From Rebecca billardiae RCC1528 (lineage: Eukaryota > Protista > Haptophyta): a stretch of 64,000 bases of DNA. Made by a program: the position numbers and the translations under genes. The notes under the pieces were generated by a model, which worked only from the letters and a program-made list of their open reading frames with translations, was not told the origin of the DNA and did no database searches. Within the stretch, counting starts at the first letter, position 1; each line of letters starts with the position of its first letter. This document shows, one piece after another, positions 1 to 64,000 of the stretch. The stretch spans positions 2,480,001-2,544,000 of the forward strand of contig OZ251226.1 of the NCBI GenBank assembly GCA_965240325.2. Direction: 5' to 3'.

Positions 1-1
1 C

Positions 2-3000
2 GGTGAAGCCGAGCTCGCGGCCGAGCTTCTCGATGTCCGCGCCGGGGTCGACGCCGGGGAAGAGGATGAAGAGCAGCGGCATCGACGACGTCGAGTCGCC
101 GAAGCAGTCGAGCAGCTGCGTCGCCTCCTCCGCCACGAAGCGCTGCCCGAGCCGCTGCCCGACCGCGCGCTTGAGCGCGGACACGATCCGGTCGGGCCGG
201 AGCGCGCGCAGCAGCACGAGGCGCTGCAGCATGCTCAGCTTGGCCCAGTCGGGCGGCAGCGGCTCCTGCTCCGGCGCCGCCGCCTCCACCCACTCGCTCC
301 ACGCCGTGTCCGACAGCTCGAGGTCGTCGGGCAGCGTGCGGAACGGCTCGAGCTCGCGCAGCGCGCACGCGGCCGCCCACTGCTGCTCGCTTAAGTACTC
401 CGAGCACTTGTCCGTCATCACGGGGAGGTGCGCGGGGGGGCGGACGCCCTCGACGAGCGCGGCGTACTCCGGCTCGACGAGCTCGGCCGACGCGCGCATC
501 ACCTTGAACAGCAGCTGCGCCGCGACGATCAGCTTGTGCGACTCGAAGAGGCCGCGGCGCGCGTGCGCAAACACGCCGTATGTGATCTCCTCCGTCAGGC
601 TGCGCACGCGCTCGACCAGCTGCTCGGGGTTCATCGAGACGGCGATGGTCTTGCGCGCGTCGATGCGGTCCCAGAGCGGGTTGGAGCGCTTCTGCTTCTC
701 CTTCAGGTTGGGCAGGATCTGCTTGAGCAGCGACGACTCGGACGCCTTGAACTTGCGCTTCTGCCCGGTGAGCGCCTTCTCGAACACAACGAGGAACGCG
801 TTGAGCGAGTGCTGGAAGAAGGAGTGCAGCATCGGCAGCTCGGCGAGCAGGAAGAAGACGAGCGAGCCGCGCGCGGCGACGGCGCGGTACGCCTCGCGCG
901 CCTCGTTGATCGACAGCTCCGTCTGCTGCGAGACCGCCACCTTCTCCGCGATCGACGTCGCCACCTTCTTGGACGCCTCCAAGTTCTCGATCAGCGTGAG
1001 GTTCTCGAGGACGTCGCCCTCGGCCGAGGCGAGCTGCGCGAGGATCGAGTCCTCGAGGTCCTTCACCTTGGACTTGTACCCGTTCTGCTCGCGGATGAGC
1101 ACGAGCTTCTGCTCCTCCAGGTCCGGCCGCTCCTTCGACACGGTGAGCGCGAGCAGCTGGTCCTCCAGCCCGTCCTCCGTCACCATGAAGTTGACGAGCG
1201 TCGTCTCGGCCTGCAGCTCTGGCGGGTAGTGCGGGTTGGTCAGCTTCGTCTGCAGGTACAGCCGGAAGTCGGCGTGGAACTCGACCTCCTTCTCGCCGAG
1301 CTTGATGTACTGCGTGCGCCCGCGCCGGATCGTCTGCCGCCCGACGAGCGGCGCGAGCACCGCGTCCACCGCCGTGCCGGGCAGGTTCTCGATCACGAGC
1401 GGCTTGCCCGCCGCCACCGCCTCCTCGAGCGCCGCGAGCGTGCTCGCGCCGTCGAGCCGCACAACCTTCACGCGCCGCTCCTCCTCGCGCTTCTTGATCC
1501 ACGTGATGCCCTGCAGCTGCGGGTCGATCATGAGCGGCCAGCGCGCCGAGTTGCACACGATCGCGCCGTTCTCTGCGGAGACGCGGTCCGTGGGCAGGTT
1601 CTCGTTGCCCCACTGCGCGATCTCCGCGTCGGTGGTGAGGATGGCGAGCGGGTCGGCCGCGTCCGACATCGGAATGGCGCGCGCCGGGTCGCGCAGAAAG
1701 GGGACGAAGGTCTCGTCGATCAGCGCGTGGCGGTACCGCTTGTTGAAGCAGCCGGCGTACGAGACGAACGCCGCGGCGAGGAGCACGTCGCCCACCAGCC
1801 GCTGCTGCTGCTCCCTCAGCGCGACGATCGCCGCGCGCCACCGCTCGCCCTCCTGCCCGAGCGAAGCCATCAGCCGCGACGCGAGCGCGAGCTTGCGAGA
1901 GCACATCTCGCCCTCGGCGATCACGGCGTCCTTCTCGACGAGCGCGGCCTCGTACAGCGCGGTGAGGTCGCGCATCATCCCGTCCGCCTCGGCCGCCTTC
2001 TGCGCCGCCGCCTCCTTCGCCGCGATCGCGTCCGCGAGGTCGAGCTCCGCCTGGTTGGCCGCCTCGCGCATCGGCTCGACGTTCTCGTTGGTGTCCCAGT
2101 AGAGCGTGATGTTGATCACCCACTCGCACAGCCCCGCGGCGGCGGAGGACTTCTGGCGCATCGTGTCGACGTTGAACCACTCCTTCTCGAGCAGCGGCCG
2201 GATGTTCTTGAAGTTCTGCTTGGGCACCTGCCCCGCGTCGATCTTCTCGCGGAACCCCGCCAGGTCGGCCATGAAGACGTTGAGGTCCTTCATCATCACC
2301 GCGGACGCCTTCCACGACGTGTCGGGCTTCTTCGAGCCGTCGGGCGCGAGCATGTGGATCACCGCGGCGGTGACGTCCTCGACGCCGGCGGGCGGCTTGG
2401 GGAGCGAGCGCAGCTCGCCCAGCTCCTTCTTGTTCAGCGTGTCCAGCGCCGCCGCCGCCTTGAGCAGCGCGGGCTGCGCCGCCTGCAGGTCGGCGTCGAT
2501 GGTGAGCTTCATCTCGGAGACGGCCGCCTGCCGCTCCTCCGCCTCCTTGGCAACCTCGGCGGCGGCGCGCGAGTTCTCGGCGGCCTTGTCCTTCTGCACG
2601 GCCATCTGCGGGACGAACGCGTCGACCTGCGCCTTCTTCTCCTCCACCTCGCGCTGCTTGCTCAGCAGCTCCTGCTCCAGCCCGCTCACCGACTCGGAGG
2701 TGGCCTGCAGCTTCATCACACCGGACGTGTACCGCTGCATCGCCGCGTCCATCTCAGAGCGCCTCCGCTTGAGCATCTGCGAGAAGAGGTGGATGAGCTC
2801 GAGGAAGGACTTGGGCGTGGTCCAGTTGTACCGGCGCTCCTGCTCGAGGTACCGCCGCGAGAGCTCGTTCACCGCGACGAACGAGAAGGGCATGAACGAG
2901 CACACCGACGCGCGCATCTCGTCGGAGCCGAGCTCGAGGTCGTCGAGGAAGCGCTTTGAGACCGAGAGCAGCGCCTCCTCGGGCCACGGCTGGAACCAGT

Positions 3001-6000
3001 CGATCACGACGCAGTTGACGAGCGCGGGGAAGCGGCGCGTGCGCACCTTGATCGGCTCGCCCACCGGCGAGAAGGAGAGCGCGACGTGCAGGTTGGAGCG
3101 CACCTGCGCGAGGAAGTGCGCCCAGCAGTCCGCCGCGCCGTCCGGCTTGCCCGCGCGCTTGACGGCGGGCCGCACGAGCCCGACGATCTCGTCGACGTCC
3201 TCAGGCGGGAAGAGGCCGGTGATCTCGCCGGAGGAGAGCAGGTCGTTGATGTACACGAGGAAGCGCTCGTCGGCGATCTGCTGGTCCGTGAAGAGGAACA
3301 CCATCCCCTCGCCCTTGATCCCGCACCGGCGGTACATCTGCTGCAGGTCTCGGCGCAGCTCGTGCAAGCCGTAGCTCGCGCTGATCACGAGCTGCACCAC
3401 GGACAGCCCCGAGACGAACGCGGCGAGGCGCGTGAGCGACTGCTTGCCCGAGCCGCCCACGCCGACGAGCAGGGCGTGCCCGCCGGGCGACTCGACGATG
3501 CGCGAGATGCGGCAGACGTGGCGCATCGCGTCCTCGAAGAGCACGAGGTTCATGACCGGGTGCGTCTCGTTGTACTCGGCGAGCGAGCCCTCGAGCAGCT
3601 GCGAGAGAGCGCCGAACGAGCTCACCTTGGCGTACTTGGACTCGCCCGAGCCCTTGGCGAAGTGCGAGAAGATGAAGGGCTCGGCGAACGCGAGCGTGGG
3701 CGAGAACTCCTTGAAGTGCTTCCGCTGCTGCTCCAGCGCGATGTCCTTGTACCGCTTCAGGTCCTGCGCGGACACGAGCCGGTCGCCGTACACGCGCTCG
3801 CTCTCGTGCAGCCACAGCTGCGTCATCGCGAGCGGCTCGGAGAGCTCCTCGCCGCGCGCCATCAGCATGCCCTGGAAGACGCCGGCGACGTGCCGGATGT
3901 TGAACTCGTAGTGGAACTTGGACGCCGTCTTGCGGAACGTCGAGGCCACGCGCTTGTGCAGCTGCAGCGCCGCGTGCACGATCTTCTTGCCCACCTCCGC
4001 CATGTGAGGCACGGACGAGGACACGTGCGCGAGCAGGAACGTGGAGAAGATGGTGGTGAGCGACTCGGCGGAGGGGAAGCCGACGGCGAACGTGGCGAAG
4101 AGGCGCTGCAGCCGCGGGTTCACCGTGAACGAGCCCGCCGTCGGGTTCATCGCCGCGAGGTACTGCGTGTTGTTGAGCTGCTTGGGCTGCAGCTTGCCCG
4201 CCACGTCGTACACGTGGCCGTACGCGAGGTGCTGCCGCATGAGCGCGATGTTGGACGCGGTGCCGTACTGGTCGAGCGCGGCGAGGTTGAGGTCGTCGAC
4301 GAAGTAGATCAGCCGGCGGCTCCCCGGCGGCCCGTAGTTCCGCCCAACCTTCTTCTCGAGCGGCGCCTCCAGGTTGCGCTGGAAGAGCGCCGCGTTGGTG
4401 AAGTAGTTCACGTTGATCGTCTTGGTCGTGAAGTCTGCGCCGAGCTCGCGCAGCAGGCCGTTGATGATGGCGGTCTTGCCGCAGCCCGCCGTGCCGACGA
4501 GCATCGCGGGGTGGCGCCGGTGCACCAGGCTCGAGAGCCAGTAGCTCACCGACACCGTCTCCACCGTCGGCACCGTCACCGTCGAGACGCTCTGCTCGGA
4601 CGGGTCGAAGCCGATCGTCGGCACGACCTCCGCCCACGCCTTGAACTCGGCCTTCTCGCGGTCGACGAAGAAGTCGAAGACCTCGCCGCGGTGCGGGTAC
4701 GCGACGGCCTTGAACTCGTCCTTCCACCACTTCGAGAACACGCGGCGGTAGTCCAGCCCGCCCGACGTCGAGAGCGTGCCGCCGAACGCCCACACCGCCG
4801 CGAAGACGAAGTAGAGCTCGATGCGCGCCTCGTCCTCCTTGCCGCCCGGCGGCACGTTCTCCTTGGTGAGCAGGCCCTCGAGCATGTGGCACAGCGACTG
4901 CACGAGCGCGAAGTCGAGGACGGGGATGAGCGGCTTGAAGCTGCGCCGCAGCTCGGCGAGCGTCGGCTTGCAGTACGTCTCGAACAGCCCGAGCAGCTGC
5001 TGCGCGCGCTTGGCCGCCTGCTGCGCGGGCACGGCGCGCTCCTTCACCTCCTCCGCGCGCCAGCGCTCGACCCACGACGCGACGTAGTTGGCCCACTGCT
5101 CGCGCTCGGCGATGTGCAGGATGCCCGCGCGCGTGACGGTGGCGGGCGTCGCGAAGTTGAGGTCGCGCACCTCGAAGATCAGCCGCATGTGCGGCATGAG
5201 CCGGATGCGCTCGTTGCTCGCGAGCGTGAGCAGCCGGTTGTCGTCCATCACCGAGTTCATGTTCTCGATCCAGTTCGGGTCGAGGTCGCCGTCGAGGATG
5301 ATCCACTTGGGGTTGGTGTCGGGCGCGTTGGCCATCCCGCGCATCGTCGACGAGAGCAGCCCGTCCTTCCACTCGCGCGTCGCCATGTTGACGTAGCCGT
5401 ACAGCTCGTTGGGCGTGACCGCCTTTGGGCTGATGTCGACGAGCGTCGTCTCGCCGCGCGACGGCTGCCGGCCCCACACGGCCGCGAGCGTGCGCCACGC
5501 CTCGGTCTTGTTGCAGCCGGAGGAGCCCATGCAGAAGACGCAGTGGCGGATGTCGAGCAGGTCCTGCAGGTCGACCACGTTCTGCACGAACAGCTCGGTC
5601 GGCTGCAGCCCCGCGCCCGTGCCCACCTCCTTGACCAGCGCCTCGAACGCGTCGTCGCGCACGCGCGGCATCTCCTCGTACAGCTCGCGGAAGAGGTCGC
5701 GCAGCAGGCCGTGGAAGACGACGACGTCGTCGTCGACGATCTTGGGCAGGTTGAAGTCGCGCAGCGCGCGCATCAGTAGGCCCATCTCCGCGGCGGCGGG
5801 CTCCTTCCGCTTGAACGAGCCCGCGACGACGAGCACCGACTTGATCGCGCGCAGCCCCCAGTCGTAGTGCCGCTGCTGCGAGAGCAGTGCGCTCAGCAGG
5901 CGGAAGAGGACGAAGAACTTGTTGGCGAGCGCGGAGGCGTCGGTGTACCCCTCCGCCATCAGCATGTTCTCGATGATCATCTGCAGGTCGGGCACCATCA

Positions 6001-9000
6001 CCGTCACCGGGCGGAAGAGCACCTTGAGCGACTCGGGCAGCTCGGTGCGGCCGAGGTAGCCCGGGTTCATCGTCACAAACGCCATGCAGCCGTACGGCGA
6101 CAGCGAGTAGCCGACGCCCTCCATGAGGAAGGTGTCGGCGCGCGCGCGCTGCGCGTCGAGCACCGACTTGTACTGGATCGAGCACACCGAGAGCACCTCG
6201 GCGAGCAGCCGGTTGAACTCGTCGAAGCAGCCCCACGCGCCCGCGGACGCGATCCCCTTGAAGATGTCGCCCATCGTGCGGTAGTCCATCTCCGGCCCGC
6301 AGTTGAACACGTAGATGGCCTTGCCGAGCTGCGCGGCGAGGTCCTTGGTCGTCTCGGTCTTGCCCGTGCCCGCCGGCCCGGCGGGCGCGCAGCCGAGCCC
6401 GAGGTGCGCCGCCTGCGTCGCGGTGATGTAGATCCGGTCGGTGAGCGGCGTGACGACGAGCCGCGCGCCGTTGCCCAAGTACTCAAACGCGTACCGGAAC
6501 TCGGCGTTGGCGACAAAGACCCACACGTCCTCGGCGTCGTCGCCGCCGTGCGCGATGCGCCGCGTCTTGAGCTGCGAGACCCACGCGAAGTCCGACGTCG
6601 AGCGCACGCCGTCCGCGAGCAGCTTCGCGTTCACGTCGCGCGAGTGCGTCTCGAGCGTGATCATGTTCATAATCTTGCGCCGGTCGTTGGCGCTCAGCTC
6701 GCCCGCGACGAGCGAGATCAGCTCTGAGAGCTCGGCGTGCTGGGTCTTGCAGTAGTTGGCGAGCGCGTCGTGCTCGGCGCGGTGGACGCGCTCGAGCGCG
6801 TCCTCCGTGCGCGACGTCCACGCGAGCTGCGTCGTGAGCAGCGCGAGCTGCGACACGTGGTCGAAGAGCCACTCCTTGCGCGGCCGCTTGGCGAGGTCGT
6901 CGTGCGCGCGCACGAGCTGCGCGCGCAGCTCGGCGCGCGCCGCCTGCAGCAGCTGGATGAGGTAGAGCTCGGCGCGGCCCTGCAGCGCGGTGGGCTCGGA
7001 GAGCTCGAACGCGAGGCGCTCGCCCTCCGACGAGACCAGCGCCTTGAGCACGTGCCCCTCGCCCAGCTCGACCGCGCGCACGGCCGCCATGATGGCGGGG
7101 ATGTGCGCCACGACCACGGCAGGCTTGTTTGCGTTCGAGAGGATCTCGAGGAGCGTGAGGGTGGAGACGAAGTAGAAGCGCGGGAAGAGGCGGCGCTTCG
7201 CCTCGAGGTAGTCCGCGAGCGACTTCTCGCACGTCTCGAGCCCGGCGGACACCTCCTGCAGCGCGGGCAGCAGCCCCTCGCGCGCGCACGCCTCGACGGC
7301 ACTCGGCTGCTCGCCAATCGACGCGAGCTCCGAGCGGAACGCCTCGTCGAGCGAGGCGAAGCGCTCGGCGTCCTCGGGCAGCTCGGCCTTGACCTCGTCG
7401 CTGCCGATGAAGAGGGTGTGCAGGTACGACCACTTGCGCTGCATCTCGAGCACCACCGCGAGCACGTCCGCGACGGCCGAGAGCCGCGCGTGCCACTCGG
7501 CCACGCGCGCCTCGAAGGCGCCTAGGTACTTGGAGGTGCGCATCGTCTGCACGAGCTGCGTGTTCTCCTCGAGGGTGACGAAGTCGTCGTCGGAGAGGCG
7601 GACGAAGAAGACGCCCGAGCCCTCGGCATGCTCCTCGCGCTCGAGCGCCACCCCCTTCCACACCGCGTCCAGCTTGTTCAGGTCGGTCTCCATCCGGTCC
7701 TCCTTGAGCGCGCGGTCGACCACCTCGCCCACGTCGTCGATGAACTCGTGCAGCCGCAGCGACAGCAGGTCGGAGAGCTTGAAGTCGGGGGTGATCGAGA
7801 GCTGCACGCCGGTGATCTCGGCGAGCTGCGCCCAGTGCCGCTCGCGCATCGACGGCGAGCGCAGGTCGCCCACCGAGGGCAGCGCGACGAGCAGCTGGCG
7901 CAGCGCGCTCTCCACGCCGCCGTACGCTTCGAAGGCGCGCACGCGCACGTCCGACGCGCGCAGCGCCTTCAGCAGCAGCTTGGCCTCGGCCTCGATGGCG
8001 CCGACGTCGATGGCGTCCCACGCGGTGGCGCGCCACTGCGCGATCGTCGAGTGCACCACCTGCGTCAGGTCCCACAGGTGCTTGATCGCCACGAGGTCGA
8101 GGTGGCACGCGCGCACGGTGCCGTCCGTCTCCGCCATCGCCTCGGACACATCGAACAGCTCCGTGCGCTCCGCCATCGCCGAGCGCCGCGCCTCGAGCTC
8201 GCCGAGCGCGGCGCGCAGCCGGTCGATGTGCGTGTACGCGTCCTTCGGCTCGAGCTCCGAGCCGAACACCGGCTCGGCCAGGAAGTCGCGGCGGAACGCG
8301 TCCGCCGCCTCGACGAGCTCGGTCACGTCCGCGAGCACGACGGCGCTCTCGCCGTCCACAGACGTCTTGATCGCCTTGCGCACCGCCGGCGCGTTGCGCT
8401 TGAGCTCGCGCCACTCGGCGTCGATCCGGCCGAGCGTGGCGGCGTGCTCCTCCTCGCCGAGGCCGAGGAAGCCGATCACGTCGCGCAGCTGGTCGATCAG
8501 CGCGTCCGTCCGCTCCGTGTCCGCGCGCAGCTCGTACAGGCAGCGCATCACGCCCAGCAGCGCACCCTTGTCGTCCGGCTCAACCGACGCGCCCAGCCCG
8601 GCGGTGAGCGCGCGCACGCGCGCCGCGAGCTCGCTGAGCTGCGCGTCGAGCGCGGCGGCGAGGTCGTCGGCGTAGTGCTCCTTCGCGCCCTCGCGCATCA
8701 GCGGCGGCACCTCGAGCGTGTGCACCAGCTCGAACGTCGAGGTCATCACGTTGGCGCGCACGGACGCGACGGTCGTGCCCGCAAACACGGCCGCGCGCCC
8801 GACCGCCTGCATCTGATTGAGCTCGGCGGAGTAGACGAGGCGCCACGCCCACGCGTCGTCGTCCACCGAGTACGAGAGCTCGTGCACGTCGTCGTACAGG
8901 TACCCCTCCGAGCTCTCGCCGCCGTACACCCACAGCCGCGGCTCCGCGCCGCCCACGCCGCCCACGTGCACGGCAAAGTGGCGGCGCGTGGAAGGCGACT

Positions 9001-11638
9001 CGCCCGACGCGCCGCGGCCGGCACTGATGGTGCGCGTGTGCGCGCGGAAGTCGAGCAGCGCGTGCTGCGCGCTGAGCGCGTCGGCGAAGGGCACGGGCAG
9101 GCCGATGCGCTTGCACGCCGCCGCCTGCGACGCCTGCGACGCGGCGTACGCCTCCACGAGCCCGCTCACCGCGCCCGCCGCCTCCGCGCGCCACTCCCAG
9201 TCTGAAGGGTCGATAGTCCACACGTGCGCCGGCGGCGCCTCGCGCAGCACAGCGCTCGTCGCCGGCGGCACGGGCGGCGAGCGCGGCACGTGCCTCGGCG
9301 GCGCGGGCGCGGCGGGCGCGGCGGGCGTGGCGGGCGCGGGCGCGCCCGCGGGCGCGCCCGCCGAGCCGTCGCGCGGCTGCGAGCGCGAGCTGCCGCGGCT
9401 CGGCGCGCCCGCCTCGCCAGCGCCCTCCTCACCTGCACCCTCGGTGCCGGCAGAGGCCGCGTCCGCGCCGTCGGCGCCGTCGGCGCCCGCGGACGGCTCG
9501 GCGTCGGCATCGGTGGGCGCGGACGGCTCGGCGACGGCGGGCGCGCCGCGCGTGGCGGCCTCCTCAGCGCCGCCCGCCGAAGCCGCCGGCGCGGCCGCGG
9601 GCGCGGCGGTAGCGACCACGCCCGCCTCGGCGGCGGCGGGCGCGGGCGTGGGCGCGGCGGCCGGCGGCGCGGCGTCGGTCGGCTCGAGCTCGAGCCTCTC
9701 CGCGTCGCCCTCGGCGTCGGTGTCCTCGTCGGGCTCGTCCTCGGCGGTGAGGCTGGTCGGGAGGTGCGCCACGTGGATCTTCCCCTCCGCGCCCGCCCAC
9801 GCCACGAGCCGTCGGTCGCTCGCCGACGGCGGCGCGGTGCCGCCTGCGCGCCGGTCGTGCCACGCCGAGCTGAAGTCCACCTCGAAGGGCGAGCCGCGGA
9901 TCGGCAGGTAGTCGTCGTCGTCGTCGAAGGCGTTCTCGTCGACGCGCACCTCGAGGGAGTAGGTGCCGCTGCTCGGCGCGCGGTACGAGATGGCGTACCG
10001 CCCGTCGCCAAAGTCGTCCACCACCGGGTCGGCGATCGGGCCGATGTTGGGCCCGGTGAGAAGCACGCGGATCGCGTCGCCGCCCGACGTGCGCTGCTTG
10101 CCCGCCGAGTCCTTCGCCTGCATCACCACCGTCACCTCGGTGCCGGCGACGGCGCGGGAGGCGAAGGTGGCGGGGCCGAAGGCGTTGCACTTGGACGCGC
10201 GCGTGTTCACGTAGAACGAGAACTGGCACTTGTTCACCGTGAACCCCTCCGTGCCCACCGCGACGCGCACGTTCACGTCGAGCGCGCCGTAGCGTTCAAA
10301 CGAGGGCGTGAAGCAGCGGATGCCGTCGGACGACACAAACGTGCCCGGCACGATCGCCTCGCGGCGGCCGTCGGTGAACTTGACGAAGACGTCGCCCTCG
10401 TCGGGAAAGTTCAGCCCGCTGATCGTCACCGGCGTGTTCCCCGTGATCGGCCCGTTCGTCGGGTGCACGCCCGTGACCGCGTACGGCGGGCCCACGATGC
10501 CAGCGACATTGAGCAACCACAGGTCGTCGAGCCAGCCCTGCGCCCAGCCGCCAAAGAAGAGGACGTTGCACGTCTTGGCGTCGTACGCGACGGAGCAGTC
10601 CTCGCGCGCGGAGGGCGGCGCGCCGACCACCGCCAGGTTCGTCCACTGCATCCGCGCCGTGTCCATCACCGACAGCGTCGACGAGTACGCGAGCGGCGCG
10701 CGCTGTCCCCCAAACACGAACAGCTTGTGCGCCGGCACGGACTCGATCGCGACCGCGGCGTGGTTCCACAGCGGCGTGGGCAGCGCGGCGAAGGTGGTGC
10801 TGCGCGGCTCGCCGGTGAACACGCCCGACGACGCCGGCTTGATCCACTCCTGCTCGTGCAGGTCGAGCACGTGGCAGTCGTCGAAGAAGCCGTCGTGGCC
10901 CTTGCTCGGGTGGCCGCGGCCGCCGAGCACGACCAGATGCGAGCCCGCGACGCACACCGTGTGGTCGGCGCGCGCGCGCGGCGGCGTGCCCTTGATGCGC
11001 TCGATCCGCGACCACGACCACGTGTCGAGGTCGAGCGCGTGCACGTCCATCAGAAAGTCGCGCGACGAGCCGACGCCGCCGTACCCGCCGATGATGAAGA
11101 TCTTCTTCTCAGCATGGCCGTCGTACTCCTCGTCAAACTCGACCATGGTGGCCGTGTGGTGCGAGCGCGGCGTGGGCGCGGTGCCGGCGATCTTGGCCGG
11201 GCGCCACTCGAGGCGGGAGACGTCGAGCACGTGCGCGTCGTTAAAACGCCGCCCGCCCGCCTGCCCGCCGAACACGAAGATCGAGTTGTTGTCAGGCAGC
11301 AGCGTCGCCGTGTGCCGCCAGCGCGGTGACGGCGGCACGCCGCTCAGCGCGGGCCGCTCCCAGTGGGGCGAGGACGGATCGTCGAGGCTGAGCACGTACA
11401 GATCGCCGAAGCAGCCGCCACCACCGCCTCCAGCCACGACGCCGCACCCGCCGAACATGTAGCAGCGCGATTGCGCGCGCCCATCGTTCACGATCGTGAG
11501 CGAGTGGCCAGAGCGTGCCGACGGCAGGTCGCCGACCGGCGTCGGGCGAGACCAGGCGACCTCGCCCGAGCGCGACGGCGCGCCGGCGCGGACACCAGGG
11601 TCGCCCGCGCGCGCTGAGGCGTAGCGGTTCAACACCAT
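2..11638 (-). CDS. ODA11: Axonemal outer-arm dynein heavy chain, alpha-type (kelch, IPT/TIG and filamin-like N-terminus; AAA1-AAA6); 3'-partial, runs off the window
   Basis: Missing from the ORF track, apparently because it has no stop in the window. ATG at 11638 reads MVLNRY...RSGHSLT...YMFGGCG (kelch). An IPT-like segment (GPITGNTPVTISGLNF) and a filamin-like segment (RTSGGD...DFGDGRYAISY...IRGSPF) follow. P-loops: AAA1 GPAGTGKTETTKDL (~6345-6385), AAA2 GSSGCNKT (~5505-5527), AAA3 GTAGCGKT (~4472-4496), AAA4 GVGGSGKQSL (~3435-3465). AAA6-region PLLFILFPGVDP lies near position 60, in the same frame as the start. The ODA11 symbol rests on domain architecture only. Confidence 0.93.
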   Translation of the reverse strand, partial: MVLNRYASARAGDPGVRAGAPSRSGEVAWSRPTPVGDLPSARSGHSLTIVNDGRAQSRCYMFGGCGVVAGGGGGGCFGDLYVLSLDDPSSPHWERPALSGVPPSPRWRHTATLLPDNNSIFVFGGQAGGRRFNDAHVLDVSRLEWRPAKIAGTAPTPRSHHTATMVEFDEEYDGHAEKKIFIIGGYGGVGSSRDFLMDVHALDLDTWSWSRIERIKGTPPRARADHTVCVAGSHLVVLGGRGHPSKGHDGFFDDCHVLDLHEQEWIKPASSGVFTGEPRSTTFAALPTPLWNHAAVAIESVPAHKLFVFGGQRAPLAYSSTLSVMDTARMQWTNLAVVGAPPSAREDCSVAYDAKTCNVLFFGGWAQGWLDDLWLLNVAGIVGPPYAVTGVHPTNGPITGNTPVTISGLNFPDEGDVFVKFTDGRREAIVPGTFVSSDGIRCFTPSFERYGALDVNVRVAVGTEGFTVNKCQFSFYVNTRASKCNAFGPATFASRAVAGTEVTVVMQAKDSAGKQRTSGGDAIRVLLTGPNIGPIADPVVDDFGDGRYAISYRAPSSGTYSLEVRVDENAFDDDDDYLPIRGSPFEVDFSSAWHDRRAGGTAPPSASDRRLVAWAGAEGKIHVAHLPTSLTAEDEPDEDTDAEGDAERLELEPTDAAPPAAAPTPAPAAAEAGVVATAAPAAAPAASAGGAEEAATRGAPAVAEPSAPTDADAEPSAGADGADGADAASAGTEGAGEEGAGEAGAPSRGSSRSQPRDGSAGAPAGAPAPATPAAPAAPAPPRHVPRSPPVPPATSAVLREAPPAHVWTIDPSDWEWRAEAAGAVSGLVEAYAASQASQAAACKRIGLPVPFADALSAQHALLDFRAHTRTISAGRGASGESPSTRRHFAVHVGGVGGAEPRLWVYGGESSEGYLYDDVHELSYSVDDDAWAWRLVYSAELNQMQAVGRAAVFAGTTVASVRANVMTSTFELVHTLEVPPLMREGAKEHYADDLAAALDAQLSELAARVRALTAGLGASVEPDDKGALLGVMRCLYELRADTERTDALIDQLRDVIGFLGLGEEEHAATLGRIDAEWRELKRNAPAVRKAIKTSVDGESAVVLADVTELVEAADAFRRDFLAEPVFGSELEPKDAYTHIDRLRAALGELEARRSAMAERTELFDVSEAMAETDGTVRACHLDLVAIKHLWDLTQVVHSTIAQWRATAWDAIDVGAIEAEAKLLLKALRASDVRVRAFEAYGGVESALRQLLVALPSVGDLRSPSMRERHWAQLAEITGVQLSITPDFKLSDLLSLRLHEFIDDVGEVVDRALKEDRMETDLNKLDAVWKGVALEREEHAEGSGVFFVRLSDDDFVTLEENTQLVQTMRTSKYLGAFEARVAEWHARLSAVADVLAVVLEMQRKWSYLHTLFIGSDEVKAELPEDAERFASLDEAFRSELASIGEQPSAVEACAREGLLPALQEVSAGLETCEKSLADYLEAKRRLFPRFYFVSTLTLLEILSNANKPAVVVAHIPAIMAAVRAVELGEGHVLKALVSSEGERLAFELSEPTALQGRAELYLIQLLQAARAELRAQLVRAHDDLAKRPRKEWLFDHVSQLALLTTQLAWTSRTEDALERVHRAEHDALANYCKTQHAELSELISLVAGELSANDRRKIMNMITLETHSRDVNAKLLADGVRSTSDFAWVSQLKTRRIAHGGDDAEDVWVFVANAEFRYAFEYLGNGARLVVTPLTDRIYITATQAAHLGLGCAPAGPAGTGKTETTKDLAAQLGKAIYVFNCGPEMDYRTMGDIFKGIASAGAWGCFDEFNRLLAEVLSVCSIQYKSVLDAQRARADTFLMEGVGYSLSPYGCMAFVTMNPGYLGRTELPESLKVLFRPVTVMVPDLQMIIENMLMAEGYTDASALANKFFVLFRLLSALLSQQRHYDWGLRAIKSVLVVAGSFKRKEPAAAEMGLLMRALRDFNLPKIVDDDVVVFHGLLRDLFRELYEEMPRVRDDAFEALVKEVGTGAGLQPTELFVQNVVDLQDLLDIRHCVFCMGSSGCNKTEAWRTLAAVWGRQPSRGETTLVDISPKAVTPNELYGYVNMATREWKDGLLSSTMRGMANAPDTNPKWIILDGDLDPNWIENMNSVMDDNRLLTLASNERIRLMPHMRLIFEVRDLNFATPATVTRAGILHIAEREQWANYVASWVERWRAEEVKERAVPAQQAAKRAQQLLGLFETYCKPTLAELRRSFKPLIPVLDFALVQSLCHMLEGLLTKENVPPGGKEDEARIELYFVFAAVWAFGGTLSTSGGLDYRRVFSKWWKDEFKAVAYPHRGEVFDFFVDREKAEFKAWAEVVPTIGFDPSEQSVSTVTVPTVETVSVSYWLSSLVHRRHPAMLVGTAGCGKTAIINGLLRELGADFTTKTINVNYFTNAALFQRNLEAPLEKKVGRNYGPPGSRRLIYFVDDLNLAALDQYGTASNIALMRQHLAYGHVYDVAGKLQPKQLNNTQYLAAMNPTAGSFTVNPRLQRLFATFAVGFPSAESLTTIFSTFLLAHVSSSVPHMAEVGKKIVHAALQLHKRVASTFRKTASKFHYEFNIRHVAGVFQGMLMARGEELSEPLAMTQLWLHESERVYGDRLVSAQDLKRYKDIALEQQRKHFKEFSPTLAFAEPFIFSHFAKGSGESKYAKVSSFGALSQLLEGSLAEYNETHPVMNLVLFEDAMRHVCRISRIVESPGGHALLVGVGGSGKQSLTRLAAFVSGLSVVQLVISASYGLHELRRDLQQMYRRCGIKGEGMVFLFTDQQIADERFLVYINDLLSSGEITGLFPPEDVDEIVGLVRPAVKRAGKPDGAADCWAHFLAQVRSNLHVALSFSPVGEPIKVRTRRFPALVNCVVIDWFQPWPEEALLSVSKRFLDDLELGSDEMRASVCSFMPFSFVAVNELSRRYLEQERRYNWTTPKSFLELIHLFSQMLKRRRSEMDAAMQRYTSGVMKLQATSESVSGLEQELLSKQREVEEKKAQVDAFVPQMAVQKDKAAENSRAAAEVAKEAEERQAAVSEMKLTIDADLQAAQPALLKAAAALDTLNKKELGELRSLPKPPAGVEDVTAAVIHMLAPDGSKKPDTSWKASAVMMKDLNVFMADLAGFREKIDAGQVPKQNFKNIRPLLEKEWFNVDTMRQKSSAAAGLCEWVINITLYWDTNENVEPMREAANQAELDLADAIAAKEAAAQKAAEADGMMRDLTALYEAALVEKDAVIAEGEMCSRKLALASRLMASLGQEGERWRAAIVALREQQQRLVGDVLLAAAFVSYAGCFNKRYRHALIDETFVPFLRDPARAIPMSDAADPLAILTTDAEIAQWGNENLPTDRVSAENGAIVCNSARWPLMIDPQLQGITWIKKREEERRVKVVRLDGASTLAALEEAVAAGKPLVIENLPGTAVDAVLAPLVGRQTIRRGRTQYIKLGEKEVEFHADFRLYLQTKLTNPHYPPELQAETTLVNFMVTEDGLEDQLLALTVSKERPDLEEQKLVLIREQNGYKSKVKDLEDSILAQLASAEGDVLENLTLIENLEASKKVATSIAEKVAVSQQTELSINEAREAYRAVAARGSLVFFLLAELPMLHSFFQHSLNAFLVVFEKALTGQKRKFKASESSLLKQILPNLKEKQKRSNPLWDRIDARKTIAVSMNPEQLVERVRSLTEEITYGVFAHARRGLFESHKLIVAAQLLFKVMRASAELVEPEYAALVEGVRPPAHLPVMTDKCSEYLSEQQWAAACALRELEPFRTLPDDLELSDTAWSEWVEAAAPEQEPLPPDWAKLSMLQRLVLLRALRPDRIVSALKRAVGQRLGQRFVAEEATQLLDCFGDSTSSMPLLFILFPGVDPGADIEKLGRELGFT

Positions 11639-12649
11639 GCCGCTCCCGGCCCGCGCGCGAGCGCGCGGCCGAGCGGAGCGCGAGCTTTGCAACGGCGAGC
11701 CCTACCAGCGAGCCTCCATGAGGCTTTGGCCACTCGGACTGGAGCTTTGATCGTCGTGCGGCAGCCATCGCCGGGCGGCCGCTCGAGTAACGAACGCACG
11801 GGGAACGGTCGCACTGGCACGATGGTCCGCCGCCTCCGGCCTCCGCCGTCGAGTTGGACTTTGGGATTGCAGCCTTGGCGTGTTGTGCACTTCAACTTGA
11901 TTGACGATGCGGCGGGGCCCGTGCGACCCCGGCCCTGGTCACCCTTCGGTCTCTTGCGGGACGGCGCACGACGCGAGCGCCAACGCCACGTCCTGCGCAG
12001 TCGAGAAGCGAATACAGTTCCAGCCGCGCGAGGCGCGCGACACTGCTGCGCCCATCATTACATCAGGCCTCATGACCGTCCGTGGCGCCCTGCGGCAGTG
12101 CGGGCTTCCAGTCGTTCTCGTGCGCCGATGCGAGTGCCGTCCCGCGACCCGCGTCACCACTCGGAGTCGGACCGTCGCCCCGCCCGCGGCACCCACAACA
12201 CCTCAGGCTATTGAGTTTCGGCGGGTAACTCATAGTCATAACTCGTTGCTGCGGCTGGGTCTGGGAGTGAGAGTGACTGACCAGTAGCGACTGACAATTC
12301 GTGCCACAGCACTCCGGCCGCATATCACACGACACGGTCAATAGTGTGCCCGCCGGCCAAGAGTAAGACAGACCGTCGGCATCCGACCAAATCCGAAATC
12401 GGATCCTACGTCACTACGACAACGACGCGATGTAAAACTAACAGACGAGGTCTACTCAGATCTCGCGGCCTCTGACAGCTCTGTATCGCTAGACACGACC
12501 CGGTGCTACTGCTCCGTGCTATATATAGTGAGGTCTACCTACAGTGTACTCGATCGTCATCAGTCTACAGCCTGATGGCGGTGATGCCGCCGCGCCGCAG
12601 CGGGCCGTGACCGTGGACTTGGGGTCAGTATATAGCTAGGGGTAAGTCG

Positions 12650-14332
12650 TCACGGGCACGCGGCCCCTTCATGGTCTGGCGGCTCAGTGCCCGGCTGAAC
12701 CTCCCCCGAGTCGCCAGCGATGAGTGGCCACTTCGGAGCGCTCTCCGAGAGCGGCACGGGCCTGTCCTCATCACGCGGCAGCAGCACGACATCCGGCACG
12801 CTCACATCCACACCTTTGTCCCAGTCGCCATCGTCGTACGCGATCTCAAACGTGCCGTCCTGCGCGTCGATCGCCGAGAGCTGGCCCTCGAAGTACTTGC
12901 GCTCGCGCCGCCAGTAGACACTCACCCGCCGGCCGACCAGCTCTTGGTTGCTCCCGACCGACGGAGGCGCGGCGAAGTTGGTCGGCATGTCGAGCGAGCG
13001 CGCGTACGCGTCGTACACGAGGGCGGCGCGCTCCTCGCCGACGAACGTGCCGCATCGGAACGCGCGGCCGCGCGCGACCAGCCGTACGTCAAAGTGAACC
13101 TGCCCAGCTCGCGCACGCACGGGGTACACGCCGTGGAAGCGCCGGGCAGGCAGCGCCGGGCGGGATGCGCCACGCCCGCGCCCTCGCCCGCCGCCGCCAC
13201 TTGAGCCCCGACCCGCGCTGCCTCCGCGGCTGCTGCTGCCATTCGCACGGTCCCCCGGCGCGCTGCTCCCGCCCGCGCCCCGCCCACCGCCCGCCGCCGA
13301 GGAGCCGCGCGCAGCCGTGCTGGCCTTGGGCGGGCGCGCGCTCGCGTCGATGGCGGAAGCGTCGGTCGCACCGGTCGTGCACGATGGCTCAGCGTTTAGC
13401 GCGCTCTGCTCGGCTGAGCTGCGGCTGGGTGCCGGCCGCTCGGGCCGCGGCTGTGACGGTGCCTCTGGCTCGTGCGGATTGGCCGCCGCCACACCGATCC
13501 GCCAGTCGGTGATCCCATCGAGCAGCTCGTCGTCCGTGTCGTCACCCGCGTCGACGTCCGCATCGCGCGCGCGCTTCGGCGCGCTCGCTTCTCGTGTCAA
13601 CGGCACGGCTGCCGGCGCGGCAGCGGCCGCCGCCCCGCCGTCCTGCGCCGCGCGGATGCCCAGGCTCCACTTGTTGACGAGCTCCTCGTCCTCGTCGTCG
13701 TCGTCGAGCGCAGCGGCATCGGCGACGTCGCGCGCGCGCTTGGCGGCACTGACCTGCCTCTCCAACGCCACGGGCGGCGGCGCAGCAGCGGCTGCCGCCT
13801 CGTCCCGCGCTGCGCGGATGCCCAGGTTCCACGTGTTCACCAGATCCTCGTCCTCGTCCTCGTCCTCGTCGAACGCGCGGCCAGCCCCGGGCACGGGCTT
13901 GGCCGTGCTCGCCTCCGTGTTTGAAGGCACAGCGACCGGCGCAGCGCGAACCTCTGCCTCTTTCTGGGACGCGCGGATGCCCAGGTTCCAAGTGTTCACC
14001 ATCTCTTCATCCTCGTCCTCGTCGCCGTCGGCCGCTACCACACCAGTACCAGCGCCGAGCACCGGCTTGGCCGGGCTTGACGCACGAACGGCTGCGGCCT
14101 CATCTTGGACCGCGCGGATCCCCAGATTCCACGTATTCACGAGATCTTCGTTCTCCTCCTCCTCGTCGTCGAGCGCAGCCACACGATCCGGCCCAGCAGG
14201 TGCCTTTGCGATGCCGCCGTGGCTGAGCTGCCGGTGCATGGCCGTGCTCGGCGTGCTCGGGCTCGGCGTCGTGCCCCCCACACCGACGCGCCACGAGGCT
14301 ATCTCGTCGTCGAGCTCGTCCTCATCGTCCAT
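12650..14332 (-). CDS. AP2/ERF-domain + Tudor-like domain protein with N-terminal acidic-Trp repeats (putative transcription/chromatin factor)
   Basis: 560-aa ORF. RRFHGV...CGTFVGEERAALVYDAYARSLDMPTNF matches the AP2 pattern. LVGRRVSVYW...YFEGQL...FEIAYDDGD matches a Tudor fold. Six DEDE(E/D)LVNxWxLGIRA-like repeats. Confidence 0.8.
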   Translation of the reverse strand: MDDEDELDDEIASWRVGVGGTTPSPSTPSTAMHRQLSHGGIAKAPAGPDRVAALDDEEEENEDLVNTWNLGIRAVQDEAAAVRASSPAKPVLGAGTGVVAADGDEDEDEEMVNTWNLGIRASQKEAEVRAAPVAVPSNTEASTAKPVPGAGRAFDEDEDEDEDLVNTWNLGIRAARDEAAAAAAPPPVALERQVSAAKRARDVADAAALDDDDEDEELVNKWSLGIRAAQDGGAAAAAAPAAVPLTREASAPKRARDADVDAGDDTDDELLDGITDWRIGVAAANPHEPEAPSQPRPERPAPSRSSAEQSALNAEPSCTTGATDASAIDASARPPKASTAARGSSAAGGGRGAGGSSAPGDRANGSSSRGGSAGRGSSGGGGRGRGRGASRPALPARRFHGVYPVRARAGQVHFDVRLVARGRAFRCGTFVGEERAALVYDAYARSLDMPTNFAAPPSVGSNQELVGRRVSVYWRRERKYFEGQLSAIDAQDGTFEIAYDDGDWDKGVDVSVPDVVLLPRDEDRPVPLSESAPKWPLIAGDSGEVQPGTEPPDHEGAACP

Positions 14333-15029
14333 GTCAGCAGTGTGCGTCGGGGCTTGCCGCGGCCGCCATGGGTTGCTGCCGGGTTTTGAATTTATTCAAA
14401 CTCATCGCGCCGCAAGACAATTTATAACGCGGCCTGTCGCCTGATTGGGAGAGCGGGCCCGGGGTAGCGGACCGGCAGACAGCAGCGATGTCGCGCCATC
14501 GCTGATCGGACTGACATGGCTAGCCGGTCGATGTGGCCATTGCTCGCGAGAGTATGCTATGAGCCAGATTGCTGTGCAGCACGCGACCGTGTCAGCCGTG
14601 GCCGCTGACCGTGGGTGTCTCACGCAGTGTCCGCACCGCGGCGGCCTCGCAGGTCAGGCAGCGCGGAAGGGGTGTGTGCGTAGCTGGTGCTTATGGCGGG
14701 AGGAGCTGTGTGTTGGCGCACCTTGTCGTGCGCGCGCAGCCAAGCTCGCGTGCCACTCTCCTGCTTCCACTCGAGTGCATGCGCGACACGCGTGTCTCTC
14801 CAGCGCTCGACGAGGACGGGCGGGTCGCGTGCGGATGTAGCGCAGCTGGCAGCTGCACACACTCCAATCAATAATCATTGAATTTCAAAATACTGAGAGT
14901 CGTCGTTCTTGCGGCGGCGAGGCCATATTTATTTTACTATATGGTCACACATGAACGATAGTCTACGACCCGCCAATTACCCACTTTGGCACACTTGGGC
15001 GTGGGCTTCGCGTTGATGATTCCTCTGAA

Positions 15030-15241
15030 TACAAAAGAGCCGGCGGGCGTTAGACCTTATTAATATTATCTCGCTAATGGATACCTCTATGCGATCTCCA
15101 AATTCGAAACTCGGTCTCCTCCAGCCCTGAAAATCGTCCCCCGTCCGCCCTTTTTTTAAATGGATCAAAGATCTTTTTGAAACGTGGTTAGTGCCCGCGG
15201 AGCGGGCTCTACGCTGCGCGCTCCGCCCTGCACCGCGGGCC
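15030..15241. mobile_element. Dispersed repeat family A end (terminus ...GCACCGCGGGCC|AT), putative non-autonomous DNA transposon
   Basis: Shares aaactcggtctc..cagccct..aaaatcg..ccccgtcc..gatcaaagatctttttgaaacgtggtt..gcgctccgccctgcaccgcgggcc with copies at 28.8-29.0, 39.7-40.1 and 42.4-42.9 kb. Left boundary approximate. Confidence 0.75.
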
Positions 15242-15246
15242 ATAAG

Positions 15247-18002
15247 CTACAACAGCATCGCGGATGCTGCTGCTGCATCAGCAGCATCAGCACGCCGTCG
15301 TTGGTGCCGTGCTGCTGCTGACTGCCCTCCGCCCAGTGCGCGGCCATCTGAGCCAGCGCCAGAGGCCTGTGCAGACGATGGCCCACGCGCTGCATCGACG
15401 GACGGCGCACTCCAGGGCGAGGCCCATCTCCGAGATACGATCTCCCAGTGCATCCGCGGCGCGGTCGGTGCACCGCGTGCGGCCGGTGCAGCACCCACCG
15501 GCGGTTGACGCTCCTGGCTGGCTCCAGCCGTCCCAGCGCCAGCCGGCGCGCACACCGAGAACGGCAGGGCGGGCGAATCCCGGCGGCGCGCCATCCATGG
15601 CCGCTCTCCCAGCCGGCGTGCGATCAGCCGCGCCACGCTGGAGGCCAGAGGGAGAGCGGCAGCGCCGGACGGCCCGCCGTGTGCCGCCGCCGCCTCAGGC
15701 GCCTCTGCAAGCCGTGCCCAGTCCGGGCCGCGCGCATGCTGCCACGCGCGCCCACCCAGCCCTCGGCGCGCAGCCCTGCGTGCCAGACCCACCCCGAGCA
15801 CGGTCGAAAGGGCCAACGCGCCGAGAGCCGCCGCCCACCGCGCCCGCTTGGGGCGCGTCGGCGTGGCTGAGGGCCGGGGCGCACCTGGGCCCTCGACCGC
15901 CATCTTGACCGCCGCTGGCTCCTTGAGAGAGGCCAGCCAGCGCAGCGGAGGCGGCGGCGGCCCCGGTGGGAAGAGCGCCTCCTCCTCCGCGGCAGCGTTC
16001 TCAGCGGCTGCGTTCTCAGCGGCTGCGTTCTCAGCGGCTGCGTTCTCAGCGGCTGCGTTCTCAGCGGCTGCGTTCTCAGCGGCTGCGTTCTCAGCGGCTG
16101 CTGGCCGTGCGCCCTGCGCGCCAAGTGGCAGCGACAGCCGCGCGCCTGTTGGCGAGGGTGCGGGCGGGGAGGGCAGCGGCGGAGGCGGGGTGGCGAGCGC
16201 GGGTGGCGGCGGCGACGCCAGCTGTGGCGGTGGTGCAGGGGAGGGCGATAGCCGCGGCGGCGGCGAGAGCGTAGTGGGCGGCGGCGGCGGCGGGGAGAGC
16301 TCTGCCGCCAGCGGCGATGGCAGAGGCGGCGGCGGTGAGCGCCTTGCCGCCGGCGGCGATGGCAGAGGCGGCGGCGGGCGGCTGGCGGGTGTCGGTGGCG
16401 GCGGCGGCGGCGCATGCGCGGGCGGGGGCGGCGGGGGCCTCCTCTCCTCCGGTGGCAGCGAGGGCGGCGTGTGCATCGCGCGCTCCAAGGCCGAGGGCGG
16501 CGGCGCGTCGTGCGCGTCGAGGTACAGCCACAGCGCAAAGTCCGGGAAGGTGGCCTGCGCACCAGCGCGCCGCACCCGGACAGGGGCGGGACGAGGCCAC
16601 GGCGGGCGAGCGGCGCGGGCACACGCACGGGGGAGGGCGGCGCGGTCATGTGGCGCCCGCGGCCAGGCCCACGCTCCAGCGCGCGCCGCGCGCTCGGCGC
16701 CACGCCGCGCCGCGCGCACGGCGCCACGCCGCGCCGCGCGCACCGCCCGCCTGAACTGCCGCTCGTTGCACCCGAAGCACTGGCCGAAGCGCGCGCTGTA
16801 GCTCATCGCGTAGAACGTGCCATTGCGCCGGAGCAGCTCAGCGCAGCTGCGCACGGCGCGCCGCGGCGGCGGGGTGGGAAGGGGCGGCCGGGTCGTGAGG
16901 CCATGGCGCCGCGCGTGTGCGATGGCGCGGCGAGGCCGCCAGCGCGGCGCGCGCACTCTTCGTGCGTGGTGAGCTTGAGGCTGAGCGGCGTGCCGCAGCC
17001 GCGCCGCTCGCGCGCAAACTCAAAGTCCGCGGCGTGCCAGTGCGGCGAGGGTGGCGAGGGCGGCGGCAGCGTCGGCGGCGGTGGCGGCGTCGGTGGCGGC
17101 GAAGGCGGCGAGAGAGGTGGCGGCGTCGGCGGCGGCGGCGGCGGCGTCGGCGGCGGCGTGGGTGGCGGCGGTGGCGGCAGCGACGGCGGCGGCGCGGAAG
17201 GCGGTGGGCGCGACGGCTGTGGAGGTGGCGGCGGCGACGTGGGCGGCGCGGGCGGCGGCGGCGACGGGCTCACGCCGCTATAGACCAGCGGGAGCTGCAC
17301 GCGAGGGTTGCGAGTATTGCGCCGAGCGAGCCACTGCCGCCGTGCAGCGCCACGCAGCTGCGAGCCCGGCGCTGGCGGCGGCGAGGGCGAGGGCGGCGGC
17401 GGCGCGGGCGGCGGCGGCGAGGGCGGCGGCGAGGGCGAGGGCGGCGGCGGCGCGGGCGAGGGCGGCGGCGGCGGCGGCGACGCCGGCGGCGCGGGCGGCG
17501 GCGGCACGGGCGGCGGCGACGCGGGCGGCGTCGGCGGGCTCGGCGGGCTCGGCGGGCTCGGCGGCGGGTGCGGCGGCACCTCGTTCAGGAAGACGTGGTA
17601 GATGTCCGCGAAGACGTTCTTCCCGCCGCCGTGCAGCGCCTCCTCGCGCGTGCACGCCAGGCACGCGTGGTACACCTTTGCAAACGTGAAGAACTCGTAC
17701 GGCGTCTGCTGCCGGCTCACTGCTTCCAGGCACTGCTGCGCGCTGGCCACGTGGCGCGAGAGGACCGTGCCGCAGAGGTAGCCCTCGCGCACGAGCGCGT
17801 ACGGCTGGCCGAGCGGGTGCGCTTGCGGTGGGGTCGGCGGGGGCACCGGCGGGGTCGGCGGCGGCACCGGCTGCGGCGAGGGCGGCGCGGCTGGCGGGAG
17901 CGGCGGCGCCAGCGGCGGCGCCAGCGGCGGCGGCGACGGCGGAGGCACGGGAGGCGGCGGCGGCGCCGGCGACGTGGGCGGCGAGCGCGGCGGCGGCGGC
18001 AT

Positions 18003-18035
<33 letters not shown>

Positions 18036-20372
18036 GGCCGGCGGTTCAGGCGACGGCGGCGGAGCGCACTGGTGCCCAGGCTGGTGCCGGCAGAACCGCC
18101 TCAGCTCGCGCTCCGTCATCCGAGGCGGCGGCGACGGGCTCGGCGGCGGCGGCGGGGAGGGCGAGGGGGGCGGCGGCGGCGGCGGCGGGCGAGGCGGCGG
18201 CGGCGAGGGCGAGGGCGAGGGCGAGGGCGAGGGCGGCGGGCTCGGTGGCGACGGCGGCGGCGGCGACGGCGCGAACGCCGCCGTCGCCAGGTCGGTGAAG
18301 AACCGCTTGGCGCGCGCGCGACGCTCCGCCTCGGTGCCATCGGCGGGCGGCGCGCCCGCGGGCGGCACCGCGCGCGCGACGGCGCTCGCCAGGGCGTGGC
18401 CCACGCCGCCCGTGCTCGCGCCGGACGCGCCAGCCGCGCCGCCGGCGGCGGCCCCCGCCGGCTCGCCCAGCAGCGCGGAGCGCGCGAGCTTCTCGAAGAA
18501 GGACCTCACCTCCTGCTGGCTCGGCGGCCGCTCGCGCCGGCCGGCCGCCGTGCGCGCGCCGCTCGTCGCGTTGTGCACGTGCTCCGCAAAGGCGCGCGCG
18601 GCGTCGAACCAGCTCGCGTCGACGGCGCTGAGCGCGGGCGCGGCGGGCCCGGCCCGCGGCGGCGCCGCGCCGCCGAGCCGCGCGGGTGCGGCCGAGCCGT
18701 GCGGCGCGCCGGGCGTGGGCGCGCGCCCGTCCTCGATGGCGGTGAGCCTGTCCACAATGTTGCGGATCGAGTCGTTGCCAAAGTCGGCGATGCGGCCGCT
18801 GATGCCGCCGCCGCCGCTGCTGGCTCCGCCGCCGCCGCCGCCGCCGCCGCCGGGCGCGGGGCTGAAGCCGCCGCCGCCGCCGCCGCCACCGGGCGCGGGG
18901 CTGAAGCCGCCGCCGCCGCCGCCTCCGCCGCCGCCTCCGAACGAGGGTATGGGGACGCCGTCCCCGCCACCGCCGCCCGACCAGCCACCGCCGCCGCCGC
19001 CGCCGCCCGGCGAGGGCGCAAACCCGCCGCCACCCGTCGAGCCGCCGCTCCCGCCGGCGGCTCCGCCGCCGCTCCCGCCGGCGGCTCCGCCGCCGCGCCC
19101 GGTCAAGTCGTCGATGAATGTCTGCCCCGCGTCGGACGCCGCGTCATGCAGCTTGCCCTCCGCCTCGTGGATCTTGTCCGTGATCATGTCCTTGATCGAC
19201 CCACCGCCGCCGAGCCCGCCCGCGCCGCCCGAGCCGGCCGCACCGCCGCCCGCGCCGCCCGTGCCCCAGCCGGCGCCGCCCGCGCCGCCCGCGCCGCCCG
19301 CGCCGCCTGCGCCACCCGCGCCGCCGGCCGCGCCGCCCGCGCCCTGGTCCTGAGGCCCGCGGAACAGGTTCTGGAAGAAGCTCTTCGCGCGCTCTCTGTT
19401 CCGGGCCTTGCGCTCCTCCTTGCTCATTGGCTTGCGTCGCAGCCCGCCACCGTCGGCGCCGCCGCTGTCGAGGTTGGGGTCGACGGCCTGCAGCGCGGCG
19501 CACATGCTCGAGTCCTGGCCCATGAAGGCCATGCACGCGGAGAGCGCCATCTCGTGCACCACCGACGCGTCGCTCGCGCTGCCCGGTGCCACAGCGCCGC
19601 CCGCGCCCCCGCTACCGCCGCTGCGCCCCCGGCCACCGCCACCCACGTTGGTCGCGGCGCCGAGCGCGCGGGGCGGAGGCGCGGGCGGAGGAGGAGACGG
19701 CGGGGGCGAGGGCGAGGGCGGCGGGGGCGAGGGCCGAAACCTGCGCGGGATGCGCCTCGCGCGCCCTCTGCGGTGCGAGCCCGAGTGCGCGTCGTGCTCC
19801 GATGGCGCGCCGTGCCCGACAGCGCGCGGCCGCGGGGACGGTGGGGGCGGCAGCGGCAGCGGCGGCGGCTGCGGGCTTGGCGACGGCGGCGGCGGCGGGC
19901 GGGGCGATGGGGCCGGGGAGAGCACGGGTGGTGGCGCCGGCGATGGCGGCGGTGGGCTTGGCGGCGAGCTCGGCGGAGACGGGCAGTGGCCACGCCGGCA
20001 CCGCCTGCGCCTCGGCCGCGGGCCTCCCAAGTCGTGCAGCCGCCCCGCCGAAGCGGCGTCAGTATGCCACGCGCGTGTCGCGGACGGCGAGGGCGGTGGG
20101 GACGGTGACGCCGGAGGCGGCGAGGGCGGCGATGGAGGCAGCGGTGGAGGCGAGGGCGGCGGCGGCGGCGAGGGCGGCGGCGGCGAGGGCTGGTGCGCGA
20201 GCATGCACGCGCGCGTCGTGCAGCGCTGCTGCCGGTGCGGCAGGGCGCGCACGTTGCGCAGGGGCAGCACGCGGCCTGTGTATGGCTGCCCTGCGGCGTG
20301 CGCGAGCAGCCCGATGAGCACGGCGATGAGCCGGCGCCGGCGCGTGCCGGCGCGAACCCGATTTTCACCCAT
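15247..20372 (-). CDS. Large Pro/Gly-rich secreted or membrane glycoprotein (extensin/pherophorin-like SPPPP tracts, two small Cys modules, C-terminal TM); spliced
   Basis: Joins ORFs 16803..20387 and 15247..16956 via intron 16956-16847 (GTGCGC...GCGCAG), giving THEDCAELLRRNGTFYAMSYSARFGQCFGC. This parallels an earlier module, QQCLEAV...FFTFAKVYHACLAC. Signal peptide LIAVLIGLLAHAAG; TM WAAALGALALSTVLGVGLA. A second in-frame intron at ~16743-16556 is possible. Confidence 0.7.
15990..16101 (-). repeat. 15-bp coding tandem repeat (AAAEN x7)
   Basis: (gcgttctcagcggct)n is directly visible. Confidence 0.95.
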
Positions 20373-21617
20373 GGCGGGCTCCATCACTATACGGGATTCG
20401 TCTCATCTTTCGCGCGAGCCGGAATGCGCGCAGGCGGATGCACCGGACCAGGACGGGGAGGGGCATTTTCATGTCTCCAACCTCGCGCGCATCCCTCGAG
20501 ACACCGGAGATGGCTTGCAGGCACGGCGGAGCGTGCCACACCGCCGTGCGCCGCCGTGCGCACGGCATCGCCGCCGTCATGATGCTCGTTTGCGCACCCC
20601 GCCCAATAGCCGCGGCTCCTCACCACGGCTGCAATGCGTCGGCGGCGACGTGGCGTGAGGTGCGCATCGATATTGCCATCGTTGGGCTGCCCAAAGCCGG
20701 CTCAACCAACCTTCGGAATAAGTTAGCTAGGCATTCGGAGATTGCATGCCCGGGCATGGTGCTGCAGGATAGGCAAGTCTGCCCAGAGGACCACAGCCAG
20801 CTCGACAAAAAAGGCCCACCACCCGAAGGATTCGTGCGCCGGCTGTGCGCGACGGCCGAGGCCTTTGGCAATGGGAGGAGGCGCGTGCTCATCGGGGACC
20901 CCATGTACCTGGTCCTCGGCCAGTGGGTAGCTAAGCCGTATGGCAACCTTGCGCAGATCCCTTCTGCCCGCGCCGTCGTGTGCATACGCGAGCCGATCGC
21001 TTGGCTGCAGTCGGCCCGGAATCACGTGGTCCGCCTGTACCTCCGCGACTCTGTCGGGGCGAAAGAAGAGCATCGGAAGAAGCGCATCCAGTGGCAGCGA
21101 GCGGGGCCGCCCAGGGACTGTCCGAGGAACCACACGCCCACGATGCCGCCCTCGCTCACCGATTTCGCGCTGGGCTGCAGTTGGCACTGGGTGGACCGTG
21201 AGCACTACAACACGCTGCCACACAAATTGGAGCATGTGATGCAAGCTGAGAACGTGGGTGCGGCGGAGGCGCTCCAACGTGTGATCGTGGTCAGTCTGGA
21301 GGCGGTCCAGCACGACGAGATGGGCGCATGGCTGAGGCTGACGAGGTGGCTCGGCCTCGAGGACGAGCCCCACGTCGTGAAGCATTCCGATCTGATCCTG
21401 CACAACATGCAACCCTGTGGCGACTGGTCACAGTCATGGTGTGCGGACGTGAGTTCGGTTGTGCGCGCTGCTGTGCACGGTTACTTTGAGCAGGCGTACA
21501 GTGCAGCGTTGGGCTTCATCCACAGCCGCCTGCCGCACAGCATTCTGACAACGAGCCAGATGGTCGGCAAGGCAGACGTGTTGATGTGTGGCGTCAGCGG
21601 TGATTATGATGATGATG

Positions 21618-24317
21618 GTTGTATAACCGCTCGGTTATGCGGGTATAACTCACCGGTAGCCCTCATGAGGGCGGGCTGGCAGCCAGGGTCCGGCTGCCTG
21701 GAGGTTTTCCGGTCGTCAAGCCGAGCCAGGCCCGGATTGGGCGCGGGTCTGGATTTGCTCAGCAGCTGCTCGGCAAGCGATGCGCGTCTGGGTGCGGCCG
21801 CGCTCGCTGGCTGCACCCGCGGCGCTGCGGCCGGCGTGGCTGCTCTGGTCACCGCTGCGCTGGTGGCTGCTCCTCCTCTGGGAGTTGTTTCTTCCAGGTG
21901 CGTGTGCGTCGGCGGTAGGCCGCCCTCAGCCCTCGCTCTCTCCACTCGTGCACCTGCCCTGCTTGCTCTCTGCTTTCGATGGGGGCGCCTCGGAGCCGCT
22001 TCGAGGCGTCCCCGTCTGCAATCTTCTCATGCTCTATCTGCTTTCGATGGGGGCGCCTCGGAACCGCTTCGAGGCGTCCCCGTCTGCAATCTATCTTCTC
22101 ATGCTCTGCTTTCGATGGGGGTGCCTCGGAACCGCTTCGAGGCGTCCCCGTCTGCAATCTTCTCATGCTCTGCTTTCGATGGGGGCGCCTCGGAACCGCT
22201 TCGAGGCGTCCCCGTCTGCAATCTTCTCATGCTCTGCTTTCGATGGGGGCGCCTGGGCACCGCTCCCAGGCGTCCCCGTCTGCAATCTTCTCACGCTTCG
22301 CAGTCTCGCTTGCCTTCATCGCCTGGCGGGTGGGTGCTGCTCTCTCCTTCTCTGCCGCCTCCTCTGCAGTCTGCCGTGCACTGCTGTGTGTGGGATGCGA
22401 CCTGCTACCTTATCTGACGCTACGCGTGCGTGTCTCGCGCCTGCTTCCCGCCTGCGCCGCCGCCGCCGCGCATGTCTTCGTGCCCACTGTCGCATGCCGT
22501 CTGGATCGTCCTTACTCATACAACCCTGCGGGGAGCCCCTCTGGGCCTCTGCCGCCTTCGGTCCTCGCGCTACCCCTTCGGCGGCCTCGGCCTCTTCGGG
22601 CCCCCGGCCACCACCCCTGCGGGGCGTGGCATTCCACACCTCCTTCTGGGTGGAGGCCCTCGAGGCCTCTGCCTCCTGGGGCGCCGCGCTCTGCCCAAAC
22701 TTGCGTTGGGGGGGGGGGGGGGGGGGGGGGGCGTCGGCTGCCAGCGCCTGCGGTCTACGTGCTCCATCGAGTACTTCCTCTTCGGCGTCTAGGCGGTCAT
22801 CGGCTTCTGTCGGCGTAGTTGCTCGAATGCATCGGCGAGTCCTTCCTGGTCGGCGTCGCATCCTGGACGGCTTCGGGGGTGTGACCTAGTCACCTCACGC
22901 GTTTATCAACGCGGCCCCCACCTCAATCTACTCTCATGTGGGTCTACCGAGTGAGTTATGGTTGTATAACCGCTCGGTTATGCGGGTATAACTCACCGGT
23001 AGCCCTCATGAGGGCGGGCTGGCAGCCAGGGTCCGGCTGCCTGGAGGTTTTCCGGTCGTCAAGCCGAGCCAGGCCCGGATTGGGCGCGGGTCTGGATTTG
23101 CTCAGCAGCTGCTTGGCAAGCGATGCGCGTCTGGGTGCGGCCGCGCTCGCTGGCTGCACCCGCGGCGCTGCGGCCGGCGTGGCTGCTCTGGTCACCGCTG
23201 CGCTGGTGGCTGCTCCTCCTCTGGGAGTTGTTTCTCCCTGCCCTCCCACCCTGCTGGTTGCTGGGTGGGCATGGCCTTGGGTGCGCGCGGTGTCGGGGGG
23301 GTGGAGGCCCTCGAGGCCTCTGCCTCCTGGGGCGCCGCGCTTCGAGGCCTCTGCCTCCTGGGGCGCCGCGCTCTGCCCAAACTTGCGTTGGGGGGGGGGG
23401 GGGGGGGGGGCGTCGGCTGCCAGCGCCTGCGGTCTACGTGCTCCATCGAGTACTTCCTCTTCGGCGTCTAGGCGGTCATCGGCTTCTGTCGGCGTAGTTG
23501 CTCGAATGCATCGGCGAGTCCTTCCTGGTCGGCGTCGCATCCTGGACGGCTTCGGGGGTGTGACCTAGTCACCTCACGCGTTTATCAACGCGGCCCCCAC
23601 CTCAATCTACTCTCATGTGGGTCTACCGAGTGAGTTATGGTTGTATAACCGCTCGGTTATGCGGGTATAACTCACCGGTAGCCCTCATGAGGGCGGGCTG
23701 GCAGCCAGGGTCCGGCTGCCTGGAGGTTTTCCGGTCGTCAAGCCGAGCCAGGCCCGGATTGGGCGCGGGTCTGGATTTGCTCAGCAGCTGCTTGGCAAGC
23801 GATGCGCGTCTGGGTGCGGCCGCGCTCGCTGGCTGCACCCGCGGCGCTGCGGCCGGCGTGGCTGCTCTGGTCACCGCTGCGCTGGTGGCTGCTCCTCCTC
23901 TGGGAGTTGTTTCTCCCTGCCCTCCCACCCTGCTGGTTGCTGGGTGGGCATGGCCTTGGGTGCGCGCGGTGTCGGGGGGGTGGAGGCCCTCGAGGCCTCT
24001 GCCTCCTGGGGCGCCGCGCTTCGAGGCCTCTGCCTCCTGGGGCGCCGCGCTCTGCCCAAACTTGCGTTGGGGGGGGGGGGGGGGGGGGCGTCGGCTGCCA
24101 GCGCCTGCGGTCTACGTGCTCCATCGAGTACTTCCTCTTCGGCGTCTAGGCGGTCATCGGCTTCTGTCGGCGTAGTTGCTCGAATGCATCGGCGAGTCCT
24201 TCCTGGTCGGCGTCGCATCCTGGACGGCTTCGGGGGTGTGACCTAGTCACCTCACGCGTTTATCAACGCGGCCCCCACCTCAATCTACTCTCATGTGGGT
24301 CTACCGAGTGAGTTATG
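21618..24317. mobile_element. Head-to-tail trimer of a non-autonomous element with imperfect inverted termini (units 21618-22960, 22961-23639, 23640-24317)
   Basis: Each unit begins GTTGTATAACCGCTCGGTTA and ends CTACCGAGTGAGTTATG. Units 2 and 3 are near-identical (679/678 bp). Unit 1 is 1343 bp with a different, longer middle. Poly-G runs of 24, 21 and 20 nt. Confidence 0.85.
21971..22296 (+). repeat. Five tandem 64-68 bp hairpin-forming repeats inside unit 1 of the insert
   Basis: tgctttcGATGGGGGCGCCTCGGAaccgcTTCGAGGCGTCCCCGTCtgcaatcttctcatgctc at 21971, 22039, 22107, 22171 and 22235. Confidence 0.93.
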
Positions 24318-24684
24318 TGATTCACAAGATTCAAGGCGGCTGTGACTCGACCCTGCCCAACCCGCTGATGGCACAATACGGACATTAGCGCTGCTACATT
24401 TTCGGGCTCGTGTATGAGCGTCGAGCAGCAGCGCCGCCACTTCATTCAGGGAGCCGCGGTGGCCGCGAGCACTGATTACACGGACGGCACCCTGTGACTG
24501 CTGCCGTACAGTCTGATAGTGCCAGAGGCAGAGTGATCTGTGATGCTGCTGGCTGCTGCCACCTGTAGGGCTACTCCTGCTGTTCGGCCGCACGCTGATG
24601 CCAGTGATGGGCTGATGGCGGGGCCGTTCGGCTAGCTTGTATCATACCGCCATTGATTCTGTTATACCCTCTGGCTTCCGAAGG

Positions 24685-26094
24685 TTATGGATAGTGCCTA
24701 CTACGACACTGTAAGCTGTTCATTCTGTTACCACCACAGCTGAAGAAGAAGGCGCGCATCGCGGCCGCGCTCTCGATGAGCGGCCACGTCTTCCAGTCGC
24801 GCGAGTACCAGAGCGGGCCGCGGTTGTGCTGGAGTGACTTGCGCGGCGGCTTCATCCCCCAGGGCAACTTATCTTCGCCTGGCCGCGTCATGTTGTGGCA
24901 CTCCCACGACTTGGGCTGCTTTGCGCTTTCAAGCCTGGCGCGCAGCGTGGGCGGCACGCCGTCCGAAGCAAAGTGGCGCAGCCGGCGCGCGTGCACAAAG
25001 TCGTGGTACGCGACCTGCACGCCCGGGTCGAGGACGATCTGGCCGAGGCCGATGCGCCACATGTCCTTGCACACCAGCCCCTCCGCCAGCGTCGCGCACT
25101 CCTCCACCTTCACCGAGCCCGAGTCGAGCCCCACCTCCCAGCGGAAGCGCACGCCCGCGTCAAACGGCCGCGCCGTGAACACGGCGATGCCGTTCCAGCA
25201 TGAGTACACGGGCTCGGGCGCGTCGTGCACCGCGGGACACGGTGCGGGCGCGGGCGGGCACACCGCGTCCAGCGTCTTCGAAGAAAACATCGGCGATAGC
25301 CGCTTGGGCAGCCTGTACGTGCCCTGCATGTCCAACACCGCCCACGTGTCGTATAAGACGGTGATCAGCTCCTTCGACGTCTCCTTGCTGCCGCGCTTCT
25401 TGGGTTTGGGCACGACTTTGGGCCAGAAGTCAGTGGCGCACGCGAGCTGCGCGCCGCTCAGCGCCGAGTGCGACAGCAGCCGCAGCACGTCCGGCGCGCA
25501 GTACACCACGTCGTTCAGCCAGACGACGTGCGTGAACGCGCCGGGCGACGCGTACAGCGGCTCGAGGACCTCGTTGCGGAGCGTGGCGAGGTACTGGATG
25601 CGGAAGACGCGCTTGTCGTTGGGGCGGAACGGGAGGAAGACGGTGGGCGGGTCATCCCGCGTGCGGATCGTGCTGTTCACGCCGCGCGCGCGCAGCTGCT
25701 CGCTCCACGCCTCGAGGATCGATGCGGTCTGGTCGTGGCTGCCCGATTCCAGGATCGACACGTGCGCGCTCGGGGCGCCGCCGACGAGCTCGATCGCTTG
25801 CTCGAGCGTGGCGATCCACTTGTGCACGACATTCCCGCTGTTGTGCAGCATCGCCGCGAAGAGCGCGCGCGGCGGCACCGCCTGACCGAGCACCACGCGC
25901 CGCAGCGCCTCGACCTTCTCTGGCGGGTACTTGGCCGCGCACCGCTCGGCATGCGTCGTGCCCACGCTGATGTTGATGCCTTTCAGGTTGAGCGGCGGGT
26001 CGGCGAGCGTGACAGGCGCGAGCGCGCATGCGCCCATGAGCCACGCGCCGAGCCACCGGCGCCGGCGCGGAGCGCGCGCGTCGTGCGACCCCAT
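24685..26094 (-). CDS. CAP59/CMT1-like (GT69) mannosyltransferase-family glycosyltransferase
   Basis: Motifs LHNS, VSILESGSHDQT, RIQYLATLRNEVLEPL, VVWLNDVVYC, CATDF, YDTW, VYSCWNGIAVF, CKDMW..G...IVLDP. N-terminal signal/anchor follows ATG 26094. Confidence 0.88.
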   Translation of the reverse strand: MGSHDARAPRRRRWLGAWLMGACALAPVTLADPPLNLKGINISVGTTHAERCAAKYPPEKVEALRRVVLGQAVPPRALFAAMLHNSGNVVHKWIATLEQAIELVGGAPSAHVSILESGSHDQTASILEAWSEQLRARGVNSTIRTRDDPPTVFLPFRPNDKRVFRIQYLATLRNEVLEPLYASPGAFTHVVWLNDVVYCAPDVLRLLSHSALSGAQLACATDFWPKVVPKPKKRGSKETSKELITVLYDTWAVLDMQGTYRLPKRLSPMFSSKTLDAVCPPAPAPCPAVHDAPEPVYSCWNGIAVFTARPFDAGVRFRWEVGLDSGSVKVEECATLAEGLVCKDMWRIGLGQIVLDPGVQVAYHDFVHARRLRHFASDGVPPTLRARLESAKQPKSWECHNMTRPGEDKLPWGMKPPRKSLQHNRGPLWYSRDWKTWPLIESAAAMRAFFFSCGGNRMNSLQCRSRHYP

Positions 26095-26489
26095 TAATGC
26101 GGGCCCGGAGGGCCCAAGCCCACGCGGCGCTCTAGTGTACCCAACTGCGAGTGGCCCAGCGAGGAGGGGCCGACGCGCAGCTTGCTCAAGCCGCTCCACG
26201 ACGCGATCGCGGAGGTCTGTCGGTGGACAACGGCGTTTGGGCAGCAGCAGCAGGACGCGTGCGAGGTGCTGTACAAAATCATGGAGGCCCTGGCTGGCTG
26301 CGACGAGGCGTGCTCATACCTTGGCTTGCTCGAGTGCCTCGGTCAGCTGGCGAGCGAGCAGCCCTCGCAGCAGCAGCGCGTGCCGACGCCGACGATCTCG
26401 CAGCAGCAGCGCGTGCCGACGATCTCAGTCGGCCATGACTTCGACTGTACACAATCGGAGCCGCGCCGGCGGCTGCGATGGGCCCGCCC

Positions 26490-26656
26490 GGCCGCGCGGC
26501 GGGCGGCGGCGCGCCGCTGGAGTCTACTCGCTGCCGGGCTCGCGGCCGGGCGGGCCCACTCTCGATCGCGACGGAGGGTGCGACATAGGCTGCTGCACCG
26601 CCACCGCGGGCCCCGAACTACGTTCGTTCTACGGAAAAGGACCGCGGAACGCGGTC
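26490..26656 (-). mobile_element. Repeat family B end (right-facing), terminus ...GACCGCGGAACGCGGTC|AT
   Basis: Reverse complement of the 27321 copy over ~170 bp, followed by an AT-rich microsatellite. No left partner found in the window. Confidence 0.75.
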
Positions 26657-27036
26657 ATATATATATATGTATATATATATATATATGTGGGGCGTTATTA
26701 TGGCACAATAACTGATTGTCTAAGAGGACGGTGGGAGCGCAATGCGTTGTACCGACACCTGCCTGCCATTCGGCCTGAGCCAGGCTGCCGAGCTCAGGTC
26801 CGGCTGCCATCTCGGCCACCCTCTTCTCGTTCCACGAGGGCTTTCGAGCCTGCTCTGTGCGCACGCACGACGGCCTAGAACGGCTTACTCGCTGCGCTGC
26901 TCCTGGGCCTTAGGCTAATGAGGCGAGGTTGGCATGGCGGTCAGGACGGCCAATTGGTGAACTGGGTTTTTCATCAGGCGCCTAGACATATGTATATAGC
27001 TATATGTATATATAGCTATATATATGAATATATTTC

Positions 27037-27216
27037 GTGTTGCGACTCTGCGTCAGCGGGTACTTTTGAATACGCTTTTGCCTTTTGAGTTTTGGCGTTG
27101 CGACCCTGCGTCAGCGGGTATTTTGAATACGCTTTGGGCGTTGCGACGTAACTGCGTCAGAGCGGGTATTTTGAATACGGATTTGCGTTGCGATGACCCT
27201 GCGTCAGCGGGTATTG
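27037..27216 (+). repeat. Four degenerate ~50-60 bp tandem repeats (ttgcgaccctgcgtcagcgggtattttgaatacg)
   Basis: ctgcgtcagcgggta core at ~27048, 27106, 27153 and 27199. Confidence 0.85.
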
Positions 27217-28789
27217 TGACGGACACGGACACGGTGATGCAGGCAGGGGCCGGGGGGGGGGCTTCCACGGCCGGCGCGCCGCGCGCCGCCGCCCGTCCGG
27301 ACTGCGCCACCCCCATATATGACCGCGTTCCGCGGTCCTTTTCCGTAGAACGAACGTAGTTCGGGGCCCGCGGTGGCGGTGCACCCTCCGTCGCAGTCGT
27401 CCCGTACGTAACTAGACTCCATCCAGCGGCGCGCCGCCCAGCGCCGCGCCGCCGCCGGCCCGGCCGGCCGGCCGGGCGCGGGCGCGTTGGCGGCTGGCGT
27501 GCGCCGAGTGTGGATGTCGGTCGTCGGCCGAGCTGCCCTCATCACAGACGGCCCTTACCTGACCCCCTGCGCGTGCGCGACGGCCGACAGGCGGATGCGA
27601 CTCGGCGTGATCGACGCACGAGCGCGACTCTTGCACGCCAGGCCACCGGCGGAGCTGACTGACAGCCAGGGAGCCGACGGCGCGGGACCGCGGATTCGAT
27701 CGACTTCGTTCGGGCAGGCCTGCCGCTGACCGTCGTCGCCGCGACGCCAGCAGCGCAGGAGTAGATGATCTGCAGGTCAGTAGGGTTCGACCTGCGCGCC
27801 TGCGCGACAGCCGACAGGCGGGCGCGAGGCGTGAGCGACGCATGAGCGCGACTCTACGTGCACACCAGGCCCGCACGCGGCCGAGCTGACTGACCGAGCC
27901 AGGGAGCACGGTGCGAGCAGCCATGCAGCACCGGTGCTTGCGCGCGCCGCGCGTGCACGGGGTGACACACCTCGGTCAGGCTCGGCACGCGTCGCAGAGG
28001 CACGGCCAGCTCTGGGCACGCCAGGCGCCCAGGCCACGCGGAGCTGACAGCCACGGGGAGCCGACGGCGCGGGGCCGCGGCCAGTTCGACTTGCGCCTGC
28101 TCTGAAGAAGAGTTCTGGGAGACCCTGGCGGAGAGGCATGGCAAGGGGGGCGTGTGGTGATGTCGGAGACTCAGAGATCGATCAGTCCGGCATCATGCGC
28201 CGCTGCCCCCGAGCTTGCGAGAGCCCGAACACAGGGCGGCGGCTGCTGCGGCGCGGCTCGCGGCCGCGCAGCCGGCCGCGCAGGCATCGACAGGGCGCGG
28301 CAGGGGCGTGCGGAGTGACTAGTGAGCGGGCACGAACGCGATGTCGACGGCCGTCGGGACCCGCCGCAGACGCGCGCTCTAGGCGCCACTCGGCACTCGC
28401 CACGCGCACCTGCCCATCGAGCGCCCCCTTGGACCGTTGACGAGAGTCGTCGCGGCTCGCTGGCCACCCCCGAAGAAAACCTGCACACGTGGTCCTTGCC
28501 CTTGGGCAGGTTTTGAGCTCGCCAGCTCGGTAAGTCAGTGACTATGGAATGGGCTGGCAACGAATCATAGCTGCGCGGGTATTTTCAATTAAAGGCTTGC
28601 GGGTTTTAGACTCTAGATACCAACCGCCGCGAAGCCAAGTTCGTATTCATCAAGGCGGAGGCAAACTATGATACATGGATACGAAGCGCTGTAAATGTTC
28701 TCCAGCGTGAATACGACCCCGTGATATGAAGATTTTGCCGCTAACGATGTGTAAAAATAGCCTCAAAGAAGCTGACGCTTGTATTGGAC

Positions 28790-29031
28790 TTGTAACCGTC
28801 CTACTTCACACTCACGCCCGGCCGTCCACGATTGATTAGGGGAATAGTGTGGGCGCGGTTTTTTCTCGGCGTAATGCATGTGTAGAGAGGGTCTCAAAAA
28901 TCGAAACTCGGTCTCCGCCAGCCCTAAAAATCGCCCCCGTCCCTTTTTTCTTGATCAAATATCTTTTTGAAACGTGGTTCGGGCCCGCTGGTGCGGGCTC
29001 CACGCTGCGCGCTCCGCCTGCACCGCGGGCC
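28790..29031. mobile_element. Repeat family A end
   Basis: Same ~240-bp sequence as the 15.0-15.2 kb copy, ending gcaccgcgggcc|at. Confidence 0.75.
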
Positions 29032-29389
29032 ATCAGCGTTCCGACAGTGATGCTGCATGCCACTGAAACTACGTACACTATATAAATTATACAGTTTACT
29101 ATATATATGTGTTTATATTTAATAACGTGCACACTTGGTTATAAGGCGTGATTGACGCCGCCATATATCCAACTCACTGCACAAACTCAAAGTCAAAGAC
29201 TCCGCGGCCACAACTACAGACCGGCCGCAGGCACATACTTCGTGATGAGTGAACACACCGTAATCGAACTACAGCAGCCGCGCAAGGGGGACGCCCTTAT
29301 TTGCCCACGCAACACAGTATATATATAAGGACCGCACGACACGCGCGCATGATCAGCAGAGCTGCGGAAGCAAGCTGTGGGGCAGTCGA

Positions 29390-30828
29390 TCAGCAAGTGC
29401 AACACAGAACACTCCCAGGCGTCCTGCTCATGATGATGGCCGTCGTATTCGTGCCACCGGAAATGTGCAGTCTCGTCTGCGACTCATTGTGATCGCCAAG
29501 ACGATCAGCCTGCATCATGTGTTCACGCGTTCGCAAGAGCAGGAACCTCGAAAAGTCGTTAGTTGCCACGTACAAGGGCAACGGACAGCGCCGCAACGGC
29601 CGCGCGCGCACTTGCAGTGGCTTTGCCAGCTCCGCCGCATCCAGCTCTCCCTCACACACGTCGCGCCACTGGCGGTCGAGCGTTGCCAGGGCGGGCGCGT
29701 TCGCGCGCACGGCGGGCGAGGCGGCTCTCCACGCGCGATCGTGCACGCGGAGGAAGTGCGCGTACAGCGCCAGATCGACGGCGTGCGATCGCTTGAGCTG
29801 AGCCTCGTCTGCTGCGCTCGTCACCGGCCACGCAGGCCTGCCTGTGGGGCAGACGTCCCCTGCCCTGGCCGGATGCTTGCGCAGGCTCACGAGCTCCTCG
29901 AGGCCAACGGCGGGCGCGAGGTCTGCGTGCATGAGAGCCAGCGACTCGTACCAGCGCTCGAGGATCAGTACGCGGCTGAACTGCGCCTCGAGGCCACGGA
30001 GCCAATTGGAGACGCGCGAGCGCTCCGCGTCGTACGCGGTCGACGAGTTGTGCAGCAGGTACCAGCCCAGGTCGAACGCCTGAGGGCTACGCACGAATTC
30101 ACGAATCATGCGCTCGCTCCTGCGCTCGTGCAGCACGCGATTCATCGACACCGCATGCCCCAGCGCGCGGCTCGTGTTGCACCCGTACGCTCGCACCTGC
30201 GGCCCGAAGAAGTTGAGCGCCGACGCGATCTGCGTGTGCGGGTCGCGCAGCAAAGTGATCCAGTACGGAGGGCGGCCGTCAGCACGCATGTAGCCAGCGA
30301 TGCGCGCGCGGTCGTAGAAGATGGTGTGCTCGACGAGCATGTCGAACTGATGCGCGGGTGGGTCGGCGTGGCGAAACGGCTCAGCCCACGGCAGGAAGTC
30401 GTTCGGCCCACCCGAGTACGGCCCACCAGAGAGGTCGCTCGACGCAAGGAAGGAAGCGTTGCGCCAGTCGCCCATCCGCTGCAGCATGTTCTTGATAGAG
30501 CCGGAGCCTGTCTTGTGTGTCTGGATGGACGGATGACGGCGCGCATCATGTCGTGCGGAGGGTGAAAGGGGGGCACGGCGGATTGGTTTGCAGCCGAGCC
30601 GCACGCGACGCAAGGAGTGAGCGCGCGCGCGCGTGGCTGCCCAGGCTCAACCTTGATGAAGATGATCGGGCGGAGGGGATGGCGCGCGAGCTCAGCACGG
30701 CGCGGCGCGGAGAGGAGGAAGCTATTCGAGCCGCCCAAGGGCACGCGTGTGTCGCACAGACACGTCGATGCTCTAGCGGCCGGCCGCTGCGCGCCGATGG
30801 CGAGGACGACGGCAAGCACTTTGTGCAT
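29390..30828 (-). CDS. Galactose-3-O-sulfotransferase-like protein (2 exons: 30828-30652, 30520-29390)
   Basis: Splicing GTTGAG...ATCCAG (30651-30521) creates the family motif PIIFIK|THKTGSGSIKNML. Also WITLLRDP, VLILERWYESL, DLALYAHF, and an N-terminal signal anchor. Confidence 0.88.
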
Positions 30829-31145
30829 GCGGTTCCGGAGCTCCCTCCCTCCCGCACGCCCGCGCGGGGGGCGCCCAGCACACCCACACCCTCACCCTTG
30901 CCCTTTCTAAGTACCCTTGGCCCAGGAACGCCCTCGAGTTCGGGCTTGGTGACCTCGAGTGCGCCGGCGGCCTCCTCCTCGAGCCGCTCTTAATCATCAG
31001 GCGATCCCCCCTCTATTTCTTTGATCCCCACGTCCTGGTCTTATATGCCAAATCGAACCGTCTTCCTATTAACTATTCCAAGCGGGTACATTTGAATACG
31101 CCCGCTATCAATAGATAATAGTGCACGCCGTGAGTGCAGAGACTT

Positions 31146-31468
31146 TTTTTTAAATTCCCCTTTATAACGGGCTCCGGGTGATCAGGCTGGCGGCCGAAGC
31201 CTCCAGCCCTACCCTGGCCAGCCCCCAACCAACCACCACCCTCACCCAACCTCAAACCACTGACCGAGACACCTAGTGTCTTGACACCACTCCACTGTTT
31301 TTAAATTCCCCTTTATAACGGGCTCCGGGTGATCAGGCTGGCGGCCGAAGCCTCCAGCCCTACCCTGGCCAGCCCCCAACCAACCACCACCCTCACCCAA
31401 CCTCAAACCACTGACCGATGTGGACAGCCCGCCTCCAGAGGGGGCGGGGGTATGCCATTGCCAACAGC
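31146..31468 (+). repeat. Repeat family C, two tandem copies (ttttaaattcccctttataacgggctccgggtgatcag...cctcaaaccactgaccga)
   Basis: Near-identical ~120-bp blocks at ~31146 and ~31297; a third copy at ~34358. Confidence 0.9.
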
Positions 31469-31513
31469 ATACGGAGGCGACCGGGGACCGCGTCACGAAA
31501 GAGTGTGGAGTAG

Positions 31514-32532
<1,019 letters not shown>

Positions 32533-32645
32533 CGGCGCGAAGTGCCGCGAACGCGGCATGAAAAAAAATCCCCCGCATCCCCACTGGGCGGAAGTGCGGA
32601 CGGGTTACGGTAACGCCGAAAATCGATTTCTTTACTGTGATATCT

Positions 32646-33328
32646 ACTCTACTTAATCGTGTAAAGTGGATCCGCGGCACAGATGTCGGGTTAGTTACGA
32701 AAATGCCCACAATTCGGAGTTTTCTCTATGAAAAACCATCGGTTCGGCTGTTTTTACTCGCTAAACCAACGGTTCGACGGATGTTACTCCGAAAAACCAT
32801 CGGTTCGCCGGGTTTTACTTGCCAAACAATCGTTTCGACGAGTTTTACCCACTGTGCCTGCAGTTGGGACAGTCCTCGCACGTAGTGGCCTCGAAAGAAA
32901 AGATTCGGAGTACGCTTTTGTCGAGTGATGGCTGCGCGATGTATTATGTTTTCCGCTCGAGTTGCCGTTCGTCCGAAAGAAAATTCTTCTCGACGAAACA
33001 TGGAGGGCCAATCAGGGTCCGTCGATCGATTACAGTTTACAGCCATCACTCGACAAAAGCGTACTCCGAATCTTTTCTTTCGAGGCCACTACGTGCGAGG
33101 ACTGTCCCAACTGCAGGCACAGTGGGTAAAACTCGTCGAAACGATTGTTTGGCAAGTAAAACCCGGCGAACCGATGGTTTTTCGGAGTAACATCCGTCGA
33201 ACCGTTGGTTTAGCGAGTAAAAACAGCCGAACCGATGGTTTTTCATAGAGAAAACTCCGAATTGTGGGCATTTTCGTAACTAACCCGACATCTGTGCCGC
33301 GGATCCACTTTACACGATTAAGTAGAGT
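32646..33328. mobile_element. Long inverted repeat (289-bp arms 32646-32934 and 33040-33328, 105-bp spacer) with internal ~30-bp subrepeats; foldback-like
   Basis: Arms are reverse complements, and identical translations appear on both strands in the ORF track. Subrepeats aaaccatcggttcg..ttttact occur four times per arm. Confidence 0.88.
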
Positions 33329-33529
33329 TTACTATGTTTTAACGTGCACACTTGTCGACGCGACTCAAGTTAGGCGGCTCATTTGAACAGCAACCGCCGG
33401 ATGATACTCGCTCGTCAAGTAGAGGGGCCCGCTCGGGCCAGGCTGACCGCCGTGACGGGAGGTCGAGATGCCACCGCGGGCGCCGCGGGGCTGCGACCGA
33501 GGGTGTGGACCGTCGGGGTGATGTGTGAG

Positions 33530-34146
33530 CAGGATGCTCACGCCCTGTCGCCTGCAACTGTCGACGGCCGCCCTCCACCTGCACCTCGCCTGCACCTCGC
33601 GACCGTGCGGCCGATGACCGATCTGTAACGCTCGACGATTGATCCGACGGCTCGACGAGTGATCGAGTGATCCGCACGACGGGCGTCGCCTGCAACTGAT
33701 AACGGCCGCTCTCATGTCCGGTGCTCAGGAGGCGCACGCTTGACGCGTGTCCTGCGCGGTTGTCACCTGCCCCGGCGGTTGCAACTCTCTACATCTCTCC
33801 TCCGGACGGAGTGGCGCGCCGGTCCGTGTTGCGACGGCGTTGCTCGACTGGATCTGCGCACCGGGCGTCGCCTGCAAGTGTTTACGGCCGTCCACCAGCC
33901 CTACAGCCCGAGGCCAGTGGGAGCACGCGCTTGATGCGTGCCGTGCCCTGCGCGGTTGTCACCTGGCTGCCTGCCCCTGCTGCTGCAACTCTCGACGGCG
34001 GTGCGCAGATCAGTGCTGCTCTACTGGATCTGCGCCCCGGGCCTCGCCTGCAGCTGTTTATTTACGGCCGTCCACCAGCCTTACACGGTCCGAGGCTCAG
34101 TAGACAGTAGGGGCGCGCGCTTGATGCGTGCCCTGCGCAGTTGTCA
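33530..34146 (+). repeat. Degenerate ~190-bp tandem repeats
   Basis: cgcttga(c/t)gcgtg.cctgcgc.gttgtca at ~33737, 33928 and 34118; gcctgcaa/tttacggccgtccaccagcc recurs. Confidence 0.7.
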
Positions 34147-34260
34147 ACGCAGGCTGTAGCGCTGTCCGCACCGCTACCGGTATACGAACCAAGCGAACGT
34201 CTGAAGGTGGTCGTGAAGCTGCCGCTGCCGGCGTGCAGCGGCGGCTGCAACTCACTCTCT

Positions 34261-34700
34261 AGTTTGTCTCTGCTGCTCGATCTGCTGCTACAGCTTGCTG
34301 ACTCTGACGCCTGCCCGTTGCATACCACGTCGTTAATATACTGACGCATTCTGTATGTTTTTAAAATTCCCCTTTATAACGGGCTCCGGGTGATCAGACT
34401 GGCGGCCGAAGCCTCCAGCCCTACCCTGGCCAGCCCCCAACCAACCACCACCCTCACCCAACCTCAAACCACTGACCGATACACCAAGTGCCTTGACACC
34501 ACTCCGCTGTGGACAGCCCGCCTCCAGAGGGGGCGGGGGTATGCCATTGCCGACAGCATACAAGCCCAACACTGTGGGGTGGTCCCAGGTACCAGCAGTG
34601 CACTGCCGTCTGTTGCACTCTGAGCCTGACGCTTGTCCGATGCTGCCACGTCGTTAAATATACTGACGCCTGCCCGTTGCATACCACGTCGTTAATATAC
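34261..34700 (+). repeat. Family F motif (ctgacgcctgcccgttgcataccacgtcgttaatata) x2 bracketing the third family C copy (34358-34560)
   Basis: F at ~34303 and ~34663, again at ~37888 and partially at ~59536. The C copy matches 31297-31468. Confidence 0.8.
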
Positions 34701-34798
34701 TTATATATACATATATATTACTGCTTTATATAAATATTAACGCGGGGCGGTCTGGCCGCTCTGGGTGATCAGATTGCATGGCCGCGATGCTGGAAGAG

Positions 34799-35995
34799 CT
34801 AGGTGGGCGTGATGCTTCGCGCGGCGAGTTTGAGCCAGCGCTTGGCAGCGGATGCGTCAGCGTCAAAGGAACACAACCCTCCGCGCCGAGCCAGGTCCGC
34901 GTCCATGTCTCGCTCGAGCGCGGCGCGATCGTGCCAACGCGGCAACAGCGCCGCCTCAGTCTGTGCAGTGAGGTTGAGCAGCCTATCGCGCGTCGAGTTG
35001 GGTGCGCAGCGCATCGGCGGCTCTTCGCCGCCGAGCGTCTCCATGAGCTGCAGCGTGCTGGCGTGCGCGCTCGCCACAATCGTGTTGGCAGCTTCAGTGG
35101 GGCTCACGTGCTGGCGGCTCGTAGCTGCCGCGAGGACATCGAGCCCCACGAGGCTCACCCCCGTGTTCATGTGCGGCTCGTTCTCCATCTGTTCCCTGCG
35201 CACGTTAGCGCACACATGCGGCGCGGGCAGCCCGCCGCACGCCAGCTGCTCGAGAATCGAGGCGGCGCCGTGCATGTTGAGCACCTCCACGGAGCCCGCG
35301 CCGAACGAGGCGCGGAGGCGCGCGGCAAGCGGGAGGACGGAGTACTCCCACGTCGCGTCGATGCCTCCCGAGCGCAGAAAGTCGACCAGCGGCACGTACG
35401 AGCGCGCCGTGTCCGCGAGCGTGCGCGAGGCGTTGAGGAACTCTGCCTTGCTCTGTTCATTGTGGTAGCTCATGAGCCACGCGTAGAACCGGCGGTGCAC
35501 GACGACGGCGCGAATGGCCGGTGCGAACGGGGCGAGTAGCTGCGAGAGAGCGGTGAACTTCACGCGCTTGCTGAACTCCTCTGATGAGAGCAGCACGCAC
35601 TTCCCCGCGCTTGCAGCGTTCTCGATCTGCCGCGAGAAGCTGCGCACGACGGAGTCGGACGGCAGCACACCCTTGAGGGGGTGCTCGGAGGGCGACTGCA
35701 GGACGATCGCAAGCTGGGCATGGTCCTTGCTGCGTGCATACGGCCAGCCGCGCAGCTGGCGCAATCCATGAGGGATCACAAACCCATCCTCGCTCACGAG
35801 GCGCTTGTGCGTCTGTGTTGCTTCCATGAGCTGGGTCTGGAGCGAAGTAGAGCCGGTTTTATGCGGCCCCACGTGCAGATAAGCCGTGCGCGCGCACGTC
35901 TGCGAGACATTCTTGGCAGGAGCCCTCCCTCCGGACACCGTCGCAGTCATCGCCAAGGCGATGGCAAGTCGCCGACGCGCCGGTGCCGCCGCCAT
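34799..35995 (-). CDS. Sulfotransferase-fold (P-loop) secreted/type II membrane protein
   Basis: AYLHVGPHKTGSTSLQ, VLLSSEEFS and VVVHRRFYAWLMSYHNE motifs; N-terminal hydrophobic LAIALAMTATV. Confidence 0.75.
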   Translation of the reverse strand: MAAAPARRRLAIALAMTATVSGGRAPAKNVSQTCARTAYLHVGPHKTGSTSLQTQLMEATQTHKRLVSEDGFVIPHGLRQLRGWPYARSKDHAQLAIVLQSPSEHPLKGVLPSDSVVRSFSRQIENAASAGKCVLLSSEEFSKRVKFTALSQLLAPFAPAIRAVVVHRRFYAWLMSYHNEQSKAEFLNASRTLADTARSYVPLVDFLRSGGIDATWEYSVLPLAARLRASFGAGSVEVLNMHGAASILEQLACGGLPAPHVCANVRREQMENEPHMNTGVSLVGLDVLAAATSRQHVSPTEAANTIVASAHASTLQLMETLGGEEPPMRCAPNSTRDRLLNLTAQTEAALLPRWHDRAALERDMDADLARRGGLCSFDADASAAKRWLKLAARSITPT

Positions 35996-36055
35996 CGCTC
36001 GTCGCCGCTTCCGCAAAACGGTTCGCGAGTTCGCCAGGTCTGTCCAGCTGGTGGC

Positions 36056-37369
36056 ATGGCGCCCGCCGCAGCGTGGCCACTAGCGATGATGGCATTTATG
36101 AGCCGAGGCCCGTCGGTGGTCGAGGAGGCATGCAACTCGACGGCTGTCCTACATGCTACCTCTCGTCGTCGGGAATGCCAAGGGCTTGTCGGCATTCACA
36201 TCGACAAGACGGGCAATTCTGTGTATCACGGACTCAGTGTACTGTGCGCTGCGTGGCGCGCAGAGGGCATGGCACCTCTCGACGTGATTGTGGAAATGCA
36301 CGGTGGTCAGCACAAGGGCGGGCAGCAAGACCGAGGAGGAATCTGGGCACCGATTGATGACATGCAACGCCCAGCCACGCGCACCGCCTGCACTCACGTG
36401 GTGGTCTCAGGGCCGGTTCCCGAAGCCCTCGCAGCATATGCGATCACAAGCAATGTGACTGGTCCCAGCGGACGTGACGCCTGTATTGTGGCACTCTCCG
36501 CGTCCACTGCTCGCTTCTGGGCCCACACGCCGTCGGTGGTAGGCGGATGGGTGCGCGGCTCTCCTATCGTCACGTTTGTGCGCGACCCTGTCGCCCGGCT
36601 GATCTCCACGTACGACTTCATGCTCAAGATGGCCGGCAAGCTGATATATCCCTTCAACCTGACCCTGCAGGACACGGGTGATGAAACATTGTTGCATTAT
36701 CTCGACTCTGCCAGACTTGTGCACGACAGGCTCGGCACCGCTACGCGCGACGGCCGCATGGACCAGCATGCCGTGCAGCCTTCGTCTGCCAGCGCCATCC
36801 GCATCCGCTCGTTTGGCAGCATGCTACAGCTCTGCATGCAGGCCACTGCGCGCACTGGCTCTGTGGATCTGGCCAAAGACGTACTGGCGAGGGTCCCGCA
36901 CGCCACCGATGGCGTGCCACTGTACTTTGGCGGCGTCGCCAGCCTCGAGCGCGTGCAGAGCAGGCTCCTCTTTGTGGGTACGGCTGAGGCAATGAATGAG
37001 GACTGGCAGCGGCTGGAGCGCGTGCTCGCGCGACACTTTGGGCTTCTGCGGGGCGGCCAAGCCCGTCCCCTGCCCCAAGTCAAGCTGGTCCGTTCTCACA
37101 GCTCGAGCACCGGCCGAGCAAAGCTAGCGCTCAGCCCTGCTGCAGTCACGTACGTGAGGCATCGGCTCGTGCCCGAAGAGCTGGAGTGCATCAGGTGGCT
37201 GTGCAAGCACGGCCATGTGCACTATGGAGGTCGCGGAGGCGCGGCGTACTACGCGAAGCTGACGACAGCGCCCCACATGGCAGTATACCGATACGAGGAA
37301 GGGGTGGCGGGCGAAGCCCCCCCTAATAAGGGCACACACTACAGTGGGAAGGGTCCTGTTTGTGGGTAG
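36056..37369 (+). CDS. Sulfotransferase family 2-like protein
   Basis: GIHIDKTGNS (5'-PSB), IVTFVRDPVARLISTYDF (3'-PB), LFVGTAEAMNEDWQRL. A signal-like N-terminus follows ATG 36056. Confidence 0.78.
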   Translation: MAPAAAWPLAMMAFMSRGPSVVEEACNSTAVLHATSRRRECQGLVGIHIDKTGNSVYHGLSVLCAAWRAEGMAPLDVIVEMHGGQHKGGQQDRGGIWAPIDDMQRPATRTACTHVVVSGPVPEALAAYAITSNVTGPSGRDACIVALSASTARFWAHTPSVVGGWVRGSPIVTFVRDPVARLISTYDFMLKMAGKLIYPFNLTLQDTGDETLLHYLDSARLVHDRLGTATRDGRMDQHAVQPSSASAIRIRSFGSMLQLCMQATARTGSVDLAKDVLARVPHATDGVPLYFGGVASLERVQSRLLFVGTAEAMNEDWQRLERVLARHFGLLRGGQARPLPQVKLVRSHSSSTGRAKLALSPAAVTYVRHRLVPEELECIRWLCKHGHVHYGGRGGAAYYAKLTTAPHMAVYRYEEGVAGEAPPNKGTHYSGKGPVCG

Positions 37370-37540
37370 CTCCTGTACGGCTGAGGCAATTAATGCAGAC
37401 TGGCAGCGGCTGGAGCGCACGTCAACGTGCGCTCGCGCGACACCGCCAAGTATTCTCCTATCCTAATTCTGACATCACGACTAGCTACTACCGTACTACA
37501 AATATAAATCGTCATCCCAAAAATCATATAAAACTATGTA

Positions 37541-37614
37541 TGTATATACATACATACATACATACATACATACATACATACATACATACATACATACATA
37601 CATACATACATACA

Positions 37615-37650
<36 letters not shown>

Positions 37651-37659
37651 TATATATAT
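37541..37659. repeat. (CATA)n + (TA)n microsatellite
   Basis: Directly visible. Confidence 0.97.
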
Positions 37660-39746
37660 GCATGCATGATACTGCGACCACCGCGGTGGCAGCGAGCGCG
37701 CGTCGACGCCATCAGACAGACGGTGCGTCGAGCTTCCGCTCACGGCGATGGAGTGATGGGCGACTACGAGGGCGGGGGGGGACGACGGCGAGGAGCGCCG
37801 CTGATCGGTGATCCTGCCTGGTGTTTGTCACTGTTTGTCTCTGCAGTCTGCTGCTCGATCTGCTGCGCTACAGCTTGCTTAACTACTCTGACGCTTGCCC
37901 GTTGCATACCACGTCGTACGTTAATCATAATATTAATGACCGCGTTCCGCGGTCCTTCCGTAGAACCAACGTAGTTAGGGGCCCGCGGTGCACTCTCCGT
38001 CGGCATATGCTGTCCGTCCAACGCGCGGCCGTAGCGGCAGCAGCAGCGCGGAGCGCCGTCGAGCACGCGCGGCAAACGAATAATGGAATATTATGCAGCG
38101 CGGGCGAGTCGACGGTCTGGAAAATGCGCGATCACGCCACAGCAGGCTGGCAGAGCCCGCCTCGAGCTGCAGCATGCGCCGTAGGTGCTGCCCCAAGCTC
38201 TCGACTGCCCGTAAGCGGCGGCATGTGCGGCGGCGCCGGCGGCGGCCACGCTGCCCCGCCGTTGCGCGCCGCGGGGCGCTGCCAGCACCTCCGTGGTGAA
38301 GCGCACAGCGCTCGAGCCCACAGGGGCTGGCGACCGTCAAACCGACACCCCATGACACGGGCCGGGGCTGCGTGTGCCAGCTGCACGCACCCCCTGGGCC
38401 CACCTGGCCCGCTCGAGCAGCTCGCGCCTTGGGTGCGCACAGCGGCTCGAGTATACTGGTATGGGACGCCTGCTAGTGCTGCGGTGCCGCCGAGCGAGCA
38501 CGTGCGGCCGAGGGTCACGCAGCACGGGCGACTCGACGGCGGCGAGCAGGCGCGACGGCCTCGCCGCGCCGCGGTAGAGCCTGCCCGGGCTGCAGCACGC
38601 CATAGGAGCAGCCCAGCGCCCTCCTCCGCCCTCCAGCTTCGGCGCGCGCAGCAGGCCCGGCGGCGGACATGCTGGCGTGCCCAAGCAAGCAGGCAGATGG
38701 GCGCTGCCGGCCGCGCCGTCGCAAAGCGCGCAGAACTCGAGCTCGGGGGGGCGGACGGCCGCCAAACTGGCGCCGCAGGACGTGGCACTGCGTGCGCCAG
38801 CTGCGCGCACCCGCTGCGCCCGCGTAGCCCGTGCGAGCGCCGCGCCTCGAGCACACGCCGCAGCAGCTCGACACAGCCACTGCAGTGCCACGCCGTGGCC
38901 CGTCGGCATCTTGGAAGCCGCCGAGAGCGTGTGCTTTCCCCGCACGACGGCGGTAGCTGCCGCGATGTATACGAGCGTGCTGCCGCGCCGGCCGCCGCTG
39001 CCCGGCCGCTGCGCCGGCTTCCACTCCGCGCCCGCTGCGCGTCCGCAGCTGGCAGCTGCGCCCGCCGTCAGCCGGCCCGGTGGCCAGCTGCCGCGCTCGC
39101 TGGGCGACCACTCGATGATGCGCGCAGCGTAAAGTGCGCGCTGGGCACCTCCTCGTCGCGTGCAATTTCGAGGTAGTCCTGCATCTGCTCCTGCATCAGC
39201 CCCTCCCACCCTGCGCGCGGGCGCGGACGGAGTCGCACGCACGCGGTCCGATCGACGATCGATCGAGGCGCGGGCCGCGGCGGGACCGGGGCGTCGACGC
39301 GCAGGTTAGTTAGGTATGGTGCCGGCGCTTCCCGCAGGCGTTGCGCGCTTGGGGCGAGTGGGGCGCGTGGGCGAGACCAGCGGCCAGCCAGCCCACGCCA
39401 CCGGCGCGAGGGCACCGGCGCGGCGCGCACACACACTTTGGGCCGCGGACCTGGTCGCGGGGCCGCCGCGCGGCTGCGTGACCGGCAGCTGTGAGTGAGC
39501 TGATCGAGTGAGCAAGCCGAATGCGCGTCCGGAGGTACCTGCAGGCGCGCTCGGGGAGGGCCGAGGGCGATAGGTCGAGACCAGCGGCCGGCCGGCACCC
39601 GTCGCGCACGCACTCGGTGCGCGCCTTTGAAGGCGGCATCCTCGCTCGGGCCGATGTCGTCGCGCCGCTCGCGAGCACGAGACAGCTGACAGGCGGGTAA
39701 CTTGGTTGTGACAAGCGCTATATTCAAAAGAATATCTTTCAATATT

Positions 39747-40094
39747 GGCCCGCGGTGCAGGGCGGAGCGCGCAGCGTGGAGCCCGCACCAGCGGGCCCGA
39801 ACAACGTTTCAAAAAGATCTTTGATCAAGAAAAAAGGGACGGGGGACGATTTTCAGGGCTGGAGGAGACCGAGTTTCGAATTTTGAGACTCCCTTACAGG
39901 TGCATTAGCGTCGAAAAAGGTCGCGCCCACGGCAAGTTCATATTGGAGTGACGCCCGTCCAAAAAACTTCACGCCCTTTAGGATCCATAACGTAACGAAC
40001 CGTTACAAGCGATTTTTTCCAGCCAATGAGATTGCCGCAAGGTCATCAAGGAGCGATGACGACGTATCTAGATAGCCAGCCGGCACCGCGGGCC
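39747..40094. mobile_element. Family A MITE, 348 bp, 12-bp TIR GGCCCGCGGTGC, flanked by ATT/ATT
   Basis: att|GGCCCGCGGTGCAGG...CCGGCACCGCGGGCC|att. Confidence 0.65.
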
Positions 40095-40477
40095 ATTCGT
40101 TCATTACTTGTGTGCTGGACTGCGCTTGTTATTAATTCATTACTTGTGTGCTGGACTGCCGCTAGCTTTTGCGGGTTCTGATCATCAATCACCCAGGGCC
40201 CGGTCTGGTCATAAATGAGCCGCCCGCCGTTTATGACGACCGCCCATTCATGTACATGTATGAACAATGGGTCATTAGACCGCGTCGTATCTTAAAAAAA
40301 CCGCTTCACGTTGCACCGCGTCGTATCAATGCTCGAAAATGAAATTCTATTCTACCGCTTCACGTAGTAACCCTGAGATGATCATAGATTATTGAAGATG
40401 CTCCCGTCAAGTCGTCGCGGCCCCGTCACCGACGCAAAACAACAGAGGTGGGCCCGATCGCACGTGGGTGGGGGGCG

Positions 40478-41868
40478 ATGGCAAGCAGCACATCGACCGG
40501 CGACGCCGACCAGGACTACGTTCGCCGCGTATTGAACGCGCTGCTCGACTCGAGGACGGTGACGCGGGTGAACAACACCACGTTCCAGAGCACCGCTGCC
40601 GCCATCTCCGTCGCCAGGCACAAGCAGACCATCCCCGGCGCCGCGAGCGAGTACGGCGTACGTCAACAAAAGCGATCAAGCAGCTCCTTGGCCAGGTCCG
40701 CAAGGTGCTGGCGGCGGAGGGCGCACTCGGCAGCGGTGGCGCTGCGCGGTTGATCACCGACTTTCGTTCGTGCCCCGCAGGCGTTCGTCACTCGAGGAGC
40801 AGCGCGCAAGGGCGAGCCGAGTCCGGAGCACGCGAGCTCGTCGCTCGCCGCCCGGAGCAGAGCGCGCCGCTGCGAGCGAGCGGGCGCGGCAGAGCTGATG
40901 AGCCGGATGCGCCCGGAGCTCGCGCGGCTGAAGGGCGAGCTCGAGCACGCGAGCTCGCGCCTCGACGCCGAGCGCGAGCTCCTCCTCAACTCGGTCGACG
41001 GCGGCGCGGAGGTGCAGCAGCGTGAGGACGAGCAGGAGCATCAGTGAAACGCGCGCCGGTTCCGGGTCGCGCAGCGGTGCCCAGCTGCCTGCCACGCGAG
41101 CGGCGGCCACGTGGCGCGAGGAGCTGCGTGGGGAAATCGCCGCGCGCGTCGACGCGGCGATCACCGGGCTGCAGGCCTCGGCAATCGACGCGGTGCGCAC
41201 CCTCGCCGCCAGCCGCGACGACTCCGCCGTCGAGCTGCAGCAGCTGCGCGCGCAGATGCCAGAAGTGCCGATGGGCGGCGGCGTATCAGCAGGCTGACGT
41301 GCACGAGCACGTGACACGCGGAGGCGCTAGGCGCCAAGCTGGCGAAGTGCGGCGCCGAGCTCGACGAGCTGAGCGACGCGGCAACGGACGCGCTGGGCGC
41401 CCGCGCCGCCATCGTCGCGGCGCCCTCCAGCAGCTCGAGCAGCTGTGGATAGTTGGCCGTCGAGGCGACCGCGGGTGTGACTCACAGTGTGAGTGAGCCG
41501 GCGCGCGGCTCAGCCTGCCGCTGGCAGCCGCCGTCTTCGAGGCCGACGCGGCGGAGGAGGCGGCGGGCGAGCACGGCGGCGCGGTGGAGCAGGCGCGCAC
41601 GCGCGGCGGCAGGCGCGACGCGCCGCTCGCCTCGTTCCACCGCCCCGAGCTCCGCTCGGTCGGTCTCGGTGCGAGGCTGCGCAGCCGGCAGGCCGGGGCC
41701 AGCAGTGGCGCACGCTCTCGCTCTGCCGGCACGAGCGACCAGCGGCCCGTCGTCGAGCGCATGGCGCAGGGCGAGTACCTCAAGCAGGTGCGCCCGCTCG
41801 CGCGCACGCGCTGGCTCGCGCCGCGCCAGCGCCTCTCGTCCTGCCTGCGCGCGCGCGCCGGCCGCTAG
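40478..41868 (+). pseudogene. Frameshifted coiled-coil protein remnant inside the 4.1-kb TIR element
   Basis: Successive short frames with host-like codon usage and heptad-like peptides (IKQLLGQVRKVL, ELARLKGELEHASSRLDAERELLL, WREELRGEIAARVDAAITGLQA, AKLAKCGAELDELSDA), broken by stops and frameshifts. Confidence 0.45.
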
Positions 41869-42064
41869 TCCCCGCGGCGGCCCGCGGACCCGCGGCGACA
41901 GTCCTCGGCCCGCCGGCCCGGTGGGCGGCAGTGACTGAGTTGGCGGTGGCAGCTCAGGCGAACTGTTACACATGTCAGACTGACACAGCAGCCGACGGAG
42001 GGTGCGCCGCGGGCCCCGAACTACGTTCGTTCTACGGAAAAAGACCGCGGAACGCGGTCATATC

Positions 42065-42281
42065 AAGGCGGTTCATCCATCGAGGCAAGCGGGTAACTGG
42101 CTTTAAATAGCGCTATTCAAAAGAATCTCTTCAATATGATGAGGAGGTTCATCCAACGAGACAGGTGAGTAACTTGGTTTAAAATCGCCATTCAAAAGAA
42201 TCTCTTTCAATACCATGAGGCGGTTCATCCATCGAGACATGCGGGTAACTTCTTTTCGCAAGCGCTATTCAAAAGAATCTG
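42065..42281 (+). repeat. Three ~75-bp tandem repeats (aggcggttcatccatcgag..gcgggtaact..gctattcaaaagaatct); partial copy at 39690-39745
   Basis: Directly visible at ~42066, 42141 and 42218. Confidence 0.85.
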
Positions 42282-42419
42282 GCCTCATAGCTGTTTTCGA
42301 CCCAAAACAATCAAACGTCGCTCGGCAAACTCGTACTCCAGCATACAAGAAGGACAAAAATACTCACTTGTTTCACCCCCGGGGTATCTGATCCCACGTC
42401 CGTCCATAGTAGATACAAG

Positions 42420-42870
42420 ATTGCAGCGGGCGCGGCCTTTTAAGCTGTGATGGACAGCATACCCCCCCTCAAAAAGTCGAAAACTCACCCTCCAACAGCC
42501 CTCAAAATCGTCCCCCATGCCCTTTTCTTTGATCAAAAGATCTTTTTGACAACGTAGTGAGGGCCCCCGGCGGGGCTCCACGCTACGCGCTCCGCCCTGC
42601 ACCGCGGGCCATAATGGCCCGCGGTGCAGGGCGGAGCGCGCAGCGTGGAGCCTGCACTGCGGGCCCGAACCACGTTTCAAAAAGATCTTTGATCAAGAAA
42701 AAAGGGACGGGGGCGATTTTTAGGGCTGGCGGAGACCGAGTTTCGAGTTTTTGAGATCGCATAGAGAGGTCTATTAGGCCGAAAAAGAGCGCGCCCACGA
42801 TATTCCCTAAGTAAAGTGCGATCTGGACGTGAGCCGGACGTGACTTTAGCGTAACGGTTCGTTACGAGCG
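42420..42870. mobile_element. Two family A ends abutting back-to-back (…CGCGGGCC ataat GGCCCGCG…)
   Basis: One copy ends at 42610 and the next begins at 42616, forming an imperfect palindrome. Outer boundaries approximate. Confidence 0.78.
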
Positions 42871-45659
42871 AATCCGGAATCGTATTCGTCGTCCCGGATC
42901 GCGTGACGTCCGGACTAGGCCACATCCGGATCATCGGAGGTGACGTGCCCCGGCACGATGGCGGATCGGCGGGACCAACCCCTGGCTGCGAGCGCGCCTG
43001 CACGTGCCTCCGGACCCGCCTCCCGCTTGCTGCTCACGCAGTCAAGCTGCGACCATGGCGCATGATCGCAGAAGCAGTGCCAGCAGTACGGCCTGCATCA
43101 GCTAGTGCCGCGCCGTCGTGGCGCGCTCGGTAGTTGCGCGTTTGCAGCGCTCGCCGCTCGGCGACGCCGCGACGGCACGCGCGTGCGGCTCAGGTGTGTC
43201 AAATGCGGTCTCGTCGGCGCGCTTTCGCCTGCCACCTCGTGCACCCGTGCCGCCAGTTTCATCGTCTATATGAGGACTGCTGCTGCTGTCGCCATCCGCT
43301 CTCCATCACCCCGAGTCGCGCGGCGCGCGCGGTAGGCAGGGCGTACGGTCACTCACCCGTGCAACGGGTCAAGTGGCCAGAGTACGTCTGGTCGTTGGCT
43401 GGCACGGGCCGCAGCGCTAAAGCACCCTGCTGTCAAACCCGACTCCTTCAGTACTCCGAGCTCCGCGGCACGACTCACTCGGCACGATCGCGGACGGGTC
43501 AGAGACTCCGAGCTGATCAGCCAGAGTTGGACAGTTTGGCCCAGCTACTAGTCGTAATAGTTCTCAGACGGACGTCCGATGCCGATGGCACGATCGCGGA
43601 CGGGTCGGATCCGAGCTGATCAGCCAGTTGGACATTTGGCAGCCAGTTGTCAGACGGACGTCCGATTTGACGACCGGTGCCGGGTGCGGTCTCAGGTCCG
43701 CTGCTGTGATTGTGTGAAGTGTTCGAATGAGTCTCGCGGTCGCGCAGGCAGGGCGACGGTCGGACTAATAGCTTCAGTCATCTCAGAACCGACTTCGACT
43801 GGCGAACTGCCACTACGGCGGAGAGCCGCGATTGCACGGCCACCGCGGGCGCCCCCAACTGCGTTGATTCTATGCAGAAAAGGACCGCGCGGAACGCGGT
43901 CATATATATATATATATGCATGATCGGCTACGCCGATCTTCGGGTAGTAAACAACGAAGTTGAGGGCGCACGGCCCTACTGGTATGCAATAGTCGTCGCG
44001 TTCTTGACCGAATGACGATGCGCGCGCCCGGCGCGTCGCCGTGCAGGAGGCGCGGGCGCGAGTAATCGACGCGGTCGACGGCCCGGGCCTCGGGGGGCTG
44101 CGCCGCCTGTCGAACTCGACGCGCAGCAGCCGCAGCGCCTCCGCCCGGTGCGCATCGGGCAGCCCTGTTGTCTGTGGCCGCGCGCAGCGCGGAGATCGCG
44201 CTCGGCAGCTCGCCCGTCTCAGCCTCGCACAGCCTCGCGCGCTCGGCGGGATCGGCGCAGCGTCGGACGAGCTCGCTGCGGGGAAGAGCGTCGCGAGCAG
44301 CCGCGGCTCGAGCCTGTCTATCTACGACCTCCCGCAGCCGCAGTAGCCGCTCCTTGCACGCCTTTGTCTGTCAGGCTCGCCGCCGCGTCGATGCACTCGG
44401 TGCGAGGGCCGCTGCATGGCTGTGCGCGTCGGTGCCGCCGCGGGTGCTGTCGGCCGACGGCCCGGAGCGCGAGGACTACTGCGAGCACGGGCGAGAGGGG
44501 AGCACTGCGTCGCCCGTAGCATATGCCAACTCGCCATCATCGCGGGCTCGCCGCTCGCAGATCTAAGCCTGTGGCTCTCGTGTCAGGCACGGTCAGGCAT
44601 CCGTCGAGTGAGCGCCAGAGCCCCTCCTCACGGTCAGCGCGCGGCTCGCGCGCCAAATGCTTGCCGCGCCGCCATGCGCAGCCGTCAGCACGCCGCACGC
44701 GGCTCAGCCATCACAGCTCGGCCATGGTCATGGACGGCGCGAGCGTGAGCGGCGAGGGTTGGGCGAGCGACTTCTGAACATGCCGAGAGCCTCAGCTGCG
44801 CGGCGTGCGGCGTGGCGCGCGCGGGCGCGCGAATGGTCAGCTACGAGCCGGTCGACAACGGCCGCGTTCGTGCGACCGAGTGACGACGTGCTCGGTTGGA
44901 AAACGCACTGGGCCGAAGAGGCATGGCAGGGCGGGGCGCGCGGGGTGAACGAGGCACGAATGCGATGCCGACGGCCGTTGGGACCCGCCGCAGATCTGCG
45001 CGCACCTGCGCTGAGTCTTGTCGGATTGAACGATCGCGTGCAGTGCCCGCCTGTTCGCGAGCCCGCGTCGAGTTTGCGTGGCCAGTGGCCAAGGCAGTGG
45101 CAGCGCCTTTTGTAGCAATACTGTAAGTGATGAGCAGTATTAATCGACGGGAGATAACTATAGTAATCAGAAAATATACGGTTATGAATCGCGCGCGGGA
45201 ACGGGAACGCCTTAGGGCTACCCGCGTCAATGATATATCTCGTCGCCCGCGAGGGTTCGTGCGAAACGATGCGGATCGCGTGCCCTAGAACATCGCGCCA
45301 TAACCTGATGATATCCGCCACTGAGAAGCGACGGTTCATGACTTCAGATGCCGGCAATACTTTACTTCAAGCGACATAAAAGCCGACCGAACCTCTCTTT
45401 TCTATGGTTGGTGAGCTGTTTCAGGCTCTTACAATTCAAGCATCTTACTATGACGGAATGTTCGAACACACGGCTGGTGTGATGTGCTATTCCACCCTGC
45501 ATTCCCCTAAGTGTTACTATCGTTAAAATTAGCATCTACTACAAACGCAATCATTGGCAGCGAAATGCGTCCACTAGGGGTCCGGTCACATCTGAATCAA
45601 CCTACAAAAAACCCCAAAATCCTGCGCGCATCCTCTTTTTGATTTTGCGGAGCACGTGC

Positions 45660-45803
45660 GCCGCCCCCCCCCGGCTTTCGCTCACGCTCAGACCTTTCGG
45701 GGGGGGGGCGTGCGCCATGATGCTGATGCCGCCCCCGCCGGCTTTCACTCACGCTCGGCCCTTATTTCGGGGGGGGGGGCGGGGGGGCGGGCATGCGCCA
45801 TGA
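45660..45803. repeat. Two tandem ~68-bp poly-C/poly-G hairpin repeats downstream of the helicase gene
   Basis: gccgccccc..ccggctttc.ctcacgctc..cct..ttcggggggggggcg..tgcgccatgat x2. Confidence 0.7.
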
Positions 45804-45908
45804 TAGGACGACTTCTGCGGCTGCTGAATCTGCTGATACTTCTCGCCTGCGACTCAGTGGACACAGCTAGATAGTGAATAGTAACATCTCGTCTGACTGA
45901 GGCGCTCC

Positions 45909-47478
45909 TCAGCCGCGGTCGGCGCCCGCCGCTTCGCCCGGGATGTAGAGCGAGGGCGCGCACACCATGCCGCGCAGCGTGCGCGCGCGCGCGTCCTCAA
46001 GCCGGGCGCGCAGCCGCTCGTCGCCGAGCGCCGCCGCCGCGCGCGCAAACTCGGCGAGCAGCTCGGCGAGGGCGCGCAGCCCTCCGACGACGTGGCCCGG
46101 CGCCTCGTCCGCCGAGGCGGCGAGCGCCTCTGCAAACGTCGCGCCCGCGGCCCACGCCGCCGCCGCGGGCATGAGCCCCGGTCGCAGCGCGCGGCGGTAC
46201 GCTTGCGCGTCGCACGGGTAGCCCGCGCGCGCGCACGCGTCGGCCACGCCGTCGGCGCACGCGAGCGCGAGCGCGTGCAGCGCGCGCAGCGGCGGCGGCA
46301 GCGCGGCGCACGCCTCGCGCCACGCCGCCTCGGCCGCCTCCTCGTCCTCGCCGCCCTCCGCCTCGGGCGGCCTCGGTCCCTCCGTGTGCACCGCGCAGCT
46401 CAGCAGCGCGGCGAGGGCGGGCGCGTCGAGCGCCGAGGCGGCGGAGCCGGCCGCGCCGCCGCCCTCGCCGCCGCCCTCGCCGCCGAGCGCGCCGCAGAAG
46501 AGCAGCTGCGTGCACAGCAGCGCACACGCCGAGTGGAACGCCGCCGCCGCGCGCCCCTTGCGCGTGAGCACCGGCGGCTGCGCGCCGCCGTGCGCGCCGC
46601 GCGCGCCGTGCGGCTCCGCCATGCCCAGCGTCACGAGCGCGCGGCACATGGCCGGCTCGGCTGAGCCGAGCAGCGCGCCGTGCGCGCCCGCGCGCGCCGC
46701 GTGCTCCGCGCGCGCGCCGTCGGCGCGCAGCTGCGCGCGCAGCCGCGCGCCCTCGAACGCGAGCTGCGCGTGCCCGTGCCCCGCGGCCGCGCGCGCCAGC
46801 GCCGGGTGTGCGCGCAGCGCCTGCTCCAGCGCGTCGATGCGGCCCACAAGCGTGATCAGCGCACGCTCGGGCGCGGCGGCGGCGGCGGCCGCGCGCGGCT
46901 CGGGCGGCGAGCCGGGGTGCGAGCCGCGCGCGCCGCGCGCCGGGCCGCGCCCGTCCTCGCCGAGCGCGCGCGCCAGCGCATCCTCGTCGTCGTCATCGTC
47001 GTCGTCGTCGTCGGCCGACAGCTCGGCTGCGGACGGCACGCCGCCGCCCGGCTCATCGCGCAAGTCCGCCTCCGCCTCCGCCTCCGCCTCCGCCTCCGCC
47101 TCCGCCTCCGCCTCCGCCTCGGCGGGCGGCACCGCCGCGCGGGCGCTCGGCTCGCGCGCGTGCGGCTCGGCGCGCGCGCACGCGTCGGCCGCGTGCGCGC
47201 CCATGTCCTGCAGCGGGCACAGCGCGGGCACGCCGCCGCCGCCGCCCAGCCTGCGCAGCGTCGCGCTCAGCGCGAGCGCCGTCGCCGCGCGCGCGTGCTC
47301 GCTCGACGCGAGCTCGCGCGGCAGCCACAGTCGTGCGGGGGAGAGGGTGTGCAGCGCGTGCCACGGGAGGCGGCGCGTGCGCAGCCGCGGCGGCGCGCCC
47401 GCGGGCGCGTCGGCGCGCGGCGGGCGGAGGAGCCCCACCTCGACCCAGCTCGGCGCGGCAGCGTCTGCGCGCTCGTCC

Positions 47479-47552
<74 letters not shown>

Positions 47553-49035
47553 CGCCGCCGCCTCCGCCGCCGCCGCCAGATCCTCCGCCGCGGCCGCCAC
47601 CGCCACCATCGCCGTGCCGGCTGCGTCGGCGCGGACCGCCGGCGCGGGCTCGGCGCGCGCGGCCGCAGGCGGGCGCGCGCCGAGCAGGACGGCCCACTCG
47701 CCGCCCCACGGCGCGGCGGCCGCGGCGGCGGCGGCGGCGGCGGCAGGCGCGTGCGCCGCGGCCGGCGCCGCCCCCGCCTCCCCCCCCTGGGCACCGGCTG
47801 CCGCCGCGTCCGCCGCCGCGTCCGCCGCAGGCAGCCGGACGCAGACCAGCCGGCCCGGCTGCAGGAACGGGCGCGCGCGCTCGCGCACCGCGCACTCGAA
47901 GCGCAGCTGCAGCGCCCACAGCGCTCGGCGCATGGCGAACACCTCGTCCCAGGCCGCCTCCTCCGCGTCCGCCGCCGCACCCTCCGCCGCGTCCGCCGCC
48001 GTCGGCTCCGCGCGCTCGGCCGCGCCGCCGCCGCCGGCCGGCGGTGGCGGCACGCTCGCGCCGTGCGCGCTGCCGCGCAGGCGCGCGCGCACGCGCGCGA
48101 GCGCCGCGCGCGTCGCCGTCGCCTCGGCCACGATGGCCGCCGCGCGCCGCGCCGCCACCCACGCGCCAAGCGAGTGCTCATGTAGCGTGGCCGTCGCCAG
48201 CGCGCCGCCGCCGCCCGCGCCGTCCGCGCGCAGAGCGTGCAGCAGCGCAGACCAGGCGAGCGCGTCTCTGCCGGAGCTGAGCGCGCGCGGCGGCGCCTCG
48301 TACAGCGCGCGCACCGCGCCCACGTCGAGGCCCTCCGCGTCCCGCCGCCCGCCGCCGCCGAGCAGCAGCACCGCCAGTCCCGCCGAGTCGTGGCCCCTCC
48401 GCCCCGCGCGACCGGCCATCTGAGCGTACTCGGCGGGGCTGAGCTGCCGGCGCTCGCGGCCGTCGAACTTGGTGGCTGAGGCGAGGAGCACGGCGCGCGC
48501 GGGCAGGTTGACGCCGAGCGCGAGCGTCTCGGTGGCGCAGAGCAGCCGCAGCCGCCCCTCCGCGAACAGCAGCTCGGCGAGCTCGCGCACGAGTGGCAGC
48601 AGACCGCCGTGGTGCGCGCACACGCCCGCACAGAGCATGGCGCGCGCGGCCACGAGCTCGGGGAGCGCGGTGTCTTCGTCGGGCAGCGCGCACGAGACGG
48701 CCGCGTCGAAGATCGCGCCGATGGTGCGCGCCTCGGCCGCGCTCACGAGCGGGCGGGCGCGGCGGGCGCGACGCGGGCGCGACGCGCCGCCGCCGCCGCC
48801 GCCGCCGCCGCCGAGCTCGGCGCCGGCCGCCGCGCCGCCCATAGAATCGTCCTCGTCGCCACCGCCGTCGCCGTCGTCGTGCGCGCCGCCCCAGCGCTCG
48901 GCCATCGTCTCGGCGCAGCGCTCGGCCTCGGCGCGCGAGGGGAAGAAGGCGATGGCGGGCAGCAGCTCGAGCGAGCGCAGGCCCTCGAGCGCCGCGCACG
49001 CGTGCGCGGCGGCGCGCGCGGCGGCGGACGCGCGA

Positions 49036-49069
<34 letters not shown>

Positions 49070-49877
49070 GCCGCGCGCGCCCGCCCGCGCGCGCCGCGCC
49101 GAGGGATCGCGCCTCCTCGAGCGCGCTGCCGATCGCTTCGAGGCGCGCGGGCGCGTCCGCGTCCTTGGCGAGGTACAGCCCGGAGCCGCCCGCCGGCAGC
49201 AGGTAGTGCCGCAGCGGCACCGGGCGGCGCGCGCACACGGCCAGCTCGCACGGCTGCGCGCGCGCGCCGCGCACGTGCGACACCCAGCCTGCAAAGTCTT
49301 GCGGCTGCGAGATGGTGGCGGAGAGCAGGACGAGCTGCACGCGCGGCGGGAGGAGGATGATGAGCTCCTCCCACACGAAGCCGCGCGAGCGGTCCGCCAC
49401 GTAGTGCGCCTCGTCGAACACTACTACCGCCGCCTCGGCCAGCAGCGCGTCCGCCGTGTGCAGCAGCAGACGCAGCACCTCGGTCGTCATCACGACGCAC
49501 GGCGCGGCCGGCGCGATCGACACGTCGCCGGTCACGATGCCGACCTGCCCGTCGAAGCGGGCGTGCAGCTCCTGGTACTTCTGGTTGGAGAGCGCCTTGA
49601 TCGGCGAGGTGTACACCGCGCGCGCGCCCGCGCGCAACGCGCGCCAGATCGCGATCTCGCCCACCAGCGACTTGCCCGCGGACGTGGGCGCGCACACGAG
49701 CACAGAGCGCCCCGCGCGCAGCGAGCGCAGCGCAGACGCCTGGAAGGGCTCGAGCAGCATGGCGGGGCCGAGGAGCGCGCGCAGCGCGGCGTCCTCCGCG
49801 GCCCACGGGTCGGGCGCGGCGGCGGCGGCGGGCGCCGCGCCGGGGACGAGGGCGGGCGCGCCGCGCGGCGCCGCGAG

Positions 49878-49929
<52 letters not shown>

Positions 49930-52796
49930 GCCTCGGCCGCGGCGGCGGGCTCCGGCACGCGCGCGCGCGACGGCGCGCGCTCACCACTGCTCGTCTCGGC
50001 CGCCGCAGGCTTGTCGCGGCTGCGCTTCGCTCCGACCGCCACCTCGGCCGCCGGGCGCGGCGGGCTCCCCGGCTCGGCGCCGCCCGCCGCCGCCGCCGCC
50101 GCAGCCTCGTCCTCCGCTGCGGCCTCGTCCTCCGCCGCCGCCATCGGCTGCGCCGCCGCCGCCGCCTCAGCCGCCGCTATCGGCTCCGCCGCCGCCACCG
50201 CCTCAGCCGCCGCTATCGGCTCCGCCGCCGCCATCGGCTCCGCCGCCGCGCCCTCCGCGCCCTCCGCCTCGGCCGGCGCCGCGTCCGCGCGCAGCGCGAC
50301 GAGCGAGTCGCGCCCGCTGCCGCGCAGCACGTGGATGCCGCTGCCCTGGGCGGAGCGCGCGGCGAGCACGCGGCGCAGCAGCTCCCACGCGCTCCCCTCC
50401 GGCCCGGCCGGGTCGTACCAGCAGACGCCCTTGGCGGCGGACTGCACTAGATCCGAGAGGCCCAGGCCGGTCATCTCGGGCTGCTCGGCGTGCACGCGCG
50501 CCCACAGCTCGCGCAGCGTGAGCGCGGCGCGACCGGCGCTCGCGCGGCGCAGCACCTCGCGCGCGGCGTGCTCGAACGCCTCGATCATCACCACGCGCAC
50601 CCGGAAGCCCGCGCGGGACTCGCCCTTGCCGAGCGGCGTCATCGCACCCATCTCGGATGGGCGCGGCGGCGGCGTCCCCAGGAAGGCGTGCTGCTTGCTC
50701 GGCTCGTACGCGGGCGGCAGCTGGATGAACTCGGGCGGCTTGCCGCCGCGCGCGCGGCTCGCCTCGAGCTCGGCCTGCTTCGCCTCGGGCAGCAGCTCGA
50801 CGAGCGTCTCCAGCCCGGTGAAGCGGACCAGAAGCCCGTGCGCGCGCGCCTCGCTGTCCGCCGCCTCTGCCGTGTCGCCCGCGCCCGCGCTGAGCAGCAG
50901 CCACAGCCGCGCCATGTTGGGGCTGACGAAGGCGCCGTCGAGCGGCTTCACCGTGTACGCGCTCGCCCTCCTCGCCGCCCCCTCGTTCACCACCAGCAGC
51001 AGCGCGCGCCAGTGCACCCACGGGTGCGCTAGCAGCTCGCGCACGCCGCGCGCGTGCACCATCCGCGCCAGCTGGCCCACGGGCCACACCCGCTGCTGAG
51101 CCTTCGTGTTGGTCGCGAGCAGGTAGCGCAGCATGCGGTACAGCGCGCGCTGGCCCTGGCGGCGCACGCAGAAGCGCCACGCGCCGCGCTGCACGTCGAT
51201 CAGCTCGTCGCCGATCTCGGCGAACGCCTCGTCCAGCTGGGCGCGCCGCGGGTTGACGTTGACGCGCGCCGCGGGCTGCGCCGCCGCCGGCGCCGCCGCC
51301 GCGGGCAAGGGCGAGGGCTTGCCCGGTGAGGGCGCTCGCACGGGCAAGGGCGAGGGCTTGCCCGGTGAGACTGCGCGCGCGGGCAACGGCGAGGGCTTGC
51401 CCGGCGAGGCCGCGCTCGCGGGCAAGGGCGTGGGCCTGCCCGGCGAGGCCGCGCTCGCCTGCGCCGAGGCCGACGGCGCGCGTTCGGGTGCCACGCCGCC
51501 CGCCGGCTCTGCGGACGCGTCTCGTTGCTCACGACGCGTCAGCAGCGGCAGAGCCGGTTGCGACTTGTACGCCAGCTCGTGCGCCGGCACGAGCATCGAA
51601 GGCTCGTTGGGGCGGGACCAGACGGCAAAGGGCAGCGGCTCGTCGCCCTCGTCCACGGGCCGGTTGCAGCGCAGCAGGTCCGTCAGGAGCATCAGCGGCG
51701 GCGCGATCTTCTTGGTGCCCTCCTTGTTGCGCGCGCGCACGCGCGACGGCACCCCGGACTGCCAGCCGGGCATCTGCTCGAGCCGCTCGAGCACGCCCGC
51801 GCACGTGAGCCTCTCCGGCGCGGCCTCCCGATGCATGTGCGCCACGGTGGCGCGCAGCTCGCGCAGCGTGCCCGCCTGCACGACGTACTCGCGGTGCTGC
51901 GTCTCCACGAGCACCTCGACGGTCGGGGGCGTCACGGCTGCACTGCGCGGCCCATTGAGCGCCGGCTGGGCCGCGGAGGGCGCCGCCTCCGAGGCCGGCG
52001 CCGGCGCAGCGGGCGCTGGGCGGCCGGGCGGCAACGGCGGCTGCGGGCAGAGCCCTGTCGGCGAGCGCGGCGGCGGCGGCGCTGGCGACGGGATCGGCAC
52101 CGGCGGCGGGCCCTGCGGAGGTGTGGCTGCCGGCGGCGTTCGCGCGTCGTGGGACTCGACGCGCTCGGCGCGCTCGACCGGCGCGCGCTGCGGCGGCGCT
52201 GCGCTGGCCGGCGGTGCGGGCGCGCAGCCGCCCGCAGCATGCTGCAGCACGCTCGCGACCGTCCTGCTGAGGAACGGCGGCCGCGACGCGCTCTGCATGA
52301 GCAAGGGCAGCATGCGCGCGCGCGCCTCGGCGAGCGCGGCGCCTGTGGGGCGCACCTTGGCCAGGCTGACTGCTCTGTGCACGAGCGCCGCCGCGAGCTG
52401 CCCTGAGGCTGCCGTGACCACCAGCAGCGAGCGCGCGCACGAAAAGAGCACCATCTCAGGCGCGGCGCGGAGCGCGAGGACGCCGAGCGCGCCCGGGTGC
52501 GGCGCGGCGGCAGGCAGCACCAGCTCCATGGCAGCGATCACGTCCTCGCTTCCCACGTCCTCAGACGCGAGCGTCTGCAGGATCGGCGGCCATGTCAGGC
52601 AGACGAGCGCCATCGCCTCGGCCGCGGTCCGCACACCATCCTCGCTCTCGAGGCGGTGGTGCGACGAGATGACGAAGAAGATGGTCTCGGGGCTCACGGT
52701 CGGGAGGAGAAGACGCACGCTCTGCAGCGTCGGCGGCGCGCCCCGGCCGCCGAGCGCCCGATCGATGGTCGGCGGCGCGGGCGGCGCGGATGTCAT
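45909..52796 (-). CDS. Ski2/Mtr4-like DExH-box RNA helicase with ~1000-aa N-terminal extension
   Basis: Motifs APTSAGKS, YTSPIKALSNQKY, DEAHY, LSAT, HHGGLLP, ATETLALGVNLPAR, QMAGRAGRRG; DSHCT-like end RGMVCAPSLYI. ATG 52796 chosen because it avoids overlap with the divergent neighbour. Confidence 0.9.
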
Positions 52797-52882
52797 TGGC
52801 TCCGCAGAATGCAGGTCGCGTCGCGGCCATTGAGACCGGCGGGAACACCGAGAGGCAATTCGCCTCGACACAGCGGGGGGAG

Positions 52883-53977
52883 ATGACAATGGCTGCTCCA
52901 CCGGCTCCACGGGCGGTGATGCATGGTGTGGCATGGCGGCTGTGCCTCTTCGCGCTGCTCATCGCACGATCGGCCACGGCCCCGATGGACCCTCAACCCG
53001 CGCTATCGGCCACGGCGCCGATGGACCCTCAACCCCCCGCGAGCGGCCAGCGATCCACGTGCCCAGTCACCCCGCTGCAGCACACCAGAACGCCGTCCGA
53101 CTTCAAGTTCCGGATTCGCGATGAAAAGGGGTGGCGCCCCAGCAGCTTGAACGTCCAGCAGCGGGGCGGCTCGTTCGGGGGCGCGGCCGGGCTCTACCTC
53201 TCGCTGCTCAAGACGGTGCTCACCGGAGGGCACAATGAGTCGTACCCAGAGCCGCTGCGTAGCGTGAACGGCAAGCGCGTCAACAAGGGCTGCGGAGCCT
53301 GGCTGCCATCATGCCTCCTCACGTGGGACGGCTGGGCGCGCGCGACGGCGCTGGAGGGCGTCGTGGAGACCATCGTGAGCGAGAAGGTGCCGGGCGACTT
53401 TGCGGAGGTGGGCGTCTTCCGCGGTGGGCTGTCCATGTACATGCAGGCGCTGCTGCTCGTCGCGGGCGAGACTGAGTCGCGTGACTTGTGGATGGTCGAC
53501 AGCTACCAGGGCATGGGCTCTGCCGAGCAGATCAAGCAGCTCGCGTCCGCGGTGGGCCACCAGCCGGACCCGAAGGAGACCAAGTGGGATGGCAAGCTGA
53601 CGCATGGCGGCACCGCGGCCTCGAAGGAGCCGGGGCGCTTGGTCCTCGACACGTTCATGCGGCTCAACCTGCTCCGGCCCAACGTGAAGGTCTTGCCCGG
53701 CTGGGTGCAGGACGTGCTCGTCGAGGGCTGCGAGCAGATGAGCCGGCTCGCGCTGCTGCGCATCGACGTGGATCTGTATGCGCCCACGTACATCGTGCTC
53801 GAGCGGCTGTACCCGAGGCTGGTGCCGGGCGGCTTTGTGCTGTTCGACGACTACAAGCTGCCGTACGCGGCCAAGGCGATGAACGACTACCGCGCCAGGC
53901 ACGGCATCAAGGAGCCGGTGCGCTTCTTGAGCGGCACGTTCGACAAGATGGCCTACTGGAGGAAGCCAGCCTCTTGA
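52883..53977 (+). CDS. TylF/MycF/NovP-family O-methyltransferase with signal peptide
   Basis: VPGDFAEVGVFRGG, DSYQGM, GWVQD, LALLRIDVDLY, LYPRLVPGGFVLFDDY, AMNDYRARHGI. Hydrophobic N-terminus WRLCLFALLIARSATA. Confidence 0.92.
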   Translation: MTMAAPPAPRAVMHGVAWRLCLFALLIARSATAPMDPQPALSATAPMDPQPPASGQRSTCPVTPLQHTRTPSDFKFRIRDEKGWRPSSLNVQQRGGSFGGAAGLYLSLLKTVLTGGHNESYPEPLRSVNGKRVNKGCGAWLPSCLLTWDGWARATALEGVVETIVSEKVPGDFAEVGVFRGGLSMYMQALLLVAGETESRDLWMVDSYQGMGSAEQIKQLASAVGHQPDPKETKWDGKLTHGGTAASKEPGRLVLDTFMRLNLLRPNVKVLPGWVQDVLVEGCEQMSRLALLRIDVDLYAPTYIVLERLYPRLVPGGFVLFDDYKLPYAAKAMNDYRARHGIKEPVRFLSGTFDKMAYWRKPAS

Positions 53978-54108
53978 GTCACACTGGTTGCGAGGAGGAC
54001 CTTGGAGAAGCCTCGCATGCGGATTGCGACGAGAGGGCAGAGCGGATGGGCACGCCACAGTCTGCGGCCGCCTGCGGCCGCGGGGCATCGATGTTCATCA
54101 TGCTTGCA

Positions 54109-55227
54109 TAGTCTAGTTCAGGGATTCACCCGGACTGCTCGTGAAACGCACCAACACCGGTCGGTGTTGGTTAGCTGGGCGCATGGCTGCCCTTGTGGTG
54201 CGCGGTGGCGACGAACATATGCCGAGCACGACGCCAAGACGGCCCGCGCACACCAGTAGAGACGGGCTAGTGGCGTCGTACGGCCCCAGCGTGCCCTACT
54301 GAGGCGCTTGAGCCGACATCCTGCGCCCAGTTGAGGCCGTACGTTCGTGCGGGCTCGTCTGCACACCCATCGCCGGTGTTGGTTCAAACGTGCGGGCGCG
54401 GCGCGATGTAGCACACCAAGGTGAGGGGTACTGTGGTGGGGGACGTGTTGGTGCGGTGCTGGCACGCACTCTCCTAGCGTCCTTTCCCCGCCAAAGCCTC
54501 CGAGCAAGTATGAGTACGCGGATTGACATGAAGGCTCACCAACTAGTCACCCGTCTTCACGTGTGCGGCCGCCATCTAGGCATGGGCGTGCTCGATATTT
54601 TGCGGACAAGGTGCGAGCGTGCTCGACCACAGGGAGTTAGACAAGCATAGTGCTGTGACATGCTCCTCGGTAGCTCTGCGACTTGTCAGCAGCAATGGCA
54701 CGCGCGGCACGCGCCAAACAGGCTCACTGTGACGCAGCATGCAAGGCAGCATTCACAGCCATGAATAAATAACGAAATGGCCGAAAATGGTCTGTGTGGT
54801 GGTATAACCGTGAGCGAAGCCTTACTTGCGTGAATCTCCAGACCGATGGGTCGTACGACAAGGCCGAGCTAGGAGAGTGCGTGCCAGTACCGCACCAACA
54901 CGTCCCCCACCACAGTACCCCTCACCTTGGTGTGCTACATCGCGCCGCGCCCGCACGTTTGAACCAACACCGGCGATGGGTGTGCAGACGAGCCCGCACG
55001 AACGTACGGCCTCAACTGGGCGCAGGATGTCGGCTCAAGCGCCTCAGTAGGGCACGCTGGGGCCGTACGACGCCACTAGCCCGTCTCTACTGGTGTGCGC
55101 GGGCCGTCTTGGCGTCGTGCTCGGCATGTGTTCGTCGCCACCGCGCACCACAAGGGCAGCCATGCGCCCCAGCGAACCAACACCGACGGTGTTGGCGGCT
55201 CCCGGACTTTTTCCCTGAACTAGACTA
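54109..55227. mobile_element. 1119-bp non-autonomous long-TIR element (TAG...CTA termini, ~370-bp TIRs, TGCA on both flanks), Academ-like
   Basis: tgca|TAGTCTAGTTCAGGGA ... TCCCTGAACTAGACTA|tgca. Arms ~54109-54479 and ~54867-55227 are near reverse complements. The superfamily is inferred from termini only. Confidence 0.8.
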
Positions 55228-55342
55228 TGCATGCGCGAGAAGCCGAGAAAAAATAAATCATCGCGCGAATTCTGGCGATGACGATATAAATCTGCATGCA
55301 CGAAGATCGCTGCTCGTCATCAGCCCGTTCGCCACTGCCGCG

Positions 55343-56539
55343 ATGCGCTCGTCATGTCGCGGCGATTGGGCGAGCCGGACGCACCACCTTGCCGGCAAAC
55401 GCGTGCTGGTGACGGGCGGCTGTGGCTACGTGGGCGAGCAGATTGCTCTTCGTCTGCTTGCCCTCGACCCTCCAGTGGCGCACCTGCGCATTCACGACAT
55501 ATCCGGCCCAGGCCCTTGGCCGGGCACCTTTGCCCTGGCAGGGAGCGACCGCGTCGAGTACATACGCGGTGACCTTGCAGCCGGCCCGCCGCCGTGTGAG
55601 GGTATCGATGTGGTGCTGCACTTTGCGAGCTACGGCATGTCCGGTCACGAGATGATCGCCAACCCTTCCAAGATCCGAGCGATAAACGTGGGAGGCACGG
55701 TTCAGCTGCTCGAGTCGGCACGTGCGTGTGGCGCGCGAGCCGTCGTCTACCTCTCGAGCCAGAACGTGGTGTTCGGCGGCAAGCCCATCTACGACGCGGA
55801 CGAGTCTCTCGCGTATTTTCCCGTGGATGAGCACATCGATGAGTACAGTCGGTCCAAGGCCCTCGCCGAAATGGCCGTCCTTCGGGCCGACGACAAGGCA
55901 GGCCTGCGCACTGTCGCCATCCGCCCCGCGTCCATCTACGGCGAGGACGAACGCAAGCACCTTCCTCGCATCGCCCGGAACATCGCCGCTGGCATGTGCA
56001 CGGTGGGCTTTGGCGACCGCCGAGCGCAGTCCGAGTGGGTCCACATCGACAACCTCGCGGACGTGGTGCTGAGCGCCGCGGCGTCGCTGCTGGCCGAGCC
56101 GGAGCTGAGCGGCGAGGTGGGCGGCCAGGCGTTCTTCGTCTCGGACGGCACGCCCATCAACATGCTCGACTTCTTTGCGCCCATCGCCAGCGCCCTCGGC
56201 CTGCCCGCATGCCTGGTGCGCGTGCCGGTGGGCCCCGTCCTCATGTTCGCACGCGCGTGCGAGTTTGTGTGCACCCTCATCCTGCCTGTCGTCAGCCTCG
56301 AGCCGCTGCTCACGCGCACGGAGGTGCTCAAGGTGGCGATTCACCACACCTTTTCGAACAAGAAGGCCGCGCGCATCCTTGGCTATGTGCCGCGCTTCGG
56401 CAGCGAGGACGGAATGCGCCGAGTCGCCGCCGCGTTTGCTGCCAGCGACCTCGCGCGGGACCTTCGCGCTGCCCGGGTGCGCGCCATGATCTCCGCCGCC
56501 ATGTGCTGCGCGCTCGTCGTCGCGCTCGTGCTGCCGTAG
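55343..56539 (+). CDS. SDR42E1: 3-beta-hydroxysteroid dehydrogenase-like extended SDR (SDR42E1-like)
   Basis: VLVTGGCGYVG, HFASYGMSG, INVGGT, YLSSQNVVFGG, YSRSK, RPASIYGEDE, WVHIDNL, GQAFFVSDG, PLLTRTEV, C-terminal TM. The upstream part of ORF 54794.. is TIR read-through. Confidence 0.9.
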   Translation: MRSSCRGDWASRTHHLAGKRVLVTGGCGYVGEQIALRLLALDPPVAHLRIHDISGPGPWPGTFALAGSDRVEYIRGDLAAGPPPCEGIDVVLHFASYGMSGHEMIANPSKIRAINVGGTVQLLESARACGARAVVYLSSQNVVFGGKPIYDADESLAYFPVDEHIDEYSRSKALAEMAVLRADDKAGLRTVAIRPASIYGEDERKHLPRIARNIAAGMCTVGFGDRRAQSEWVHIDNLADVVLSAAASLLAEPELSGEVGGQAFFVSDGTPINMLDFFAPIASALGLPACLVRVPVGPVLMFARACEFVCTLILPVVSLEPLLTRTEVLKVAIHHTFSNKKAARILGYVPRFGSEDGMRRVAAAFAASDLARDLRAARVRAMISAAMCCALVVALVLP

Positions 56540-56817
56540 TCGATACGCGCAGAGGCTGACGGCGCCACTGAGCAATCTGGCGATGGGACACCGGTGGTCG
56601 CTCAGCTGGTCAGGCGGTAGCCTCGTCAATACTGGCCTGGTTCCGGGGCGGTCCCAGCGGAGCCGGCCCGGACCGGCATGATATTCATATATGCTGCCAG
56701 CAGAGTCGTCTATTAACTATTAATAAACTACATCAAACACATATATATGTACAGCTACTACGGCGGGCGGATGCGGCGTGATGATGGTGCGGCGGCCGCA
56801 GCACCGTTGCAGCGCAA

Positions 56818-59270
56818 TCACTGGCTTGCCAGCCGCACAGCCGCAAGTAGACATGTCGCCGAGCTGGCGGCGCTTCGGACAGCGTTGGTGACGCCGGCAA
56901 TGGTCGAAACCACCATAAGTCCTCCATACGTGGCAGCGAGCGCGAGGGCGCGCCGAGGCACGCTCGGCGCAGCCGTCGCGGCCAGACCGCTGTCGATGGC
57001 CTCCTTGATGGCGAGGAGCCCGCCCGGGCCCGTCAGCGCGTACAGGTCGAAGCCGCCGGACTCGGTGCGGCGTGCTGTCTTCATGATGTGCGCGAGCACC
57101 GCCGGCTCGGCTGCGTGCAGCGCGCGCGCCGGCGCGGCGAGCACGTGCGTGAGTGCGTGGAGGAGTGTGCCCGAGCGGCGCATCGGCGGCGGCAGCGCGG
57201 CCTTCAGGATCGACGCGTACGACGACGCGACGACACCGTCGACGACGATGTCGCCGTGCAGCGTGATGGGCGCGTACAGCCCCGCGCGCTGCACCTCCGA
57301 AACGGACGTCACAACGGCGGAGACCGCGCCGCTGCCGCCGCCAGAATCGACGACGCTCATTGCCATGCCGACGCGCACGTCGTCAGCGCGCACGTACGCG
57401 CCGTGCGCGAGGCGTGCGAGGTGGTCAGGCGAGAGCTCGAGGGCGTGGCCGCTCGACAGCTCGACGCGCACGAACGCATGCTGCACAGCGGCGCGCCTGT
57501 CCTCGTGCGCGCTCAGGTACACAGTCGAGTACGCCGCACCGCCGTCGACGAGCACGCGCTCGCCCGGCTCGAGCGCGTCCATCCGCTTGGGGCCGGCAGG
57601 CGTCGTCACCGTCGCGTGCGCGGGGAAGCAATCATTATTGCACGTGTAGATTAGCGTGACCGAGTCCTCACACCAGCGGTCGCAATGATTGTCAAGGGTG
57701 CACTGGACACACACGCCTTCCACGCAGCCTCGCAGCAGATCATCATCTGCGTTCTCATGGGCGGCCTTGGTGGAGCAGTCGGCGTTGGCGAGGCACTCGA
57801 CGCAGCTGCCTGCGTCGCATTTGCGCTTCGGGACGACGTAGTGCTCGGTGTAGCAGTTGGCCTCGCAGTCGGCATCGCCGGTGCAGGAGGTTGTCTCCAG
57901 CCGACGGCGTGCTTTGTGGCGCGCTGCATGTCCAGCGTCCACGAATGCGCACGTTGGCTCGAGGCATTCCGCACCGTCCGCGCTCCACGCGGCGCACAGC
58001 GACCGCGGCGAGGGCTCGGTGCAGCCAGGGTCGCCTTCGAAGCAATGGTACACGAAGCACTTGGGTGGCCAGTCCGCGGGCGACGTGCCATTGCCGCGCT
58101 CCGCCAGCCGGCGCTGGCGGTGGTGGTCGTAAGAGTCGGCCGCGTCCAGCCGGCGCAGCCGGCGGCTCGGGCTCTGCGAGAGGACGGTGCCGCTTGAGGT
58201 GATCCAGTACGACGGACCGCCGCCGCCAGACTTCGTCACCTGGTAGTACACGGCGCCATCGATCACCTCGATGGCGACCAGGTAGCCCGACGCCGTCGCC
58301 ATCGACAGCGCAGTGCCCAAGTCCTGGAGCTGGCGGCGGGAGGACGAGCCGCCTTTGCTGATCATCACGGTGCCACTCGTCACGTTGTTGTTGATGGCGT
58401 CGATCACCCCCTGGACCTGTGATAGGTCGACATCGCCCACCTCCACGAGCTGGCGTCCGCCGACCACGCGCAGGCGCCGCCGCGTCTCGTCGTGTTGCGT
58501 CACGCTCACGAAGTTGGCGCCGAACATCACGCCGCGCCCGTTTTTGTCGGTGAGCAGGTTCGAGGCGGAGCGCAGGAATGTCTGATGCAAGGCGCGCGCC
58601 ATCGTCAAGAGCGCGCACAGCGGGCGGGTGGGGTGAGCGCGACTCAGCTGTGGCGCGATTGGCGCGCGTGCTGCAAGGGCGTGCCTCAGGCAGAGCCACG
58701 CTGCAATGGTGATCGCGGTTTGCACGCGCCGATGGCCGCCGCTTGCGTGCCGTGCACACCTCCTTGGTGACGTCGCTCGCGAGGTAGGCAGTGCCAAAGA
58801 TGCACGCGATGAGCGCGACGAATACAGCAGCGAGAACACCAGCAAGGCGCCTGTACCTCTGCCCGCCCTCTCGGTGCTCGAGCATCGCCTGCACCATCGC
58901 CTTCACCTCGGGGGTCGAGTAGCGGTGGTTGCCGTCCTGCGGGGTGGAGCGCAGAGGGAATATGCGTAGATGAGGCGAGTCATGAGTGGCGTATGCGCGA
59001 GACGTGGGGTCGCGCACTTCGGAGGCGCTCTGCGCGAGAGCTGCGCCGCACCAAATCGTAGTCCTTCAGCATCTGCTCCAGCGGGTCGAGTTTTCCGTTA
59101 CCGTCCGCGTCGTACGTGACCACCGATGAGATGGAGGTCAGCCGAGTGCCGCGAGTTTGCTGCCGATCACGCTGCGAGGACGTCGCCGTCCGCTGTGGGC
59201 CAGCTGGCTCGCCCGCAGCGCCGCCGCCGCCGCCAAACATCTGGCCGACAGTGTGAAAGAAGCTCGTCAT
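56818..59270 (-). CDS. Hedgehog-type Hint (Hog) domain protein 1: EF-hand-like, TM, RRL motifs, Cys-rich, Hint, SRR-like, hydrophobic tail (exons 59270-59052, 58936-58760, 58581-56818; ~719 aa)
   Basis: Hint motifs CFPAHATV, LELSPDHL, GLYAPITLHGDIVVDGVVASSYA; EF-hand-like YDADGNGKLD. Two phase-0 GT..AG introns sit at the same positions as in the paralog. Confidence 0.87.
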
Positions 59271-59817
59271 CCTCGGCCTCCCGGCCGGGGGGGGGGGGGA
59301 TACATACGCCTTAACCAAGTGTGCACGTTAAAACATAGTAAACTGTATGGAGATTTGAGATTGCTTCGCTTCGCCCAAATTGAAAATAGTAGTGCTCTGC
59401 CACCAACGCCGACTTCCAGACTTCGTGTCGGCCGCCGACGAATCAGGACACCGCGTCGTCCTACCTGTGTCGTTAAAGCATAGAATGAGTATGACCTCAA
59501 TTAATAATGCTCAAGGGCGCCCATCAAGCTCATAAATACCACGTCGTTAATAGATGCTATGCTGATAATCATCGATGACGTTGTTTTAAATCACACGACA
59601 TATGATACCACATATTATTCGCTGAACTTCCAATAATAAAGTTCAGCAACATCATCAATGGAGATGGTTATTTAAAGAGTGACCATTATGGCGGGCGAAC
59701 CGTCGTAAAATGGTCATCAATAATGGTCACCCCCCTGCTTACAAGTGACCTCACAGTCTCAAGTCAAGAGCCGGGCGGGTCGCCCACACTGCGTCGCAAC
59801 TCGCGAGGACGGGAAGC

Positions 59818-62364
59818 ATGCAGGGCGTCGCCGGGCTTTTCAAGCGCACGGGCAACAATGATGGCGCGTCAGCGCGCGAGCCGGGCGCGACCTCTCGCGC
59901 CAACACAGTGAGGGTCGAGGAGCTCGCGATGTATGACGCGGACAATGACGGCAAGATCGACGCCGTCGAGCGCACGCTCGCGAAGTACGATCTGGTGAGC
60001 GCACGGACGCACAGCCCCTGCAGCTGTCAGCCCATTTGCCCGCATGACCACGTGCGCCATCCCGTCCCGCGCCTGTCCCTCCTGCGTCCTGATGCCCGTG
60101 GCATGCAGAACCACGATGGCAAGTTCTCAGCTGCGGAGGTCAAGACGATCTGCGCCGAGGTGATGGCCGAGAAGAAGGCCAAGCACAAGTACCAGCTCCT
60201 GAGCGCCGTCCTGTGCGTGTCCATAGCTGTGCTTCTGGGCGCGATGTTTGGCGCTGCCGTGCTGGCGGGCGAGCTCTCAAAGGAGGTCCGCCGCACGCGC
60301 GCGAGCACGTGCGCCAGTCCCTGGCGCCCACGAGTCTCGTCATCACGAGTGCAGACAGACAGACAGCCCCACTCGCGCCGATCATCGGCTCATGCGACCC
60401 GTGACACGCGCGCGGGACGGGCGACGCACCAGGTATTCGTCGACGGCGAGACGGGCGTGCAGCTCGGGGCGGATGGCCGGCCCACGCGCACGACGGGTGC
60501 CCGCCCGCACATCGAGCTGCACGACATGCGGCGCAGGCGGCTGGTCGAGCACGACGGCCGCCGTCTGGTCGAGGTGGCCGAAGTGAACTCGAGTGTAATG
60601 AGCTCTGTGCTCAAGCTCATGAATACGTCGGGCCAGACCACGGGCACCGTCGAGGTCGGGACCTCGAATGTGCGCCGCCGCAGCCTCCGCCAGCTCGCAG
60701 AGGTCACCTCAAAGACGCTCTACGCCACCGGCGAGCTCATCAGGTCCTACGTCAAGCGCGTCGACGGCCAGGACGAGACGTGGTACGTCTTCCGGTCGGG
60801 TGTCCCCGGCGACTCGACGCTGTACACGGTCACGGGCGACGGCCAGGTGCTCCAATCGGATCCCAACGTCAATGACCGCCTCCGTCGCCTGTCTGAGAGC
60901 GAGTCCCTCGATGATCACGAGCGGCGTAGGCTGTACGAGGCTGGGGGCGCGTCAAGACCGGAGCCGTGCCTCATCTACCACTGCTTCGAGGGCGATGCGC
61001 GCTGCTCCGACCCGGCGCCGCGCTCGCTGTGCAAGGCGTGGAGCGCAGACGGCGAGATCTGTGACGAGCCGGCGTGCGCGTACGTGGTGTCGTCTGCCGT
61101 GCAGGCTGGGGGGCGGCGGCGCCTGTCCACCGCGGACCCGGTCACCGCGTGCACCAGCTCTGCCGACTGCCAGTCGGGCAACGCGAACAAGCTGCAGTGC
61201 TTGAACTTGATTATTGGCGGCAACGGCACAGGCATCTGCATCGAGTGTGTGAGCAATGCCCACTGCGAAGCACTCCCGCACGGCTGCTATCTCGAGCAGG
61301 GGGATATCCCTGAGCGGCTGTGCGACCTCTCCAACGGCGAGTGCGTGCAATGCCTGCAAGACAGCGACTGCGACGCTGTCACCGGCGCCGGGAATCTGGA
61401 CTTCTTTTGCGACAACAGCACGAGGCGGTGCGTCCAGTGTGTAACTGCCGACGACTGCGGCGGAGGCATGGTATGCTCGATCTATGGTTTCTGCCTCGTT
61501 GCCAACTGCTTCCCCGCGCACGCGACGGTGACGACGCCTGCCGGCCCCAAGCGGATGGACGCGCTCGAGCCGGGCGAGCGCGTGCTCGTCGACGGCGGTG
61601 CGGCGTACTCGACCGTGTACCTGAGCGCGCACGAGGACAGGCGCGCCGATGTGCAGCATGCGTTCGTGCGCGTCGAGCTGTCGAGCGGCCACGCCCTCGA
61701 GCTCTCGCCCGACCACCTCGCACGCCTCGCGCACGGCGCGTACGTGCGCGCTGACGACGTGCGCGTCGGCATGGCAATGAGCGTCGTCGATTCTGGCGGC
61801 GGCAGCGGCGCGGTCTCCGCCGTTGTGACGTCCGTTTCGGAGGTGCAGCGCGCGGGGCTGTACGCGCCCATCACGCTGCACGGCGACATCGTCGTCGACG
61901 GTGTCGTCGCGTCGTCGTACGCGTCGATCCTGAAGGCCGCGCTGCCGCCGCCGATGCGCCGCTCGGGCACACTCCTCCACACAATCACGCACGTGCTCGC
62001 AGCGCCGATGCGCGCGCTGCACGCAGCCGAGCCGGCGGTGCTCGCGCACATCATGAAGACAGCACGCCGAACCGAGTCCGGCGGCTTCGACCTGTACGCG
62101 CTGACGGGCCCGGGCGGGCTCCTCGCCATCAAGGAGGCCATGGACCAAGGTCTGGCCGTGACGGCTGCGCCGAGCGTGCCTCGGCGCGCGCTCGCGCTCG
62201 CTGCCACGTATGGATGGCTGATGGTGGTTGCCACCATCGCCGGTGCGGCGAATACGCTCGGCGTCGTCACCCGCTTCGTGACGACAGCATCTGGCGCCAT
62301 GACAGCCGCAGCTGCCGCGCTACACCTTGGAGGAGCGTTGGCGTCGTGTGTGCCGAACGTTTGA
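59818..62364 (+). CDS. Hedgehog-type Hint (Hog) domain protein 2, paralog of protein 1 (exons 59818-59994, 60109-60285, 60433-62364; ~761 aa)
   Basis: Same architecture: YDADNDGKID, YDL|NHDGKFS, TM, RRL motifs, CxxC-rich repeats, Hint from Cys codon 61507. Both introns are in-frame and stop-free, so the ORF track shows 848 aa. Confidence 0.87.
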   Translation: MQGVAGLFKRTGNNDGASAREPGATSRANTVRVEELAMYDADNDGKIDAVERTLAKYDLVSARTHSPCSCQPICPHDHVRHPVPRLSLLRPDARGMQNHDGKFSAAEVKTICAEVMAEKKAKHKYQLLSAVLCVSIAVLLGAMFGAAVLAGELSKEVRRTRASTCASPWRPRVSSSRVQTDRQPHSRRSSAHATRDTRAGRATHQVFVDGETGVQLGADGRPTRTTGARPHIELHDMRRRRLVEHDGRRLVEVAEVNSSVMSSVLKLMNTSGQTTGTVEVGTSNVRRRSLRQLAEVTSKTLYATGELIRSYVKRVDGQDETWYVFRSGVPGDSTLYTVTGDGQVLQSDPNVNDRLRRLSESESLDDHERRRLYEAGGASRPEPCLIYHCFEGDARCSDPAPRSLCKAWSADGEICDEPACAYVVSSAVQAGGRRRLSTADPVTACTSSADCQSGNANKLQCLNLIIGGNGTGICIECVSNAHCEALPHGCYLEQGDIPERLCDLSNGECVQCLQDSDCDAVTGAGNLDFFCDNSTRRCVQCVTADDCGGGMVCSIYGFCLVANCFPAHATVTTPAGPKRMDALEPGERVLVDGGAAYSTVYLSAHEDRRADVQHAFVRVELSSGHALELSPDHLARLAHGAYVRADDVRVGMAMSVVDSGGGSGAVSAVVTSVSEVQRAGLYAPITLHGDIVVDGVVASSYASILKAALPPPMRRSGTLLHTITHVLAAPMRALHAAEPAVLAHIMKTARRTESGGFDLYALTGPGGLLAIKEAMDQGLAVTAAPSVPRRALALAATYGWLMVVATIAGAANTLGVVTRFVTTASGAMTAAAAALHLGGALASCVPNV

Positions 62365-63658
62365 CCCTGCCAACCACGACCGTGGTGAATTTTACTATTA
62401 CGCTGCATCAACTATCGTCAAGTGCATGACGAACACGGACAGCATGATCACGAGACTCTGGCGCGGATCGGTGGCGTCAGCTAGCAGCGCCAGTCATTCG
62501 ACCGCAGCAGATAACGGTTATGGCTCGCGGGCTGCGATAGTTATCTGATGAATAATTAAATGTATTAACTTAATAACTTTCTAGTAAAATAGTAAGCCGG
62601 ACGCAATCGGTATAAGCTCCGAACTCCGAAGTCCGACGTTATAAGCTATATACTCAATCAAGTGCAACTGGGACTTATCACTAGTCACTACTGCGCAATA
62701 CGGATCTGCATATATCACTTATCAGATCACTGCTTCGCCTTATGCTAGACTGAAACTGAGAGTGAGTGACCGAGCCGACTGATTGGCTGGTTCACATCGC
62801 TATACGCACACTGTCCCACTATGACTATTAACGTCCTCGCCGGCGGCCTGGCGGCCGGCCCGGTCACGGCCCCGCGGCCGCAGCCGCTCGGGCGCCGCCG
62901 GCCGGGTGCGGCGCGCGCCTAGCCTGGACTCCATCAAGTCACGTACGACAGCACGGCCGGCGCTTCTGACCACTGGCACAGTGCGCAGGCCTGCTGCATC
63001 ATGCACCAATGCCACTGATTTGCGCTCCAAAAGTGCCCCAACTTTGCTTCGGCTCGCCTGCCTGGCCTGAAAGACTCAGCGGGGGGCTCTGCCACCCTGC
63101 GCCCCCCGCGTCTGCGCGGCGGGCGGCGGACCTAAGAAACTGAGAGTGAGACTAGTGGTCTAGCTACGTAGGCGCTCTGGCTACCGAACGTCTAAGAAAC
63201 CGATCGGAGACTACTGTCACTACCAGCAGTGAGATCGATCTGACTTCTTATTGCCAGCGATAGTGCGCCTGTATGTATGCATAATCAGTGCTGGCTAGTG
63301 CTGCCATCAGTGCCCATGATGGCCATTGCCCTGGCATTTTGGCATTCTGCTGTCTGCTGCAAGGCGCAACACTGCCACTGGTGTGGTCCCCTCACCCCTG
63401 GCATAGGTGCCAGTAGTGCGCCCGGCGTTGCCGTTGGCAATGCGGTTGACAGAGTTGGCCCTGAATCTCCTACCCTACCCCGATTCCGTCTCGTCATATG
63501 GCGTGTGTGTGCCCTCAGAGCGGCGAATTATCCATGTCTGACCCTTAACTGGATTCCAGCACTTCTGTGCGCTGACGGCTGGCGAGACCCAAAACCGCCT
63601 CCGAGCGAGTGATAGCAATGTCAAGGGCGTTCCCGGGATCCTGCCACACGCTCCCGAA

Positions 63659-63689
63659 AGCAATGCCCCCCCCTGGGGGGGGCATTGCT
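63659..63689. repeat. Perfect 31-bp palindrome AGCAATG-C8-T-G8-CATTGCT
   Basis: Directly visible. Confidence 0.9.
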
Positions 63690-63700
63690 ACCGGACTGGC

Positions 63701-63781
63701 GCGGGCCGTAATCAAATGTACCCGCTTGAAATAGAGGAAGCCACTTTCAATAGGAACGCGGTTCGATTTGGCGTATGACCA
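63701..63781. repeat. Dispersed repeat D; inverted copy at 31036-31113
   Basis: gcgggc(c)gta.tcaaatgtacccgcttg.aatag...aatagga..cggttcgatttggc.tat..gacca is shared with the reverse complement of 31036-31113. Confidence 0.7.
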
Positions 63782-64000
63782 GTGCGGGGAACGCCCCTGG
63801 CTCGCGGCTGTATCGGTGTCTATGTTTAATCCCTAACCCGATATTCCACTGCATATATGTGCGCTGGCGGCTGGCGTTGACCCTAAACCTCCCCCTAGTG
63901 ATCGCGTGTGCGCTGCCGATTCGGTAACGGCTACCCCGTCGACTTTTCATAGTATAAATTGCGTAAAAATGGCGCGGCGGTGATCAAAATAAGTGATGCG

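Follow-up and report, generated by a model that had tools for sequence, protein, structure and literature searches.

Paired Hog genes with a previously undescribed outer domain in the haptophyte Rebecca billardiae

Hog proteins with secreted, Cys-containing N-termini were reported in 2008 from many protists, including a haptophyte (Burglin 2008, PMC2362128). In animal Hedgehog (Hh), Asp46 activates the sterol hydroxyl and Cys143 forms a branched thioester, and both C143A and C143D abolish processing (PMC12054796); replacement of the Cys143 equivalent has also been reported in non-metazoan Hogs (PMC2362128). Here we analyse a pair of Hog genes, A and B, in a window of 64,000 nucleotides from the GC-rich alga R. 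billardiae RCC1528 (contig OZ251226.1), to which all coordinates below refer. An earlier note on this DNA had proposed a non-animal Hedgehog-like system, which is not new as a class given the 2008 report. That note also described the domain combination as unfamiliar; this holds for the cargo and the predicted membrane layout, which were not known before, but not for the Hog domain itself, which is known in protists. New here are the cargo, which we call the RRL/YHCF domain, the predicted membrane layout and the identical Hog halves in paired copies.

Layout of the gene pair and predicted topology

Genes A (minus strand, 56818-59270) and B (plus strand, 59818-62364) are arranged head-to-head with three exons apiece, and every feature previously listed for them is present:

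59052..59270, minus strand: gene A exon 1 (73 codons), with the start codon, Gly-rich N-terminus, loop 1 and the DL of loop 2
58937-59051: gene A intron 1 (115 nt, GT..AG)
58760..58936, minus strand: gene A exon 2 (59 codons), with the remainder of loop 2 (DGNHRYSTPE) and the signal-anchor transmembrane (TM) helix (~58778-58846)
58582-58759: gene A intron 2 (178 nt, GT..AG)
57892..58581, minus strand: start of gene A exon 3, RRL/YHCF outer domain (from alignments and profile search)
57631..57891, minus strand: gene A variable Cys-rich block (87 aa, 13 Cys)
56818..57630, minus strand: gene A Hog domain, with Hint, ARR-like helices with HVLAAPAR, hydrophobic tail and stop codon
57628-57630, minus strand: gene A Cys1 codon
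59271..59817: spacer between the start codons (547 bp, GC 0.49)
59818..59994, plus strand: gene B exon 1 (59 codons), with the start codon, loop 1 and the DL of loop 2
59995-60108: gene B intron 1 (114 nt, GT..AG)
60109..60285, plus strand: gene B exon 2 (59 codons), with the remainder of loop 2 (NHDGKFSAAE) and the signal-anchor TM helix (~60196-60270)
60286-60432: gene B intron 2 (147 nt, GT..AG)
60433..61131, plus strand: start of gene B exon 3, RRL/YHCF outer domain (233 aa; from the AF2 model and relatives)
61132..61506, plus strand: gene B variable Cys-rich block (125 aa, 17 Cys)
61507..62364, plus strand: gene B Hog domain, with ARR-like helices, hydrophobic tail and stop codon; Cys1 codon at 61507-61509

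All introns are bounded by GT..AG and two positions are common to both genes (after ...YDL and after ...KE), as the claim of identical intron positions had it. Exon 2 comprises 59 codons in A, B and their four paralogues (C3 and C12), and these paralogues also conserve gene A exon 1, as read from its translation and GT donor. Because introns 1 and 2 of gene B are both in frame, an 848-aa open reading frame reads across them. The predicted spliced products are 761 aa (B) and 719 aa (A), and the gene B junctions agree with the intron-free relative P0003. The two proteins are 58% identical overall and near-identical from CFPAHATV on. The 547-bp spacer is presumed to be a shared bidirectional promoter; it failed to align with its counterparts in the C3 and C12 pairs and is not conserved between pairs, so that it is only the gene arrangement that suggests co-regulation of A and B.

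The N-terminus of each protein carries two EF-hand-like loops, the second split by intron 1: DADGNGKLDPLE (59076-59111) and DL|DGNHRYSTPE in A, and DADNDGKIDAVE (59935-59970) and DL|NHDGKFSAAE in B. An EF-hand was defined as a helix-flanked loop of 12 residues in which positions 1, 3, 5 and 12 supply ligands and whose score exceeds the family threshold; on visual inspection, three of the four loops showed the canonical loop pattern. The Pfam EF-hand score was 16.5 bits against a cut-off of 25.4 in a search form with loop 2 unjoined at the exon junction, and gene B exon 1 gave sub-threshold matches to both EF-hand and dockerin. The loops are only six residues apart, which differs from a canonical EF-hand pair. 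In the relatives P0004 and P0006, an EF-hand scores above the Pfam cut-off.

The first TM helix, in exon 2, averages 2.6 on the Kyte-Doolittle scale over 19 residues in both genes (2.56 in A), with Lys/Arg on its N side. The C-terminal tail is moderately hydrophobic (1.7; 1.73 in A, where an Arg follows), and the relatives P0010 and P0007 end in a clear TM helix with a basic tail. The type II topology suggested earlier is supported by the lack of a signal peptide, the cytosolic-type Ca loops and the basic residues preceding the first helix, so both proteins would have a cytosolic N-terminus.

Hog domain and the fate of the cargo

Both long open reading frames match PF01079 (E 3.4e-25 and 4.1e-25), scoring 89 bits where the cut-off is 29.7, and the best PDB sequence matches of the Hog domain are Drosophila and Sonic Hh. 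The gene B Hint core was modelled at a pLDDT of ~90 and matched 6TYY and 1AT0 in Foldseek (E 5e-12; target TM 0.86-0.87, rmsd 2.2-2.3, 30-32% identity), compared with 6-18% identity to inteins and BIL. The domain is therefore Hedgehog-type, as first proposed. An intein was rejected on the low identity to inteins (8-17%) and because only the ARR and a hydrophobic tail, with no C-extein, lie downstream of Hint. A Hedgehog ligand proper was likewise rejected, as the Hedge (HhN) domain had no Pfam match at E<=0.1 in either protein.

Four of the five animal active-site residues are kept. CFPAHATV aligns with CFTPEST of Drosophila Hh, placing a Cys1 that is invariant in 18 sequences; the TxxH motif reads SPDH (TPAH in Hh), with an invariant His and Thr replaced by Ser; and the Asp46 equivalent is retained (HEDR vs MDRN). 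The Cys143 equivalent is Ser (ASSYA vs ASCYA in Drosophila Hh), and Cys1 is preceded by Asn or Asp, compared with Gly in Hh. As non-metazoan Hogs share the Ser replacement, it argues against an animal-type mechanism and not against Hog membership. The SRR-like helix noted previously is borne out by an H-x4-P-x-R motif (HVLAAPMR and HVLAAPAR; HWGLAPMR in Drosophila Hh), whose Pro is almost invariant across 18 sequences, and by ARR helices modelled at pLDDT 66-74 (40-74 for ARR and tail together).

These residues bear on whether the upstream fragment might carry a lipid adduct. In the main competing explanation, the Hog domain is a plain shedding module that passes its cargo to water or a non-sterol nucleophile without lipid and would do no more than part the outer domain from a Hog remnant anchored in the membrane, much like SEA or GAIN autoproteolysis. 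The Ser at position 143 and the absent Gly-1 would fit such a module, as would an extra segment of ~14 residues between Hint and H-x4-P-x-R that animal Hh does not have. Furthermore, Burglin chose the name ARR since the adduct outside Hh is unknown (PMC2362128), and relatives without a Hog domain form the same ectodomain with a free C-terminus. However, the sterol-activating Asp is kept in all ten paralogues, and the SRR-like motif and helices are retained. We regard lipid-free shedding as rather unlikely, although it fares best among the alternatives.

An undescribed outer domain and a variable Cys-rich block

The ~230-aa outer domain contains conserved RRL motifs and ends in a six-Cys CxxYHCFxGD module. 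In gene B (235 aa), five RRL motifs were counted against 0.26 expected, and none of 20,000 shuffles reached five. All 24 aligned relatives retain motif 1, 33 of 38 retain motif 4, and the CxxYHCFxGD..C module is invariant or almost so in 43 sequences. An AF2 model resting on 43 sequences (m89bfc7c57f62) shows one compact domain (pLDDT 83, pTM 0.76). A fold search with this model returned no match to any known fold and neither protein had a Pfam match in this region, in agreement with the earlier impression that the domain is not recognizable. The RRL/YHCF domain is a previously undescribed cargo.

Among 1.84 billion representative proteins, we detected 49 relatives of the outer domain (34 at E<=1e-10), and a relative is known from the coccolithophore Scyphosphaera apsteinii; within the R. 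billardiae genome, a profile search confined the domain to the six paired genes (gene A, E 1.8e-61). A Pfam Hint follows the RRL/YHCF domain in P0003, P0010, P0037 and P0017, and P0003 and P0010 also have EF-hand loops and an N-terminal TM helix. Many relatives are without Hog and end 8-11 residues past the last Cys of the module, near the point where Hog cleavage would terminate P0003.

The abundance and family-wide conservation of the RRL motifs could also indicate a polyprotein or pro-peptide in which they are secretory protease sites (kexin-like or PEXEL/TEXEL-like) and several peptides are set free, of which the last is Cys-rich and lipid-modified. Four of the five motifs in gene B fit RxLxE, and motif 5 lies in a low-confidence linker directly before the Cys-rich block and, in P0003, four residues before Cys1. 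Against this, motifs 1-4 fall within strands (E38-42, E45-53, E152-154) and a helix (H157-171) of a single domain, with a surrounding pLDDT of 85-95, so that inter-peptide cleavage does not seem to be their role. In addition, the acidic +2 residue is not conserved among relatives, and the inter-motif segments are not repeats of one another. A polyprotein is thus very unlikely, and the RRL motifs are candidates for an anion-binding or contact surface.

The variable block between the outer domain and Hog consists of CxxCxxxxDC-type repeats in gene A, where dN/dS against the C3 copy is 0.75; in gene B it was modelled poorly (pLDDT 27-52). A Pfam search with the blocks of A and B gave no match. 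Release of a lipid-modified Cys-rich peptide, as first envisaged, would require a second cleavage; with RRL motifs 1-4 set within strands and helices of the fold, and the YHCF module of P0003 joined straight to Hint without a Cys-rich block, this idea is not supported.

Family evolution, proposed precursor and known systems

Ten PF01079 loci score above the cut-off genome-wide: three head-to-head A/B pairs (C8, C3 and C12) and four singletons. In the window, the Hog-coding DNA of A and B forms an inverted repeat of 776 nt with 95% identity (arms 56855..57630 and 61507..62282). Hog DNA is 97.7-98.3% identical within pairs, compared with 92-94% (C8 and C3) and 80-81% (C12) between pairs. By contrast, for the outer domain the DNA identity of A with B copies is 61-64%, and copies of like type reach 92% (C8 vs C3) or 70-73% (vs C12). 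In each of the three pairs, within-pair identity sets in precisely with the Cys1 codon. As Hog DNA is alike within pairs while outer domains cluster by type, these DNA comparisons indicate that repeated gene conversion keeps the Hog halves of each pair alike. Between loci, dN/dS is 0.22-0.45 for outer domain and Hog, which shows purifying selection, and all six paired copies have open reading frames and conserved splice sites. That A and B are inactive or unexpressed, with Hint a structural relic or silent duplicates alike by conversion only, is extremely unlikely: one of five animal active-site residues is altered, but dN/dS between loci is low (0.2-0.45), six open reading frames are intact with conserved splice sites, the four catalytic residues are retained, and relatives occur on intron-free contigs of 1-3.7 kb (transcript length), including one MMETSP transcriptome.

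The best explanation as a whole, which we consider probable, is a two-anchor precursor cut by Hog at Cys1, encoded by A/B pairs that were duplicated and converted; taken together with this account, A and B are probably old paralogues transcribed outward from a common spacer. The cytosolic N-terminus would hold two adjacent EF-hand-like Ca loops followed by the signal-anchor helix, and the luminal or extracellular part would comprise the RRL/YHCF domain, the fast-evolving Cys-rich block, Hog and, last, a C-terminal hydrophobic anchor. In the secretory pathway, Hog would perform an N-to-S acyl shift at the residue preceding Cys1, and a nucleophile would resolve the thioester: a sterol if the ARR acts like the animal SRR, otherwise water or another small molecule. 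The precursor would be split into a type II surface protein and a membrane-held Hog remnant. The new C-terminus of the surface product, the end of the Cys-rich block, may bear a lipid that lets it loop back to the membrane, and the RRL motifs would belong to the outer-domain fold rather than being spacers separating peptides. Duplication of the A/B pair as one unit would have given rise to three loci, in which conversion between the inverted copies would hold the Hog DNA 98% identical per pair while the cargo domains diverge by type.

More speculatively, the pair might be two halves of one haptophyte surface signalling or adhesion device, in which each type II protein is sterol-esterified at its outer end by its own Hog to give a doubly anchored, Ca2+-coupled loop protein, and the two RRL/YHCF domains work jointly as a heteromer or as ligand and receptor. 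We consider this quite unlikely; if true, a Hedgehog-style lipidated surface system would exist outside animals, and its cargo would have an undescribed fold.

The singleton Hogs of the same genome (L007-L010) share the Hog subtype and tail (51-53% identity to gene B across these two regions) but are unpaired; they start with a signal peptide, carry a small Cys knot as cargo together with a Ser/Pro-rich stalk, and contain neither EF-hand loops nor the RRL domain. C. elegans warthog, groundhog and quahog and choanoflagellate Hoglet likewise form multigene sets that combine one Hog with unrelated cargos; however, they are secreted via signal peptides, and their Wart, Ground and CBM cargos are unrelated to RRL/YHCF. 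Animal Hh precursors (1AT0, 6TYY) share the Hint fold, Cys1, Asp46, the TxxH His and H-x4-P-x-R, and by analogy A and B would be expected to undergo an N-S acyl shift, after which a nucleophile would free the N-fragment. Unlike animal Hh, A and B do not have Hedge (HhN), Ser replaces both Cys143 and the TxxH Thr, Asn/Asp replaces Gly-1, and the precursor is predicted to be membrane-anchored at both ends. Protist Hogs (including Hog1-3 of the haptophyte Pleurochrysis haptonemofera; PMC2362128) resemble A and B in their C-terminal Hint and ARR, secretory routing, lineage-specific upstream region with conserved Cys and replaced motif J Cys (the C143 equivalent). By contrast, A and B would enter the secretory pathway by an N-terminal signal anchor after cytosolic Ca loops rather than by a cleaved signal peptide, they carry a defined cargo, the RRL/YHCF domain of ~230 aa, their ARR is followed by a hydrophobic anchor, and their Hog is more conserved than the cargo because of gene conversion within head-to-head pairs.

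Gene models and Hog domains of the head-to-head pair

The 72-Mb genome of Rebecca billardiae RCC1528 (41 contigs; GC-rich, eukaryotic) encodes two long open reading frames, at 56818-58845 (minus strand) and 59818-62364 (plus strand), that point away from each other. The predicted proteins A (minus) and B (plus) share 58% identity overall and are near-identical from CFPAHATV almost to their ends. At the DNA level, an inverted repeat of 776 nt (56855-57630 and 61507-62282) is 95% identical. The gene models were read from the DNA and then checked by script.

Exons of genes A and B and the gene next to A
54794-56539, plus strand: 3-beta-hydroxysteroid dehydrogenase/NSDHL-like gene (PF01073, E 1e-48), tail-to-tail with gene A
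59270-59052, minus strand: gene A, exon 1
58936-58760, minus strand: gene A, exon 2 (59 codons)
58581-56818, minus strand: gene A, exon 3
59818-59994, plus strand: gene B, exon 1
60109-60285, plus strand: gene B, exon 2 (59 codons)
60433-62364, plus strand: gene B, exon 3

All four introns have GT..AG ends and are inserted at the same points in A and B, after ...YDL and ...KE, confirming the identical intron positions described in an earlier note on this DNA. Because both introns of gene B are in frame, a single open reading frame covers them. The intron-free relative P0003, a protein from another source, is continuous in sequence and matches the spliced junctions (AKYDKDKDGKF... and TKESFVHRGTGVQ...), which supports the predicted gene models.

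Both reading frames contain the Hedgehog Hint module PF01079 (E 3.4e-25 and 4.1e-25; 89 bits versus a cut-off of 29.7). When the PDB was searched by sequence with the Hog domain of B, Drosophila and Sonic Hedgehog came out on top. The modelled Hint core (pLDDT ~90) superposed on 1AT0 and 6TYY with a target TM of 0.86-0.87, an rmsd of 2.2-2.3 and 30-32% identity, compared with only 8-17% identity for inteins. C-terminal to the Hint, an H-x4-P-x-R motif resembles the start of the animal sterol-recognition region (SRR), with helices there modelled at a pLDDT of 66-74. The Hog-type Hint with an SRR-like helix and a hydrophobic tail was therefore correctly recognised, although the tail is only moderately hydrophobic (Kyte-Doolittle 1.7); in P0010 and P0007, two of the relatives, the equivalent segment is clearly a transmembrane helix and has a basic end. 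P0061 (713 aa, Logan assembly) offers a further unusual Hog cargo: its copper type II ascorbate-dependent monooxygenase (PF01082 and PF03712) is joined to a Hog domain that shares 40% identity with the one described here.

Predicted membrane anchor and RRL/YHCF cargo domain

Each protein has two N-terminal 12-residue loops with EF-hand ligand spacing (DADNDGKIDAVE and, spanning the exon junction, DLNHDGKFSAAE in B; DADGNGKLDPLE and DLDGNHRYSTPE in A). The helix that follows is strongly hydrophobic (Kyte-Doolittle 2.6) with Lys/Arg on its N side and no signal peptide was detected in A or B, making a type II topology with the N terminus inside likely. Four NxS/T sites lie in exon 3 of gene B. 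Thus, the EF-hand-like loops and transmembrane helix of the earlier note are present, but the loops score below the Pfam EF-hand threshold and, with a gap of only six residues, do not make a canonical EF-hand pair. The relatives P0004 and P0006 exceed the EF-hand cut-offs.

C-terminal to the transmembrane helix lies an outer domain of ~230 residues that matches no Pfam family and ends in a CxxYHCFxGDxxCxxP...C..W...C..P.C module. It contains five RRL motifs versus 0.26 expected (five or more in 0 of 20,000 shuffles). Every one of the 24 aligned relatives retains motif 1, and 33 of 38 retain motif 4. The RRL motifs and the CxxYHCF module are hence genuine features, with RRL far above chance. 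A role of the RRL motifs as cut sites between peptides looks unlikely. AlphaFold2 (43 sequences) predicted one compact domain (mean pLDDT 83, pTM 0.76), in which motifs 1-4 fall within strands E38-42 and E45-53, strand E152-154 and helix H157-171; motif 5, in a linker, is the sole motif of low model confidence. As motifs 1-4 are embedded in the modelled fold, we take all five to belong to the fold or to a basic surface rather than to be polyprotein cleavage sites. A PEXEL/TEXEL reading was likewise set aside, based on the relatives' alignment and the motif positions in the model.

The modelled outer domain has no recognisable fold relative in the PDB or ESM Atlas, which is not proof of a new fold: the best matches were E 0.077 with Foldseek against the PDB, TM 0.35 in the ESM Atlas shape search and Z 4.6 with VIA-align wide, under that tool's own stated noise level, and an Atlas feature search gave no usable match. 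The outer-domain reference sequences begin two codons (HQ) within the intron, which left the results unaffected. Complex prediction for the A and B outer domains, run without alignments and with the partner's fold uncertain, scored 0.00, a value that speaks neither for nor against their association.

A word-based protein search with the outer domain, in a collection from which the genome's own proteins are apparently absent, returned a single match, from the coccolithophore Scyphosphaera apsteinii MMETSP1333 (32% identity). As the sole relative with a species name, this haptophyte protein speaks for a haptophyte rather than a chromerid genome. Looking up protein P0001 on contigs by exact match gave no record. 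Exhaustive profile searching identified 49 relatives (E<=1e-10 for 34), on contigs of ~2 kb. In P0003, P0010, P0037 and P0017 the outer domain is followed by a Pfam Hint, and P0003 and P0010 also have the EF-hand loops and N-terminal transmembrane helix; the architecture is therefore recurrent and not peculiar to one genome. Many members (including P0004, P0006, P0024 and P0044) are Hog-less and end 8-11 residues past the last Cys of the module, close to the predicted Hog-cleavage end of P0003. Eighteen environmental contigs (L021-L038; JGI Ga03146xx-Ga03147xx and Ga0073938) encode the CxxYHCFxGD module, most of them from one sample series, suggesting that the family is abundant and transcribed there. 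The related environmental contigs are all 1-3.7 kb long, that is, too short to show a pair arrangement.

Between outer domain and Hog, A and B carry a Cys-rich block of CxxCxxxxDC-type repeats, without a Pfam match and poorly modelled. Its differing lengths (87 aa in A, 125 aa in B) and a dN/dS of 0.6-0.75, the highest within the gene, agree with the variable repeat block noted earlier. The block is missing from relatives such as P0003 and is an optional, fast-evolving insert. At a dN/dS of 0.22-0.45, the outer domain and Hog are under purifying selection.

Three inverted pairs in one genome

The genome contains ten PF01079 genes, arranged as three head-to-head pairs (contigs C3, C8 and C12, C8 being the pair studied here) and four singletons. 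A profile search of the genome confined the RRL/YHCF domain to the six paired genes, and the two genes of every pair are of different types, A and B. Outer-domain DNA clusters by type (same type, 92% for C8 versus C3 and 70-73% versus C12; A versus B, 61-64%), whereas Hog DNA clusters by locus (97.7-98.3% within a pair; 92-94% for C8 versus C3; 80-81% versus C12). The A/B pair therefore predates its spread to three loci. In all three pairs, within-pair identity starts with the first nucleotide of the Cys1 codon, extending over 737-968 nt. These patterns point to repeated homogenisation of the Hog halves inside each inverted pair through gene conversion, the 5' limit of the tract being the point at which cargo homology ends. 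Burglin remarked that haptophyte Hog domains are far better conserved than their upstream regions (PMC2362128); in this genome, gene conversion explains that remark.

The spacers between start codons (547, 585 and 431 bp; GC 0.49-0.54) did not align between the C8 locus and its C3 and C12 counterparts (L011-L014), and no conserved promoter element was seen across the three. Genes flanking the C8 and C3 spacers are ~89% identical despite the non-aligning spacers. Within the C8 spacer (59271-59817), an AT-rich core at 59300-59720 is a possible insertion.

The unpaired genes L007-L010 (C24:1466235, C23:31487, C3:2319708 and C17:2026862) have the same Hog subtype and tail as the paired genes; their cargo consists of a signal peptide, a long Ser/Pro-rich stalk (SPPP or PSPIVP) and a small Cys-rich knot. 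A sterol enzyme gene next to a Hedgehog-type domain, as seen for the 3-beta-hydroxysteroid dehydrogenase gene and gene A, is a suggestive juxtaposition. We rejected this sterol link because the gene is missing beside the C3 and C12 pairs. Genome-wide, the Patched/RND family PF02460 gave at least 30 exon-level matches above the cut-off (for example, C24:843753-844187 and C22:331268-331720), a large Patched/Dispatched/NPC1-like set alongside the ten Hog genes.

Proposed processing and comparison with animal Hedgehog

We propose that the A or B precursor probably crosses the membrane twice, with the part between the two anchors lumenal or outside, and that Hog would cut it before Cys1. The N-terminal product would be a type II protein comprising the Ca loops, transmembrane helix, RRL/YHCF domain and Cys block, with the adduct on its new C terminus; the C-terminal product would be a Hog remnant with a separate anchor.

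Both Hog domains retain Cys1 and the equivalent of Asp46. In TxxH, the His is retained and the Thr changed to Ser. The retained Asp46 and SRR-like motif favour an alcohol such as a sterol as the nucleophile, and speak against the main rival, plain hydrolysis. That rival draws on two losses: the Cys143 equivalent is Ser, and Asn (B) or Asp (A) replaces the Gly before Cys1. Cys143 of animal Hedgehog is the site of a branched thioester, and processing is lost in both C143A and C143D (PMC12054796). According to Burglin, the position is replaced in non-metazoan Hogs (PMC2362128). Were a sterol adduct demonstrated, protein sterylation would reach beyond Metazoa, and the pair would also tell whether Hog chemistry works without Cys143.

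A non-animal Hedgehog-like system, as put forward in the earlier note, is not in itself a new class, since protist Hog proteins with lineage-specific cargo are on record (PMC2362128). Our literature search found no account of the RRL/YHCF cargo, of the layout with two anchors or of the conversion pattern in the pairs. To our knowledge, non-animal Hog domains have been catalogued, yet never linked with a defined cargo, topology or function. The locus yields a concrete, expressible and testable cargo family (Ca loops, transmembrane helix and RRL/YHCF domain, with or without Hog) from marine protists, without a Pfam model or detectable fold relative. Its Hog-bearing and Hog-less members, with nearly the same end point, offer a natural comparison for what Hog cleavage adds. 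The three inverted pairs also show, in clean form, concerted evolution restricted to one domain, with homogenised autoprocessing halves and diverging cargo halves. With Cys143 and Gly-1 lost, the animal Hedgehog pathway should not be assumed: A and B resemble animal Hedgehog in the Hint fold, Cys1, Asp46 and the His of TxxH, and differ from it in the Ser at Cys143 and the lack of Gly-1.

Follow-up and report, generated by a model that had tools for sequence, protein, structure and literature searches.

Two adjacent, inverted genes of the haptophyte Rebecca billardiae RCC1528 carry nearly the same DNA from the codon of a catalytic cysteine onward and strongly diverged DNA before it. Very probably, the Hog (Hint plus tail) parts of these old inverted duplicates have been homogenised by gene conversion within the locus, the front halves having diverged long ago. 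There is strong support for conversion as the process that keeps the Hint/Hog unit constant while the N-terminal halves in front of it diverge: the trees conflict across the cysteine codon, synonymous divergence changes there about 40-fold, and the pattern occurs independently at three paralogous loci. Conversion was deduced from one assembly, in which its signature and the position of its edge were observed at all three loci.

The gene pair and its Hog domains

The window, a stretch of 64,000 nt in a genome of 72 Mb, holds the two three-exon Hog genes in head-to-head orientation (locus C8). Gene S, the shorter paralogue, lies on the minus strand (56818-59270), with predicted exons at 59270-59052, 58936-58760 and 58581-56818 including the stop codon, and would encode about 719 amino acids. 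Its model was read off the sequence from open reading frames and GT-AG junctions; the junctions and the 177-nt second exon are kept in the orthologues at two other loci, C3 and C12, and the introns are diverged. The predicted protein consists of an EF-hand-like loop, a transmembrane segment, a Cys-rich cargo and the Hog domain. Gene L, the longer paralogue on the plus strand (59818-62364), has predicted exons at 59818-59994, 60109-60285 and 60433-62364 including the stop codon, for about 761 amino acids. Neither of its introns (114 and 147 nt) shifts the frame or contains a stop codon, so the gene reads as a single open reading frame of 848 amino acids; the second intron coincides with a dip in C8-C3 identity at 60313-60410. 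The front halves differ in the number of Cys repeats, as the preliminary description had stated, and L has an extra segment of about 35 amino acids. Searches of the cargo found no Pfam domain and no usable match in the protein atlas. Between the start codons lie 547 nt (59271-59817) that are not alignable with the C3 counterpart; judging from the gene arrangement, this region presumably serves both genes as a bidirectional promoter.

By their sequence, both proteins are assigned a Hedgehog-type Hog domain, that is, a Hint domain (PF01079) followed by a C-terminal ARR/SRR-like region. The Pfam match exceeded the gathering score in both genes (E 3.4e-25 and 4.1e-25), and its first codon is TGC. 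With phmmer, residue 1 of the query, a cysteine, aligned to Cys1, the first residue of Drosophila Hh-C (6tyy, 1at0; E 5e-7). The catalytic motifs are present in the alignment to 6td6/6tyy, with H-E-D-R against M-D-R and S-P-D-H against T-P-A-H; the F/L-x-D-R motif thus retains its aspartate, and the T-x-x-H motif has serine in place of threonine and retains its histidine. The position of Cys143 of Hh-C (S-C-Y-A) is occupied by serine (S-S-Y-A). From the Hint match to the end of the protein there are about 120-135 residues, with no downstream extein, homing endonuclease or other Pfam domain. This C-terminal extension, together with the missing extein and endonuclease, indicates a Hog domain rather than an intein. 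The domain would cleave at the TGC-encoded cysteine and release the cargo; a Hedgehog-type reaction would pass it on to a sterol or another adduct.

The inverted repeat and its edges

A repeat search revealed a single inverted pair of 776 nt, 95 % complementary and spaced by 3876 nt. The left arm (56855-57630, minus strand) is the 3' part of gene S, which encodes the Hog domain, with a 97 % core at 56894-57630; the right arm (61507-62282, plus strand) is that of gene L, with its core at 61507-62243. In the BLAST match the arms were 97.2 % identical over 737 nt, differing at 21 of the 737 positions. The TGC codons of the Hint nucleophile (57628-57630 on the minus strand in S, 61507-61509 on the plus strand in L) form the 5' edge of the homogenised tract. 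Pairwise alignment of S and L gave no similarity upstream; identity is unbroken from TGCTTCCCC on. In the last 20 aligned codons before the cysteine 35 of 60 positions mismatched, against 0 of 60 in the first 20 codons from the cysteine, and the third-position mismatch fell from 0.52 upstream to 0.037 from the cysteine codon onward. The maximum chi-square breakpoint of the pair was position 0, the T of TGC (chi2 381 versus at most 22 in 1000 permutations). Thus the claim that identity switches on exactly at the catalytic codon and forms an inverted repeat of about 0.7 kb was borne out. An ancestral intron at the cysteine codon was rejected as an origin of the junction, which has neither AG nor GT and lies in a continuous reading frame.

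The 3' edge at C8 is softer than the 5' edge, with identities of 96, 72 and 44 % across about 100 nt. Beyond the converted tract each gene has its own C-terminal tail (S, 56821-56898, minus strand; L, 62239-62361, plus strand). In the S tail, informative sites track orthology and not locus, the switch lying between +665 and +732 nt.

Three pairs with conflicting histories

The genome holds three such pairs of S and L, on separate contigs (C8, C3 and C12). Conversion was examined by a maximum chi-square scan, by informative-site patterns and by AU tests. Relative to the T of TGC, the chi-square breakpoints of the three pairs lay at 0, -2 and 0 nt. Within pairs the Hog tracts are 97.1, 97.0 and 98.4 % identical, between loci 92-93 % (C8-C3) and 77-79 % (against C12). 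Upstream of the cysteine, orthologues share 88.6-88.9 % (C8-C3) or 63-66 % (against C12) and pair partners about 50 %. The Hog DNA tree groups the genes by locus and an S-orthologue clade was rejected (AU p = 3e-34); in the cargo protein tree the S genes and the L genes form separate clades with support of 100/100, and a grouping of the two C8 genes was rejected (p = 1e-6). Paralogues within a locus are therefore closer in the Hog part than orthologous copies, silent sites included, and topologies differ across the breakpoint, as in concerted evolution. Within pairs, dS was 0.022-0.038 in the Hog part and 1.16-1.45 in the cargo, a step of roughly 40-fold, and orthologue dS was equal in both parts (0.15-0.21), so the synonymous sites of the Hog part are not intrinsically slow. 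Among the four C8 and C3 genes, positions 1-665 contained 33 sites with the locus pattern and none with the orthologue pattern, while positions 732-810 contained none with the locus pattern and 29 with the orthologue pattern; sites with the cross pattern were not found.

No sign of conversion between the loci C8 and C3 was obtained, since Hog dS equals cargo dS. GC3 was 0.89-0.93 in the tract versus 0.79-0.85 upstream; such a rise is expected if conversion is GC-biased, but it could instead reflect codon bias. Outside both coding sequences, comparison of the flanks showed nothing shared among the three loci. Movement of the two-gene unit of 5.5 kb as a transposon, with either its own arms or flanking repeats as ends, was also considered. 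This was rejected, because the repeats of about 280 nt next to the C3 and C12 pairs belong to an element dispersed in many copies (at least 854 candidates) and are missing at C8.

A model for the edge

We propose that S and L descend from an old head-to-head duplication. The duplicated gene would have encoded a Cys-rich protein, anchored in the membrane, with a Hedgehog-type Hog domain at its end, in which an adduct-recognition-like region follows Hint. The Hog part of about 0.7 kb would then have been homogenised repeatedly by ectopic gene conversion, in which one inverted arm overwrites the other on the same chromosome by non-reciprocal recombination. The 5' edge would stand exactly at the cysteine codon because two selective regimes meet there. 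Between orthologues, the last 40 cargo codons, which encode the final Cys repeat, have dN of 0.27-0.31 and dN/dS of about 1, in contrast to dN of 0.023 in the first 40 Hog codons. In S this least constrained segment (57631-57750, minus strand) has dN 0.31 and dS 0.30 between C8 and C3, in L (61387-61506, plus strand) dN 0.27 and dS 0.27, both with indels. A near-neutral repeat with indels would offer no homology for heteroduplex extension, and inward erosion of the edge by mutation would be prevented by the first 40 or so Hog codons, where constraint on the protein is strongest. This contrast in constraint, from dN about equal to dS down to dN 0.02 across one junction, is most likely what keeps the edge in place.

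A plain homology barrier predicts somewhat lower identity beside the edge; the arms of C8 and C12 are instead 100 % identical within the pair over the first 90-200 nt. This could be chance, stemming from the most recent tract.

Alternative explanations

The preliminary description had considered conversion or cassette-like movement of the Hint module, and also a flip of the 3.9-kb interval between the arms. Conversion is supported by the conflicting trees, the dS step and the three loci; the flip has no support, as it would rebuild the same genes and as the tails at C8 and C3 have stayed linked to their front halves. A 776-nt inverted repeat, 95-97 % identical and 3.9 kb apart, is a competent crossover substrate, and reciprocal recombination could turn the interval 57631-61506 into a switch or two structural alleles. 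Such an invertible segment is quite unlikely here. The start codons and cargo halves of both genes lie within the interval, as does the intergenic region, so a flip would exchange no more than the final 25-45 codons and the 3' untranslated regions; with nearly identical arms both genes are rebuilt and no expression switch results. According to the gene models, inversion thus leaves each gene connected to the same promoter. The unit at C3 is oriented opposite to C8 on its contig, but this is uninformative on flipping because the flanks are unrelated. At both loci each front half keeps its own tail type (+732 to +810, 29 sites of orthologue pattern and 0 of cross pattern), which points to no net crossover since the loci split, although two loci in the same state are a weak test. 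Neutral inversions of the interval may exist as polymorphisms.

A single recent copying of a Hog cassette between the genes of each locus, perhaps guided by the domain junction, would likewise leave the observed net result, which is all that the data give, and the residual divergence within pairs is alike at the three loci (dS 0.02-0.04). Mechanistically this, too, would be gene conversion. It is an improbable history, however, as three separate events of similar age would have had to share one 5' edge, and the 3' edge of C12 (+968 nt, beyond the stop codon) is unlike those of C8 and C3 (about +700-780), a difference that recurrent conversion with tracts of varying length would produce. Without any recombination, purifying selection and codon bias might be thought to keep the Hog sequences alike, the Hog part being the most conserved of the family (dN 0.02-0.06) and very high in GC3 (about 0.9). 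Yet the orthologous Hog tracts of C8 and C3 differ at dS 0.15-0.18 versus 0.02-0.04 between pair partners, 33 sites are shared within and differ between pairs, none follows orthology, and the orthologue topology is strongly rejected as given above, which makes this account highly implausible. Least of all do we credit an assembly artefact, with the arms as a collapsed or mis-joined repeat, for which nothing speaks beyond the general risk of repeats in assemblies: the arms differ from each other, the tails differ, the host contig measures 3.5 Mb, and the same architecture with locus-specific substitutions is found on two other contigs.

Other Hint genes and relatives

All ten Hint genes of the genome share the 5' homology edge at the cysteine codon and differ in their N-termini. 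The preliminary description had called for a genome-wide search for copies with a common breakpoint and different N-termini, and all ten conformed to it. Four of these are single Hog genes on four contigs, 90-96 % identical from the cysteine codon to the stop codon. Their Hog dS is star-like (0.13-0.18). In the cargo parts dS runs from 0.34 to above 1, although these parts are rich in proline and align poorly. A similar step at the cysteine codon was found in a metagenome eukaryote (L049). A word search yielded a single relative (P0001), S-type and 60 % identical, on a contig of 2.5 kb, and a metagenome scan only distant Hog genes of 31-44 % identity.

The Hog part might be a constant unit throughout the genome, its uniformity actively maintained whatever the cargo, with a selected edge at the cysteine codon and with homogenisation including the four single genes. 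We consider this doubtful. Selection on the edge could arise, for example, if cargoes made together needed the same Hog domain for their processing, or if the Hog fragments acted together after cleavage.

Comparison with known systems

Closely linked inverted duplicates are a classic substrate of intrachromosomal conversion, known from Drosophila Hsp70Aa/Ab and Amy-p/Amy-d and from the palindromes of primate Y chromosomes (PMC3924832; list in PMC3199776). Like S and L, these are mirror-image paralogues a few kb apart that are closer to each other than to orthologous copies, silent sites included. Unlike them, the conversion in S and L is limited to one domain-coding part, and its edge is nucleotide-exact at the catalytic codon and replicated at three dispersed copies in one genome. 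Domain-limited, or mosaic, conversion has a parallel in the inverted Dlx pair of Capitella teleta, where the homeobox, the best-conserved domain, is converted and the remainder of the genes diverges (PMC3199776). That tract measures about 150 bp and was found by GENECONV alone, whereas the tract in S and L spans 0.7-1 kb and is seen in conflicting, well-supported trees and the 40-fold dS step. In phase-variation switches, inverted repeats also flank a promoter-containing segment, but here the segment includes the 5' parts of both genes in full, so that inversion leaves expression unchanged; in the single assembly neither a link to a recombinase nor a second orientation is in evidence.

Hog proteins of protists (Hint with ARR/SRR) include Hog1-3 of the haptophyte Pleurochrysis (Burglin 2008, PMC2362128). 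In these, as in S and L, a Hedgehog-type Hog domain follows a cargo that is secreted or membrane-bound and contains conserved cysteines; the head-to-head genomic arrangement is not known from the Pleurochrysis sequences. The better conservation of Hog than of cargo in the haptophyte was put down to faster upstream evolution (Burglin 2008, PMC2362128), to which the DNA-level evidence from S and L adds active homogenisation of the Hog part.

The case illustrates an ordinary process, conversion between inverted duplicates, very cleanly, and offers no new mechanism. With an exact 5' edge, a variable 3' edge and three copies, the pairs are an unusually clean natural experiment on the reach of gene conversion. 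Trees of Hog domains in such genomes report the locus and not the history of the gene. Conversion is a concrete reason why the Hog domains of protist paralogues seem far better conserved than their cargoes.

Identity step between two head-to-head Hog genes

A single long inverted repeat was found by repeat search in this region of the window, with arms at 56855-57630 and 61507-62282 (776 nt, 95% complementary, 3876 nt spacing). The arms code for the Hog part, i.e. Hint module and C-terminal tail, of two head-to-head genes, the shorter S on the minus strand and the longer L on the plus strand. BLAST aligned the arms with 97.2% identity over 737 nt. In the pairwise alignment no DNA relatedness was present before TGCTTCCCC and almost no mismatch thereafter: 35 of 60 positions mismatched in the last 20 aligned upstream codons versus none across the 20 codons that start with the Cys, and third-position mismatch fell from 0.52 upstream to 0.037 from the Cys codon onwards. 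Maximum chi-square assigned the breakpoint to the T of the TGC codon (chi2 381 versus at most 22 in 1000 permutations). Thus the exact switch of identity at the catalytic Cys codon, claimed in the preliminary description, is real and highly significant; repeat search, BLAST, alignment and chi-square scan reproduced its coordinates, tract length and spacer. The front halves differ in Cys-repeat number as described, with one additional repeat in L.

Both long ORFs contain the Hedgehog-type Hint module PF01079 (Pfam, E 3-4e-25). The PDB alignment with Drosophila Hh-C starts at the tract-edge Cys as residue 1; in it, the D-R motif retains its Asp and the T-x-x-H motif (S-P-D-H here) its His, while Ser occupies the position of Cys143. 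As the Hint match is followed by ~120-135 residues and then the protein end, the predicted products are Hog proteins as defined by Burglin 2008 (PMC2362128), not inteins. A three-exon structure was inferred for each gene, since the junctions are GT-AG, exon 2 has 177 nt in S and L alike, and conservation among three orthologues is limited to the exons: 59270-59052, 58936-58760 and 58581-56818 for S (minus), 59818-59994, 60109-60285 and 60433-62364 for L (plus). The start codons are 547 nt apart. Both putative introns of L (59995-60108 and 60286-60432, plus) are stop-free multiples of three, and L is readable through them as one uninterrupted ORF of 848 aa; a protein derived from this ORF would include 87 spurious residues.

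The proteins start with a short N-terminal region that includes an EF-hand-like loop, followed by a single hydrophobic segment, then the cargo, in which R-R-L motifs and Cys repeats occur, and finally the Hog part. The cargos, located upstream of the Hint nucleophile, are homologous, with 46-47% identity across the aligned segment adjoining Hog, and had no match in Pfam or the protein atlas. The cargo halves 57631-58581 (minus) and 60433-61506 (plus) contain multiple conserved R-R-(R)-L motifs along with a Y-H-C-F-E-G-D...S-L-C..W-S-A-D block that is strongly conserved, and fall into no Pfam family; the motifs and the block may represent processing sites or an undescribed domain.

Homogenisation of the Hog arms

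The genome (72 Mb, 41 contigs) has ten Hint genes, six of them in three head-to-head pairs: the window pair on contig C8 (the window being C8:2480001-2544000), C3:4240659-4246127 and C12:2759161-2764377. The two-gene units of C8 and C3 are 88-90% identical in reverse orientation. Their similarity is limited to both coding sequences and drops at introns; intergenic region, 3' UTRs and flanks are not alignable between the two loci.

Hog tracts were 97.1, 97.0 and 98.4% identical within the three pairs, but 92-93% between C8 and C3 and 77-79% in comparison to C12. Upstream of the Cys the order was reversed, with 88.6-88.9% (C8-C3) or 63-66% (versus C12) for orthologues and ~50% for pair partners. 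The Hog DNA tree clustered by locus and an S-orthologue clade was rejected (AU p = 3e-34), whereas the cargo tree separated S from L at 100/100 and rejected the grouping of the two C8 genes (p = 1e-6). Within-pair dS was 0.022-0.038 in Hog and 1.16-1.45 in cargo. C8-C3 orthologue dS was 0.15-0.21 in Hog and cargo alike, thus silent sites in Hog are not inherently slow-evolving. In the comparison of the four C8 and C3 genes, positions 1-665 held 33 informative sites with the locus pattern and none with the orthologue pattern, positions 732-810 none and 29, respectively; cross-pattern sites were absent throughout. Identities, trees, dS and informative sites exclude purifying selection alone as well as an assembly collapse. 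On these sequence comparisons, the arms have been homogenised after separation of the loci, independently at each, and the gene conversion proposed in the preliminary description is strongly supported.

A flip of the interval between the arms (57631-61506), proposed alongside, is unsupported. The arms are capable of supporting a crossover, but a flip would rebuild the same two genes and switch nothing, since the interval includes the two start codons with the intergenic region as well as the cargo half of each gene; the exchange would be limited to the 3' UTRs and the final 25-45 codons, with no functional effect. At C8 and C3 the S-type tail is found on the S front half and the L-type tail on the L front half, which argues weakly, from two loci in the same state, against any net crossover since their split. 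A neutral inversion polymorphism is possible.

Tract edges and gene neighbourhood

Measured from the T of the TGC codon, the 5' breakpoints of the homogenised tracts were at 0, -2 and 0 nt across the three pairs. The 3' edge at C8 and C3 lies at ~+700 to +780 nt, within the last hydrophobic stretch and ahead of the gene-specific tails; the C12 tract extends to +968 nt, beyond the stop codon and into the 3' UTR. In 40-codon windows of orthologues, dN was 0.27-0.31 in the last 40 cargo codons, where indels occurred and dN/dS was ~1, and 0.023 in the 40 codons at the start of Hog. The 5' edge is thus adjoined by the freest protein segment upstream and the most constrained one downstream, and can for this reason be sharp and stable: heterology would block an upstream extension of conversion tracts and selection would prevent downstream erosion. 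GC3 was 0.89-0.93 in the tract versus 0.79-0.85 upstream, which could reflect GC-biased conversion or, equally, codon bias.

A 3-beta-hydroxysteroid dehydrogenase family gene (55301-56536, plus; PF01073, E 5e-49) is convergent to S, with ~280 nt between its end and the S stop codon. The proximity of a sterol enzyme to a domain resembling the Hedgehog sterol-transfer type is suggestive, yet probably a coincidence, because the C3 and C12 pairs have no flanks in common with C8. A dispersed, MITE/SINE-like element of ~280 nt, unrelated to the Hog pairs, adjoins two of the three (retrieved loci L023:6556-7127 and L026:326-616 on C3; C12 near 2766337-2766669); at least 854 candidate copies occur genome-wide, many 93-100% identical.

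Other Hog genes and known systems

The four single Hog genes (C24:1466235, C23:31487, C3:2319708, also given as 2319723, and C17:2026862; loci L018-L021) encode a signal peptide followed by a Pro-rich, extensin-like stretch (SPPP / PPSPIV repeat), a small Cys knot and the same type of Hog domain. Although located on different contigs, they share 90-96% DNA identity pairwise from Cys codon to stop versus 35-60% upstream, except for C23 and C17 with mostly 65-90% upstream. Hog dS was star-like (0.13-0.18) and cargo dS 0.34 to >1, the Pro-rich cargo being hard to align; this hints at occasional interchromosomal homogenisation, as a lead only. Clustered Hog genes whose N-termini are unrelated also occur in eukaryote metagenome contigs (JAAUYH01..., JADWZK01...; ~48-50% GC), with four copies in L034, five in L038 and two tandem copies in L049, the latter with a DNA identity step from 38 to 86% at the Cys codon.

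Hsp70, amylase and Y-chromosome palindromes are classic cases of conversion between inverted duplicates in close linkage, and in a Capitella Dlx pair conversion is confined to the most conserved domain (PMC3924832, PMC3199776). The S/L pair resembles the former in arrangement and the latter in the limitation to one domain. No paper combining the terms 'concerted evolution' and 'Hog domain' emerged from a full-text literature search. The Hog pair is a particularly tidy new case of an already known process.
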